NCBI RefSeq assembly: GCF_009914755.1 | Contig: NC_060939.1 | DNA from: the human T2T-CHM13v2.0 reference genome, Homo sapiens | DNA: 64,000 nt | Strand: one strand, 5' to 3' | In this document: piece after piece, positions 1-64,000 of the stretch | Layout of the letters: each line of letters opens with the position of its first letter | How positions within the stretch are numbered: the stretch's first letter is position 1 | The notes under the pieces: model-generated | The model's input: the letters and a program-made list of their open reading frames with translations, nothing else | Database searches by the model: none | What the model was told of the DNA's origin: nothing | Translations under genes and position numbers: made by a program

Positions 1-209
1 GTCGGAAGTTCCCACACACCCCCATCAGGAGGTCTGACTCCGGCCACCTCCTGCCTTGCCTGAGCCTGTCCTGCTCGTGGCCCTCCCCTTCTAAGCCTGT
101 CTGAACACCCCTACCTTGGGGACCCCTCCTGTGTCTTCCTTCTCCAGGAAGCCCCTCTGATCCTCCCCCTCAGAGCTCTAGCCCTCCTCCAAGCTCCATC
201 CCTGCCCTA

Positions 210-3200
210 TCCCAGCCTTCCTATACAGCCCCACAAGTCAAAAAATCGTGACTAAAATGAAATATCTCCCTGACAAAAAACTAAAAAAAAAAAAAAAGAC
301 ACTGAAGTCTCAATTAAGACTAAAAAAAATTAAAAAAAAATAAAGTATCCTTTTTAAAAGTGGCCACTGTAAAGCCTCCAAAACCCATTCCATTAACTTA
401 AAAAACAAAAAAACCTATATAAGTAAATCAGTGGCCACTACCAAAACACAAACTAAAAACTTTACACTTATTAACAAAAAAATTTAAAAAAAAATTGAGC
501 CTTCATTTTCGCCTTAAAATTCTCCTATGTTTATAATTCAAAAAAAAAAAAAAATCCAACAAATGACACATACTAACCAACTTAAAAGCATTAATGCCGT
601 AATTCAACCCATGGAGAGTCTCCAACCTGAGTTGCCCTCTCAGGCCATAATCCCCCAAAATTGGCCTTTAATTATAATTAATCTAAAAGATTACTTTTTT
701 ACCATTCTTCTGACAAAACAAAATTTAAAAAAATTTACTTTTACTATACCAGCCATAAATAATAAAAAACCAGCCACCAGGTTTCAGTAAAAAGTGTTAC
801 GTCAAAAAATACTTAATAGTCCAACTATTTGTCAAACTTTTTTGTAACTCAAACTCTTCAACCAGTTAAACACAAGTTTTCAAACTGTTATTCATTATAT
901 TAATAATATTTTGTATACTACAAAAACAAAAACAAATTAACTATTACACATTTCTACAAGCAAAGGTTACCAACACAAGACTGACAATAATATCTAATAA
1001 AATTCAAACCTCTAATCCTTTCCATTACTTAAAAATGTAAGTTAAAAAAAACCACAAAAAATAAAAATTAAACATTAAAAACATTAAATAACTTTCAAAA
1101 ATTACTAAAAAATATTAAACTCGGCCAACTCTAGACATCCCTACTTATGCCATGTCAAATTTGTTCTCTATCTTAAAAAAAAATCCAAAATTAAATAATG
1201 AACATTAACTCCAAAGACAACTAAAAAAATTAATTAAAAAAAGTTCAGTCAACCCAAATAAATAAAATGAATCACTTAGCCCCACTCCAACTTTTAATTT
1301 TTACTACTACACATTCTCCAACAGACATTATTGTTCAAAATACAAATCTTATGAAGTGGTCCTTCCTTCCTTACAGCACAATTAAGACTTACATTGTACT
1401 TAAATCAAATGACTACATTAATTAGACAAAACTACAAATAATAAAATTATATAAAAATAACCCAAATAAAATAATTGTTCCTTTAAACAAAAAACAAATT
1501 AAACAAGCCTTTATCAATTCTGGAATATAACAAATTGGTCTTACTAATTTTATAAAAAATTATTGACAATCATTACCCAAAAACAAAAATCTTCCAGTTT
1601 TTAAAATTGACTACTTAAATTTTACCTAAAATTACCAAACATAAACCTTTAAAAAATACTCTAACGGTGTTTACTAATAGTTCCAACAATAAAAAAACAA
1701 CTTACACCAGACCAAAAAAACAAGTCATTAAAACTCAATGTCACTTAACTCAAAAAACAAAATTAGCTACTGTCATTACAATATTACAAAATTTTAATCA
1801 GCCTATTAACATTGTATCAAATTCTACATATATAATACAAACTACAAAAAAAGTTAAAACAGCCCTAATCAAATATCAAATATAATCAGTTAAACCAACT
1901 ATTTAATTTGTTACAACAAACGGTAAAAAAAAAAATTTCCCATTTTATATTACTCATATTCAAACACACACTAATTTACCAAGGCCTTTAACTAAAACAA
2001 ACAAACTAATTTACTAGTATCATCTACATTCATAAAAACACAAAAACTTCATGCCTTAACTCATATAAATACAACAAAACTAAAAAATAAATTTAATATC
2101 ACATAAAAACAAAAAATATTGTACAACATTACACCCAGTGTCAAATTCTACACCTGCCCACTCAAAAAACAAAAGTTAATCCCAAAAGTCTATGTCCTAA
2201 TTCGTTATGACAAATAAATATCACACATGTACCTTCATTTGAAAAATTGTCATTTGTCCATACAACAGTTAATACTTATTCACATTTTATATAAACAACC
2301 TACCAAACAAAAGTACTTCCCATATTAAAAAACATTTATTATCTTGTTTTACTGTCATAAAAGTTCCAAAAAAATTAAATAATAGGCCAAAATAGTGTAA
2401 TAAAACATTTCAAAAATTCTTAAATCAATAAAAAATTACACATACAACAAAAATCCCCTATAATTCCCAAATACAAACCATAATTTAAAAAACTAACACT
2501 CAAAACTCAATTAAACAATAAAAAGCATAACACTCCCCCAATACAACTTAATCTAACACTCTAAACTTTTTTAACATATATAAAAATCAGACCACTACTT
2601 CTACAAAACAACATTTTACTAATAAAAAAACCCACATAAAAAAACTAATTTAATTTAAAAAACATAAAAAATAAAAACATTAAAAAAAGCTTTACTTGTG
2701 TTTCACCAAAAAAAAAAAAATCAACTTCCTGTTTAAATACCCACTAAACATTTCAAATTCTACAATAAACCCATTAAAAATACAAAAACCCACCTCCACA
2801 AAAATACAAACACCACAATCAAGCATCATTAACTCACCAAATAAAATAATAACATCAAAAAAAACAAAGTCGCCATCCACCAAAAAAACAAAGCCACCAA
2901 CTTAAACACAATTAAAAAAACTAACACAGTTAACTAAAAAAAAACCCAAAAAAACACAAAAGTGACACAAACTCCAAAAAAATACTGTTTATGGCTTTAA
3001 TAATTATATCAACAATAGTAAGTATCCCCATGTCTACAAAAACAACTACAACTAATTATACTAAGCCTATGTACCTTTCCCACCCTTAATTCAAACAGTC
3101 ACATAAATAAATAATCCTATTAAAATATATATTAATAATACATGGGTACCAGGCCCCACAAATAATCGTTGCCCTGCCCAACCTAAAAATAATAATAATA

Positions 3201-3690
3201 TAAATATTTCCATTAAATATTATTATCCTATTTGCCTAAAAAAGACACCAAAATATTTAATACCTACAACCCAAAATTAGTAAAAGTACCTACTATCAAT
3301 ACCAATAAATTTACTTGTCACATAGTAAGTAAAATGTCACTCAAACCACAAATAATTTACAAAACTCTTCTTTTCAAAAATCATTAAAATCTAAACCTAA
3401 AAAAAAACCTTGCCCCTAAAAAATCAAAAGATCCAAAAGTCTTAGTTTAAAAAAATGTATAACTAATACTACAATAATACTACAAAACAATAAATTCAAA
3501 ACTATTATAAACTAGGCCCCTCAAAACCAATTATATTGTAATTCTATGGGCCAAACTCACTCGTGTTCGCAGGCCCCATCCATCTGGCCCATTAATCCAG
3601 CCTATAATAATAATTTAACTAAAAAACTAAACCAAATTTATAAAAACTTAAAATCACCCTATCCATAAAAATAAAATTAAAAAAAAATTT
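210..3690 (+). mobile_element. HERV-K(HML-2) internal fragment (end of pro, pol, 5' part of env), type 2, massively G-to-A hypermutated
   Basis: ORF 527-790 ([39 protein letters not shown]...[16 protein letters not shown]) is HML-2 RT with G-to-A changes. The YIDD motif reads YINN at 896-907 and Trp codons read TAA. The env start ATG reads ATA at ~2765, and the pol-env 292-nt segment is retained. Left boundary is approximate. Confidence 0.95.
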
Positions 3691-3696
3691 TTTTTT

Positions 3697-4353
3697 ACTA
3701 TGCGTAAATGTATGCATAGGCCAGATTTATACTTCTCTCCACCCAAACATCTCAGTGTAGTAAAAAGTAACAGAACAACATTGCCGCCAACATATCTCGC
3801 CTCCAGCCACAGGGCGGTTTTCTCCTATCTCAAAATAAAACGAATGTACAATCGGGTTTTACACCGAGACACTCCGTTCCCAGGGGCATACAAGAGATGG
3901 AGGCCTTCCTCTTACTAATCCTCCTCAACACAGACCCTTTATGGGTGTCGGACTGGAAGACGGTCAGGTCTTTCCCTTCCCATGAGGCCGTATCTCAGAC
4001 CGTCTCAGTGGGGAAAAACCTTGGACAATACCCAGACTTTCTTGGGCAGAGGTCCCTGCAGCTTTCCGCAGTGTATTGTGCCCCTGGTTAATCAAAAATG
4101 AAAAATGACAATAATTTTTACCAAAAATACTGCCCGTAAACATATTATTAACAAGACACATTCTACACAGCCCTAGATCCCTTAAACCTTAATTCTATAC
4201 AACACGTGTTTCTGTAAACACAGGGTTGAAACTAAAGTTACAAATGAACATCTCAAAACAATTATTCAGGGTACAAATCAAAATGAGGTTTCTTATGTCT
4301 TCCTTTTCTACATAGACACAGTAACAGTCTGATCTCTCTTTCTTTTCCCTACA
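3697..4353 (-). mobile_element. Partial LTR5 (LTR5B/LTR5A-like), U3 start to just past the TATA box, inverted relative to the internal fragment
   Basis: Reverse strand from 4353 reads TGTAGGGAAAAGAAAGAGAGATCAGACTGTTACTGTGTCTATGTAGAAAAGGAAGACATAAG, the LTR5 5' end. It stops after TATAAATCTGGCCTATGCATACATTTACGCATAGTA. Confidence 0.93.
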
Positions 4354-4922
4354 GACACCAGGCTTCCCTTCCCCTGGAGCAGCCAGACCTTCTGTGGTAT
4401 CTTGAGCAAGCGCCTGGTCCTGTCTGGGCCTCTGCAGACTCAAGGTCTGGTGCCTGACTTACACCCTGTTGTCATATCCTGCCATCTGGCCCCATATGGA
4501 GTCCTACAGGGGACTCTCAGACCCAGGCGTGAGCACTGGCTCAGGCCCCTCTCAGAGGTCTGGCGGCCCAGCATCTGCCCACGGGCCTCCTCTCCCCCTC
4601 CTTTTCTCCAGGCTCCTGCCTCTGCCACAGTTCCCTGGAGGTGGCCTCTAGCCTGGCCCAGGGGCTCACACACTCCTGAAGGAGGCAGGGCCAGACTCAG
4701 GCAAGGCCTTGGAGGACACATCCCAGTGGGCAGGGCCCAGCACTCTTGGGGTGGAACTACAGGGAGGAGAGGCAGGGCAATTGAGGCTTGAGGTGCCTGG
4801 CCTCACCCAAGGTGACCAGCCTGCTCCTTTTCCTCAGTCTCAGAGGGAGCAGAGGACGGAGGTGGGGAAGAGAGGCCAGGGACACAGTAGGGCTTGGTTA
4901 TGGATGATGGGGGGTCCTTGTG

Positions 4923-5297
4923 TGATATAATTAGGCTTTGTGTCTCCACCCAAATCTCATCTTGAATTATCCCCATTTTCCCCACCTGTCAAGGGAGAGA
5001 CCAGGTGGACGTAATTGGTGGATCATGGGAAGGGTTTCCCCCATGCTGTTCTCATGACAGTGAGTGAGTTCTCATGAGATCTGATGGTTTTATAAGGGGC
5101 TTTTCCTACTTGTTCAGCACTTCTCCTTCCTGCCACCTCGTGAAGTTTCCTTGCTTCCCCTTCACCTTCCGCTGTGATTGTAAGTTTCCTGACACCTCCC
5201 CAGACATGCTGAACTGTGAGTCAATTAAACCTTTTTCTTTTACAAGCTATCCAGTCTCGTGCAGTTCTTTATAGCAGTATGAAAACAGACTAATACA
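4923..5297 (+). mobile_element. MaLR solo LTR, THE1 family (THE1D-like)
   Basis: Starts TGATAT...CACCCAAATCTCATCTTGAATT, contains GAGTTCTCATGAGATCTGATGGTTTTATAAG and AACTGTGAGTCAATTAAACC, ends GACTAATACA. Confidence 0.88.
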
Positions 5298-5369
5298 CTG
5301 TCCCTGCTGAGGGCTGCCCGGCTGGGCTCTCCCTGCATTGGCACCTGGGTTGCCAGTAGCACATTATTT

Positions 5370-6735
5370 GGTCTAACAGTTTTTGTTTATCATTCTGAAA
5401 CTGAGCTTATCTAATACATTGATAAATTATTTCAAAGGTATTTTTATAGTTCAAATCGCTTCACTTTTACCCTGACACGTATAAATGACTAGGAATGACC
5501 TTCAGATAGCGTTTAGCAACTGTAACCAATCTGACAATAATGTGTTCATCAGGTACCTGTGGATTAAATCACATACTGGCATATTTAAACTGAAAGTAAG
5601 TCTGAAAAATAAATGTACTATATTAACTCAAATACCACTCTTTGTGTAGGTATTTTGTCATATGTTTAAGAAAAAGCTAAAAAGAATGGAAATCCTATGA
5701 CAATAACTTAAGTCTTTCTTCAAAGTGCATGCAGTCTTTTGCAGTACCTCATTCAGCCAAGTATTTGTTCTCTTATTCAGTATAAGGCAGCTTTCAATTT
5801 GCTTGGAAGGCAACATTGGAAGGTTAGAGTTCAGCAGGAACATAGAATTTTAAAATGTGACTTCAACTGAATAAATTTGAATTTCTCTAGGGAGTAAAGA
5901 ATCAAAATACCTACTTAAAGACTACAATATGTGATAATTATTTTTAAAGTAATTATGATTAAACCTGGTAGGTTTTCCCGAAATGAAAAAAAAAAAAACA
6001 GTTCTAAAACCAAAGCTGATTTTTAGAAAATGTGAAAATGTAAATCAACCCTATCCATAATAGATTCTCTAAAACTTTATCTTACAGTCACTTTCAAATA
6101 ACTATTCAAAAATGTAACTGCTATATTAACGTCTTAAAATAATTTAAAACATTTTAAAATATGAATACTGTAGTTTAAAACAAAGAATCTAGGGGAAGGA
6201 AAAGTAGACAAAGAAATGCCAATTCCAGTCCAAAGCTGTATTTGCCAAGTTTTCTTAGAATGACTTTTACCGATTTATGAATTCTTATAAACAGAATGCA
6301 TAATGGAAATACTGATTTTTGTCTAAAGTGGCATTATTGACTGCTTCTGTGATGCTACTGTAATGTAATACATTATTAAATTGTTTCAAGGTGCTGTTTT
6401 GCCTAAAAATTTTGTGTGTCTTGAAAACTATAGTATTGGGTATTGAGACTCTGCAAATTCTCGGCATGCTTGGCATGAGGTAATCGGTTTTTATTCTTAC
6501 AAAATTGTAACTATGTAAGTGTGTTTATTAAAAGAACACAAACTAAAAAAGTTAACAGAAATTAAAGTTGTGGGATGAAAAAGTTACAGGATAAAAAAAT
6601 ACTGTGGAAAAGTGGCAAAAAAAAGTTGTGGAAAAAAAGTAAAAAAAAGTTTTATGAAAAGTTATTTTAAAAAGTTATGAAAAATTAGTTACAGGATTTA
6701 AAAAAAGTCATGGGATAAAAATAAAAATAAATAAA
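5370..6735 (+). pseudogene. AT-rich retroposed 3'UTR segment of the chr15 GOLGA core duplicon (ITSN2 3'UTR-derived) ending in a degenerate poly(A) tail
   Basis: Resembles GOLGA6/GOLGA8 3'UTR sequence from recall. An A-rich decayed tail at ~6530-6735 abuts GOLGA2-like 3'UTR. The GOLGA2-ITSN2 UTR fusion is the known chr15 core element. Left boundary is approximate. Confidence 0.6.
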
Positions 6736-7355
6736 AGCAGGCCCCTGTCAGCATAAGCCTGGAGAAGTGGGTCTGGAGTCTTCACCCCCACCATGTCCCT
6801 ACAACCCCTCCCCAGTCAGCCCTTTACCATTAGGGTAGCAAGACAAGACCCTTGTCTAATGGAGGGAGACAAACAGACCCTTTACCACCTTGACCAAGGC
6901 TGAGTCCTTACATTTCTGGATGATGATGTTTGTTATTTAAGAGCCAGAGGTTGGTGGAGTTGGTTTGTTTGGAGGAGGTCTGACGGCCTTCTTACTCTCA
7001 CCAAAGCAACTTTTCCCTCAGGGGGGCTCCCATCTTCTTACTCAGAGAGGCAGCTGAGGCGGGACAGTGGAGTTAACTGTAGACCAGGCCAGGGCACAGG
7101 CTGCTGGGGGTGGCCCCCCTTCCCCCGTGTACATACTGTAGCTGTGTAACATTCTGTATCGTACCTAGCGGAGGTTGCAGCTGGCATATGAGGAAGAGGT
7201 TCTTATAATTATTCGCGGCTGGGAAACTTATTTATTGCTAGCATAGGAGCGAGGAAGCAGGCGGGGATGGGGTCATGGCTGCCTGGTGATGGGACTCCTG
7301 TTTTTTGTTTTTTGTTTTTTGCTTTTGATTTTGGAATAAATGGATTTAGCCATAC
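6735..7355 (+). pseudogene. GOLGA2P: GOLGA2-derived 3'UTR with polyadenylation signal
   Basis: AAGCAGGCCCCTGTCAGCATAAGCCTGGAGAAGTGGG resembles the sequence just after the GOLGA2 stop. AATAAA is at 7335-7340. It lies convergent with the DNM1 3' end, as at the ancestral 9q34 locus. Confidence 0.65.
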
Positions 7356-7359
7356 TGCT

Positions 7360-8229
7360 CGGCCTGGTATGTTCCCATTTCCCTCACTGGGTCCTGCAGT
7401 TTGTCCCACTGAATGAGGAGCCCCAGAGTGTCTCAGCATGTCCAGCTGGGCTGTTGGGGACCTTCCAGGCCTGTTACCTGTATGCTGCCTGGTGACACCT
7501 GGTGGATTTCATGGGGACTGCCATGGCGCCTACGGAGTACACTCTGGCCCTGACAGCCAACTGGTTGAGAAGCCTGATCTAGCTGTGGCAGGGAAGACAG
7601 ATACCAGTGCCCAAGGGCACTGACTTCCATCCACCCCAGGTGTCTTCCGTTCTGTCCCCCTGCCTCCCTCTCCTGTCTGCACCGGGTGGCCTGTCTGTCC
7701 CTCCAGAGTGCCGGCTGCCCCGCAGGTTCCCTCCAGGCTGAGTTCAGGGCCCTGTCCCCTAGTGGCCAGAGCTGGCTTCACAGGGTAAGAGCCAGCTAAG
7801 CTCCAGGGACTTTCCAGGAAAAGTGTCCCTTGAAAAGGGTGTGACCTTTTCACTGCTCCCAACAGCACCCTAAAAATGGCTTGGCCTTTTCCATCCCCTG
7901 AGCTCCATAGAGAACACAGCCAGCAGAGGACACATTCTCTGTCATCCAGAAATGGGTTTCTCAGCCAAGGGACAGCAGGACTGGTAGAGACTGTCAGGCC
8001 ACACAGCTGCCTGCACAGCACCGCCATGCTTGGCCAGAAGGGCGGGAGGGATGGCGGGGGCTGGCTGTCCACAGGCCGCGCATGTCCCGGAAGCTCACTG
8101 GAGGTGGTGCACTTTGGAGGGGCGATGTCAGGAGACAGCTTCCTCTTGCTGGGCTACAAGATTCCACAAGCACAGCACGGGACTGATTCCCAGTGCTAGA
8201 GGTGAGGCAGTTGGCCACGTATATATATG

Positions 8230-8284
<55 letters not shown>

Positions 8285-8562
8285 ATTTATAGCTATTTAT
8301 AGAACAGGGCAGGGGCATACCACAGAGGGGGCACAAGTTTTCAGCAACGGTCACACCTGGACGTGTCAGCTCACCACTACAACAGACTAAGTCACAGAAG
8401 AAGGGGGCTGGCTTTGGGGCTGGGGGAGCCACTGTCAAGTCACAGGACACCCGCCCAGGCAGGCTTGGAAAGGGAGGTCTCTGAGAAGAGGAGGGATGTG
8501 TTTAGAGGTCGAAGTGGGGCCTGGGGCTCTCAGGACGGGATGGACTTGCCTGACCCGATCAG
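7360..8562 (-). pseudogene. DNM1P: DNM1 pseudogene terminal exon and 3'UTR
   Basis: Reverse strand has a pyrimidine tract plus AG acceptor, then a frame reading [18 protein letters not shown] (8502-8562), matching the DNM1 C-terminus [20 protein letters not shown]. DNM1-like 3'UTR follows. Distal end is approximate. Confidence 0.92.
8236..8283. repeat. (TG)n(AG)n microsatellite
   Basis: Directly visible. Confidence 0.97.
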
Positions 8563-8659
8563 CTGGCAGTTGGAGAGAAAGCAGAGAGAAAACGGGTTAG
8601 AGAAAAGCCAGAGCTGGTTGAGGCAAGTGCAGAGTATGGGTGCGCTGCAGCAGCTGTGG

Positions 8660-11144
8660 AGGGCCGGGGAGGGGAGGGCGTAGGTGTGGGCGTGGCAAGG
8701 TTCCTGGAAAAGAGGGGCTGGAAGGGAAAGGGGAGGGAGATGGAGGGAGAAGCCAGAGCTTCATAGGTAGTGCCTGGGGACTGCGGCGGCCCTCCCTACC
8801 CCACACACGCTGGCCTGTCTCATGGAACCCAGGCAATCCACCCATCCACCCACAGTTCAGACCAATGCCAGCTCCCTCGGGCTTCCCTCTTCTGTGGTCC
8901 CCATGTCTTCCAACGCACTGGCCCAGGGCCACCTCTTGCTTGGAGAGCCCCATCCAACAGCCACCAGACCTGATAGAGAAGGAACACTGATTGAACCAAA
9001 ATGGTGGAGCTATAAGGGATGGCTGGCTGGAGTGAATGCCAGAGGCCCCTCTGGGCCATCAGAAAGCCCAGGGTCCTCTGAGGAACCCTGGGGAAGGCAG
9101 GGAGGGCAGGTAGCCGGATGCCATTGGCCATAGACTTCTAAGTCTAAGAGGGGAGCCTTAACTGGTTGGCGGGGGGCTGCAGGTTACATAGGTGAGGCTG
9201 GGCCCTTCCTGCTGGGAAAAGCAGAAGAGGGAGACTCCGTGGCAGGAAAGGGAAGTGAGCTCTCTAGGCGGAGCTCAGCTGGGCCAGCAGCACTATTGGC
9301 TGAATAGCACAGGCAACCCCTAGAAGCAACAGGCCAAGGTGCGTGAGCCTGCTGGCCAGCAGTAGTGCTTCAGCAGGGGCCAGGGACCCTGCCTTCAGTC
9401 GCACGCTAGCAGCTATCATGGTACCTGGGAGGGAGGGAAGGGGGCTGTGTGTCCTTCCATGGCCTATGAAGTGTGTTGTGGGATGACCGCGTGTATAGGA
9501 CTCTCAGGCTTTTATCCTAGATCACCACTGGATTGCTGACAGATAGAGGACGTGGGACCGTGACTATCACCCCTAATCTGCCGTGGATTTGGCTCTTGGC
9601 ACTCCCAGGCTGGGAGCTGGATACCTGCCCTGGCAGCATGACTCAGACTGCGTGACAGGTACGGCGTGCCCAGGATGATGTTCCCAGGCCTCTGGCCGCC
9701 TGAGTCCAGCCCCCCACACAACCCCCTCCAAGCTCCCAGCCCCTACACCATAAACCATGAGCTCTGTGCCCTCTCTGATGGTTCCACAACTGCCACCTTG
9801 GGCATGGAGCCTGTTGTAAGAGCCCCCAGGCTCAGCCATGGAGACCTTGAGCAGTGGCACTGAGTCCCATGGCTCACAGGGAGCAAAGTGAGACAGCCAG
9901 CAGCACAAGGACAGAAAGAGGAAAGAGCAAGTCTGCAGCTCCAGAAGGGAGGGGCAGGGAGCCTGGCTCTGAGGCTCCAGGTATGCCCCCTGTGTGGAGC
10001 TGGGGCAGCGGGGCAGGCAGACCATTCATGCAGCAGGCAGTGAGGCATGTACCTACCATGGCTGACGCTCCTCAGGGGCCACTGATAGTGATTCTGAAAG
10101 ACAGCTTCAAATCACATGGCAGGTCCCATGCATGGGTGGGGCAGGCCTGGGGGTGGGGGACACACACACGCACATGCCGGAGTGTGCACACACATGCTGT
10201 GAGGCCCCACGGCCCGCATGCACACTCACACACATGCCCACAAACAACACGCATACGTCGCCCTCCCCGCCACCTCCCAATGCCCAGCACCCTCACCGGC
10301 CGGCACGTGCCGCATGGATCTGGGGCGTGCAGCCACTCGGCACGCTGAAGCACATGCGTGGGCAGAGTCACAACACAGATGCTCACCCGCACACAGAGGC
10401 ATTTGCACCAGCTCCCTGCACACTCGTGCCTGGCGTGCTCAGAGGACCACCCATGCTGCTCAGGGAGACAGGGCTTGCTCACTAATGTCCGGCTGTCATT
10501 TCTCCACCTAAGAGCCTTCCATGGCTCCCTACTGCCTACAGCGTTGAATCCCAACAAGTCATACTCTTTGGACTTTGAAGGTTCTCCACCCTGTGCCCCA
10601 CCCTCCCCACAGAGCTCTTCCTCATTCTGTCTCTGTTCCCTGCTTTGGCCAGTGGCTATCCGCGATGTGACCCACACTACACCTCTGCCCACACTGCAGC
10701 TCTTTACCCAGTTGCCCTCCAGTTCCTCACCACGTATGCCTATCTCAGTCATGCCCCAGACTGCATTGAAGCCAGGCTGCCTTGAAGAAGCTCTCCCAGA
10801 CTGCCCTTTTCCCCAAGGCAGGGTCATGATTTACCAAAGGTTTCGTGTGTGTTAGCAAGACTGGAGTCGGAGCAGGCATCAAACTTTACATCCCATATGT
10901 CACACCTCACCATAGATCTGGGTGCCAAATAGCCTGAAGAGTCTGAACTCACGTTGGAAGTTAGCAAAGTGCTCCTACAGCCGCATCTGCAGTTAACATA
11001 GTATCCCTATGGCCACTGTCTCCCTTGATCCCCACAGCCATCCTAGGAGAAAGGCAGAACGTCATTTGCTAGAAGGGATGCTGAGGCTCTGGGAGGGAAA
11101 GGGACTTGCCTAAAGCCCCAGGGTGAAGCAGCATCTCTGGACTC
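8660..11144 (-). repeat. DNM1P: Inverted duplicate of DNM1P intron (pairs with 41369-43855)
   Basis: Reverse-complement identity along the segment. Near-identical spurious ORFs occur on opposite strands (10072-10827- vs 41634-42404+; 9573-10025- vs 42486-42938+). Confidence 0.97.
10057..10093 (-). pseudogene. DNM1P: DNM1 alternative 37-nt exon (short 'xb' tail, RITISDP)
   Basis: ctttcag|AATCACTATCAGTGGCCCCTGAGGAGCGTCAGCCATG|gtaggt, encoding (R)ITISGP*. Confidence 0.88.
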
Positions 11145-12311
11145 TCATAGACAGCCTAGAGCTGCCAGCATTCCCTTAGGATCTGTGCCCTCGGGCCTGG
11201 CTTAATTTTTTCCTCTGCAAAGAGCCATCTGTAGGGCCAGAGGCTGGCAAAGCCTGACTCATTACTGGACGCCAGTTCCTTTGCCTGACTTTCAGTGATT
11301 TCTACCTTACCCTGGGGTTTTATGTTGCTTGTCTCAACACTGTCACTTCTCATTCCTCCACAAGTTGAATTGCTCACTCCAGCCACTTGAAGCATGCTCT
11401 TCTTAACACAGTTAGCTCTAGGCACATGGTTGGTGCTAAAAAGGAAAAAAAAAAGAAGAGCATTATGTCAATTTCATTGATTAACAAAAGCGATGGCTCC
11501 ACTGCAAAGCAAAGTTGATACTCCTGGGCCTCTGAGTTCAAGAGCCTTTTAGACAAATGGCTCTGAGCTAAAACATGATCATGCATGCATATGCATCTGT
11601 CTTGGTCTGATGAGATAATCTGGATACTTGCTTGTTATCCTTGAGCATTTTCCTGCCTCATTAATGTATGTGTAGCCACCACAATAATAATCATAGCTAA
11701 TAATGGCTACAGCTGAGGGCTTTCCTGAACCAGGCAGTGGTTTTAAAAACTTTAACCCCTAAAGCTGAGGACTTTCCTAAGCTAGATAGTGGCTTTGAAA
11801 ACTTTAAAGTTTTCACATAGACTGTCATTGAATAATTTCTGTTTTTCAGATCAAGAAACTGAGACTTACTATCATATTTGGGATTAAGCTAAAAAAAAAA
11901 AAAAAGAAAAGAAACAGAGGCTGAACGCTGTCAAGTATTTCACAGCCAGCAGGAAATCGGAACTTGAACCCAGGCAGTCTAGCCCTGGGATCCTTTCCCC
12001 TTACCCATTATCCAGTGTTGGCTACACAAAACTAATGAGTACATATTTTCAACTATAGTTTAAGTGGGTGACATATTTTTCACTATATTTTATGTAGGTG
12101 ACTTTCAGTTTGGGGGTATTCTACTTACACAATCTATTGAGCTGGATATTAACTGAGAGCAAACAGAAACTAATGAACTCTGAAAAACATAAAACATGAG
12201 CAACATGACGTCACTGCAAGAGACAAAACAGCACATAGCCTTCTTGTGACTGTATTTTGCTGACAGTCCATGAGCTGATAGCCTGAACTCAGCAGTGCTG
12301 TTCCCTTGGGA

Positions 12312-12312
<1 letters not shown>

Positions 12313-12362
<50 letters not shown>
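12313..12362. repeat. (CA)n microsatellite upstream of the CpG island
   Basis: Directly visible. Confidence 0.97.
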
Positions 12363-12365
<3 letters not shown>

Positions 12366-12479
12366 TTGGTGGTTTTCTGCCCCCCACCCCCACCCCAACA
12401 CACACACGAGTTGGTGGTTGTGCTGCCCGGAGCCTCCAGTCCGCGAGTGTGAAGAACGGACCAGATGGGTCCAGCAGTG

Positions 12480-13455
12480 CTGGGTCAAGGCCAGGAGGGG
12501 CAGCCGGAAGCGCGCGCATGCTCTGGACTCCTGCAGCCGCCGAAACGGGTGCGCAGGGGGCGCGCGGGTTGAGGGGTGAGGGGCGACGGGTGTGAGGGGC
12601 GAGAGGGACGGGAGCGGGGTAGGGGCAGCCCTTTCCCAGGCGATAGCGGGGGCTGTGGTGCTGTTGCCCTTTTAAGCTGCGGCTTGACAGGAGCAGCGCC
12701 TCCTGTCGGTGGAGTCTGTTACAAGGGGAGCAGCCGCCCAGGCCGCCACACAGCTCCCCGCAGAGGCCTCGGTGCCCCTTGCCATTTTCCAGCCCTACTC
12801 CGACTAGAGTTGAGGCATCAGGGAGAGGCGGAGCTGGGAGAGCGCCGCCGAGAGGTCCCGCGGGTGGTTGCGGCCGTGACAGCGGCTCCCGACGGGCTCA
12901 CCTTCCGCGCCCCTCCCGCCAGAGGTGAGAGTAAAATGTCCGTGTGAGGGTTCAAGGCCAAGCTGAAGTTGTTGGCCTCTATCTTCCACAAGAACCAGGA
13001 GCCGCCGCCGCAGCTCACGCTCCACTGCAACATCACGGTGAGGCGCCCAGTGGCGGCCTCACGGGGCAGGGCGAGGGCGGAGAGGAGGCGCCCAGAGTCC
13101 CGGGACAAAGGCGAGCCTGCCCGGGAGAGGCCCCGGTTCCCCAGGCGGGGCGAGCGCGCCCCTTTCTCCCGCTACTGGCCCGCCCCGCTGTGTGAGGCTT
13201 GCGTGGGAGGAGGGGGAGGGCGCGTCTCTCTGGCTCCTTGCCGCGGGGCTGGCTTGGGGGCTGCCGGCACCTCTCGCCCCAGTCGCTGCGCCCTGAGGTG
13301 GGAGCCCGCGTCGCCCGCAGACCTTTTGGGGCCCATGATCGCCCTCAGTCAGCTAGCCTGCTCCCCTGGACCGCGACGGGGAGTGGCAGGGCGGCTCCCG
13401 CTGTTGTTTGAGCCCAGTGAGGGAAGGGGAAAGGCCTTTAAGATTTTCGGTTTTT
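12480..13455. promoter_or_regulatory. CpG island / duplicated UBE2Q2 promoter
   Basis: GC- and CpG-dense stretch surrounding UBE2Q2-like exon 1. Confidence 0.85.
12936..13037 (+). pseudogene. UBE2Q2P: UBE2Q2 duplicate, exon 1 coding part
   Basis: Reads MSV*GFKAKLKLLASIFHKNQEPPPQLTLHCNIT|gtgagg versus UBE2Q2 [22 protein letters not shown]...PPPLTLHCNIT. It has a TGA at codon 4 and an internal in-frame deletion. Confidence 0.92.
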
Positions 13456-13456
13456 T

Positions 13457-13612
13457 GGCCGGGCGCAGTGCTCATTCCTGTAATCCCAGCACTATGGGAG
13501 ACTGAGGCAGCTGGATCTCCTGAGGTCAGGAGTTCTAGACCAGCCTGGCCAACATGGTAAAACCCTGTCTCTACTAAAAATACAAAAATTAGCCGGGCAT
13601 GGTGGCAGGCGC
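13457..13612 (+). mobile_element. Alu left arm (truncated)
   Basis: GGCCGGGCGCAGTGCTCATTCCTGTAATCCCAGCAC...AAAAATTAGCCGGGC. Confidence 0.92.
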
Positions 13613-13614
13613 TT

Positions 13615-13903
13615 CTTGAGATGGAGTCTCACTCTGTCGCCCAGGCTGGAGTGCAGTGGAGCGATCTCGGCATACTGCAGCCTCCATCTCTTGACAGTCT
13701 GTGGGTTCAAGCGATTCTCCTGCCTCAGCCTCCCGAGTAGCTGGGATTACGGGAGCCCGCCACCACGCCTGGCTAACTTTTGTGTTGTTTAGTAGAGACG
13801 GGGTTTCATCATGTTGGCCAGGCTGGTCTCGAACTCCTGACCTCAAATGACCCATCTCTGCCTCCCAGAGTTCTGGGATTACAGGCCTGAGCCACCGCGC
13901 CCA
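13615..13903 (-). mobile_element. AluS, antisense
   Basis: TTGAGATGGAGTCTCACTCTGTCGCCCAGGCTGGAGTGCAGTGG...GAGCCACCGCGCCCAG. Confidence 0.93.
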
Positions 13904-13970
13904 GATCCAAGGCCCTTAAGCTTAAATGCCTCGTTCTTCAGTCAGGTTTTCCTTGTTCCCGCATGTTCAG

Positions 13971-14120
13971 CCAATCGTGTTTAAGGAGAAACTAACAATG
14001 AAAACGGACTCGTTGATGGAGGAAAAGTTGGAATGCAGCCTCTGGTGCTGTTTGAGCGATCCCTCTATCCCGGGTCGCTGCTGTGTTCTGGAAAGGCGCA
14101 TTGTACCCTGGATGCAGCAG
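13971..14120 (+). pseudogene. UBE2Q2P: UBE2Q2 duplicate, alternative exon 1b (150 nt, open, phase 0)
   Basis: ttcag|PIVFKEKLTMKTDSLMEEKLECSLWCCLSDPSIPGRCCVLERRIVPWMQQ|gtaag, resembling a UBE2Q2 alternative N-terminus. Confidence 0.75.
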
Positions 14121-15032
14121 GTAAGAGTCCTGTCCAGGTGCTCTGCCCGCTTTTTCTTTCAGGCTTCTGTATCAGCTGTTTTTCCCCTGTAGAATGTGCC
14201 CCTGACAGCCACCCCCTAACCCTACCCAATTTGTCTTTACGTGTCTGACCATCAAGGCTCTTCTGGGTCATATTTAATTCATGCTGATATTTCCCCTTCC
14301 TCCCCTCTTTAGTCCTCACTATTTTTGCTTTGGTTATGTTATGCTGTATTCTGTAAGGCTTTAAAAAAAATTTTTATGGTGGCAGGGGAGAATGTTTTAT
14401 AATTATGCTTTGTGCTTTTTATCTTCCACTCAATAAATGCTTGGTAAATATTTGTTTTATTGAATGTATGACCCTATTCTAGCTATATTGTGCTTGAACA
14501 AAAACCTTAACTGCCTTGTAAGTTAACTGCTAAGAATTTGTCAGAAGTGCAGACATAACATCAAGAACTTGTCATGGATAGTACAAAAAGGTCTCTAAGG
14601 GCTTGATGGAGGCCTGTAAATTGACTTCCTATGAAAGAGAGTGTAAGAAGTGAAAATGTAAAGCATGACTGGAGAGCCAGAGTGATGAAGCCAGGGTCCC
14701 TTTCTCCAGATCCTTTGTAACAGTGTTATGTGATCTCTTCTAGAAGATCGTTCTGAAAGATAATGCTAACTCGGAACCTAGGAAACCATCCAGTGGGTTT
14801 CTGCAGCTTAGGTGTTTCAAATCCTCATCAGCACGTTTGTTTTCTCTGCCTCAGTTTGCTTACAATGATGTTCTCAGTAGCTACAATTGCTGTCTTTGAA
14901 TATGTAAGCATTTTTTTTTAGATGACAGGGATATATGTGCATTTTTATTTTACCAAGTGTTAGAATTTTTACTCTGCTTTTGTGGGCTCTGGGTTAGCTA
15001 CTTGGTTGTTGTAAAATGATTAGCAGGGAAAG

Positions 15033-15033
<1 letters not shown>

Positions 15034-15082
<49 letters not shown>
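15034..15082. repeat. (TG)n microsatellite
   Basis: Directly visible; its homologue is the (CA)n at ~52430-52458. Confidence 0.97.
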
Positions 15083-15084
<2 letters not shown>

Positions 15085-15244
15085 TTTCTTTTGTTGTCAG
15101 AGGACTTAGAATTTTATTTTATATGGTAATTCTGTCAATTTACTTTATTCTCCACCCCACATTTATTGAACAGCAAATTATGAAAGTAATGTGTCCCATA
15201 AGCAGCCTTCAGAAGAATTACAACTGCTGTATATCTGAAATTCT

Positions 15245-15540
15245 TTTTTTTATTTTTTATTTTGAGATGGAGTCTCACTCTATCACCCAAGCTGGAGTAC
15301 AGTGGTGCAATCTTGGCTCACTGGAACCTCTGCTGCCCAGGTTCAAGCAATTCTCCTGCCTCAGCCTCCTGAGTAGCTGGGATTACAGGCACCTGCCACC
15401 GCACCTGGCTAATTTTTGTAGCTTTAGTAGAGACAGGTTTCACCATGTTGGCCAGGCTGGTCTTGAATTCCTGACCTCGTGATCAGCCTGCCTCAGCCTC
15501 CCAAAGTGCTGGGATTACAGGTGTGAGCTACCGCACCTGG
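15245..15540 (-). mobile_element. AluS (Sg-like), absent from the paralogous copy
   Basis: Full antisense Alu flanked by CTGAAATTC / CTGAACTTTC. Confidence 0.92.
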
Positions 15541-16856
15541 CTGAACTTTCAAGAAGAAGTTTGTGCATCAGTTTTCAAAAAATTATGATATCAAAAGATA
15601 GCTGTGCCCTACATTTGGAAAGATACAAAAACTGAACATACTGGCAGGCAGTTTTGCTTGCTGGTGCTTGAGATAGAGGCACACATTGGTCTCAGTGGAA
15701 TTATGGAGAAAAATAGATAAAGTTATGTCTAAATAAGACCAAAAAATCCTTTTCTTAAGCAGTGACAGGTAAAGAGGTTGTCTTGACTAACCTTGAATTG
15801 TGTTGCCCTTGATTGAGACAGTTTTATGGTGGGATGGTAGTGGTGATAAACTTGCTGGAAATTTGTCTGCTTATAGTAACCTTTGTGGTAGCTGTCACAG
15901 ACAACTTCATCTTCACAGGCCTTGAAATTAGTATAAAACTAACAGAATGGAGGAGAAACAAAGGACCTGAATAATTAGATGCTTAGATAATTGTTCCGTG
16001 TTTTCATAACTGGTGAAAAAGAGCAGTATTAGAAGCACTTACACATTCTATAGAAGGAACACTGCCTGAATTTATATTGCGATTTTTGAGCACCATTAAC
16101 TGTATAAAAACAGGCATATTGTAGGTAATATTTTAAAGACAAACAGAAAATTTATCTTTTCAAGATGGATCTAAAACTTATCAAAATTACAAAATTTAAA
16201 ACGTGATTGAAAAATATTAATGCATAGGTTTAAATATTGGTCATTTTAAATGTCTTTCAAAATAGATTGTCTCTTAAATATTCAACTGAACAAACTTTGA
16301 ACATGTAGAGTTTGTGCCGAAGGTTAAATTTCCTGGGGTGATGGATATTTTGTAATATGGAAAACAAAACCTTCTTATTTTAAGAAATTTAGAAAACTTT
16401 TAGGCAAAACTAGAAAATATTACCTATGTAATTCTACCACTCAGAAGGTGCCACTGTCAGAAATTTGTATCTTTCCAGTCATCTGCTCACCTCTTTTCTC
16501 CTGTGCTTATATATGTTTCCTCTCCCTTAAAAATCAGATATTTGTTTGTAATCTGCTTTTTCACTCAACAGTATTGTAGATCCATGTTATAACTTACTCC
16601 TCTACATTGCCTTCAGTTATTGTGTGCTTTCTGTTGGATGACTTTACCATGTAGTCAGTCATGTTTTCTGGTACTGAATACATACGGGTATGTGTGTGTG
16701 TGCGTGCGTGTGTGTGTGCGTATTTTTTTGTAACTTAACTAATGCTTTAGACATCAGTAGGTAGACGTAAATCCTTGAAACCTTCCACGTGGTGACTTTC
16801 AGTTCTCATTGCTGAATTTGTTTCCAGAGATGGAAGAAATTATATTGTATGGGAAC

Positions 16857-17193
<337 letters not shown>

Positions 17194-18029
17194 TAAAAAT
17201 GTTAGAAAGTGTGCAATGAAATGGGCATTCTTACAGTCATGGCAAAAAATATAATTATCTTTGACTTTCTAGAAAGTAGTTTGGCTTTCTAGAAACTTGT
17301 TTGAATTCTCCCTGTTTAGGCAGGATGAATTCTCACTACCCCAAGGTGGCCAACCTTGTCCCTGTGATTCCATCTCTCCCAGAAAGAGAGGTCTAGTCTC
17401 AGGGAAAACCCAGATTTGTTTGGCTTAGCCCACCTGACAGCTAATCACTGGAAATGGGGTGGGCTGGTAGAATCCTTTGGTCAGGCTTTGTGTTGAGAGA
17501 GAGGTGGAAAGATGGGAGGGAGGTAGCAAAACTTGCCTCAGTGGAACTATGTAAGTTAATATAGAATGGCAAAAGGATGTTTCTTCCAAGGAAGAAATTC
17601 TAGGGAAGCAAGAAAGTGGAGGGGAAGGCAGCAGTTCTCCAAGTTTTGGGGTCAGGATTCCTTTACACTCTTAAAAATACATTGAGGGCCCAAGGAGCTT
17701 TGGTTTATGTAGGGTATATCTATTGGTATTTATCACTAGAAATTAAATCAGAAATATTTAAAATATTCTTTAAAAGCTCACCACATATTGTTATAAATGC
17801 TTTTATGAAAAGAAAATTTCTAAACCCAAAGTAGTACAATCTTACACCTTTTGCAAATTTTTTTGATGTTTGATATGTCATTTGCATGATGTTTGACATG
17901 TCATTAGCAAATTGATATGTCAGTTTGCTTCTGCATTCAATTTATTGTGTGATATTTTCTTGAAAAAATGTGAACAAAGACCAATCTCATACAGATAACA
18001 TTTTAGATCATTGTGGATATATATATATT

Positions 18030-18230
18030 TTTTGAGATGAGGTCTTGCCCTGTTGCCCAGGCTGGAAGGTAGTGGTGTGATCACAGCTCACTGCAGCCTC
18101 AGTCTCCGGGGACTCAGGTGATCCTCCCACCTCAGCCTCCGGAGTAGCTGGGACTACAGGTGTGTACCACCACATTTGGCTAACTTTTTGTATTTTTTGT
18201 AGAGACAGGGTTTTGCCATGTTGCCTAGGC
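18030..18230 (-). mobile_element. AluJ-like fragment
   Basis: Partial antisense Alu; its paralogue is at 49602-49815. Confidence 0.88.
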
Positions 18231-18804
18231 TTCTTTTTTGATACTCCATCAAATCTTGGTTTTTCTTGAACTTTGGATCTTCCACCCTTGCATGATATTA
18301 CAACATCGTGCATTGGTCACTTATAAAATAGTGGTTCACTAGGATCTTCTACATGTTGATACATTTGATTGTACAGTATCAAAATACATTCATCAATACC
18401 ACCATCAATCTCATCAGAATACTTTTGGAAAGTGATGGTGGACATAAGTTTTCTAAAATTCTAATTTTTTGTTCAAAAGCTTGAATTTTATTAGTAATTT
18501 TGTTATTGAATTTTATTATAGCCTGTCTGTTGTTTTCCTTGAAATGACAGAATCTCATGTTTTGAGAAAATATCTGCCAGAAATGCGAGTTAAAATAACA
18601 TTTTTTGTCAGTCAGCCTTTCAAGTAAAAATGGTATTCCATTAAAGTGGTTAATTCACTTCATGACTTAGTCACTCAAGGGTTTTTTTCTCAGGCAGCCT
18701 GTAGGAATGCTCATGTATACTTCCCATTTCATCACTTGAAATATTAAAAAGATATATTCAAGGATTTAGATATAGTAAAATATTCACTGCTTCATCATAG
18801 ACAT

Positions 18805-19095
18805 TTTTTTTTTTTTTAATTTTTGAGATATGGCCTTGTTCTGTCGCTGAGGCTGGAGTGCAGTAGCGTAGTCACAGCTCACTGCAGCCTCAACTTTCTG
18901 GGTTCAGTCAATCCTCCTGCCTCAGCCTTCCAAGACGCTGGGACTACAGGCATGCAGCCACTGTGTTCAGCTAATTTTTGTATTTTTTGTAGAGATGAGG
19001 TTTCACCAGGTTGCCCATGCAGGTCTTGAACTCCCGGGCTCAAGGGATCCCCCTGCCTGGGCCTTCCAAAGTGCTGGAATTACAGACATGAGCCA
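18805..19095 (-). mobile_element. AluJ-like
   Basis: Diverged antisense Alu with a poly(T) start. Confidence 0.88.
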
Positions 19096-19152
19096 AAATT
19101 CCCAACCTTATCATAGACATTCTTAAATGAAACTAACCTTTTGTTGCCCTTC

Positions 19153-19450
19153 CTTTTTATTTTTATTTTTGAAGACGGAGTTTTGCTCTGTTGCCCAGTC
19201 TGGAGTTACATAGGTGCAATTTCAGCTCAAGGCAACCTCTGCCTCCCAGGTTCAAGTGATTCTCCTGCCTCAGCCTCCTAAGTATTTGGGAATACAGGCA
19301 TGCACCACCACACCGAGCTAATTTTTGTATTTTTAGTAGAGATGGGGTTTCACCATGTTGGCCAAGCTGGTCTCAAACTCCTGACCTTAGGTGATCCGTC
19401 GACCTCAGCCTCCCGAAGCACTGGGATTACAGGCGTAGGCCACCATGCCC
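19153..19450 (-). mobile_element. AluS
   Basis: Antisense Alu consensus motifs. Confidence 0.9.
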
Positions 19451-20008
19451 CACCCACCCTTCCTTTTTAAACCTTTCCTGTTCATAGTGAAGAATACCAT
19501 GACTACTAGTAGTAGTTTGGTGTTACTGCCTTTGTTTGTGCTAAAGTACCAGCATTTTTACCCACCATTGTATTTGCACACTTACAGCAAATGTCACCAT
19601 GTTAATATTCCTGTCAAAATAGTTTGGACTTGGGGGTCTGAGGGCCGCACTTTGGGAACCATTGAAATAGGTACTTAGACGTACTAGATATCATATCTTT
19701 TCATCTACAAGGTTTTTAAAAACTTGATTTCAGTTAATTTTTTTTTTGTAATTTTTAAAATATGGTTTTGAGGGGTTTCAGTCCAGAGCAACAACACATA
19801 TTTTATTTTGCTTACGCTGAAGTTTACTAGAAAATACTAACCTAACAGAATGAAGTCCTAAATCTAATTGCAATTTCCTTAGCCAAAATAAAAAAAACCC
19901 AAAATTAAAAGCGTAAAAATAGTCCATATGGTGTATTCTCAGTGTATGCTGAAGAATTTATAGAAGAAAATGCAATACTCAGTAAGTGGTGTTCTTTAAG
20001 AATAGGAT

Positions 20009-20320
20009 TGGCTGGGCGCAGTGGCTCACGCCTGTAATTCCAACACTTTGGGAGGCCGAGGTGGGCGGATCATCTGAGATCAGGGGTTCGAGACCAGCCT
20101 GACCAACATGGAGAAACCCCGTCTCTACTAAAAATACAAAATTAGTGGGGCATGATGGCACGTGCCTGTAATCCCAGCTACTCAGGAAGGCTGAGGCAGG
20201 AGAATTGCTTGAACCCGGGAGGTGGAGGTTGTGATGAGCTGAGATCGTGCCACTGCATTCCAGCCTGGGCAACAGGAGCGAAACTCGGTCTCAAAAAAAA
20301 AAACAAAAAAAGAAAAAAAA
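20009..20320 (+). mobile_element. AluSp-like
   Basis: GGCTGGGCGCAGTGGCTCACGCC...CCTGACCAACATGGAGAAACCCC...A tail. Confidence 0.93.
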
Positions 20321-20496
20321 GAATAGGAGTAATTCTGGAGTTTCTTTTAGCCTGTAGGAGTAATTCTGAAGAGTTTCTTTTAGCCTGTAAAGAGATTTGG
20401 AACACAGTAAGAGAGGAATGAGAAGAATGAGAATAGTAAAATAAACCATTATTGAAGAGATATACTGTTAATGATGTCCTCCATCAATACAACTTG

Positions 20497-20806
20497 TTTT
20501 TCTTTTTTTTTTTTTTTTTGTTTTTTGAGATGGAGTCTTGCTCTATCGCCAGCCTGGAGTGCAGTGGACATCTCAGCCCACTGAAACCTCTGCCTCCCGG
20601 GTTCAAGTGATTCCCCTGCCTCAGCCTCCTGAGTAGCTGGGACTACAGGCACCCGCCAGCGCGCCCAGCTAATTTTTTTGTATTTTTTTAGTAGAGATGG
20701 GGTTTCTCCGTGTTAGCCAGGACGGTCTCGATCTCCTGACCTCGTGATCCGCCCACCTCGGCCTCCCAAAGTGCTGAGATTAGAGGCGCGAGCCACCGTG
20801 CCCGGC
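20497..20806 (-). mobile_element. AluY/Sc-like
   Basis: Contains GTGTTAGCCAGGACGGTCTCGATCTCCTGACCTCGTGATCC. Confidence 0.92.
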
Positions 20807-21179
20807 CCATCTTGTTTTTCTTAAAAAGGAACCTTCAGTAAATATTTGGTTTCTGTGGCTTCAGCTTTAATTCAGATTACAGTTTTCAAAGCAGTGTTGC
20901 CTAAAGTTGTTTGTGCAAAATTGTTTTCTGTGACTTCAACCTAGTTATTCTGAAGCTAATATATAATAATAATGGTTTTTCCCCAATTTATAATAGAGAA
21001 CAGTACAAAGTAACAGCAGAAATGTCTGTTAGTGGGTGAAAGCACATAATGCATAGTTCATTAGCTTTTTTAAAAAATCACATGTAATTGTGTTACAAAA
21101 ATATATGTATAGTAATGGCATTTACTTGGTATTACCTGGTTTGTGTGATAGAATAAAATATTAGAATTTTATGGTGTTT

Positions 21180-21710
21180 GAGTTAGTTATCTATTGCTCT
21201 GTAACAAACTGAGCAGCTTAAAATAACAAACATTATCTCAGTTTCTGTGGGTCAGGATTCTGTCCAGTTTACCTTGGGTTCACTGGCTTGGCCTCTCACC
21301 AGGCAGTGAAGGTGTTGGTGGTGGCTGTGATCATCCCAAGGCAGGATAGGGAGAGAATCTGTCTCCAAGATCAGGTTGGCAGGATTCATCTCAGAGGCTG
21401 CTGGACTGGGCCTCCGTTTCTAGATGGCCATTGGTCAGAGGCCTTTTACAATACCTTGTCACGTGGGCCTCTCCATAGGGCACCTCATCACATGGCAACT
21501 GGCTTCCATCAGAGGGAGCAATGGAAAGAGCAGGAGAAGGGTGACCAAGGCAGGCATCGTAGTCTCCTTGTAGCCTCACCTCAGAAGCGATGTTACTTTT
21601 GCTGTATTCTCTTTGTTAGAAGTGAGTCACTAGGTCCAGGGGTGGAATTTTACAAGGGTGTGAATGGCAGGAGGTGAGGGTGATCAGGGCCATTTAGAGG
21701 CTGCCTACCA
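21180..21710 (-). mobile_element. MLT1-family MaLR LTR (old)
   Basis: TAGTTATCTATTGCT...GCTTAAAATAACAAACATT...CAGTTTCTGTGGGTCAGGA...GGGCCATTTAGAGGCTGCCTACCA. Confidence 0.7.
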
Positions 21711-21943
21711 GCGTTGAAGAAAGTTGTTGACTTCTATGAGCTGTAGCAGCAGACAGTGCTATGCAAGGAGAATGGCTGTCTCAGAAGTCCAGCTCCTCAC
21801 ATGGGTTTAAACGTGTTGCCTTTTCCCCCTGATACATTTTGTTTAAATCCATGGTCATCTTGCCATTTAGTGGTGTGGTTTAATTGCATATTTGGGTTAG
21901 TCTGTATGTAAACATTTAACATAGGTGTCTCTGGGTTAAACAG

Positions 21944-22045
21944 GAATCCTATTCATCTTCTTCACCGATATGGTCTGTGGACTCTGATGAGCCAAATCTG
22001 ACATCAGTTCTGGAACGTCTAGAAGATACTAAGGAGAACAGTTCG
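21944..22045 (+). pseudogene. UBE2Q2P: UBE2Q2 duplicate, exon 2
   Basis: acag|[34 protein letters not shown]|gtgagg versus UBE2Q2 [33 protein letters not shown]. No later UBE2Q2 exons were seen. Confidence 0.93.
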
Positions 22046-22730
22046 GTGAGGAAAGAAACCAAGCTATTTTCTCTTTTCCTCATGAACATTATATTTAGAA
22101 ATTAAATGTTAAGTGATAATATTATATAAAAACATGATTAACAACTGTAATCTTAGAGGAATTAAAGTCTGGGTATTTTAAGTCCTCCAAATCTTATTTA
22201 CTACCTGGTTTCTCTTTATTATTTCCCACATGTATAATCTTAGTTTAGATTAGCAATTCGGGATCTCTTTTTCCCTGAATTCTAACCATTAAGCCAAGCA
22301 AGCATTTTGGGTGGAGACCACTAGCCAAGGTGGGAAGTAGAAAGAAGACCAAGGTGGAAGTGAAGGGAGAGATGGGGAGAATGACACCAAAACTAGTGGG
22401 AGGGGATTGCCTTTTCTTTCAAGGGTCTGTAAGTCTGCAGTAAAAGTCAAAGGTATTCAAATAGGAAGTTTGTTTTTGTCTTTAGTATATAAAGAAGCAT
22501 AACTTTCCATTTTGCAAAAACTTTAGAAACCTTTTTTTCTTGATTATAAAACTTATAAGCAACCATTATTGAGAAGATTAGTAAAATATAAAAAAATAAA
22601 AATCTCACATAATTTCTCTACCTAATATAACTACTGTTGACATGATAGCTAGTTTCTATCAGTATGTATTGCTTCTTTGTTATCAAAGTACTTATACCCT
22701 TACAGATATGTTTAAATAGTTGAGGTCATA

Positions 22731-23590
<860 letters not shown>

Positions 23591-24305
23591 AGCCAGAGGC
23601 TCTGGGGGGTGAGGGAGCAGAAACCCTCCTCACCCCAGCCAACGGGGACCTGTATACCTCTGCCAGTCTCTCACTTGGCCTTGCTGCTGTCCTCTGAGAC
23701 TGCCTGTTCCTCCCTCTCTGTGACTCTACACCACCATCACCTCCTCCAGGAAGTCCTCTGGATTGACTCCTAGCTTATTACATCTTTATTGTGCAGACCC
23801 TCTCCATTCAAAGCCCCTCTTCAACTGCCCCCCCCCCCCACTACCTCCAAGACAGAGATTCTGGATTCTTGCAACTGCAGCCCCTCAGAGAGTGTAAGAG
23901 GGGCAGAAAAAGGAGATCAGGAGGTGAGGGAAGCAGCGCTGTCAGAGTTTCCAAAGCCCCGGCCAGCAAGGCCTCAGAGGCCTCTGTTGGAGTGGGGGCC
24001 TCCCTGGCTATGCGCTCCAGCTGCACAAGGCAGCCTCTGTGAGCCTCTCCCACTCAGCCCTACAGGAAGCAGCAGGGCCCAGCCTCAATGGACCCATTCA
24101 GACCCCAGCGCTCCGGAAAGTACCTCTGCTTTCTGCCACCATTCCACTCTGGCCAAACAGGCTCTACTCTCTTCTGATGGGAGGAGGCCGCAGGCAGGTG
24201 GTTCAGTGGTTAGGGCCAACCATCTACTTCAGTTCCTGTCTGGCCCAGATCTCTGACGTTGACCATGCCCTAGTGGGTGTATGTATACCTTTAGTGCAAG
24301 GGTGG

Positions 24306-24815
24306 TGTGACAGTTAATACTGAGTGTCAACTTGATTGGGGTGAAGGCTGCAAAGTATTGACCTACTGGAAGTGTCTGTGAGGGCATTGTAAAAGGAGAT
24401 AAACATTTGAGTCAGTGGGCTGGGGAAGGCAGACCCACCTTTAATACTGGTGGGTACCATCTTTCTAATCAGCTGCTAGCGAATATAAAGCAGGCAGAAA
24501 AACATGAAAAGGTAAGATTGGCCTAGCTTCCCAGCCTACATCTTTCTCCCATGCTGGACACTTCCTGCCCTCTAACATCGGACTCCAGGTTCTTCAGTTT
24601 TGAGACTCGGATTGGCTCTCCTTGCTCCTCAAACTTGCAGACAGCCTATTGTGGGACCTTGTGATTGTGTAAGTTAATACTTCATAAACTCCCCTTTATA
24701 TATCTATCTATATCTATATCTATATCTATTATCTATATCTATATCTATTATCTATATCTATATCTGTCTATATCTCCTATTAGTTCTGTCCCTCTAGGGA
24801 ACCCTGATTAACACA
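24306..24815 (+). mobile_element. MLT2A1-like (ERVL) solo LTR
   Basis: TGTGACAGTTAATACTGAGTGTCAACTTGATTGG...GAACCCTGATTAACACA, with a perfect 5-bp TSD GGTGG (24301-24305 / 24816-24820) and an internal (TATATC)n expansion. Confidence 0.92.
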
Positions 24816-26796
24816 GGTGGGTAGGCACAGGGAGATGTGCCCCCTTCCCCGTGGGTGCTGGGTAGGTAAATGTTTCGCAAAGGGCTTTCTTGGGGAGAGG
24901 GAACCCTGATTTTCAGTATTTGCCTCTTTTCCTGGTATAAATATTCCCACTGTGGGCAGTATCACCTGCCTCTCAAAATTCCTGAAAATTCAACAGTTGG
25001 CTCCTGGCAGCTGCTGTGAGCCGTTCCAGCCGGTGACTGTGGTGGCTCCATCCTGCAGGGCCATGTGCCCCCACCCCTTGTGCTATGGCCACCCTCACTT
25101 TAGTGTGCTGTGTTTTGCTCTTAGGAATCAATGTCTTTGCAGATAAGGCACCCCAGTAGCTGGCCACCACCTGCAGTTCCCTGGTCTGTCTCTTGCTGGC
25201 ACCAAGCTGTGCTGTGCCTGCTGAGACTGCTGGGCCACCCCAGCGCATATGGTCTGCGGGGCTTACTTGATTCCCTTAGCTTCCCAGCCAAGGTGCTGGT
25301 GTTGCCAGCAGTGCTGGCAGGAGGAGGGGATAACTAGAGGGGATTTAACTCAACCCGAGGGGCTCTTACGGGATCTTTCCTGGATATCCCTCCAGGTGGG
25401 GCTGGCTGCCCTGAGGGTGTACAAACTTCCAACTCCTCCAATGGCTGAAGCTACTTCCTCGAGCAGATGGCAGCTGGCTCAGGCTGGCTAGGGACCAGTG
25501 CATGTGAGGTCGGTGCTGGATCACCCCATCAAGGCCATCAGCCTGTGCTTGTTCTTGGGGTTTGAGGGAAACCCAACAGGGATGAATCACAGTTTTTAAC
25601 CTGTGTTTGTCTGCCCCCCAGCCCTGGACATCTGCAGGCAAAGTTAAAGTTATATTTGGCTCTTATCACCACAAAAGGCATAGACCAGAAATTATGGCAT
25701 CGGGTTGGAAGTCAGGGAGGCTAATTTGGGGAAACTGCCTGGAGGAAGCAGCAACTCAAAAGAGGAGGAGTCCCACTGTGGGACAGAACAGGCCCTGCAT
25801 AAGAACCACTAACCCCAGGCAAGCCCAGACATGGCCTTCTGCCTGGGGAGGCCCTCTTTGGCCTGCTCAGCAGACCCTCAGCCCCTTCTAGGCCCTGTCT
25901 TCAGCCTCAGACTGAGTGGTGGCCTGGGGAGGTTGGGAGCTGAGCTGTTCTCATCCCTGGTTCCTTGGCCACGGTGGAAACAATGGGGCCGGATCTGACT
26001 GCTCAGCGGGGACTGTGAATAGCTCTCTAGCAGGAAGCAACAGCAGGGGTAGTGGAGGAAGTGTGGGCCCACTTTGGTTTGACACTGCATATGGTCCCCA
26101 TCTGGCCTGAGAGCCTTTACTCCTTGGCAAACTCAGGCCAATAAGCTCCTGCCCCCACCCTCAATGGCAGCTGGAAGAATGGCCTGAGGGAGAAGCAGGG
26201 ATAGGTGGGCTGCACTGACATCACCCCCAGATCCCAGCCGTGGCCCCAGCCAACCCATGGAGGTGGGGCATGGCACAGCAGGTGCTGCACAGGAGCCCAA
26301 GCACAAGGGCACTTAGGAGAAGGAATCTGAGCAGGGATCGATCTGGCCTGGGGGTGATTCTCCAGAAACTCCATTCCTCGGGGCTGTGACCACCAAGCCA
26401 GGTGATCAGGCCAGTGATGTTTCCCTTTGGGCCAGGTCGGGGAGCCAGACCTGGGAGGGAGACTCCTCTGGGGCCCAGGGGAGGTGAGTCAGAGCTGGCA
26501 GAGGCCTCTGGCTCCAGGAACCTCCAAGGAGGAGACCTGAGTTGCTGGGAATTTCTGGGTCTGACCTCCTGCCAAGTCAAGGTCTGGGCTGGACACAAGG
26601 TGAGGCTGTGCCTTCTGGTGCCAGGACCAAGGAAATGCTGGGATCTGGGCAGTGCTCAGAGGCAGCACCGTATGGCAGAACCATGAGGGTGCACCAGCAC
26701 GGACCCCTTTCTGCAACCCACCCATCCCTCCCTGCAGCACCTCGCCTCCTCCAGGCAAGAATCTGAGCCTTGACCACAGCTCCCTCTCTCACACAG

Positions 26797-26960
26797 CTTC
26801 CTTCTTTGGTTAGAACCACCTGGAGGTGACTGTGGCCATGGCTCTGACTGACATAGACCTGCAGCTGCAGTTCTCCATGTCCCAACCCGAAGCCCTCCTT
26901 CTCCTGGCAGCAGGCCCAGCTGACCACCTCCTGCTGCAGCTCTACTCTGGACACCTGCAG
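26797..26960 (+). pseudogene. CSPG4P: CSPG4P exon 2
   Basis: SFFG*NHLEVTVAMALTDIDLQLQFSMSQPEALLLLAAGPADHLLLQLYSGHLQ|gtgagt. Confidence 0.95.
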
Positions 26961-27596
26961 GTGAGTGACGTCCCCCTGGGATTGGGGCGAGATTCCTTGT
27001 CTAGCTTTGAGTGAACCCCAGCTGGCTGTTGACCTTGTGTAAGTCACTTTTCTTGGGGTCTCAAGTTCTCCACTGTGGGATGGGCAGCAGCAGCTCAGAA
27101 ATGGTAAATCCTTCATGAACTGGCTCTGCCCACCGGCTCCTTCCAACCATGTTTCCCACCACAAGCCCTCACTGGCCCTTTGTGCTCTGACTACACTGAA
27201 CTGCTTTCAGTTCCTGGCCATCTTATGGTCACTTGCAGCCAGGCCTTTGGTCATCACACTCCTCCTGCCAGGTGTGTGACCCACCCATTCCCTGTACCTG
27301 CCGAACTCTAGTCTCTCCTTGAAGTTTCAGTGTGGGCATCCCCTCCTCCTCGGCGAGACCCCCTCCTGGGCCCCCATGACCCCTGCGCATCCTGGTGGCA
27401 CTGCACCAATTTATCTGCAGCACCACTGTCTGTCCATGAGAGTAACAGCACCAGTACTGCCTCAGCTTCATTTTTCCATTTCATCCTTCAAGACACCACA
27501 AGCTTTATTATCAAGGAGTCTTGTGGCTCCTACTTGAGTCTTACCCCATACCAGGAAGAGTTTAAGAACCCAGGGTCTTAGTCCAAATTTGGGGCA

Positions 27597-27737
27597 GGCT
27601 GGGTGCAGTGGCTTATGCCTATAATCCCACCACTTTGGGAGACCAAGGTGGAAAGATCACTTGAGCCTAGGAGTTCAAGACTGGCCTGAGCCACACAATG
27701 AGACCCCATCTCTATTTTAGAAGGAAAAAAAAAAAAC
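27597..27737 (+). mobile_element. FLAM/Alu monomer
   Basis: Single-arm Alu-like sequence with an A tail. Confidence 0.85.
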
Positions 27738-28630
27738 AAATTAACAAATTTGGGGCAGCCATCTCTTTCCACACCCCAGTGGGAAGAGGACTAGGGCTTG
27801 GTCAGTCTGCTGCTGTCATTGCTGCTCATTGCCACAAGGTGTCACTGTTGAACACCTATGTGGTGCAGTCTGGTGCTGATGGCTGCTGAGCTGTGCAGGT
27901 AGTGATGCCACATCCCTACAGAGATGCACCATACCAGGACTCCAAGATCATGGTTCTTAGTGTTCTGGTTCTGCAGTTCCCATACTCTGCCATCACCTAT
28001 TCTAGCATCTGGGAGCACCATACCAGAGCCATTTCTTGTGTCAATGTCATGGTGACAGAACTATGTCCTTCATCTCTCCTTGAGATATTCCTCCACCACA
28101 GGTCAGGCAGCTTTTTTTTTTTTTTTTTTTTCCAGAACACAGAGCATCTGCCTGGGCTCCCTGTCCCTGAACAGTTAGCCTGGCTTCCTTCAGTGACCTC
28201 GAGAAACTTTGCCAAACTTAGGGGGACTGATCAACGGATTCTCAGTTACCCATTATTCCAGGGGTGAAATCTAGATTCCAAGACAATATTTCTGGTGCTT
28301 CTCACTCAAGGAAAGAGGAGGAGAATTTAAAAATACAGGTTGGGTTTCTAGAAGAGCATCTTGCTATATGTCAGTTCCTTGTGGGCAAGGACCACATCTG
28401 ATTCACACCAGGGTCCCCAGAGCCCATCCAGGCCTGGCCCAGAGTTTCCTTTGGTGAGTGTTTGGAGGATGAATAAAGAGATGGCAGGAAGGCAAGAGGA
28501 GTGGCACCAGAGGCCCTTGTCCTAGGTTTTCTGCTCTGGGGCCCCCTGTGGGGAACCCACTGTGCTTTTATAAGGGAAATGATGGATTCAAAGTGCTGCC
28601 CCCCATCTCCCATTCCCCGTCTCTCCTCAG

Positions 28631-31600
28631 GTCAGGCTTGTCCTGGGCCAGGAGGAGCTGAGGCTGCAGACCCCAGCAGAAATTCTACTGAGTGACTCCG
28701 TCCCCCACACCACAGTTCTGACTGTCTCAGAGGACTGGCCCACATTGTCAGTCAATGGGTTTCTGAATGCCTCCTCTGTAGTCCTGGGAGCCCCCCTAGA
28801 AGTCCCCTATGGGCTCTTTGTTGGGAGCACTGGGAGACTTGGCCTGCCCTACCTGAGGGGAACCAGCCATCCCCTGAGGGGTTGCCTCCATGCAGCCGCT
28901 CTCAATGGCCGCAGACTCCTCCAGCCTCTGACCCCCAATAAGCATGAGGGCTGTGCTGAAGAATTTTCTGCCAATGACGATGTGGCCCTGGGCTTCTCTG
29001 GGTCCCACTCTCTGGCTGCCTTGCCTGCCTGGGGCACTCAGGATGAAGGAACCCTGGAGTTTACACTCACCACACAGAGCTGGCAGGCACCCTTGGCCTT
29101 CCAGGCAGCAGGCTGGCATGGGGACTTCATCCATGTGGACATATTTGAGGGCCACCTGTGGTCCATGGTTGAGAAGGGCCAGGGTACTGTATTGCTCCTC
29201 AACAGTGTGCCTGTGACTGACGCACAGCCCCACAAGGTCAGCATCCACATCAACATTCACCAGCTAGAAATCTCCATGGACCAGTACCCCACATGTACTT
29301 TGAACCGAGGAGTCCTCAGCTACCTGGAGCCACGTGACAGTCTCCTTCTTGGGGAGCTGGTGCAGAGGCCTCTCGTCACCTCCAGGAACACCGCTCAGGC
29401 CTGACACCAGGGGCTGCCAATGCCTCCCTGCTGGGCTGGCTGCATGGAAGACCTCAGTGTCAATGGCTAGAGGCGGGGGCTGTGGGAAGCCTTGCTGACG
29501 CACAACATGGTGGCTGGCTGCAGACTGGAGGAGGTGGAGGAGTATGAGGACAATGCCTATGGCCATTATGAAGCTTTCTCCACCCTGGCTCCCGAGGCTT
29601 GGCTGTCCGTGGAGCTAGCTGAGCCATGCGTGCCTGAGCCAGGGCTACCTCCTGTCTTTGCCAATTTCATCCAGCTGCTATCAGTGCAGTGGTGGTGACC
29701 GAGGGTGGCACAGCCTGGCTTGAGTGGTGGCATGTGCAGCCCATGCTGGCACTGATGGAGGCTGAACTGCGTAAATCCCAGGTGCTGTTCAGCGTGACCT
29801 GAGGGGCACACTACAGCGAGCTCGAGCTGGATGTCCTGGGTGCCCAGGCATGAAAAATGTTCACCCTTCTGGACGTGGTGAACTGCAAGGCCCGCTTCAT
29901 CCACGATGGCCCTGAGGACACCTCTGACCAGCTGGTGCTGGAGGTGTCAGTGATGGCTTGGGTGCCTATGCCCTCATGCCTGCGGAGGGGCCAAACAGAC
30001 CTCCTGCCCATCCAGGTCAACCCTGTCAATGACCCACCCCACATCATCTTCCCACATGGCAGCCTTATGGTGATCCTGGAACACACACACAAGCCTCTGG
30101 GGCCTGAGGTTCTCCAGGCCTATGACCTGGACTCTACCTGTGAGGGCCTCACCTTCCAGCTCCTTGGCACCCCCTCTGGCCTCCCCGTGGAGCACCGAGA
30201 CCAGCCTGGGGAGCCGGTGACTGAGTTCTCCTGCTGGGAGTTGGAGGCCGGCAGCCTAGTCTATGTCCACTGCGGTGGCCCTACACAGGACTTGACATTC
30301 CGGGTCAGCAATGGACTGCAGGCCAGCCCCCCGGCCATGCTGAAGGTGGTGGCTGTCCAGCTGGCCATACAAATCCACCGCAGCACAGGGCTGCATCTGG
30401 CCCAGGGCTCTGCCATGCCCATCTTGCCTACCAACCTGTTGGTGGAGACCAGCGCCGTGGGGCAGGATGTGACCGTGCTGTTCCATGTCACCGGAGGCCT
30501 GCCGTTCAGGGAGCTGCAGAAGCAGGGGGCTGGTGGGGTGGAGGATGCTGAGTGGTGGGTCACACAGGCGTTCCACCAGCAGGATGTGGAGCAGGGCCAC
30601 GTGAGATACCTGAGCACTGACCCACAGCACTACACCGAGGACACCGTGGAGAACCTGGATCTGCAGGTGCAGGTGAGCTGGGAAATCCTGAGCAATCTGT
30701 CCTTCCTAGTGACCATCCAGAGAGCCACTGTGTGGATGCTGCAGCTGGAGCCACTGCACACTCAGAACACCCAGCAGGAGGCCCTCACCACAGCCCACCT
30801 GGAGGCCACCCTGGAGGAGGCAGGCCCAAGCCCCCCAACCTTCCACTGTGAGGTGGTTCAGGCTCCCAGGAAAGGCAACCTTCAACTACAGGGCACGATG
30901 ATGTCAGACGGTCAGGGCTTCACCCAGGATGACGTACAGGCTGCAGAGGTGACCTATGGGGCCATGGCACGTGCCTCAGTGGCAGTGGAGGACACCTTCT
31001 GTTTCCATGTCACAGCTCCACCATATTTCTCCCCACTCTGTACCTTCTCCATCCATATTGGCGGTGACCCAGACATGCCTGTCCTCATGGTGCCCGAGGG
31101 TGGTGAGTGTGTCCTCTCTGCTGACCAGCTCTTCATCAAGAGTCTCAACAGTGCCAGGTACCTCTATGAGGTCATGGAGCAGCCCCGCCATGGGAGGTTG
31201 ACTTGGCGTGGGACACAGGACAAGATCACTATGGTGACATCCTTCACCAATGGAGACCTGATGCATGGCCAGCTGGTCTAGCAGCATGATGACTCCGAGA
31301 TCACAGAAGATGATATCCCATTTCCTGCTGCCACCAGGACCAGAGCAGTGGTGACGTGGCCTGGGAGGAGGTATGGGGTGTCTTCTGAGTGGCCATCCAG
31401 CCTGTGAATGACCACGCCCCTATGCAGACCATCAGCTGCGTCTTCCATGTGGCCTGGGGTAGGTGGCGGCTGCTGACTACAGACAACATGGCCTTCAGCA
31501 ATGCTGATTCGGGCTTTGCTGAGGCCCAGCTGGTGCTGACCCACCAGGACCTCCTCTCTGGCAGTATCATGGCCACGGATGAGCCCATGCAGCCCATCTG

Positions 31601-32152
31601 CCGCTTCATCCAGGAGGGGCCTCAGGAAGAGGCGAGTCCTGTTCACACACTCAGGCTGACCACGGCTGGATCCCGCTGCAGGTGTCCGATGGGCAGCACC
31701 AGGCCATCACGGTGCTGGAGGTGCAGGCCTTGGAGCCTTACCTCTGTGTGGCCAATGGCTCCGGCCTCATGGTTCCTCAAGGAGGCCAGGGTACCATCAA
31801 CATGGCCGAGCTCCACCTGGGCACCAACCTCAACATCTGCAGTAGGGATGAGGCCCACTACCACGTCACAGACAGCCCTCACTGGGGACAGTTGCTCCAA
31901 GCCACTCAGCCAGCCACAGCCTTCTCTCAGCAGGACCTGCTGGTTGGGGCTGTTCCCTATGGCCACAATGGCAGCCTCAGCTCCTGCAACACCCTGGCCT
32001 TCTCAATGGATGTGGGACCAGTGCACACAGATGCCACCCTACAAGTGACCATTGCCCTAGAGGGCCCAGTAGCCCCACTGAAGCTGGCCCAGCACAAGAA
32101 GATCTACATCTTCCAGGGAGAGGCAGCTGAGATCAGAAGGGACCAGCTGGAG
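28631..32152 (+). pseudogene. CSPG4P: CSPG4P large exon 3
   Basis: Starts VRLVLGQEELRLQT and ends AAEIRRDQLE|gtgagg. It is broken into ORFs 28745-29404, 29492-29698, 29857-31281, 31389-32048 and 31682-32173. Confidence 0.96.
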
Positions 32153-33344
32153 GTGAGGAGCTGGAGGTGGTGAGCGGGGTGTGGACCAGTTAGAGGGCCT
32201 TCCTCCCAGCCTCCATGCCGGGAACACATGTGACTTGGGCTGTACCTGTGGTGGTCCCAGCTTGCGTGTGTGCACGTGCCTCAGATATGCTCCCATATAT
32301 GTTGTGTTCCCAAGAGTTTCTGGGGAGCTTGCTGTACACCCATCCTCCTGGGAGTGGTGTGTGCCTCTAGAGCTGGTGCCCACTCATGTCCATGGCATGG
32401 CTGAGCATGCAGATTCCTGGACGCCACCCAGCCCTACAGAATCTCTGAAGTGGAGCCCGAGAATCTGCATTGCAGTCAGTTCCCTGGGAGGGCATCACGG
32501 GTCCTGAACTTTTGGGATTGCTGGCCGTGGAGACAGGCCGCTGCCTCTCAGACCCCTGTGTAGCCTGCTCTCTTCTCAGAGCCCAGACCAGGACCAGGAG
32601 GGTCTGTCAAGGGCTTCTGCTTACCCAGGAACCTCACAGAGCAGCCACGGGCCTTCCAGAGATCTGATATGCCCTGTGACCTCAGGCCAGTCCTTGCCCG
32701 CTCTCAGCCTTACTCTTCCACACTGCTTATTTCGGAGACCCTTCTGGTCTGCATCTGGAGCTTGGGGCCCATGGTGAGCCAGCAGATCTGGCATCAGGAA
32801 GGCCTCATGGGAGGAGGCAGTGTTTGGGCCGGGCTCTGAAGAGTACAGGCCATTAGGAGCAGAGAATGGGGAGTGGTATTCCATGCAAAAGGAACATTCC
32901 GGCCGAAGGCACAAAACAGGAATGTGAGTTTGGAGGCAGTTTAGCCTCTTGTGGATGGCCCATCAGGTGAGGGAGCCCATGTGGCCTTTGGGGTGTGAGC
33001 TCTGTAGGGCCTGTGCTGGGGGTGCCTGTGCCTCTAGGAGGGGTGGGGTGGGGTGGGGCAGGGCACCCTCTGATGGTCCTGGGTGGTAATAGCAGGGGTT
33101 GGGGAGGATGCTGCCAGCAAACCAGCCACAGGCCTGAACAGATCCTGAGCAGGGGGCCTGTGTGCGTGTGCACACACGCATGTGTACCTGTACCTGTGTG
33201 ACTGCATCGGCATCTGATGAACTCATATGTCTGTGTCACTGAGTCTGGGGACATGTGATTATGCACTTCCCTGAGGGAGTGCATCTCAAGCTGTGTGACC
33301 GACACCCCGTAACCATGTGTGGGGTGGGTATTAACATGTGACCA

Positions 33345-33546
33345 GCTGGGGCAACCCAGTGAAACCCCATCTCTACACAAAACATTTAAAAATTAGCCAG
33401 GCATGGTGGCACATGACTGTGGTCCCAGCTACTTGGGAGGCTGAGCCCTTGAGCCTAGGACGTTGAGGCTGCAGGGAGCTGTGATCACACCACAGCACTC
33501 CAGCCTGGGTGACAGAGTGAGACCCTGTCTCAAAAAAACAAAAAAT
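33345..33546 (+). mobile_element. AluJ-like fragment
   Basis: Partial sense Alu. Confidence 0.85.
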
Positions 33547-33735
33547 ATGACCAGCTGCATGTCTGGCTGCTGTGTGTGTGAACCCACATGTGTGTGTGTC
33601 ACTAAATGAGCAGTGGTATCTGGGGAAATAAGTGGAGCAAGATCAAGGCTGTTCTGGCTGCTTAGGGCCACAGTGGGCCCCTCTGAGACCCCTCTGCGCA
33701 TTCCCTTGTGAGTCCTCATGACCTCTGTTAACCAG

Positions 33736-34222
33736 GTAGCCCAGGAGGCAGTGCCGCCAGCAGACATCGTTTTCTCAGTGAAGAGCCCACCGAGTGCCGG
33801 CTACCTGGTGATGGTGCTGCGTGGCATCTTGGCAGATGAGCCACCCAGCCTGGACCCCGTGCAGAGCTTCTCCCAAGAGGCAGTGGACACAGGCAGGATC
33901 CTCTACCTGCACTCCCGCCCTGAGGCCCGGAGCCATGCCTTCTCGCTGGATGTGGCCTCGGCCTGGGTGCTCCCCTTGAGGACGTCACGTGGAGCTGGAG
34001 GTGCTGCCTGCTGTCATCCCCACTGGGGGCACAAAACTTCAGCAGTAGAGGGGGCACAGTCGCAGCTGCACCCTGGCCCCTCCACTGCTCCGCGTTGCCA
34101 GGTCCTACTTCCCCACTCTCCCGGGCCTTGGCCTGCAGGTGCTGGAGCCACCCCGGCATGGGGCCCTGCAGAAGGAGGATGGGCCTCAAGCCAGGACCCT
34201 CAGCACCTTCTGCTGGAGAGAG
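33736..34222 (+). pseudogene. CSPG4P: CSPG4P exon 4
   Basis: VAQEAVPPADIVFSVKSPPSAGYLVMV...SFSQEAVDTGRILYLHSRPEA; frameshifted. Confidence 0.95.
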
Positions 34223-34370
34223 GTACGGCTGTGAGAGAGGCCCAGGGGCTGCAGCCCAGCTCTGGGGGCAGAGTGGAGGGAGCCCCGGGGACTCCCAGTC
34301 CAGGGGTTATACAGAGAGGAGACAGGGAGTCACATTTCAGAAAGACCTATGCTTTAGATGCTGTATCTCG

Positions 34371-34707
<337 letters not shown>

Positions 34708-34832
34708 TTATGGTCCCCATTTTCCACCAATGGAAGCTGAGGCCCTAAAAGGGTCAGTCTCTTCCTGCACCCAAAGGCAGAACATGAAGGGTGCTGCTGG
34801 GGTCTGACTGCCAGCCCTGGGCCTGCCCCTAG

Positions 34833-35003
34833 GTGGAAGAGCATCTGATCCAGTACCTGCACGATGGGAGCAAGACACTGACGGTTTTGTCCTGATGGCT
34901 AATGTCTCTGAGATGGACCGCCAGAGCCATCCTGTGGCCTTCACTGTCACCATCCTGCCTGTCAATGGCCAACCCCCGACCTCATACAAACTCAGGCCTG
35001 CAG
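34833..35003 (+). pseudogene. CSPG4P: CSPG4P exon 5
   Basis: VEEHLIQYLHDGSKTLT...MANVSEMDRQSHPVAFTVTILPVN. Confidence 0.93.
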
Positions 35004-36621
35004 GTGAGCATATTCCTGGGACCACCCCCAATGTCTGCTTTGAGAAAGAGGCCAATGTCCCCTACTTCCCGGCACAGATCTCCCCCCCTCTGAGCCTCAG
35101 TTTCCTCCTCTGCAAAATGAGGACACTACTGTGTGCCTCACGCAGTTGTTGGAAGGAGAGATGTGAGATTGTGCTGAAATAGAACACAGGCGGGAGGTTT
35201 TGTTATTGGACATTTGCAAGTACGGCAGGCAGACTTCTGAGCAGCCATGGGTGGCTCTGCTGTTCCTTCTCCTGTGGCTTAGGACCAGAACACCTGAAAG
35301 AATCACTTACAAGCCCTTAAGGGCTGGCGTCAGGGTGGGACCGTTAAGCTTCCCACCTTCACCCCAGCAAGTGAAGGCCTCAGCTTGGCTTCCCAAACTC
35401 CTGCCCCTTGTCCACAGCAGAGCAGGGCCCCCATTTGGCAAAGGTGGAAGTTGAGGCCCAGACATGGGATGGAACTTCTCCATGATTGCAAAAGTAGTTC
35501 TGGTGGAACAGAAAGGGCATGGCTTTACTAAGCCCAAGTGGCAGGGCTTTGAACCCCAGCTTCTGGGGCGCGTCCTCCCCAGTCAGCAGAAGCCACTGAA
35601 GGTTCCGCAAGAGGGCTGACTTGGGCTGTCTCTGACATGGGGCACCGGGGGGCTTTGGTGGTCTAGGATGTGCCTGTAGGGGGTGGCCTCATGGTGCGGA
35701 GGCCACAGAAGAGTGGGACACAGCACCCTGGAACCACAGGCTGGGATGGCTCTGTGGCAGTGCGGCCACCAGGTGGTGCCATCTACCCGTGTTTGTTCCG
35801 GGAGCCCAGTGATGGGGCCCTGCCTCACACAGTATGGCCCCTCTTGCCAAGGCTCGGCCTGAGGGCTCCCTGCGGCCAGGGGAGGAAGCCCAGGAATGCC
35901 AGAGGGCTGTTTTCTGGGCATGTGAGTCCCACTGCAGCACTGCCCACAAGTAATTGACCCAGCAAGACTGGTACCAGGACCTCAGGAACGGGTGCCTGTT
36001 CTGCTTGCTAGTGGGAGGCCTGAAAAGGGGCCCCCTTTGCCCAACACGAGGAGGGCCCGTAACTGCTCTGGAAGCACCTGGGCCCATCCCAGCACTGCTT
36101 CTGTGCTGCAGGACAGTGCCAACCATCAGGCTTCAGCTCTCTGCGCCTCCCACCCCTCCCTTAGCTGGAAGGAGTGCTCGTTTCTAAAATCACTGTTCCC
36201 ACCTGTGCCCAGCCCCTGCCAGGCACACATGGAGGGTCTGAAAGGAGACTGCTGCCCCACCAGTGAGACAGATTAAGGAGCACTGTTGGTCAGCGCTGGG
36301 GGTTTCTGGGGGTGAGAACTTGGTGAGGGTAAGAGCTAGGGCCTTCCTGGGTTGGGTACACAAGCTGGTCTTGAGGGACACACAGGACTAGGACAGATGA
36401 AGAGCAGGGATGCTGGGCCTGGAGGGTGGCCTTCCCTGGGGTGACAGGGAAGGTGAATGCAGGGAGGCCATTTGTGCAGGGGAGCCACAGCAGCGCCAGC
36501 CTTGATGCCACCTGAGGGCCTGAGCCTCAGTGGGGTTGGAGCCCTGGTGGCAGCCCAGGGCCGGGGAGGAAGGGGTGGGTAAGTGTGGCAGGGCAGAACC
36601 TTCACAGGCCTGTGTCCCCAG

Positions 36622-37356
36622 ACGTGGGAGGGGGCCACCGTGCCCATCCCTACAGAGGCTCTGAGGAGCATGGATGGTTACTCTGGGCCCAAGGACCTGG
36701 TGTACACCATTAAGCAGCCCAGCAATGGGTGGGTAGTGCGGTGGGCGGTGCCGGGCACTGAGGTGCGCAGCTTCATGCAGACCCAGCTGGATGGTGGGCT
36801 CGTGCTGTTCTCACACAGAGGTGGGTGCTGAGGGCCGAGCCCCAGGTTTCTGCTGCCCACGGGGGCACCCTGAGGTGGGGAGCCAGTTCAGGCCAGCTGG
36901 ACCCAACACCCTTGTCCCCAGGGGCCCTGGACAGAGGCATCCACTTTGGCCTCTCTGACGGTGAACATACTTCCTCCAGACACTTAGCTTCTGAGTGACG
37001 GCCCAGAAGCAAGTGCTTCACTCGCTGGAGGGCAGCCAGACACTGACTGCCCAGGTGGGTGTGCTGATTGTGGGCATTCCTGGGTGCAGGGGGCTGGGGC
37101 AGAGCTGAGGGTGGCATGCCAGGGTCACACTGCCTCTCTGCAGCCACAGGCCTCGGCCTGGATCACAAAGGCTGATGGCCCCTTTTGCCTCTGGCAGAGT
37201 CCGTCCAGCCACTCAGCAGCCAGAGCCTCAGAGCCAGCAGGCACCGACCCCCAGCTCCTGCTCTACCATGTGGTGCGGGGCCTCCAGCTAGGCCGGCTCT
37301 TCCACGCCCAGCATGACAGCACAGGGGAGGACCTGGTGAACTTCACTCAGGCAGAG
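36622..37356 (+). pseudogene. CSPG4P: CSPG4P exons 6-8 (36622-36820, 36922-37054, 37198-37356)
   Basis: WEGATVPIPTEALRS...LVLFSHR; FGLSDGEHTSS; AGTDPQLLLYHVVRGLQLGRLFHAQHDSTGEDLVNFTQAE. Confidence 0.93.
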
Positions 37357-38994
37357 GTAAGGGCCCCACTCTGCAGCCACCACTCAGATGCGCCCAGCCT
37401 CAGGTGGCCACTGTGCCATGGACATCATGTGGACATGGGCACCAGCTCCAGCATCACCGGCAGCAGACACTCCCAGGCCTGCCATGGTCCAGGACCTGGT
37501 GTCCTGCCCTCTAGGCGTCATCAGGCTGGCAGGGCAAGTTCATGTTCCCAGAAGGAGGGAGAAGAATGCAGGAAGTCGGGGATACAGGGCCCTAGAGCAG
37601 GGCTGGGGTCTTGGGGTGTGGCTTCCCAAAGGAAGCTAGAGCTGGACCCAAGGGTCTGGAGAGGGAGAACCATGTAGGGGCACTAGTGGCACCCCAGTAG
37701 CTGGTGAGGGGCAGTGCTTGGTGGGGGATGGAGTCGGAGGTGAAGCAGCTGCTGGGGCCTGTGGGCAGAGGTGTGAGCCTCGGGCTCAGATCAGGTGCCA
37801 GCCAGAGGAAGAGTGGATCCTAGGAGCAGATGAGCTGATGAAAGGCAGCTGAGTCGGCCAAAAGGGGGAAGCCACTGTTCATCTGTCCTGGTGGCTTCAG
37901 AGAAGAACTAGAGCTCTCAGCCATGGGTAGTGGCAGACTCTCTGTGGTAATTGTGCCATGGGGGCCAGCCCAGTCATGGTTTAAATGAACACCTCTCCCC
38001 AAAGGCAGAATGGGAGTTGTTCCATAGCAGGGCAGGGCAGGGCAGACTCTTGTGGGCCGTCCTGGGCAGGCAGCACACCTGATGCCCCCATCAGGAGGCT
38101 GCGTGAGCATCTGGACCCAGCACATGATCACAGTGAGTTCTGGGCAGGGAGCGGTCTTGTGGGGCGCAGAGCTGACTCTGTCACTCAGGAGCCACGGCCC
38201 GCAGCACTGCCCCAAGTACCTCCAGAGGGGACCCCTGTCAGCCCTTGAAAATGGCAGAGCCCACCCCAGCCCCCTTTTCAAGCTCCCTTGCTTCGGCAAG
38301 GACCTCCTGAGCCTGGCGCTCTCCCTCCTGAGAGGTGCAGATGGTACTCAGCAAGTGCAAAGCCGAGGTTTCTTGGGCCTCTCACATCAGCACCTCCCAG
38401 ACCTCGGTTCTGTATTTCCCTGGAGCTCCACTCCTGCTATGGTGCCCTTCCCACAATGAGATATTCATCAGGTTGGTGTCTACAGCTGCTGCGTACCCTC
38501 ACTTGCTGGGAGCCTTTGTCAAGAATGCCCAGGAATGAGGAGGGCACAGGACGCAGACCATCAGCAACCCTCTTGCACTCTATAGTCCCATGTTACTCAG
38601 AGCTTCCCCATGCTCCAGCAAGATGAAGGACTAGATTGAATGGGCACCAAGCTGACAGTGCCACCCAGGAAAGCCGGGAAGAGGCTACATGGGCTACCTG
38701 GCCCACTCAGGGAGGAGGGCAGGACTGGGTATTGTCTTGACAGCAACCCTGTCCCACAACACTGAACTGGGTAGGGAAGGGGTCAGGTGTCCTCATTTTT
38801 CAGATAAGAAAACTGAAGCTCCCAGAGGGCAGGTAAATGTATTCAGAGCACATGGCAAGTAAGAGGCAAAACTTCTGCCAGCAAGTCCAGGATTTTTTTC
38901 ACCAGAGGACATTGCTTGGTCCCCAGACCTCAGGACCCTGTGTTTTGCCTCACTCCCACCCACAGAGCTCCTGTATCCAGGTATCAACTCCAAC

Positions 38995-39270
38995 TCCCAC
39001 TCCTGGAGGCCGAGGCAGGAGGATCACTTGAGCCCAGGAGTTCGAGACCAGCCTGGGCCACATAGTGAGACCTTGTCTCCACACAAAAATTTTAAAAATA
39101 GCTGGGCTTGGTGGTGGCATGTGCCTGTAGTCCTAGCTACTCGAGAGGCTGACGTTGGAGGATCACTTTGAGCCCAGGAGGTGGAGGCTGCAGTGAGCAG
39201 TCATCACTGTACTCCAGCCTGGTGACAGAGCGAGACCCTATCACCGCCCCCCGCCCCACCAAAAAAAAAC
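38995..39270 (+). mobile_element. AluJ-like, 5'-truncated, near the CSPG4P/DNM1P module junction
   Basis: GGAGGCCGAGGCAGGAGGATCACTTGAGCCCAGGAGTTCGAGACC. Confidence 0.88.
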
Positions 39271-39551
39271 TGAGTAGACAGGTGTCCTCTTGGCATGATA
39301 GGTCTTAAGTCCCCTCCCAGATCTGTGACATTTGACAGGTGTCTTTTCCTCTGGACCTCGGTGTCCCCATCTGAGTGAGAAAAGGCAGTGGGGAGGTGGA
39401 TCTTCCAGTCGAAGCGGTATAGAAGCCCGTGTGAAAAGCCATACTCCAAGGGGCTCCAAGTCCAGCGCACAGTCCCAGAAGGGCCCAGCAAGGCAGCCAG
39501 GGCGGCACAGGCACCAGGTCCCAACCTTCTTCCCTGTTTGCCCACTCTCAG

Positions 39552-39787
39552 ACCCCGGAGTTCATCATCTCGGAGCCGCTGGCCAATATGTACTCATGTG
39601 GGAACCAGAACACACTGATGGAGGAGTTGGCAGAGCAGGCACAGCAGCACGACGAGATGCTGCACATGCACCACGCGCTGAAGGAGGCGCTCAGCATCAT
39701 CGGTGACATCAACAGGACCACTGTTACCATGCCCCCGCCCGTGGACGACACCTGGTTGCAGGTGCAGAGCATCCCTGACGCACACAG
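39552..39787 (+). pseudogene. DNM1P: DNM1 pseudogene exon (GED C-terminal part)
   Basis: [54 protein letters not shown]...[13 protein letters not shown], with AG/GT boundaries. Confidence 0.96.
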
Positions 39788-39930
39788 GTACCAGAGACTG
39801 CCCCCCACGGCCCCAAAATCCCCCACCCGGGATGCCCAGAGGAGTGCCCTGGGGACAAGTGGCACACCCCCTCACCGGGGTGGCTCCCACCTGGAGTGAC
39901 GGGGGGAGCTTGACAAGGAGCACTGGCTGC

Positions 39931-39959
39931 GGGGGGGGGGGGGGGGGGGGGGGGGGGGG
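39931..39959 (+). repeat. Uninterrupted G29 homopolymer
   Basis: Directly visible. Confidence 0.95.
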
Positions 39960-40101
39960 TGGGATGTTCTCGCTGCTGGGGGCGGGGCTTAAGCTCCGGC
40001 AACCGCCTTGGGGTGTGGCAGGGAGGAGCTTCAGTGCATGGGTGTGGCCGGCACTGCGCTGGGGCGGGGCCGCCCATCTCTCCCCTCCCTGTGCCTCCCA
40101 G

Positions 40102-40323
40102 GTCGCCCAAGTCCAGCGCCAGGATGCCCAGGCCCTGCCATGTCCCTAGCCCGGCCTGGGCGGCAGGGCCCAGCTCCTGGGCGGCAGGACCCAGCTCCTG
40201 GGCTTCCTCCTGCTGGGTCCGCCCTTGGGGAAGTGTGCCCCATACCCTCCAGGCCAGAGGCTTCCCCTGATCCCTTTGGGCCCTACCCCCCTGGTGCTCT
40301 TGTGCCCCAGCCGGGGTCCCCAG
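40102..40323 (+). pseudogene. DNM1P: DNM1 pseudogene proline-rich-domain exon
   Basis: [11 protein letters not shown]...[26 protein letters not shown] versus DNM1 [38 protein letters not shown]; ends cag|gtaagt. Confidence 0.93.
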
Positions 40324-41368
40324 GTAAGTAGGGGCTGAATGCAGCCAAAGAGGCCGCTGGACAGGCGTGGCCAGGAAGGAAATGGGACTGGATTCCAGAG
40401 CACCACATCTGGCCGCCAGAACTGGCCGTCTCCATCCAAGGCACTGGGACCATGGGTGCCGGAGCCACGTGTGGCCGAGGGCTGGCAGAGCCTGCCCCCC
40501 AGGGATCACTGAGTCCTGGAGGTGGTCGTTTTTGAGGAGGGGGCTGTGGGGCTCGTCCCACCTGCCGCCTTCTGTCCAGCACTTGCATGACACTTCCCTC
40601 TATTTTCACTCTTGGCGGCTGCCCACACTTTGCATTTCTCTTCCTTTCTTCTCGCTGTCCTCCATCCTCCATTCCGTCCAACTCCTAGCCCAGTCCCGGG
40701 GGCGCCTACTTCAGGTCTGAGAGTCTGAACTCCGAGATGCTCTGGGTGTGTGGATTTCCTTCAGCTACCCTGATGTCCCCACTTCCAAGTCCTGACTCCT
40801 TTGAGCCATCCCAGGGGGTGTCCGGCCACTGGACCACAGGAGCAGAGGCGAGTCTGTGACTGTGTGACCAGCAAGGTGTGTGATGTGTGCGTGAGCGAGC
40901 ACACGAGTGTAAAGAATGGCACCCAGACCTGAGCTAGGACAGAGGGAGCCTGGGGGCCACAGGCAAGCTCATTTCTTCTCCACACCCCTCCCCGCCCGAC
41001 CCTGTCTAAACTAATGGGGTAGTGGTAGCCGCAAGGGCAGGGATGGGAGTGGCTGAAGCCTACTTCACTCCCAAAGATTTCTAAGGAAAATGGTTCTACT
41101 GCATCCTTTGGCTGGGCCTTGTTGACCCGTGACCCTCTTTCAAGAACATTCACTCTGATTTCCAGTGTGCCGTCTCCACTGGCCACGTTCTCTAAGGAAG
41201 AACAATAGCATCTGTTTTTGTTTCCAAATGGCTGGAGAGTGGGGCTGTGGGACCAGCGCCCATATATAAAAATGAAGCAGGGATTGGGGCTTGCCCTGTG
41301 ATGTGCTGTTGACCAAGTTAGAGGGGTATAGGCAAGCAGCAAAGTATTGGGCAAGATCACTGGACTGG

Positions 41369-43855
41369 GAGTCCAGAGATGCTGCTTCACCCTGGGGCTT
41401 TAGGCAAGTCCCTTTCCCTCCCAGAGCCTCAGCATCCCTTTTAGCAAATTATGACATTCTGCCTTTCTCCTAGAATGGCTGTGGGGATCAAGGGAGACAG
41501 TGGCCATAGGGATGCTATGTTAACCGTAGATGCGTCTGTAGGAGCACTTTCCTAACTGCCAACGTGAGTTCAGACTCTTCAGGCTATTTGGCACCCAGGT
41601 CTATGGTGAGGTGTGACATATGGGATGTAAAGTTTGATGCCTGCTCTGACTCCAGTCTTGCTAACACACACACGAAACCTTTGGCAAATCATGACCCTGC
41701 CTTGGGGAAAAGGGCAGTCTGGGAGAGCTTCTTCAAGGCAGCCTGGCTTCAATGCAGTCCGGGGCATGACGGAGATAGGCATACGTTGTGAGGAACTGGA
41801 GGGTAACTGGGTAAAGAGCTGCAGTGTGGGCAGAGGTGTAGTGTGGGTCACAATGAGGATAGCCACTGGCCAAAGCAGGGAACAGAGACAGAATGAAGAG
41901 CTCTGTGGGGAGGGTGGGGCACAGGGTGGAGAACCTTCAAAGTCCAAAGAGTATGACTTGTTGGGATTCAATGCTGTAGGCAGTAGGGAGCCATGGAAGG
42001 CTCTTAGGTGGAGAAATGACAGCCGGACATTAGTGAGCAAGCCCTGTCTCCCTGAGCAGCATGGGTGGTCCTCTGAGCACGCCAGGCACGAGTGTGCAGG
42101 GAGCTGGTGCAAATGCCTCTGTGTGCGGGTGAGCATCTGTGTTGTGACTCTGCCCACGCATGTGCTTCAGCGTGCCGAGTGGCTGCACGCCCCAGATCCA
42201 TGCGGCACGTGCCGGCCGGTGAGGGTGCTGGGCACCGGGAGGTGGCGGAGAGGGCGACGTATGCGTGTTGTTTGTGGGCATGTGTTAGAGTGTGCATGCG
42301 GGCCGTGGGGCCTCACAGCATGTGTGTGCACAATCTGGCGTGTGCGTGTGTCCGCCACCCCCAGGCCTGCCCCACCCATGCATGGGACCTGCCATGTGAT
42401 TTGATGCTGTCTTTCAGAATCACTATCAGTGGCCCCTGAGGAGCATCAGCCATGGTAGGTACATGCCTCACTGCCTGCTGCATGAATGGTCTGCCTGCCC
42501 CGCTGCCCCAGCTCCACACAGGGGGCATACCTGGAGCCTCAGAGCCAGGCTGCCTGCCCCTCCCTTCTAGAGCTGCAGACTTGCTCTTTCCTCTTTCTGT
42601 CCTTGTGCTGCTGGCTGTCTCACTTCCCTCCCTGCCAGCCACAGGACTCAGTGCCACTGCTCAAGGTCTCCATGGCTGAGCCTGGGGGCTCTTACAACAG
42701 GCTCCATGCCCAAGGTGGCAGATGTGGAACCATCAGAGAGGGCACAGAGCTCATGGTTTATGGTGTAGGGGCTGGGAGCTTGGAGGGGGTTGTGTGGGGG
42801 GCTGGACTCAGGCGGCCAGAGGCCTGGGCACATCATCCTGGGCACGCCGTACCTGTCATGCAGTCTGAGCCATGCTGCCAGGGCAGGTATCCAGCTCCCA
42901 GCCTGGGAGTGCCGAGAGCCAAATCCACTGCAGATTAGGGGTGATAGTCAGGGTCCCACCTCCTCTATCTGTCAGCAATCCAGTGGTGATCTAGGATAAA
43001 AGCCTGAGAGTCCAATACACACGGTTATCCCACAACACACTTCATAGGCCATGCAAGGACACACAGCCCCCTTCCCTCCTTCCCAGGTACCATCACAGCT
43101 GCTAGCGTGTGACTGAAGGCTGGGTCCCTGGCCAGCGCTACTGAAGCACTACTGCCAGCCAGCAGACTCACGGACCTTGGCCTGTTGCTCCTAGGGGTCA
43201 CCTGTGCTATTCAGCCAAGGAGACCACAGTGCTTGCTGGCCCAGCTGAGCTCCGCCTAGCGAGCCCACCTGCCTTTCCTGCCACGGAGTCTCCCTCTTCT
43301 GCTTTTCCCAGCAGGAAGGGCCCAGCCTCACCTATGCAACCTGCAGCCCCCCGCCAACCAGTTGAGGCTCCCCTCTTAGACTTATAAGTCTACGGGCAGT
43401 GGCATCTAGCTACCTGCCCTCCCTGCCTTCCCCAGGGTCCCTTCAGTGGACCCTGGGCTTTCTGACTGCCCAGAGAGGGGCCTCTGGCGCTCACTCCAGC
43501 CCGCCATCCCTTATAGCTTCACCATTTTGGTTCAAGCAGTGTTCCTTCTGTCAGGCTTGGTGGCTGTTGGGTGGGGCTCCCCAAGCAAGAGGTGGCCCTG
43601 GGCCAGTGGGTTGGAAGATGGGGTGACCACAGAAGAGGGAAGCCGGGGGGGTTGAGCATTGGTCTGAACTGTGGGTGGACTGCCTGGGTGCCATGAGAGA
43701 GGCCAGTGTGTGTGGGGTGGGGAGGGCTGCCACAGCCCCCAGGCACTACCTATGAAGCTCTAGCTTCTCCCTCCATCTTCCTCCCCTTTCCCTTCCAGCC
43801 CCTCTTTTCCAGGAACCTTGCCACGCCCACACCTACGCCTTCCCCTTCCCGGCTC
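41369..43855 (+). repeat. DNM1P: Inverted duplicate of DNM1P intron (pairs with 8660-11144)
   Basis: Reverse-complement identity with 8660-11144. Confidence 0.97.
42418..42454 (+). pseudogene. DNM1P: DNM1 alternative 37-nt exon (RITISDP tail), second copy
   Basis: ctttcag|AATCACTATCAGTGGCCCCTGAGGAGCATCAGCCATG|gtaggt. Confidence 0.88.
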
Positions 43856-45308
43856 TCAGATGATGGTGGTGTTTATCTCCCTGTTCTCGGGAGCCCAAAA
43901 AGAATGGCATGCAGGGGTTGCTGCCCATGCCTGGGTGCTCCTGGGGAGTCCTGCATTACAGGAAGCAGCTGCTGGATCTGCTGTGCAGTGGGGTTGTCGT
44001 GGGGAGAACCCTCCCTGTCCTCTCCTGGTGCAGCCTCCACGCTATCAGTGAGGCTCACCTCACAAAGATCTTCAGAGAGAGGGAGGGGGGTGGGAATCTG
44101 AGCACAGTGCGAGCCTCCCCTGCTCCTGCCTGCCCACCCCACCTGAGGGCTCTACTCACCACCCTGCTCGTCAGCACACCCAAGCTCCTGGGCTACTGGG
44201 GCTCCTAGAGTGGGCTCATCAGCAGGGTTCTGGGCAATGGTCAAAATTTGCCATGCCCCTCCTTGTGGTCGCCCACAAGCTGCAACACCTGCCCCGCAGC
44301 TCCTGCAGGTTCACCTGGAGGAAGGGGTGTTAGCTGCCATGCCGGTGCCGGCACGCACGTTCACCCCCACCCCCACCCCCACCCCCACCCCCACCGAGAT
44401 GTTGCACACCCTACCTTCATCTCCTCCTGGTCCTGGGCCAGCCTGACGATGTCCTCCTCTCCCAGTGCTGCGTCTCTGACACTGCCCCCTGGCTGATGTA
44501 CTTTCCTGCAGGAGGACATGGCTCAGATGCTGGGGCCCCTCGGATGGCCTGGCAGCTCCCCCCAGCGGTGCCCTAGCCTCTCGCTCACTATGGTGTCTGT
44601 CTGTCCTGAGAGGTGGATGAATTGAAGCTCTAGTTTCTCTACCCGCTCCTTCAGGTCCACCTTCTCCTTCCATAAAGTCGCTGTGGAGCCAAAATAATGG
44701 GGTCACATGTCAGGAGTCACCTGCCTTGTCCTGCCCCCCCGCCCCCCTTGTTGGCCCATGCCAGGACCTACTCACCTGCAGCTTCTCCATGGCCCCCTGC
44801 AGGGCCCGGTGGGTCTCCCCAAACACAGACTCACCCCCACTCTCTGGGGCTGGGGCCGCTACCTCTGGCTTCTTCTGGGACGAGGCCACTGGGTGAGCCA
44901 GGGGCTGGCAGCACACCCTTTGTTCCTCCTGGGCACTGGCTCCAGCGGAGTTGAAAAATGCCACCTGAAGACAAGAGGTGAGTATTCTTGTAGGGGTATA
45001 CACATAACAACTGGGGCAGGCAGATGGAGCATAGCCCCTTCCTTTCGGGCCTCACAGAGTGCACCTGTTGGTCACAGGTGAAATGGTGTCTGACCACTGG
45101 CTCCCAGGAGGAGTGAAAGTCCACAGAAGTCAGAAGGCGGGGAAACCAAGAACATAAGGGGGTTTCGGAGGGACCACAGAGGAAGGTGGCAAAGTAGGGG
45201 CAGGGAAAGTCAGGCTCACCATGGCCTCCCGGCTCTCCAGGTCCCCTGGGATGTTCGGCATGGGCCGAGGCGCCTCCTGCTCACTGTCCAGATGTCCTCC
45301 TCCATCTC
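43856..45308 (-). pseudogene. GOLGA2P: GOLGA2/GOLGA6-like pseudogene, last six exons
   Basis: Exons are 45220-45308 ([17 protein letters not shown]), 44776-44964 (VAFFNSAGASA...GETHRALQGAMEKLQ), 44589-44680 (KVDLKERVEKLELQFIHLSGQTDTI), 44415-44505 (RLAQDQEEMK), 44160-44314 (AQNPADEPTLGAP) and 43856-44069 (DLCEVSL...GSPHDNPTAQQI...INTTII*). Frameshifts are present. Confidence 0.94.
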
Positions 45309-45449
45309 CTGTGGGGGGTGGCCAGAGGGGTCCTCAGACAACCCAACAAGGGAGGTACAGTGGGCCCGCCTCTGCCCCCACACTCACTGTGTAACCTTGA
45401 GCCAGCCCCTCCCCAGAGGGGAATGAGCTGTTCTTTATTTTGAATTTTA

Positions 45450-45632
45450 AGAACCAAGATCTTGCTATATTGCCCAGGCACAGTCCCACTACCGATTGGC
45501 GCAGGAATTCTGACCTGCTCCCCTTCTGACCTGAGCCAGTTCTCCCATCCTTAGGCAACCCGATGGCCCCCTGTTCCCAGGAGGTCACCATACTGATACT
45601 GAACTTAGTGCGGACACCTTGTCGGCATAATG
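45450..45632 (-). pseudogene. RN7SL: 7SL (SRP RNA) pseudogene fragment
   Basis: Reverse strand reads GTGTCCGCACTAAGTTCAGTATCAGTATGGTGACCTCCTGGGA...GGTTGCCTAAGGA...GGAGCAGGTCAGAATTCC, the 7SL S-domain. Confidence 0.88.
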
Positions 45633-45639
45633 ACCGACA

Positions 45640-45770
45640 CAAAATGCTTAAAAGGTAACCTGACTCTTTGTTCAGGGCTCAGTCCTTTAGATGTTAATCT
45701 GACTGGGCCAGTGCACCTAATAATATATATCCTCCTCAGTCTCTCTGATTCCTAAATTATGCTGCTGTAC
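45640..45770 (+). mobile_element. Possible ERV1 LTR 3' fragment
   Basis: GGGCTCAGTCCTTTAGATGTTAATCTGACTGGGCCAGTGCACCTAATAAT resembles an R/U5 region; family unresolved. Confidence 0.4.
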
Positions 45771-45825
45771 GGGGAGAGAGGCAGCAGGGTAGTGGAGTCA
45801 TACCAAGCAACAAGACAGGGTAGTG

Positions 45826-46110
<285 letters not shown>

Positions 46111-47684
46111 AGACAGACAGACAGGCTAGTACGTTTTCCACAAATTTCAATTTTACTCTCTTCCCCCACCACACACACACACACAAAGCATTTGAGGGAT
46201 GGGAGGAAGAAACTGAGATCACAGGAAAAATTGTAAGAGACATTCAGAAGGACAGGTCTTAGAAATTTACTAGTTTTGGGGGGAGGTCAGAACAGGTGTA
46301 TATAAAAGAATATTAAGACAGTTCCCAGGTTTAGGCATATGTGACTAGATAGAGTGCTAGGAGATGGATACGTGAAAATTTAAATATCATCATTTTGAAC
46401 ACCCATGTCACTCCAAGTGAGATTCCCTAAATATATGATATACAGACAGATATATGGGTTTGAAACTCTGGAGATGAATACAAATTTAGGAGTCCCTGGA
46501 ACACAGGTCATGACTTAAGTAATGGGAGTCAAAGATTACTCAGAGAAAGCACAGAATGAGAAGAGAAGAAGTAGGACAAGGAAGAAGAGATCGGAGGAGA
46601 CCAAGAAAGGGTGATAAGATCAAAACAGGAGAAAAGAATCCGACAGAAGTCTCATTTGATTATCATGTCCCTTCCCAGAGGACAGGGACATGTCTTTTTT
46701 GTCTTTTATACCCAATTATCACAGGTCCTGGTGCAGCAGACACACAGTTTTTTTTTTTTTAATTGTGTTGTACTATTCACAGTTTCCTGTATTCACCAGG
46801 GGAGAAAAAAGTAAGTATAAAGAAGCACAGACACAGATGTTTTTACACTGTGTACTAAAGGGGTCAGATTATACACAATATTTTATGCCTTACTTTTTTA
46901 CTTAATATATCTTAGAAGTTTGCACGTGCTCTTATGGAAAGACTGGCTGCATTTTTTGGTCCACAACAGAACAACAGAATATTCTATTATAAAACGGTAC
47001 ACTATAATTTTTATTTAACCAACTCTTTATTGGTGGACATTAAGAATGGAGGAATGTTTCAACAAAGGAACAATCAACAGTATCAAAATACTGCAGAGGG
47101 GTCAATTTGGGGACTAAGAGGGGAGCCACTGGATTTGACAACTAGGAGATAAATTTTAGTGCAACGATGAAGGCAGAATCCAGAGTATAATGAGCTCAGT
47201 GAAAAAAGGTGAAGACATGTAGCTTATTCTCTCAAGAAACTAGGCTATGATAAACTGGCAGAGGCTCTAAGAGTGGGAGGTGAGTTGTTTTCTCCTTCAT
47301 GTAAATATATTTACCTTTTAAACACTAGGCCCAATTTTATATCCTATTTCATTTAACTTTATGAACATATTTATGTATGTATGCATGTATGTATGTATCT
47401 CATGTGATGTTTTAGACACTGAAAAATAACTCATTTCTATTATAAAACTGATATCTTTAGATGTTCAGAAGCAACTTCCTAAAAGGAGGTAGCAGTAATG
47501 GAGCTATGTCTATCATTCTTTCCCATCAACCCCCTTGATGGAGATGTAAACATGTGTCCATCAAGCCTTTAATTTTTACCTCTTATCTTCATGGCTCTCC
47601 ATACAAAACTTAACTCTTTTTTTTTTCTATTTGTATACGTATATTTATATGTATATCTATATCGAGAGAGAGAGAGAGAGAAAG

Positions 47685-47793
47685 AGTCTTGCTGTGTTGC
47701 CCAGGCTGATCTCAAACTCCTGGGCTCAAGCAATCCTCCCACCTTGGCCTCGCAAAGTGCTGGGATTACAGGCGTGAACCACTGTGCCCAGCC
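47685..47793 (-). mobile_element. FLAM/Alu monomer
   Basis: Single antisense arm. Confidence 0.85.
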
Positions 47794-48280
47794 TCAGCCT
47801 TAACTCTTAAAATATCTTCAAACCAATATTCTTCTGTTCTAATTTTTAAGAATAGATGTGTTTAAACCAACTAACTTATTTTGACAAAAATTGGAGTTAA
47901 GACTCAGACTTCCTCAAATAGTTCTCCTAAAACCATTTACAGAATAATCTATCTTTTCAGTATTAAGTTAAAATACCACCTTTTCCTTATACTAAATTCT
48001 CGTTTGCATGACTCTGGTTCTAAACTTCCATTGCCTTTATCTGTCTGGCCCAGGGATAGTCCACAATATTTTATTTACTATCTGGTTGAAAGAGTCTACA
48101 CTTTATTACTTTTTATTACTTATTCTTCTAAACAAATTTTAGAGTCGTTTTGTCAAGTGTCAAAAATAAATCTGCCAGAATTTGTACTGAAATTTGTGTG
48201 TGTGTATATATATAATACACACACACTATATATAAAATATAAAATGTATATATACAATTTATATATATAAATATTTATAA

Positions 48281-48589
<309 letters not shown>

Positions 48590-48930
48590 TGATAACTAAC
48601 ATATTTATAACATGAAATCTGCTCATCCAGGAACATAGAATGCAAATCTTTCATTCCACTCAGCAAAATTTTGTCCTGTCCTTGATAAAAGTCCTGCACA
48701 TCTAAGTTTATTCCTAGGTATTTAATTTTTGCTGAAATACCTGAAAAAATACTTCATCACTATATCTTCTACGTGATTATAGCTAACACTGGGGAAGGCT
48801 ATTGATTTTTATATAAAAGAACTTTTAACCAGTAATCTTAAAAATTGTTTTTCTCAGTTGGTTCCTTTGGATATTTTTAGGTAAACAATCATGTCAACTG
48901 AAAATAATGATAAATTTTCTATAAAGACTA

Positions 48931-49338
<408 letters not shown>

Positions 49339-49601
49339 TTATGTATTTTAATAGCAAAGAAAAACTATATACTGGTAGAAAATGACCATCATGTCAACAG
49401 TCAATAGTGGTTATATTAGATAGAGAAATTATGGGAGACTTTAATTTTTTTCTTTTATCTTTTCTGTACTTTACCAATTTTCTCAACAATGGTTGCTTAT
49501 GAGTTTTAAAATTAAAAAAAGGTTTTAAAAATTTTTCCAACATGGAAAGTTATATTTCTTTATATACTAAAACAAAAACAAAACTTTCTATTTGAATACC
49601 T

Positions 49602-51068
49602 ATGGCAAAACCCTATCTCTACAAAAAATACAAAAAATTAGCAAGGTGGGGTAGTACACACCTGTAGTCCCAGCTACTCTGGAGGCTGAGGTGGGAGGAT
49701 CACCTGAGTCCCCAGAGAATGAGGCTCCAGTGAGCCGTGATCATAGCACTGCATTCCAGCCTGGGAGACAGAGAAAGACCCCATCTCAAAAAAAAAAAAA
49801 AGAAAGCAAGCAAAAAGAAATATCCATAATGATCTGAAATGCCTATCTGTATGAGACTGTCCTTTGTTCACATTTTTTCAAGCAAATATCACACAATAAA
49901 TTGAATGCAGGTACAAATGACATATCAAACATCAAAGAAATTTGCAAAGGACGTAAGACTGTACTACCTTGGGTTTAGAAATTTTCTTATCATAAAAGCA
50001 TTTATAACAATATTTTGTGAGCTTTTAAGGAATATTTTAAGTATTTCTGATTTAATTTCTAGTGATAAATACCAATAGATATAACCTACATACACAAAAG
50101 CTCCTTGGGCCCTCAATATACTTTTAAGAGTGTAAAGGAATCCTGACCCCAAAACTTTGAGAACTGCTGCCTTCCCCTCCACTTTATTCCTTCCCTAGAA
50201 TTTCTTCCTTGGAAGAAACATTCCTTTGCCATTCTATGTTAACTTACATAGTTCCATTGAGGCCAGTTTTGCTACCTCTCTCCCATCTTTCCACATCCCT
50301 CTCTTGACACAAAACCTGACCAAAGGACTCTACCGGCCCACCCCATTTCCAGTGATTAGCTGTCAGGTGGGCTAAGCCAAGAAAATCTGGGTTTTCCCTG
50401 ACACTAGACCTCTCTTTCTGGGAGATACGGAATCACAGGGACAAGGCTGGCCCTGTCAGAACTCATCTTGTCTAAATGGGAAGAGGTTAGGCAAGTTTCT
50501 AGAATGCCAGACTGCTTTCTAGAAAGTCAAAGATAATTATACTTTCTGCCACGACTGTGAAAATGCCCATTTCATTGCACGCTTTCTAACATTTATACCA
50601 ATCTGATAAATAAAAGCTGGTACCTAGAAGAAAAAAAGGCTGGGTATGGTGGCTCATGCCTGTAATCCCAGTACTTTGGGAGACCAAGGTGAGTGGATCA
50701 CCTGAGGTCAGGAGTTCGAGACAAGCCTGGCCAACATGATGAAACCCCATCTCTAGTAAAAACACAAACATTAGCCGGGCATGGTGGCAGGCCCCTGTAA
50801 TCCCAACTACTCGGGAGGCTGAGGCAAGAGAATCACTTGAACCTGGGAGGTGGAGGTTTTAGTGAGCCAAGATCATGCCATTGCCCTCCAGCCTGGGTGA
50901 CAAGGTGAGACTTTGTCTCAAAAAAAAAAAAAAAGTTTCCATACAATATAATTTGTTCCATCTCTAAAAACCAATTCAGCAATAACTGAAAGCCACCACT
51001 TGGAAGGTTTCAAGGATTTAGCTCTACCTGTTGATGATGTCCAAAGCATTAGTTAAGGTAGAAAAAAA

Positions 51069-51122
<54 letters not shown>

Positions 51123-52427
51123 CCCTATGTAGTCAGTACCAGGAAACACGAAAGACTAGATGGTACAGTCATCCAACACAAAGCACACAATAACTGAAGG
51201 CACTGTAGAGGAGTAACTTATGACACAGATCTACAATATTGAGTGAAAATGCAGATTACAAAAAAAAATCTGATTTTTTAAGGGAGAGGGAACACATACA
51301 AGCAAAGGAGAAAAGAGATGAGCAGATGACTGAAAGATACAAAATTCTGATAGTGGTACATTCTGAGTGGTAGAATTATCAGTATTATTTTCTAGTTTTG
51401 CCTAAAAATTTTCTAAATTTCTTAAGAACTTTTTGTTATCCATATTATCAAATATCCATCACCCCAGGAAACTTAACCTTGAGCACAAACTCTACAACAA
51501 GTTCAATGTTTGTTCAGTTTAATATTTAAGAGACAACCTATTTTGAAAGACATCTAAAATGATGACCAATATTTAAACCTATGCATTAATATTTTTCAAT
51601 CATATCCTTCACATTTTGTAATTTTGATAAGGTTAAGCTTTAGATCCATCTTGAAAAGATAAGTTTTCTGTTTGTCTTTAAAATATGACCCACAATATGC
51701 CTGTTTTTAAACAGTGAATGATGCTCTAAAATCACAATATAAATTCAGGCAGTGCTCCTTACATGGAAAGTTTAAGTACTTCTAACACTGCTCTTTTTCA
51801 CTTGTTATGAAAACACAGAACAATTATCTAAGCATCTAATTATTCAGGTCCTTTGTTTCTCCTCCAATCTATTAGTTTTATAGTAATTTTAGGGCCTGTG
51901 AGGATGAAGCTGTCTGTGACAGCTACCACAAAGGTTACTATAGGTGGACAAATTTCAAACAAGTTTATCACCACTACCATCCCCACCATAAAACTGTCTC
52001 AATCAAGGGCAACACAATTCAATATTAGCCAAGACAACCTCTTTACCTGTCACTGCTTAAGAAAAGGATTTTTGGTCTTATTTAGAAATAACTTTCTGTA
52101 CCTATTTTTCTCCATAAATCCACTGAGACCAATGTGTGGCTCTAGCTCAAGCACCAGCAAGCAAAACTGCCTGCTAGAAGGTTCAGTTTTTGTATCTTTC
52201 CAAATGTAGAACACAGCTATCTTCAAGGATTTCATAATTTTTTGAAAATTGATGCACAAACTTCTTGAAAGTTCAGAGACACAGCAGCTGTAATTCTTCT
52301 GAAGGCTGGTTATGGGACACATTACCTTCATACTTTGCTGTTTAAGAAATGTGGGGTGGAGAATCAAGTAAACTGATAGAATTTCCATATAAAATTCTAA
52401 GTGCTCTGAGAACAAAAGAAACTTAAA

Positions 52428-52461
<34 letters not shown>

Positions 52462-52846
52462 TTTTCCCTACTAATCATTTTACAACTAAACAACCAAGTT
52501 GCTAAACCAGAGCCCACAAAAGCAGAGTCAAAGTTCTAACACTTGGTAAAAGAAAAATGCACACATACCCCTGTGAGCTAAAAAAAAAATGCTTAAGTAT
52601 TCAAAGACAGCAATTACAGCTACTGAGAACATCACTGTAAGCAAACTGAGGCAGAGAAAACAAACGTGCTGATGAGGATTTGAACCACCTAAGCTGCAGA
52701 AACCCACTGGATGGTTTCCTAGGTTCCGAGTTGGCATTATCTTTCAGAACAATCTTCTAGAAGAGATCACACAACACTGTTACAAAGGATCTGGAGAAAG
52801 GGACCCTGGCTTCATCACTGTGGCTCTCCAGTCATGCTTTACATTT
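49602..52846 (-). repeat. Inverted paralogue of UBE2Q2 intron 1 (14654-18220), including Alus at 49602-49815 and 50638-50935
   Basis: Reverse-complement matches throughout. Confidence 0.95.
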
Positions 52847-53147
52847 GGCAGTGACTATCTCCATTCAACTCAATTCCCTAACCCTAAACTAGCTGACATT
52901 TATCAAATACTGCCCTTTACCAGGTCTAAGTAAGTTTAACTCCCCCCACCCCCACCAAAAAAAATTCAAGATACTAAGGGATATACTATTCACAAAAGGG
53001 AAACCTGTCTCCTCTTCATATACCTGTTCCTTTCAAGGAAGGGTATAAAAATGGGGATGAGGGAGGATAACCACTAGGAATTTGACCCTATATTATAAAT
53101 TGGTCAGATAAATGAAAATAATTCCTCTGGACTCAAAGTGATATGGC

Positions 53148-53855
<708 letters not shown>

Positions 53856-54412
53856 AAAGTACCACTGAGGTGCTTAATATGACATTTCTGATATTTCCCA
53901 ATGCTCCTCCACAAATTCAATTTGGAAAGGTAATCTGTTCCAGGAGGGCAAACCAAAGAAAAAGTCCTAGGCTCCTGAGTCAAGGCTTGTTTCTTTCCTT
54001 TGTACAAGCTGACTACTTTTTAATCATAGTAAAAATGAGAAAAATGCAAGATGAAGTTAACAGCATTGCTTTATTTCCCATGAAAAGCTGTTATAAAGCA
54101 TTCTCAAAATAAACTGTTATTCAGCCACAAATGACACCATCACTTTTTTATTCATAGGGCACAGTATCGCTGCCAAAGAGCTTTCCTCTATATGCTCTCT
54201 TGCAGGGCAAAAAATATTATCTATGTTATACAGAAACACAGTAAAAAAAGTGATTTACTTAAGGTCCTAACTACTAAATAAAAGCTAAACTACTCACTTC
54301 CTCCTAGATTCAGAGAGAGCTCCAACATTTTCTAAAATTTGGTATCTTGTTGTTGGGGTAGGCACTTTTTGGCAATAATGAATAGACATTTAATTAGCCA
54401 ATCAAAAAAACT

Positions 54413-55187
54413 TATTAGGTACAGTAAGTTCCTCTTCAAAGGTTTAACCTGTTCAACTTCCTTGTTCTTTGTTCCTAAGAACAATTTCCCTGTACCTTCT
54501 CACCCCTATTTACCTGCTTAGTTATCTGCTCAGTTACCTGCCTTGTAAACAACTCTTCCCATCAGTCCCAACCTGTAACTCACATTCCCTCTCCCTTCCT
54601 TATTAGGGAGAATATTCGCGATAGCAAATCAAGTCTGCTTAGATTGTGTAGTCCGACTCCAGCCCATGTGGGAATGACAGAGAGGTAGGGACTGCGTTAG
54701 GGATATAAACTCCTGCTCTATCCCGCTCGGTGTGCTCTTGCATTCGTGACTAATGCAAACAGCACTCTTTTGCAGAAGTAAGTTGTCTTGCTGAGAAAAC
54801 TTTTTTTCCTGAGTGCTGGTTCTTCCTTGCAGCACTGATCATTTGTTTCTTTTTTCTTTCTTTTTTTTTTTTTTTTTTGAGACAGAGTTTCGCTCTGTTG
54901 CCCAGGGTGGAGCACAGTGGCTTGATCTCAGCTCACTGCAAGCTCCACCTCCCAGGTTCACGCCATTCTCCTGCCTCAGCCTCCTGAGTAGCTGGGACTA
55001 CAGGCACCCACCACTGCACCCAGCTAATTTTTTTGTATTTTTTTTTTTTTAGTAGAGACGGCATTTCACCATGTTAGCCAGGATGGTCTCGATCTCCTGA
55101 CTTCATGATCCGCCCACCTCGGCCTCCCAAAGTGCTGGGATTACAGGGGCGAGCCACTGCGCCCAGCCTGATCATTTGTTTCTAACA
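54413..55187 (+). mobile_element. 5' LTR (LTR10-type) containing an AluY
   Basis: TATTAGGTACAGTAAGTTCCTCTTCAAAGG...TTTCTAACA, a direct repeat of 62810-63249. Confidence 0.93.
54851..55168 (-). mobile_element. AluY inserted in U5 of the 5' LTR
   Basis: 15-bp TSD TGATCATTTGTTTCT at 54836-54850 and 55169-55183. Confidence 0.96.
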
Positions 55188-55190
55188 ATC

Positions 55191-55208
55191 TGGGGGCTCG
55201 TCCGGAAT
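55191..55208 (+). promoter_or_regulatory. Primer binding site, tRNA-Pro
   Basis: TGGGGGCTCGTCCGGAAT, a 17/18 match to the canonical PBS-Pro TGGGGGCTCGTCCGGGAT. Confidence 0.92.
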
Positions 55209-55862
55209 TCCCATTCTCCTCTGAGAAAAGGGTCTCCAGTCACCAATAGTGAGGAGAAGCATCCCACTGCCTCATTGAGGTGGCCTCATGGTGAGGGATC
55301 AGGACCCACCCAGTGTGATGAATAAACCCGGACTCTCAGCAGTCTGGAAAGGAACAGACCAACAACTTAAGAGAAAAGGATCCTCACATACCATGGTGAC
55401 CAGGTAACTATGTGCACAGACCAACGTAAGAAACATCACAAGAGCGACAAAGTATTTTCTTGGTGGTTGGGATATCTTGGAGATTGAAAGTGTGTGTTGA
55501 GACTCACAATTGAGTGCAAAGCAAGTGTTCAGTCCAGATCTGCAGTTCTGTGGTCACCTTATACAGCTTAAGGTAGCCCTTCTGTAAAGGAGTCTGGGTC
55601 AGGGGTTTCTACTGAAACAGCCATTGCTAAGAGGAAACCAACGTTCCCGTGAGGGAAGCAGCCAGAGAAGGATGAAGCGAAAGGAGAAAAGTGCAAGAAA
55701 CCTCCAGCAGGGGGGTTGAGCCTCTAAGAAAGGAAAGGAAAGGAAAGGAAAGGAAAGGTGAGAAATCTCCAGTAGGAGAGGTTGAGCCTTATACAAACCT
55801 CTCGTAACTGGGAAGAAATTTCTAGTAGGGGAAATTGAGCCTCACCCCAATCCCTTTTCAAG

Positions 55863-57386
55863 ATGGGAAATACCTCAAGTAATGCAGGGGAGAAAAAGGA
55901 TAAAGCTAGCAACAATAACATTCCTCCTGATAGTCCCCTAGGGCTTATGCTAAAATATTGGAAAGAGAGTGAAAGGACTAAATACAAGAAAAAGCAGCAA
56001 ATGATAAAATATTGTTGTTTCATTTGGACTCAGGAATCAATCCTGAAAAGCAAGTCAGAAATTAACTCCTCTGAGAAAGATAAGGTCCCTGTTCCTAGAC
56101 AGCTCACCAACACATGGAACTTCCTCCACCACCTTCCCCCGTCCAATACCCCTAACCTCCCTCCCCCTCAAGCAGAGGCAGTTGTCCCAGACCCTTCTCC
56201 TACCCACATTGTTCCCCCTCTTTATAACCCTGCCTCTTGGGAATTGTCCCAACAGCCTGCTCACTATCACCCTAAGTACTCTTCCCTGAAAGGACTTCAA
56301 TGTGAGATAGAGCAATGTAAAAGGGATATTCAGAACTTCCCCTTCCCCTCTACCTCGGGAGAATTAGCTCCACCTCTCTTCCCCTGAAGAGAGGTGTCCC
56401 TACGAGGAGGAGGTATTCACTTTGTAAATGCTCCTTTAACCAGCTCGGAGGTCCAAAACCTAAAAACAGAGTTCAAGCCACACTATTAGACAACTCCAGT
56501 GGAATAGCAGATCGAATTAACCAATTTCTAGGACCACAGTTATATATACTTGGGCTGAGTTAATGTCCATCCTAGGCATCCTTTTCTCAGGGGAAGAAAG
56601 AAGCATCATCTGTAGAGCTGCTATGGTAGCCTGGGAACATGAACACCCTCCTGGCCAAAACATTCATGCAGCGGATCAAAAATTCCCCAACCAAGACCCC
56701 TGCTGGGACAATAATAACGCAGCCCACTGAAGAGGATACGCAAGAACTTAGGGAAATGATAATAAAAGGGATTCGGGAGTCAGTACTCCGAACCCAAAAT
56801 CTTACTCGAGCATTCGACATACAACAAAGGAAAGATGAAGGGCCTATCGAACTTTTAGACAGGTTGAAAGAACAAATGAGAAAATATGCTGGCCTAGATT
56901 TAGAAGATCCTCTTAGGCAGTGAATGTTAAAGCTTCATTTTGTTACTAACAGCCAGATATCACAAGGAAATTACAAAAGATAGGAAATTGGAAGGACCAT
57001 CCCACGAACGAGCTTCTTAGAGAAGCTCAGAAAGTGTGTGTAAGGAGGGATGAGGAGAAGCAAAAAGAAAAAATGAAAATTATGTTATCCACCTTCCAAC
57101 AGGGGGCCCCAAAGGATAAAACACACCAGTATTACTCTCTGTTACCCAGAGACCCACACACTCCCAAACAAAGCCTCCCGAGAGCCAAAACCTATAAAGA
57201 TCCTAGGCCCCCACTTCCTAAGCCATATAAAGAACATAAGGAGGCAAAGCCGAGAAACCCAAAAATAGAGAGAAGAGACAGAATCAATGCTTCAATTGTG
57301 AGAAAGTAGGCCACTTCAAGAGGTATTGTCCCAAATTAAAATCAGAAAGAGAAGTCGTCCCACTTACGACCTTTGAGGAGGAATAG
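55863..57386 (+). pseudogene. gag: ERV gag (disrupted)
   Basis: MGNTSS myristoylation start, PPLY late-domain-like motif, MHR-like QQRKDEGPIELLDRLKE, zinc knuckle CFNCEKVGHFKRYC, amber stop at 57384-57386. Confidence 0.9.
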
Positions 57387-60300
57387 GGGGGTTAGGGGCT
57401 CTGTCTCTTTTACCTTGAATCCCACCAAGAGCCCTTGATAAATTTAGAAGTGGAACCCAAATCTGAGCTTATGACCTTTTTAGTAGACTCAGGAGCAGCC
57501 TGCTCCTCTGTTTGTTACCTTCCCCCACAATATAACCTGGTCCTCAGAGGAGCTTGTAGTCTCAGGGGTAAAAGGAGAGGGAATCAAACTAAAAATTTTA
57601 AAAGAAACAGAAATTAGATGTAAAAACTGCTCAGCTAATGTTGAATTTTTGTTAATTTCAGAGGCAGGAACTAATCTATTAGGAAGAAACTTAATGTTAA
57701 AATTAGGTATAGGTTTACGTATTGGCTCAGAAGGATTCTACACTTCATTAAACCTGCTCACCACTGCAGAAGAAACATACATTCATCCTGATGTTTGGGC
57801 AAGGGAAGGAAATTGGGGAAAACTCCAAATTCCCCCTATACATATAAAGTTAAAAACCCCTGGAGAAATAGTAAGAAGAAAGCAATATCCTATTCCTTTA
57901 GAAGGCAGAATAGGCCTGAAACCTGTAATTGAAAGCCTCATCAAGGATGGGCTCCTTGAACCCTGTATGTCCCCTTATAACACCCCAATACTGCCTGTGA
58001 AGAAACCAGATAGGTCATGTCGACTAGCATAAGACCTCTGGGCCATCAACCAGACAGTCTAGACTACCCATCCTGTTGTCCCTAATCCTTAAACCATTCT
58101 CAGTAAAATTCCATATGAACATCAATGGTTTACAGTAATAGGTTTAAAAGATGCCTTTTGAGCATGCTCCTTGGATGAGGACAGCTGAGACATTTTTGCT
58201 TTCGAATGGGAAGATCCCCATTCTGGATGACAGCAACAGTATCGATAGACAGCTCTACCCCCGGGCTTCACAGATTCCCCTAATCTCTTTGGTCAAATTC
58301 TAGAACAAGTGTTAGAACAAGTTTATACCCCAAAATGTATATGTCTGCTCCAGTACGTAGATGACTTATTAATATCCGGTTAGGCTATAGAAAAGGTATC
58401 TGCTTTCTCCATCCATATCCTTAACCATTTGTAAGGAGAGGGGCTATGGGTTTCAAAGAGAAAGCTTCAATTCATAGAGCCTGAAGTTAAATACCTAGGA
58501 CACTTAATAAGTAACGGCAAACGAAGGATAGGGCCTGAGAGGGTTGAAGGGATTGTATCCATACCTTTGCCTAAGACTAAACAAGAACTCAGAAAATTCC
58601 TAGGGATAGCCGGATATTGCCGCTTATGGATTGACTCATATGCCCTTGTCATAAAGCCTCTCTACCTAAAAATCACCCAAGAAAAGCCTGACCCTCTCCT
58701 CTGGACTTCTGAAGAACTCCACCAGGTTGAGGAGCTAAAACATCTGCTTATAACTGCCTCTGTTTTAGCTTTGCCTTCCCTAGAAAAGCCATTTCACCTT
58801 TCTGTTAACATAAATAAGGGGGTAGCTTTAGGGGTCCTTACCCAAGAACACGGAGGTCACCAGCAACCCATGGATCTCCTATCAAAAGTTTTAGATCCAG
58901 TAACCTGTGGATGGCCTGAATGTTTCAATCCATTGCAGCTACCGCCTTGTTAACTAAAGAAAGCAGAAAACTAACCTTTGGGGGAAAGTTAGTTGTAAAC
59001 ATGCCCCATCAGGTTAGAGCCATCTTAAATTAAAAGGCAGGAAGGTGGCTTACTGACTTGAGAATTTTAAAGTATGAAGCTATCCTGTTAGAAAGAGATG
59101 ATTTAACACTAACCACTGATAATTCACTTAACCCAGAGGTTTCCTGACTGGAGATTCAAATCTAAAGAGACCTGAGCATGAGTGTTTAGATTTAATGATC
59201 ATACAAAAGTTAGGCCTGATTTAAGAGAGACCCCTTACAAAACGGGGCAGGGCTTCTTTATAGATGGCTCTTCCCAAGTAATTGAAGGAAAAAGGCGTAA
59301 TAGGTACTCAGTAGTAGATGGGGAGGCACTTGAAGAAGTAGAGTCAGGAAGCCTGCCAAATAATTGGTCTGCCCAAACATGTGAATGAATTGTTTGCATT
59401 AAATCAAGCCTTAAAGCACTTGCAAAACCAAGAACGGACTATTTATACTGATTCCAAGTATGCCTTTGGGGCAGCTCACACCTTTGGAAAAATTTGGACT
59501 GAACGAGATCTTATTAATAGCAAAGGCCAAGACCTGGGCCACAAAGAATTAATCACCCAAGTATTAGATAACCTGCAGCTGCCAGAATAGCTATTGTCCA
59601 TGTTCCAGGACATCAGAAAGGTCTTTCTTTTCAAAGCGGAAGGAATAACCTAGCAGATCAAATAGCCAAACACACTGCCGTTTCCTCTGAAAATGCCTGT
59701 TTTTCACTTAGCCCCTTGCCTTCCTCCCTCGACTGCAGTCCCCATCTTTTCTCCCGCTGAAAAGGAAAAATTAATAAAAATAGGAGCCAAAGAAAATTCA
59801 GAAGGGAAATGGGTGTCACCAGACCAAAGAGAAATGTTATCCAAACCCCTCATGAGGGAAATCCTCTTTCATCTGCATCAAGGGACTCATTAGGGACCTC
59901 AAGCTAAGTGTGATGCAGTCCTCGGGGTCTACAGATGTATAGGAATTTACATTTTGGCAAGACAAGTTACAGATAGTTGCCTAGTATGTAAGAAGACTAA
60001 TAAGCAGATCCTCAGAAAACCACCTGTTGGAGGGAGAAATCCAGGATTAAGGCTGTTCCAAATTGTCCAAATTGATTATGCCGAAATGCCCCCAATTGGT
60101 CACTTAAAATATTTATTAGTGATAGATCACCTTACTCATTGGGTAGAAGCTATTCCCTTTTCAAGTGCAACTGCTAGTAATGTACTCAAGGCATTAGTTG
60201 AAAATATTATACCCAGGTTTGGATTAATAGAAAATGCTGATTCAGACAACAGGACTCATTTCACTGCACATGTTCTTAAGAAACTAGCCCAAGTACTAGA

Positions 60301-60889
60301 TATAACATGGGACTACCATAACCCCTGGCACCCACCTTCATCAGGAAGAGTAGAAAGAATGAATCAGACTCTGAAAAACCACCTAACCAAATTAGTCCTA
60401 GAGACTCGGTTGCCATGGACTAAATGCCTCCCCATGGTCTTGTGAAGATTCCAAACTGCCCCTAGGAAAGATGTCGGCTCACCTCCTTATGAAATGCTGT
60501 ATGAGTTGCCTTATCTACACTCCACTGCTGACATTCCTCGTTCGAAACAAAAGATCTGTTTCTCAAGAACTATATACTTGGTCTATCCTCCACTTTCTCT
60601 TTCCTTAGGACTAAAGGCCTCTTGGCACATACACCACCCCTTGAATTTCCAGTTCACCACCACCAGCCCGGACAGTGACCACATTCTCATCAAAGGTCAG
60701 AAAGAAAGGAAGCTCAAGCCCACCTGGGAGGGACATTATCTAGTGTTTCTAATGACTGAGACAGCCGTCCACACCACTGAAAAAGAATGGACTCACCATA
60801 CCTGAGTCAAAAGAGCACCACCCACTCCAGAATCATGGACAGCTATTTCAGGGCCAATTCCAACCAAGTTAAAGCTAAAACGGGTTTGA
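57387..60889 (+). pseudogene. pol: ERV pro-pol (disrupted)
   Basis: Protease FLVDSGA; RT SPYNTPILPVKK, LPPGFTDSP and YVDD (58354); RNase H FIDGSS; integrase HQGTH..C..C, QIDY, DSDN and VERMNQTLK. Confidence 0.93.
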
Positions 60890-60896
60890 TCCTCTT

Positions 60897-62815
60897 ATGC
60901 TATATTTCTTTTCCCCTTCTATTGCTAGTCCTCTCGTTATTAATGTAACTAGGTCGAGCTCACCCCAAACTATTACCTTTGATGCTTGCCTTGTTATATC
61001 CTGTGGAGCTCTCCAAAGTCAAAAGCAACTCTCAGCCTCAGAGAAGTATCTCCGTCCCTTTCAGACAAAAGCCTCCCCCATTACGACTCTTGTTCCTTAA
61101 GAAATGTAGGGAAACAGGCCTGCCACAGCTGGAATGATATTATGTGGACAACTGAACATCAGGGCTTTGTCAACAGGCAGTTGTAAGTCTCTAAAACCAT
61201 GTTTGCTTTGTTAAAGGAAACATTCCCCACCCCCTGACTGCCAGTATAACCAATGTAATCCAGTGCAAATTTCTATTCTTATCCCCACTTCTGCCAACCC
61301 TAAACCTACTTTAAGTCGCTTATACGGCATAGGAGCCAAAATAGCAGGGACACATCTTATAGAATCCTTTGAAATGCATTTCATTACTTTCTCACCTCCT
61401 CCACCTCCTTCTACACTCTCTCTCAACGAAACCGCTGTTCTTCCTTCAACCAAGGATAAAATCAAGGTAAGCCATTGTAGAAGTTAAAAATTTGAAACAA
61501 ACCATAGCAACTGAGACAGGGTACCAAGATGCAAATGCTTGGTTAGAATGGATTAAATATTCTGTCCGCACTCTAAACAAAAGCAACTGTTACACTTGTG
61601 CGCACAGTAGGCCAGAGGCCCAGGTTGTCCCCTTTCCACTCGGATGGTCTTCCAGCCAACTGGGCATGAGCTGTATGGTAGCTCTTCTCCAAGACCCCAC
61701 AGCCTGGGGTAATGAATCTTGCCAAGCTCTCTCTCTGCTATTCCCTAAAGTCCAACACCCTGCAGGTCAGTCCCTGAGGGCCATCCAGCCTCCATCTATT
61801 GACACCAATTTTTACCTCGGGTCTCTCACAACAAGGGGAAAACTTGGCATTTCATGAAGACCTAAAGGGATGCGGTGAACTTAAACTCTCCCAAGAGCTT
61901 ACCAGTCAGTCTGCCCTTGTTCATCCTCGAGCATACGTATGGTGGTATTGTGGTGGACCCTTACTGGACACTCTGCCAAGTAACTGGAGTGGTACTTGTG
62001 CTCTAGTCCAACTGGCCATCCCTTTCACCCTAGCATTCCATTAACATAATAGAAGAGAAAATCAGAAGAGAAGAAGTGACCTTCATGGGTCCTTTGACTC
62101 CCACGTTTATAAAGATGCTACTGGAGTTCCACGAGGGGTACCAGATAAATTTAAGGCCCGAAATCAAACAGCTTCAGGATTTGAATCTGTGCTGTTTTGG
62201 TGGTCAACTGTAAATAAAAATGTAGATCGGATAAACTACATTTATTACAACCAACAAAGGTTTGTTAACTACACAAGACATGCCATTAAGGGAACAGCCT
62301 CCCAATTAGGTCCCATTAACTAAATAGTCTGGGAAAACAGGATAGCCCTAGATACGATGCTAGCAGAAAAAGGTGGTGTCTGTGTCATGATTGGAGTCCA
62401 ATGATGTACTTTTATTCCTAATAACACAGCCCCTGACGGAACAGTAACAAAAGCTTTGCAGGACCTAACCTCCTTATCCAATGAGTTAGCAAGCAATTCT
62501 GGAATAAATGATCCCTTTACAAGTTTAATGGAGAAATGGTCTGGAAAATGGAAAGGCTTAATGTCCTCAATATTTACTTCTCTTGCAATCGTTATAGGTG
62601 TGCTTATTCTTGTTGGATGCTGTATCATACCATACATTTGTGGACTACTGCAAAGACTCATAGACACAGAACTTACCAAAACCTCTCTTAGCTCTCCTCC
62701 ACCCTATTCAGATAAGCTTTTCCTTCTAGAAAACCAAGCAGAACAGCAAAGCAAAGACATGCTAAAAAAGTTTGAAGAGGAAGAATTACAAAAATTAAGA
62801 GGGGGGAATTGTTAG
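60897..62815 (+). pseudogene. env: ERV env (disrupted)
   Basis: CxxC motif (NCYTC), furin-like RRENQKRR, immunosuppressive domain WENRIALDTMLAEKGGVC, hydrophobic TM segment (ORF 62456-62815). Confidence 0.9.
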
Positions 62816-63249
62816 GTACAGTAAGTTCCTCTTCAAAGGTTTAACTTGTTCAACTTCCTTGTTCTCTGTTCCTAAGAACAATTTCCCTGTACCTTCTCGA
62901 CCCTACTTACCAGCTTAGTTACCTGCTTAGTAACCTGCCTTGTAAACAACTCTTCCTACCAGCCCCAATCTGTAACTCACATTCCCCCTCCCTTTCTTAT
63001 TAGAGAAAATATTCACAATATCCAGCTGAGTCAGCTAAGATTGTGCAGTCCTACCCCAGCCCATGTTGGAATGACACAGAGGTAGGGAGTGCATTAGGGA
63101 TAAGAACCCCTGCTCCACCCCGTTTGGTGTGCTCTTGCAATCATGACTAATGCAAGCAGCATACTTGCAGAAGCAAATTGTCTTGCTGAGAAAACTTTTT
63201 TGCCTGAGTGCTGCTTCTTCCTCACAGCACCAATCATTTGTTTCTAACA
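62810..63249 (+). mobile_element. 3' LTR (LTR10-type)
   Basis: TGTTAGGTACAG...TTTCTAACA following the polypurine tract. Confidence 0.95.
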
Positions 63250-64000
63250 ATCTCGCTAAAAGCAGCCTAGAAAGCAGCCACTTATGCAGAAAGAGTAATA
63301 ATTTAGGCTCTACAAGTCATATAAAAAATGAAGTTTCATTTGTTTACCGGCTAATTTACTTCCTGGGAGACATTTTTCATTCTAAAACAGTGATTCCCTA
63401 CCAAGAGTTCATAGATGCCAAGAAGTCCATAAAAGGCGTAATGGAATTGCCAAATTATGTTAAATACTTCAAAAGGACTCAAAGCCATATACTAGTTCCC
63501 AATAGGCCTGCACAAGTTATTAGAACAAGCTGCTTTGCATTCTTGTGTGATCAGAACCAGTAACTAGATGGCAATCAGGTCTGTTACTGAAGATGGAAAA
63601 ACTATACTTAAGTTTGTATAACAATCTTTCATAACATGGCTTCACAGAAAAGAAGTATAAAAAGGATTCCTTGGTTGAAAAAGAGTGCTCTTTTCCCTTC
63701 ATTATTTAAGATTAGGACAAATTTATAAAACAGGAAAAAAATAGCACAAATCCCTTGGCAAACAGAGTAAAACATCTACTCTGTTTTGCTTTTTTTCACT
63801 TCTTACACTCTCTTTCATAGGAAGTCAATTTACAGACTTCCATCAAGCCCTTAGAGACCTTTTTGTACTATCCATGACAAGCTCTTGATGTTATCTCTGC
63901 ACTTTTGACAAATTCTTAGCAGTTAACTTACAAGGCAGTTAAGATTTTTGTTCAAGCACAATATAGCTAGAATAGGCTCATACATTCAATAAAACAAATA

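What the first reader, a model, noticed from the sequence alone, without database searches (positions are those of the whole stretch)
210..4353. Deamination stays on one physical strand across an inversion in a HERV-K fragment
Seen: pol/env lie on + and the LTR piece lies on -, yet both have lost G on the + strand. In LTR sense, 4081-4180 reads GGTAAAAATTATTGTCATTTTTCATTTTTGATT where LTR5 (recalled consensus) has GGTAAAAGTCATCGCCATTCTCCATTCTCGATT, so the changes are C-to-T on the viral PLUS strand. Established: APOBEC3 normally edits minus-strand cDNA, giving G-to-A in viral sense. Inference: the edited molecule was one continuous single strand, starting exactly at the U3 terminus (as PPT-primed plus-strand strong-stop DNA does), running to the TATA/R border, then switching template onto env and copying back to pro. 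It would be a fixed, aberrant reverse-transcription intermediate with one proper att end (4353) and one ragged end (~210).
Basis: partly seen in the sequence, partly recalled or inferred. Interest (0 to 1): 0.85.

Follow-up and report, generated by a model that had tools for sequence, protein, structure and literature searches.

The report
Hypermutated HERV-K fragment with inverted LTR
An ancient retrovirus fragment on human chromosome 15 carries cytosine-deaminase damage on one physical DNA strand straight across an internal inversion, which suggests it is the fossil of a botched reverse-transcription product that was edited before it entered the genome.

Summary
Window 207-3690 (+) is HERV-K(HML-2) from the end of pro, through pol, into env. 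Window 3696-4353 (-) is the first ~690 nt of an HML-2 LTR.

- **Editing, internal part:** at sites invariant among natural reference copies, 290 of 439 G are A, against 12 of 543 C read as T.
- **Editing, LTR:** on the same window strand, 22 of 76 G are A, against 2 of 93 C read as T. These sites are non-CpG.
- **Control:** seventeen control LTRs show 0-6 such changes each.
- **Flanks:** host flanks are not edited.
- **Ends:** the LTR ends exactly at its canonical TG terminus. The other end is ragged, with 3-nt microhomology, no target-site duplication and up to 28 nt of target lost.
- **Paralogues:** two chrY copies share all three junctions.

Best reading (0.6): a chimeric reverse-transcription product, deaminated before insertion, with one end joined at its att site and the other by end-joining. 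His "TATA/R border" is not supported, because the break lies ~125 nt upstream of the AATAAA. The locus is catalogued as 15q25.2, but I found no description of this feature.

The parts
1..206 (.). Host left flank, not edited
   Evidence: Collinear with the empty paralogue at chr15:75.72 Mb (85% identity). Against that paralogue G>A is 16-19 and A>G 22-23, C>T 12-14 and T>C 26-27, measured over about 1.4-1.5 kb that ends at position 206.
207..209 (.). Left junction: 3-nt microhomology (CTA) shared by host and viral sequence
   Evidence: The empty paralogue reads ...ccctgcccta then gaca..., and natural proviruses read ...ACTATCCCAG at this point.
207..3690 (+). HERV-K(HML-2) internal fragment, heavily G>A hypermutated: end of pro (G-patch part), all of pol, and about the first 300 codons of env
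   Evidence: Blastn identity of 76-77% to 9 proviruses. Of 439 invariant G, 290 are A. The fragment is collinear with the references and has no large rearrangement. Domain map from a natural copy: the left end falls just after RVP and before G-patch; then come RVT_1, RVT_thumb, RNase_H, Integrase_Zn, HERV-K_REC and HERV-K_env_2. The left and right ends correspond to about nt 4204 and about nt 7886 of the chr6:42.72 Mb provirus, whose 3' LTR starts at about nt 8964. About 1.1 kb of env plus the polypurine tract is therefore absent (coordinates).
3688..3696 (.). Inversion junction: a run of nine T. Env homology ends at 3690, LTR homology starts at 3696, and 3691-3695 are five unassigned T (five A on the - strand)
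   Evidence: Side-by-side reading with natural env and LTR copies. The two chrY copies have one extra G before the T run.
3696..4353 (-). Edited C>T in LTR sense, which is G>A on the window + strand
   Evidence: Identity of 80-86% to 17 LTRs. Of 76 invariant G, 22 are A; of 93 invariant C, 2 are T. By position the G>A counts are 8 of 43 in 3696-4055, 14 of 29 in 4056-4295 and 0 of 4 in 4296-4353. The break lies about 125 nt upstream of the AATAAA.
4352..4353 (+). LTR terminus: CA-3' on the window + strand joined directly to host DNA (TG... in LTR sense)
   Evidence: All 14 reference LTRs examined start at the same base. Two of them are preceded by a G-rich purine tract plus 2 nt, and those 2 nt are absent here. 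Host sequence resumes at 4354 and matches the empty paralogue.
4354..5353 (.). Host right flank, not edited
   Evidence: 90% identity to the empty paralogue. In the first 200 nt, 3 of 53 G are A, against 22 of 76 in the LTR (p = 0.001).

Best explanation
The element is a single chimeric product of faulty reverse transcription of an HML-2 virus. A virion-borne cytosine deaminase of the APOBEC3 kind edited it while it was single-stranded, before it entered the genome.

The window's - strand reads 5'->3' as follows:
- plus-sense LTR from nt 1 to about nt 690;
- about five extra A;
- minus-sense env, pol and the end of pro.

Inferred steps:
1. Plus-strand DNA primed at the polypurine tract stopped two thirds of the way through the LTR.
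2. That DNA became connected, through a short A/T overlap, to the env-to-pro minus-sense strand. It could equally happen if an internally primed plus strand jumped onto this displaced plus-strand DNA and ran off its 5' end.
3. Both parts of the - strand were exposed as single strands and were deaminated: 66% of conserved C in the env-pro part and 29% in the LTR part.
4. Second-strand synthesis produced a double-stranded LTR terminus.
5. That terminus was processed and joined as an att end, probably by integrase. The ragged pro end was joined by the cell's end-joining with 3-nt microhomology, without a target-site duplication and with up to 28 nt of target lost.

Shown here: the anatomy, the polarity and extent of editing, the clean flanks, the exact terminus and the missing duplication. 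Inferred: every step of the synthesis route, and the use of integrase.
For: 1. Same-strand editing on both sides of the inversion, at non-CpG sites, far outside the range of 17 control LTRs.
2. Editing is confined to retroviral DNA. The flanks show no G>A or C>T excess against the empty paralogue.
3. Both pieces are HML-2 and about equally far from one natural provirus once G>A is set aside. My arithmetic on the counts gives about 5.7% for the internal part and about 7.0% for the LTR, against the chr6 provirus.
4. The LTR ends exactly at the canonical terminus, with the two extra bases of the unintegrated end removed.
5. The opposite end has microhomology and no duplication.
6. The junction is a short homopolymer filler next to a 3-nt match with env. 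That is the pattern expected when reverse transcriptase adds untemplated bases and then switches template (my recall of the enzymology, not a tool result).
7. Editing in the LTR is higher away from the inversion junction (14 of 29) than near it (8 of 43; p = 0.01). This suits displacement from the polypurine-tract end and is the opposite of a resection gradient.
8. The arrangement and all three junctions are shared by the two chrY copies, so it is old and is not an assembly error.
9. Published background, from passages I read:
- The stretch just 3' of a polypurine tract is normally single-stranded only briefly (PMC1635257).
- APOBEC3G-exposed HIV-1 cDNA is reported to show defects in plus-strand transfer and integration. 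I saw only the review text and the title of the cited paper, in PMC7760323.
Against: - No step of the synthesis route is observable in a fossil.
- The first 58 nt of the LTR carry no edit (0 of 4 invariant G), and 3996-4055 carries none (0 of 9). The LTR strand was therefore not uniformly exposed.
- The LTR editing rate is much lower than the internal one (29% against 66%; p = 2e-9). The two parts had different histories, which would also suit two separate molecules.
- Dinucleotide preferences agree only roughly. Internal: GA 0.97, GG 0.76, GC 0.63, GT 0.34. LTR: GA 8 of 18, GC 6 of 12, GG 3 of 11, GT 0 of 9.
- The exact TG end could result from end-joining after the loss of 2 nt.
- The 28-nt target loss rests on a single paralogue that is 10-15% diverged and may carry its own insertion.
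- Neither breakpoint lies next to a deaminated position, so nothing ties the strand switch to breakage at uracil.
Confidence: 0.6

Rival explanations
1. Two separately made and separately edited viral DNA fragments were ligated by cellular end-joining before or during insertion. One was a pro-env duplex edited on its minus strand. The other was an LTR piece edited on its plus strand.
For: The editing rate differs strongly between the two parts (66% against 29%). A short filler plus microhomology at the junction is also typical of end-joining. The left end was clearly joined without integrase.
Against: This still needs single-stranded plus-sense LTR DNA, so it explains nothing more simply. It also needs two fragments of the same virus type to meet, and the edited strands to end up on the same physical strand (a 1 in 2 chance). 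Nothing in the sequence excludes it.
Confidence: 0.17
2. A resident HML-2 LTR or provirus already sat here in minus orientation. Later a double-strand break inside it captured a hypermutated HERV-K cDNA fragment. The LTR was deaminated in place on the single strand exposed by end resection.
For: Resection to the right of a break at about 3696 would expose the window - strand, which gives the observed polarity (inference). The exact LTR terminus next to host DNA would then be an ordinary integration junction.
Against: - Editing is lower next to the junction (8 of 43) than further away (14 of 29), the reverse of a resection gradient.
- Editing stops at the LTR terminus: 3 of 53 G in the next 200 nt of host.
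- The left host flank shows no C>T excess.
- Rates of 29-48% of C deaminated fit virion-type hypermutation. They are far denser than break-associated mutation clusters, as I recall them.
- The cDNA fragment would have had to land by chance in a resident LTR of its own family.
Confidence: 0.07
3. An ordinary hypermutated provirus was inserted normally, and a later chromosomal inversion plus deletions turned part of its own LTR around.
For: Inversions and deletions are common in old proviruses and in this duplication-rich region (gene table given with the finding).
Against: A provirus's own LTR would carry G>A in LTR sense. After inversion that would read as C>T on the window + strand. The observed counts are 2 of 93 C>T against 22 of 76 G>A. 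The U3 terminus abuts host DNA that is collinear with the empty site. A simple inversion of a 3' LTR segment does not produce that.
Confidence: 0.02
4. A LINE-1-mediated insertion of a HERV-K-containing RNA, either with twin priming that inverts one part or from an already rearranged source locus.
For: Twin priming is a known source of inversions in retrotransposed copies (recalled). There is a short A/T run at the inversion junction.
Against: - Twin priming copies one RNA from two primers. Editing of both cDNAs would then be G>A in RNA sense on both sides, so it would flip physical strand at the inversion. It does not.
- There is no terminal poly(A) and no target-site duplication.
- No unedited source with this junction turned up. 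The best non-paralogous hits in the genome are ordinary proviruses at 75-80% identity (40 of 349 candidates scored).
- The insert ends exactly at an LTR terminus.
Confidence: 0.03

Closest known systems
APOBEC3-hypermutated HERV-K(HML-2) proviruses. I recall K60 and K(I) as the published examples; their source papers are not held here. In-silico traces are reported in PMC2531183, where I read passages.
   Same: Same virus group. Massive strand-specific G>A against relatives, confined to viral DNA and acquired before integration.
   Different: - The editing is far denser: 290 of 439 conserved G.
- The context order is GA > GG > GC > GT. PMC2531183 reports a GG preference for genomic HERV-K copies.
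- The LTR is inverted and is edited on its plus strand.
- Only one att end is present, and there is no target-site duplication.
Defective HIV-1 proviruses with inversions and/or hypermutation in treated patients (PMC9278108, passages read; PMC12657518, passages read)
   Same: Structural errors of reverse transcription (misaligned or aberrant strand transfers) that still become integrated. Hypermutation and rearrangement coexist in the same collections of proviruses.
   Different: The passages I read do not report on which strand the editing lies across an inversion. They describe proviruses with two LTR ends. Here one end is not viral-terminal, and the inverted piece is the start of the LTR itself.
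15q25.2, Yq11.23a and Yq11.23b entries of the HML-2 catalogue (Subramanian et al. 2011, PMC3228705; table passages read)
   Same: This is the same locus and its two chrY copies. The chr15 entry is listed as shared down to orangutan.
   Different: - The catalogue spans are 3,345 bp (chr15) and about 3,200 bp (chrY), shorter than the 4,147 bp found here. The inverted LTR was probably not counted (inference from lengths).
- The words 'hypermutat', 'APOBEC' and 'inver' do not occur in that paper's main text.
Plus-strand C>T changes in the betaretrovirus MMTV lacking Rem, attributed to AID (PMC6692512, passages read)
   Same: A relative of HML-2 in which C>T on the proviral plus strand has been seen alongside G>A.
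   Different: There the rates are about one change or fewer per 1.1-kb clone, the changes sit in WRC motifs, and they are mixed with G>A in the same region. Here 29% of conserved C in a 658-nt piece are changed, there is almost no G>A in LTR sense, and the edited piece is inverted.

Membership tests
HERV-K(HML-2) endogenous retrovirus | Nucleotide homology of the internal region and the LTR to HML-2 proviruses, in the gene order pro-pol-env | tested here: met
   76-77% identity to 9 proviruses over 207-3672 and 80-86% to 17 LTRs. A collinear natural copy carries RVP, G-patch, RVT_1, RNase_H, Integrase_Zn, HERV-K_REC and HERV-K_env_2. The locus is listed as HML-2 15q25.2.
APOBEC3-type hypermutated retroviral DNA | Large strand-specific excess of G>A over C>T, A>G and T>C against relatives, not explained by CpG decay | tested here: met
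   No invariant G of the LTR lies in a CpG.
APOBEC3-type hypermutated retroviral DNA | Editing confined to the viral DNA, so it predates integration | tested here: met
   Flanks compared with the empty paralogue. The only outgroup is a paralogue 10-15% diverged.
APOBEC3-type hypermutated retroviral DNA | G>A in viral plus sense throughout, reflecting minus-strand deamination only | tested here: not met
   The internal part meets it. The LTR shows the opposite, C>T in LTR sense: 22 of 76 against 2 of 93. This is the finding.
APOBEC3G footprint specifically | GG preferred over GA, GC and GT | tested here: not met
   Internal: GA 111 of 114, GG 60 of 79, GC 49 of 78, GT 30 of 88. LTR: GA 8 of 18, GC 6 of 12, GG 3 of 11, GT 0 of 9. 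Near-saturation blurs the internal figures. The enzyme or enzymes are not identified.
Canonical integrase-made provirus | Both ends at LTR termini (TG...CA) and a short target-site duplication | tested here: not met
   One exact terminus at 4353. The other end lies inside pro, with 3-nt microhomology, no duplication and up to 28 nt of target missing.
LINE-1 twin-priming or processed insertion | Terminal poly(A), a long target-site duplication, and both arms being cDNA of one RNA, so that editing polarity flips at the inversion | tested here: not met
   No terminal poly(A). No duplication. The polarity does not flip.
Break-associated APOBEC mutation cluster (kataegis-like) | Strand-coordinated C>T that is densest at the breakpoint and runs into whatever DNA lies beside it | tested here: not met
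   Editing is lower near the junction than away from it. It stops at the LTR terminus. No complementary signal appears in the left flank.

The most novel reading that the evidence does not exclude
This locus is a germline-fixed fossil of a copy-back reverse-transcription intermediate. Polypurine-tract-primed plus-strand DNA was displaced, deaminated as a single strand, and fused to minus-sense env-pol DNA. The product was then inserted through a single att end. If so, three things would follow in vivo. Displaced plus-strand strong-stop DNA is a real deaminase substrate. Editing polarity can time an inversion relative to integration. Heavy deamination and strand-switch rearrangement may be two outcomes of the same failed reverse transcription.
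Probability: 0.35. Interest if true: 0.7.

Novelty: new variant of a known kind. Interest (0 to 1): 0.6.

Why it matters
Deaminase hypermutation is normally read as a mark of the minus strand only. Here the polarity of the damage works as a clock. Because it does not flip at the inversion and stops at the host borders, the inversion must have existed before the DNA was double-stranded and integrated.

This gives a rare natural record of three things:
- plus-strand retroviral DNA exposed as a single strand and edited;
- a strand-switch error of reverse transcription;
- insertion through one viral end, completed by cellular end-joining.

The same simple test, editing polarity across an inversion, could be applied to the many inverted, hypermutated HIV-1 proviruses already sequenced and to other endogenous retroviruses. 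That would show whether such inversions arise during reverse transcription or afterwards. The value is mechanistic and historical; nothing suggests the fragment has a function today.

Tried and rejected
- **Post-integration inversion:** rejected on polarity.
- **LINE-1 twin priming:** rejected on polarity, on the missing poly(A) and on the missing duplication.
- **Autointegration:** rejected by reasoning. It joins LTR termini to internal viral DNA, whereas here the terminus meets host DNA and the internal junction is not at a terminus.
- **Transcription-linked or CpG decay in place:** rejected, because the changes are non-CpG, reach 29-66% of sites and stop at the borders.
- **Strand switch forced by breakage at uracil:** not supported. 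Neither breakpoint lies next to a position that could have been deaminated.
- **Carrier paralogues on chr15:** none found. There are only two chrY copies and one empty paralogue. Each search scored only 40 of 349 to 7202 first-look candidates.
- **Papers not held:** the three papers most likely to have described hypermutation of this locus (Lee et al. 2008, Armitage et al. 2008, Anwar et al. 2013) are not held. I cannot say whether they cover it. No supplements were read.
- **Literature searches:** searches found only two open papers that name 15q25.2 together with HML-2, and neither listing links it to hypermutation. Of these two I read only PMC3228705. Searches found no open paper that reports editing polarity across a proviral inversion.
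- one Fisher test used a wrong denominator (8 of 52). One search corrects it (8 of 43).
- **Controls not run:** I did not run a positive control on a normally oriented hypermutated provirus. I did not screen the genome for further cases.
Full report
**What is there.** Reading the window and its composition shows a 3.5-kb block that is extremely poor in G on the + strand. GC skew goes down to -0.85 and G+C to about 0.22-0.30. A block with milder skew follows, and then ordinary G+C-rich DNA.

Searching the window's own genome places two kinds of homology:
- Window 207-3690 (+) matches the internal part of HERV-K(HML-2) proviruses at 76-77%.
- Window 3696-4353 (-) matches the first ~690 nt of HML-2 LTRs at 80-86%.

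A collinear natural copy maps the internal part. The left end falls just after the protease core domain (RVP) and before the G-patch. Reverse transcriptase, RNase H, integrase and the Rec/env start follow. The right end lies about 300 codons into env.

Measured on the chr6:42.72 Mb provirus, the fragment runs from about nt 4204 to about nt 7886. About 1.1 kb of env and the polypurine tract are missing (coordinates). The fragment is collinear with three natural copies and has no large rearrangement.

The reference LTRs are 965-1001 nt long, so only the first two thirds are present. The break lies about 125 nt upstream of the AATAAA that 8 of 10 references carry. None of the 10 has TATAAA at the break.

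I built no consensus. I compared the query pairwise with natural copies, and separately at sites where the natural copies all agree.

Pairwise counts on the window + strand:

| Region | References | G>A | A>G | C>T | T>C |
|---|---|---|---|---|---|
| Internal | 9 proviruses | 400-434 | 17-23 | 29-50 | 37-61 |
| LTR | 17 LTRs | 36-46 | 6-15 | 7-12 | 3-14 |

With CpG sites removed, the LTR still gives G>A 34-42.

Counts at invariant sites:

| Region | G read as A | C read as T |
|---|---|---|
| Internal | 290 of 439 | 12 of 543 |
| LTR | 22 of 76 | 2 of 93 |

For the LTR the asymmetry gives p = 5e-7, and no invariant G of the LTR lies in a CpG. When each of the 17 reference LTRs is treated as the query in turn, it shows 0-6 G>A and 0-6 C>T. 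The query is therefore far outside that range (22 of 76 against a pooled 27 of 1321).

In its own sense, the LTR has lost C to T. On the physical + strand, both pieces have lost G to A.

**Editing happened before insertion.** One paralogue on chr15, at 75.72 Mb and in the opposite orientation, carries both flanks without the element.
- The left flank shows G>A 16-19 against A>G 22-23, and C>T 12-14 against T>C 26-27.
- The right flank shows G>A 15 against A>G 8, and C>T 19 against T>C 26.
- In the first 200 nt to the right of the LTR, only 3 of 53 G differ as A (p = 0.001 against the LTR).

The damage therefore stops at both borders of the retroviral DNA.

**The ends.**
- All 14 reference LTRs examined begin with the same 12 bases after unrelated flanks. 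In two of them a G-rich purine tract and two further bases precede the start.
- The query LTR begins at exactly that base. It lacks the two extra bases, and host DNA follows at once. On the window + strand a CA-3' is joined to host DNA, as integrase would leave it.
- The left end lies inside pro and shares 3 nt (CTA) with the host. There is no target-site duplication.
- Where the element sits, the paralogue has 28 nt that the window lacks. This rests on one paralogue that is 10-15% diverged, so the target loss could be anywhere from 0 to 28 nt.

**The inversion junction.** Env homology continues, with G>A changes, up to 3690. LTR homology starts at 3696. Between them lie five T, inside a run of nine. 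The chrY copies have one extra G there.

**Age and copies.**
- Two chrY copies, 97-98% identical to the window, have the same left and right junctions letter for letter. They also have the same inverted arrangement.
- The HML-2 catalogue lists the locus as 15q25.2, shared down to orangutan, along with Yq11.23a and Yq11.23b.
- Its spans of about 3.2-3.3 kb suggest the inverted LTR was not counted. Its main text contains none of 'hypermutat', 'APOBEC' or 'inver' (table passages read).

**How it most likely arose.** The window's - strand is the deaminated one. Read 5'->3' it is plus-sense LTR nt 1 to ~690, about five A, then minus-sense env to pro.

Deaminases of this kind act on single-stranded DNA. 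The stretch just after the polypurine tract is normally single-stranded only briefly (PMC1635257, passages). A plus-sense LTR with 29% of its conserved C changed is therefore not a product of normal reverse transcription.

The simplest account is a strand-switch error:
1. Plus-strand DNA primed at the polypurine tract stopped early and was displaced.
2. It became linked through a short A/T overlap to the env-pro minus-sense strand.
3. Second-strand synthesis ran off the 5' end of the LTR piece and created a double-stranded att terminus.

Which 3' end did the switching cannot be read from the sequence.

Two details lean towards displacement from the polypurine-tract end:
- Editing is higher away from the junction (14 of 29 in 4056-4295) than near it (8 of 43 in 3696-4055; p = 0.01).
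- The homopolymer filler is of the kind reverse transcriptase adds at template ends (recalled enzymology).

Against a uniform single strand, the terminal 58 nt (0 of 4) and 3996-4055 (0 of 9) are unedited. The LTR rate is also well below the internal rate (p = 2e-9).

A review I read in passages cites work, seen by title only, that APOBEC3G-exposed HIV-1 cDNA has defects in plus-strand transfer and integration (PMC7760323). That makes a link between heavy editing and a failed strand transfer plausible, but nothing here tests it.

**Rivals.**
- End-joining of two separately edited fragments cannot be excluded. It still requires edited plus-sense LTR DNA.
- A resident LTR that later captured a hypermutated cDNA and was edited on resected DNA gives the right polarity. 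It predicts the wrong gradient, editing that runs on into the host, and a mirror signal in the left flank; none of these is seen.
- A later chromosomal inversion, and LINE-1 twin priming, both predict that the polarity flips at the inversion. It does not.

**Which enzyme.** The order of contexts is GA > GG > GC > GT in the interior (0.97, 0.76, 0.63, 0.34). In the LTR the counts are GA 8 of 18, GC 6 of 12, GG 3 of 11 and GT 0 of 9. This is not the GG preference reported for genomic HERV-K copies (PMC2531183, passages). I leave the enzyme unnamed.

**Novelty.** Hypermutated HML-2 proviruses and inverted defective proviruses are both known kinds. The locus itself is catalogued.

I found no open paper that describes its hypermutation, its inverted LTR, or the behaviour of editing polarity across a proviral inversion. 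The three papers most likely to matter are not held, so prior description cannot be ruled out.

I rate this a new variant of a known kind. It is of moderate to good interest as a natural record of plus-strand editing and one-ended insertion, and as a simple test that can be carried over to existing HIV-1 data.

Noticed in passing
window 207-3690: Against each of three natural proviruses, the hypermutated interior has 27-30 small deletions of 4-18 nt and only 2 small insertions. Possible causes are later slippage in the A-rich runs that editing created, copying errors on a damaged template, or alignment noise in low-complexity sequence.
   Followed up: no
window 207-4353; L022 and L023 (chrY, C24:24.61 Mb and 26.23 Mb): The two chrY copies gave near-identical comparison results against the window, to within one substitution and one gap. 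They sit about 1.6 Mb apart in the same orientation. They carry flanks 94-98% identical to the window, so a block larger than the element moved between chr15 and chrY after the insertion.
   Followed up: partly
L036 / L048 (chr15:75.72 Mb): This is an empty-site paralogue in inverted orientation. It is 85% (left) and 90% (right) identical to the flanks and holds 28 nt where the element sits. Those 28 nt begin with the same four bases (GACA) as the right flank, so the difference could be a small deletion or duplication unrelated to the insertion.
   Followed up: partly
window 4923-5298: A ~375-nt interspersed repeat. 36 of the 40 scored hits from many chromosomes match this part at 82-86%. The family was not identified.
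   Followed up: no
window 207-3690 and 3696-4353: The editing context order GA > GG > GC > GT, with GC as high as 0.5-0.63, fits neither the textbook GG nor the textbook GA footprint alone. It may reflect saturation, several enzymes, or an ancestral hominoid enzyme with different taste.
   Followed up: partly
L014 (chr8:140.17 Mb): This locus holds two LTR copies within about 1.6 kb, in opposite orientation, both matching the query LTR at 80% and 83%. I did not examine whether it is another inverted arrangement.
   Followed up: no

What the first reader, a model, noticed from the sequence alone, without database searches (positions are those of the whole stretch)
210..3690. Near-saturating G-to-A hypermutation with an apparent GA/TC bias rather than GG
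Seen: whole 60-nt lines contain no G (2461-2520, 3601-3660), YIDD has become YINN, and TGG has become TAA. Surviving Gs are mostly followed by T or C, and TGGCC/AGGCC motifs repeatedly survive. Established: APOBEC3G prefers CC (GG to AG), whereas A3A/B/F/H prefer TC (GA to AA). Inference: editing was by a TC-preferring APOBEC3 or by several enzymes, at an exceptionally high load.
Basis: partly seen in the sequence, partly recalled or inferred. Interest (0 to 1): 0.7.

Follow-up and report, generated by a model that had tools for sequence, protein, structure and literature searches.

The report
Hyperedited retrovirus fossil with inverted LTR
This is a known, broken fragment of an ancient human endogenous retrovirus in which about 70% of the G bases were turned into A by a host DNA-editing enzyme, and the editing runs on the same DNA strand into a neighbouring back-to-front viral end piece, which suggests the virus copy was already scrambled when it was edited and inserted.

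Summary
Window 207-3690 (+) is the pol-to-mid-env fragment of the catalogued HML-2 provirus 15q25.2. Against its closest unedited natural relative, 448 of 634 reference G are A, versus 24 A>G and 32 C>T. The bias is not GG: GA 91% > GG 74% > GC 65% > GT 41%, and a C at +2 protects, which explains the surviving GGCC.

Two known GG-type HML-2 hypermutants run through the same script gave the APOBEC3G pattern, so the difference is real.

The hyperediting is already in print only as supplementary data: Knisbacher & Levanon 2016 list this locus, its two Y copies and its gorilla orthologue.

New here:
- The adjoining 657-nt LTR fragment (3697-4353) lies in inverted orientation.
- It still carries about 30% G>A on the same genomic strand, which is C>T in LTR sense. 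This held against 19 of 19 natural LTR copies.
- Its contexts are GA ≈ GC >> GG ≈ GT.
- The flanks are unedited.
- A paralogous empty site shows one 4.1-kb insert, no target-site duplication, a 28-nt target deletion and a 3-nt microhomology.

Best reading: an APOBEC-type deaminase, not A3G-like, edited one chimeric single-stranded cDNA before a non-canonical integration. The enzyme is unresolved.

The parts
1..206 (.). Left host flank, not edited
   Evidence: Aligns at 91-94% to the paralogous empty site L022 (chr15:75.72 Mb). Over 1511 aligned nt, G>A 22 vs A>G 24; in the proximal 300 nt, 0 vs 6.
207..209 (+). Left junction: 3-nt microhomology (CTA) shared by host target and HML-2 pol sequence
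   Evidence: The empty-site paralog matches the window through position 209. The HML-2 reference matches from position 207.
207..3690 (+). HML-2 internal fragment (end of pro/pol through the first half of env) of provirus 15q25.2. It is truncated at both ends, and about 70% of G are edited to A.
   Evidence: 76-77% identity to natural HML-2 copies over the full length. G>A 448/634 vs L004. Editing is flat at 62-79% per 350-nt bin. Listed as 15q25.2 in PMC3228705 Table 2.
896..907 (+). Reverse-transcriptase active-site codons, now reading Y-I-N-N
   Evidence: Natural relatives read Y-V-D-D at the aligned columns.
1122..1220 (+). Weak RT thumb match (read with X at stops)
   Evidence: Pfam RVT_thumb, E 8e-4, below the curated cut-off.
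2038..2112 (+). Weak integrase zinc-finger match (read with X at stops)
   Evidence: Pfam Integrase_Zn, E 1.6e-4, just below the cut-off.
2837..2953 (+). Rec / env N-terminal region
   Evidence: Pfam HERV-K_REC, E 2.6e-6, 27.8 bits against a cut-off of 27.5.
3098..3566 (+). Env surface-subunit domain, split over two frames
   Evidence: Pfam HERV-K_env_2, E 2.9e-15 (frame 3) and 2.4e-18 (frame 1).
3691..3696 (.). Six T (A on the minus strand) at the inversion junction, templated by neither partner
   Evidence: Env homology ends with the edited A-run 3679-3687 plus TTT 3688-3690. LTR homology starts at 3696/3697.
3697..4353 (-). First ~657 nt of an LTR5-type LTR, inverted relative to pol-env. 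It starts with its own 5' terminus (TGTAGGG...) exactly at the host junction at 4353. It carries C>T in LTR sense, which is G>A on the window + strand.
   Evidence: 85-88% identity to 19 natural LTR copies. C>T 41-47 vs T>C 6-14, G>A 7-14, A>G 3-14; reference-vs-reference controls give C>T 6-14. The references continue past the break, so the LTR is truncated.
4354..5200 (.). Right host flank, not edited
   Evidence: Aligns at 90-91% to the same paralog L022. G>A 13 vs A>G 6 over 847 nt; in the proximal 300 nt, 3 vs 1.

Best explanation
A single-stranded-DNA cytosine deaminase of the APOBEC type edited one continuous DNA strand before integration. That strand is the window's minus strand: 5'-LTR U3 (sense, nt 1-657) - a few A - antisense env to pol-3'.

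How the strand most likely arose (inferred): plus-strand DNA was primed at the polypurine tract and therefore began at LTR nucleotide 1. After ~657 nt it left its template and continued on a sense template in env, probably the co-packaged second RNA.

Why the load is so high (inferred): the antisense env-pol part had no polypurine tract to start second-strand synthesis. It stayed single-stranded for a long time and was edited almost to saturation, 70% of all C and about 90% in good contexts. The U3 part was born base-paired and was edited only ~30%.

How it was fixed and inserted (inferred): copying this strand fixed the U as G>A on the window + strand across both segments. The double-stranded product had one genuine LTR end, which was joined to the chromosome exactly at its terminal CA, as integrase does. 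Its non-viral end was joined by microhomology, with loss of 28 nt of target and no target-site duplication.

The enzyme (partly shown): in the unsaturated LTR part it preferred 5'-TC and 5'-GC about equally, with CC and AC poor. It avoided G at -2. So it was not APOBEC3G-like.

Shown: the strand-coherent editing, the contexts, the confinement to the insert and the junction anatomy.

Inferred: the template switch, the one-ended integration and the enzyme identity.
For: 1. Same-strand editing across the inversion. In the internal part G>A is 448/634. The inverted LTR has C>T in LTR sense 41-47 of 140-150 reference C against each of 19 of 19 natural LTR copies. The other three transitions number 3-14 each, and 12 reference-vs-reference controls give C>T 6-14.

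2. The LTR's own minus strand shows no excess (G>A in LTR sense 7-14 vs A>G 3-14). That is expected if only the chimeric strand's information survived.

3. Editing stops at the insert. The flanks, compared with the empty-site paralog, show G>A 22 vs A>G 24 (left, 1511 nt) and 13 vs 6 (right, 847 nt).

4. It looks like one insert. The paralog L022 carries both flanks 28 nt apart without any of 207-4353.

5. The right junction lies exactly at the LTR terminus (...CCCTACA|GACAC). The left junction has a CTA microhomology. There is no duplication.

6. There is a step, not a gradient, at the junction. The internal part is flat at 62-79% per bin. Against the LTR, GA falls from 188/207 to 15-18/33-36 (p 1e-7 to 1e-8) and GG from 115/155 to 5-7/41-43 (p<1e-10).

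7. Contexts in the LTR part: GAD 14-17/26-30, GCD 16-19/25-28, GGD 3-5/28-32, GTD 2-4/21-27, GNC 3-4/35-37.

8. The method control recovers the GG signature in two other HML-2 hypermutants.

9. The two Y copies share everything. They differ from chr15 by 1.7-2.3%, with a symmetric spectrum.

10. Only the three copies span the junction among the 40 matches scored.
Against: - The template-switch step is inferred from anatomy only. No intermediate is observable.
- Why the U3 part was edited at all (30%) needs an extra assumption, such as displacement from its template.
- The six junction bases are unexplained.
- No known human APOBEC3 is established to prefer TC and GC equally. In what I read, GC-to-AC is attributed only to APOBEC3DE by one review, while another paper gives GA/GT for the same enzyme.
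- In the saturated internal part GC (65%) is clearly below GA (91%), so the 'GA ≈ GC' statement rests on ~35 sites per class in the LTR.
- Polarity relies on natural copies as references. No outgroup orthologue was available.
- The own-genome search scores only the best 40 of 1135 candidates, so an unedited donor with the same junction is not excluded.
Confidence: 0.55

Rival explanations
1. Two separate cDNA fragments from the same infection were joined end to end by host end-joining and captured at a chromosome break. One was a heavily minus-strand-edited pol-env duplex. The other was a U3 fragment edited on its plus strand. The common polarity is a 1-in-2 coincidence.
For: The junction has 6 untemplated bases and the outer left junction uses microhomology with a 28-nt deletion; both are typical of end joining. 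The editing level steps abruptly at the junction.
Against: A free U3 duplex would be expected to carry the canonical minus-strand editing (G>A in LTR sense), yet that class shows no excess (7-14 vs A>G 3-14). The plus strand carries 41-47 changes. The context rules (+2 C protective, GA and GC hot) are the same in both segments. The LTR end at the host junction is the exact viral terminus.
Confidence: 0.15
2. The inversion already existed in a donor provirus, for example an LTR nested antisense in env. A read-through RNA spanning pol-env-antisense LTR was reverse transcribed, and its ordinary minus-strand cDNA was edited along its whole length.
For: This explains same-strand editing over both segments without any unusual strand switch.
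Against: It does not explain why the insert ends exactly at LTR nucleotide 1 at the host junction, or why editing drops stepwise from ~70% to ~30% at the junction. The fragment lacks the primer-binding site, R and polypurine tract needed for retroviral reverse transcription, and it has no 3' poly(A) or duplication as in LINE-mediated copying. No donor spans the junction among the 40 matches scored.
Confidence: 0.12
3. Editing happened in the chromosome after integration. It would be a strand-coordinated cluster, like kataegis in tumours (that comparison is recalled), on resected or transcribed DNA of an already rearranged insert.
For: Strand-coordinated C>T clusters next to rearrangements are what nuclear APOBEC3A/B produce (recalled). 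The polarity is uniform over 4.1 kb.
Against: The bias stops at both insert boundaries: in the proximal 300 nt of the flanks, G>A 0 vs A>G 6 on the left and 3 vs 1 on the right. There is no decay with distance from either end. The 70% load is far above anything recalled for such clusters.
Confidence: 0.05
4. One reading: an ordinary provirus hypermutated by a TC-preferring APOBEC3 (or A3G plus A3F together). The neighbouring LTR would be an unrelated element.
For: GA is the most edited context, at 0.89-0.91. GG sites whose second G survived are still edited 17-18 of 36-37 times, so some CC-type activity or a mixture is possible.
Against: The LTR is absent from the empty-site paralog together with the pol-env fragment. 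It carries the same-strand bias with the same context rules. GC is as hot as GA where editing is unsaturated. In the LTR, GG is at background-like levels (3-5 of 28-32 GGD), so an A3G contribution is small.
Confidence: 0.08

Closest known systems
GG-type hypermutated HML-2 proviruses. These are the loci at T2T chr21:16.92 Mb and chr3:128.63 Mb, which I take from recall to be HERV-K60 and HERV-KI of Lee, Malim & Bieniasz 2008. That paper was not held; I saw only its citation.
   Same: HML-2 proviruses with strand-specific G>A excess acquired before integration.
   Different: Their editing is GG-dominated: GG 62-63/158-160 and 31-33/170-172, against GA 14-15/205-210 and 6-8/227-231. It affects only ~7-14% of G. 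Here 70% of G are edited, the order is GA > GG > GC > GT (GA ≈ GC >> GG in the LTR), and the structure is rearranged.
Ultra-edited ERVs of Knisbacher & Levanon 2016 (PMC4866542; passages and supplement file 2 read)
   Same: This very locus is in their data S8: 76 clustered sites for hg19 chr15:84829019-84832364+. The Y copy chrY:26397836-26401035 has 63 rows, and chrY:27561401-27564601 is also listed. The gorilla orthologue chr15:64191242-64194685 is their top gorilla ERVK, with 255 G>A of 344 mismatches; its source is the gorilla counterpart of my reference L004.
   Different: They report BLAST-limited counts, with a primate maximum of 234 sites and an overall record of 353. Global alignment here gives about 418 background-corrected edits in the internal part alone. 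In the text and tables I could read, they do not describe the inverted LTR, its same-strand editing, the GC component or the integration anatomy. Their data S5 (per-element motifs) and file 1 were not readable.
Catalogue entry 15q25.2 / Yq11.23a,b in Subramanian et al. 2011 (PMC3228705; passages read)
   Same: Same element and the same duplicates. It is shared with orangutan, and the Y copies arose after the chimpanzee/orangutan split.
   Different: The paper has 0 occurrences of 'hypermut', 'APOBEC' or 'G to A'. Its coordinates cover only the internal part.
Defective HIV-1 proviruses with inversions and/or hypermutation (Joseph et al. 2022, PMC9278108; passages read)
   Same: Inversions (1 of 78 unique proviruses, plus 1 with inversion and deletion) and hypermutation (14 + 9 of 78) occur among integrated proviruses. 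Strong-stop plus-strand template switching between the two packaged genomes is invoked for LTR asymmetry.
   Different: The passages I read contain no analysis of editing polarity across an inversion. Those proviruses keep two LTR ends.
APOBEC3DE/A3D and AID target preferences
   Same: A review attributes GA-to-AA and also GC-to-AC to A3DE (PMC3549941). AID is characterised by GpC+ApC editing (PMC2877740). A3D gives GA, A3F gives GAA and A3G gives TGGG (PMC4199767).
   Different: Here ApC (GT) is the coldest context, at 2-4 of 28-33 in the LTR, so AID alone does not fit. Esnault 2008 gives GA/GT rather than GC for A3DE. The primary paper (Dang 2006) was not held.

Membership tests
APOBEC3-hypermutated endogenous retrovirus | Large strand-specific excess of G>A over the complementary C>T and over A>G on the coding strand | tested here: met
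   G>A 448 vs C>T 32, A>G 24, T>C 46 against L004. The result is similar with 6 other references.
APOBEC3-hypermutated endogenous retrovirus | Dependence on the +1/+2 neighbours (Hypermut GRD vs control) | tested here: met
   251/284 vs 197/350 with L004; odds ratio 5.9-7.2 and p 1e-19 to 1e-22 with four references.
APOBEC3-hypermutated endogenous retrovirus | Editing confined to the retroelement (acquired before integration) | tested here: met
   The flanks, compared with the empty-site paralog, show no G>A excess.
APOBEC3G signature | GG>AG dominates after normalisation | tested here: not met
   GG is below GA in both segments. In the LTR, GGD is 3-5/28-32 against GAD 14-17/26-30. The positive controls show what a GG signature looks like.
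TC-preferring APOBEC3 signature (A3F/A3D/A3H type) | GA>AA dominant, GAA favoured, other +1 contexts poor | tested here: inconclusive
   GA is highest (0.89-0.91), and GAA is 79/85 in the internal part and 6/6 to 6/8 in the LTR. But GC equals GA in the LTR (15-19/34-39; p 0.8-1.0 vs GA), which this signature does not predict.
AID signature (WRC) | Both GpC and ApC on the deaminated strand are hot (plus-strand GC and GT followed by A/T) | tested here: not met
   In the LTR, GCA is 10-12/15-19 and GCT 5-6/6-10, which are hot. GTA is 0-1/6-7 and GTT 1-3/7-12, which are cold.
HML-2 (HERV-K) provirus | Homology to HML-2 pol and env | tested here: met
   76-77% identity over 3.46 kb to catalogued HML-2 copies, about 93% when G>A is set aside. 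Pfam HERV-K_env_2 and HERV-K_REC match.
HML-2 (HERV-K) provirus | LTRs in the same orientation as the internal genes | tested here: not met
   The single LTR fragment is inverted and truncated. There is no 5' LTR, gag or 3' env.
Canonical integrase-mediated integration | Two LTR termini at the host junctions and a 5-6 bp target-site duplication | tested here: not met
   One junction is at the exact LTR terminus. The other lies inside pol with a 3-nt microhomology. 28 nt of target are missing relative to the paralog, and there is no duplication.

The most novel reading that the evidence does not exclude
The locus is a molecular fossil of a failed reverse transcription. A polypurine-tract-primed plus strand jumped onto a sense template and became a chimeric single strand that could not be made double-stranded. 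A hominoid deaminase with a 5'-W(T/G)C preference, unlike any well-characterised human APOBEC3, then edited it to near saturation. The product still entered the germ line through a one-ended integration. If true, it would be the first genomic record of plus-strand and minus-strand viral DNA being edited as one molecule. It would also be direct evidence that enzymes other than APOBEC3G attacked HML-2 in the ape germ line.
Probability: 0.35. Interest if true: 0.65.

Novelty: new variant of a known kind. Interest (0 to 1): 0.5.

Why it matters
Published work on HML-2 that I could read attributes its editing traces to APOBEC3G only. Esnault 2008 states there is no clear GA or GT contribution. This locus shows that a different, non-GG activity hit an HML-2 genome in the hominoid germ line.

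The load is higher than the 'unprecedented' record in the genome-wide survey that lists it: about 418 corrected sites in 3.45 kb, against 353.

The polarity of editing across an inversion acts as a built-in strand label. It dates the rearrangement to before or during editing, so it gives rare access to an aberrant reverse-transcription and integration intermediate. The same test, comparing editing polarity with segment orientation, could be applied to other rearranged ERVs and to defective HIV proviruses.

Tried and rejected
- Inversion of an ordinary hypermutated double-stranded cDNA or provirus after editing: rejected. It would put the LTR's changes on the opposite genomic strand (G>A in LTR sense), and that class shows no excess.
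- Resection-type gradient from either end: not seen. Editing is flat at 62-79% per 350-nt bin, then steps down.
- Protected patches or gene-conversion tracts: none. The 12 unedited good-context sites common to four references are scattered.
- Two-enzyme model, suggested because GC differs little between segments (89/137 vs 16-19/34-39, p 0.08-0.09) while GA, GG and GT differ strongly: not pursued. Per-trinucleotide numbers are too small, and saturation can produce the same picture.
- CpG decay as the cause: rejected. Only 27 of 448 internal G>A (6%, L004) and 2-4 of 41-46 in the LTR are at CpG.
- Pfam found no RVT_1 or rve domain in the X-read frames, only weak thumb and zinc-finger matches.
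- An exact-motif search for the unedited RT codons found nothing, because natural relatives read YVDD.
- Literature. Search terms '15q25.2 + HML-2 + hypermutat' found 0 papers. '15q25.2/Yq11.23a/HML-2' found 4 papers, none on editing. 'HML-2 + hypermutated + APOBEC3F + GA-to-AA' listed no HML-2 paper among its 12 rows. 'APOBEC3 + plus-strand DNA + C-to-T + inversion + provirus + template switching' showed no description of editing polarity across an inversion in the listing or in the one paper I opened.
- Lee 2008 and Dang 2006 are not held. Anwar 2013 and Armitage 2008 were not looked up.
Full report
**What is there**

Window 207-3690 on the + strand is strongly G-poor: A 47.1%, C 20.2%, G 5.6%, T 27.1% over 210-3690, against 23.2% G for the whole window.

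A search of the window's own assembly found two 97%-identical copies on contig 24. About 45 further matches at 72-80% identity are ordinary HML-2 (HERV-K) proviruses. Homology to them runs from window 207 to about 3690.

Read with X at stops, the three frames give:
- Pfam HERV-K_env_2 (E 2e-18 and 3e-15);
- HERV-K_REC;
- weak RT-thumb and integrase zinc-finger matches.

So the piece runs from the start of pol, or the end of pro, to the middle of env.

It is the catalogued provirus 15q25.2 of Subramanian et al. 2011 (hg19 chr15:84829020-84832364). That paper records it as shared with orangutan, with duplicates Yq11.23a and Yq11.23b. It contains no mention of hypermutation or APOBEC (passages).

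**Checking the observation**

- There are 196 G in 3481 nt.
- The two 60-nt lines hold no G. The longest G-free run is 127 nt (2398-2524).
- 138 of 196 surviving G are followed by T or C.
- There are 12 surviving GGCC.
- Reference TGG reads TAA in 27-31 cases.
- The RT motif reads YINN at 896-907. Natural relatives read YVDD there, not YIDD.

I built no consensus. I aligned the fragment pairwise to seven natural unedited copies. Of 610-646 reference G, 421-452 (69-71%) are A. A>G is 17-24, C>T 32-50 and T>C 46-63. With G>A set aside, divergence is 6.6-7.8%. Corrected for background, this is about 418 edits in the internal part.

**Context**

By the reference's +1 base, against L004:

| Context | Edited | Fraction |
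|---|---|---|
| GA | 188/207 | 0.91 |
| GG | 115/155 | 0.74 |
| GC | 89/137 | 0.65 |
| GT | 56/135 | 0.41 |

The order is the same with three other references.

The +2 base matters as much. With C at +2: GCC 0.29, GTC 0.11, GGC 0.49, GAC 0.83. With A at +2: GCA 0.95, GGA 0.90, GAA 0.93.

GG is partly inflated by sequential editing. Where the second G survived, the first is edited 18 of 36 times. Where it was edited, 94 of 113 times.

The Hypermut-type GRD-versus-control test gives odds ratios of 5.9-7.2 and p 1e-19 to 1e-22.

As a control, the same script was run on two other HML-2 loci (T2T chr21:16.92 Mb and chr3:128.63 Mb, which I take from recall to be K60 and KI). It returned a clean GG signature:
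- GG 62-63/158-160 and 31-33/170-172;
- GA 14-15/205-210 and 6-8/227-231;
- GC 3-4/112 and 3/136.

An unedited copy gave 6-7 G>A. So the non-GG pattern here is not an artefact of the method.

**The inverted LTR**

Window 3697-4353 is the first ~657 nt of an LTR5-type LTR, but on the minus strand. Its 5' terminus (TGTAGGG...) sits at 4353 and it reads towards the env fragment. Natural copies continue beyond the break, so it is truncated.

In LTR-sense orientation, against each of 19 of 19 natural LTR copies:
- C>T 41-47 of 140-150 reference C;
- T>C 6-14;
- G>A 7-14;
- A>G 3-14.

Twelve reference-versus-reference controls give C>T 6-14.

C>T in LTR sense is G>A on the window + strand. So the editing keeps the same genomic strand across the inversion, at about 30% instead of 70%.

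Because this part is unsaturated, it shows the preference best:

| Context | Edited |
|---|---|
| GA | 15-18/33-36 |
| GC | 15-19/34-39 |
| GG | 5-9/41-43 |
| GT | 2-4/28-33 |
| +2 = C | 3-4/35-39 |
| +2 not C | 38-42/102-109 |

- Hot triplets are GAA, GCA, GCT and GAT.
- Cold ones are every GNC, GGG, GGT and GTN.
- GA vs GG gives p 0.001-0.003, GC vs GG p 0.0004-0.005, and GA vs GC p 0.8-1.0.

On the deaminated strand this reads 5'-W(T/G)C, with G at -2 avoided.

**Boundaries and integration**

A paralog on the same chromosome (chr15:75.72 Mb, L022) carries both flanks at 90-94% identity with only 28 nt between them. It has nothing of 207-4353.
- The left junction shares CTA between the target and pol.
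- The right junction is exactly the LTR terminus (...CCCTACA|GACAC).
- There is no target-site duplication.
- Between env and LTR lie six T that neither partner templates. The env homology ends in an A-run produced by editing, plus TTT.

Against the paralog the flanks show no bias:
- G>A 22 vs A>G 24 over 1511 nt on the left;
- 13 vs 6 over 847 nt on the right;
- 0 vs 6 and 3 vs 1 in the proximal 300 nt.

Editing within the internal part is flat at 62-79% per 350 nt, and unedited good-context sites are scattered. The drop at the junction is a step (context-matched p down to 1e-13).

The two Y copies differ from the chr15 copy by 1.7-2.3% with a symmetric spectrum, and from each other at 1 site. 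So everything above predates that duplication.

Among the 40 matches scored for a probe across the env-LTR junction, only these three loci span it.

**Interpretation**

Shown:
- One strand of the whole 4.1-kb insert, and only the insert, was deaminated.
- That strand is sense for the LTR and antisense for pol-env.

An inversion made after ordinary editing would have put the LTR's changes on the other strand, so the rearranged strand existed when editing took place.

Inferred, as the most economical origin:
- A plus strand was primed at the polypurine tract, which explains why it begins at LTR nucleotide 1.
- After ~657 nt it switched to a sense template in env and continued as antisense DNA.
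- Lacking a polypurine tract, that part stayed single-stranded and was edited almost to completion.
- The LTR part began life base-paired and was edited less.
- One genuine LTR end then allowed a one-ended, integrase-like joining. The other end was joined through microhomology, with a small target deletion.

Rivals are weaker but not excluded:
- two fragments joined by end joining;
- a chimeric RNA from a rearranged donor;
- editing in place.

**Which enzyme**

It was not APOBEC3G-like. A TC-preferring APOBEC3 fits GA and GAA but not the equal GC. AID fits GC but not the cold AC.

From what I read:
- One review attributes GC-to-AC, besides GA-to-AA, to APOBEC3DE (PMC3549941, passage).
- Another paper gives GA/GT for that enzyme (PMC2531183, passages).
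- The primary paper was not available.
- A3D, A3F and A3G signatures as GA, GAA and TGGG come from PMC4199767 (passages).
- The TpC+CpC versus GpC+ApC distinction between APOBEC3s and AID comes from PMC2877740 (passages).

The enzyme stays open. An A3D-like or since-changed hominoid APOBEC3, or a mixture, are the candidates.

**What is already known**

The heavy editing is not new. In Knisbacher & Levanon 2016 (PMC4866542):
- Data S8 lists 76 clustered edited sites for this human element, and both Y copies are listed.
- The supplementary alignment table shows the gorilla orthologue (gorGor3 chr15:64191242-64194685) as the most edited gorilla ERVK, with 255 G>A of 344 mismatches (supplement file 2).
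- The main text gives 234 sites as the primate maximum and 353 as the overall record. My global pairwise count for this locus is higher.
- Primate motifs are summarised there as GG and/or GA.
- File 1 and data S5, which may hold the per-element motif, could not be read.

Esnault et al. 2008 found only the GG (A3G) trace in 20 HERV-K copies. Ito et al. 2020 report GG and GA contexts for human ERVs in general (PMC6955324, passages).

I found no description of the inverted LTR, its same-strand editing or the integration anatomy.

**Verdict**

The locus is a known hyperedited HML-2 fragment. The new content is the non-GG, GA+GC signature measured against natural copies, and the strand-coherent editing across an inverted LTR within a single, non-canonically integrated insert.

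Noticed in passing
L022 (chr15:75720682-75724491, minus strand) vs window 1-222 and 4354-5200: A paralogous segment about 6.3 Mb upstream on the same chromosome carries both flanks at 90-94% identity without the insert. It serves as an empty site and shows that the duplication of this segment predates the insertion.
   Followed up: yes
L002, L003 (contig 24, 24.61 and 26.23 Mb) vs window 1-5192: The two Y-chromosome copies of the whole region (flanks, pol-env fragment, inverted LTR) are 97% identical to chr15 and differ from each other at 1 aligned site. This fits a chr15-to-Y transposition followed by a very recent Y-internal duplication.
   Followed up: partly
window 3691-3696: Six T at the env/LTR inversion junction are templated by neither partner. 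Whether they are untemplated addition or slippage on the neighbouring A/T runs is unexplained.
   Followed up: partly
window 896-907 and aligned columns of L004, L005, L007: The natural old HML-2 relatives read YVDD at the RT active site, not YIDD. The I of the window's YINN is therefore itself a G>A change.
   Followed up: yes
window 207-3690 vs 3697-4353: GC-context editing differs little between the two segments (65% vs 47-49%, p about 0.08-0.09), while GA, GG and GT differ strongly. This is a weak hint of two editing phases or enzymes, but it is not separable from saturation effects.
   Followed up: partly
PMC4866542 supplement vs main text: The paper's 'up to 234 editing sites' for primates may refer to the gorilla orthologue of this locus (255 G>A in their table). 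That link is my inference and is not stated in what I read.
   Followed up: no
window 613-643: There is a small cluster of surviving G in good contexts (a run of G in the reference is only partly edited). No larger protected patch exists anywhere in the fragment.
   Followed up: partly
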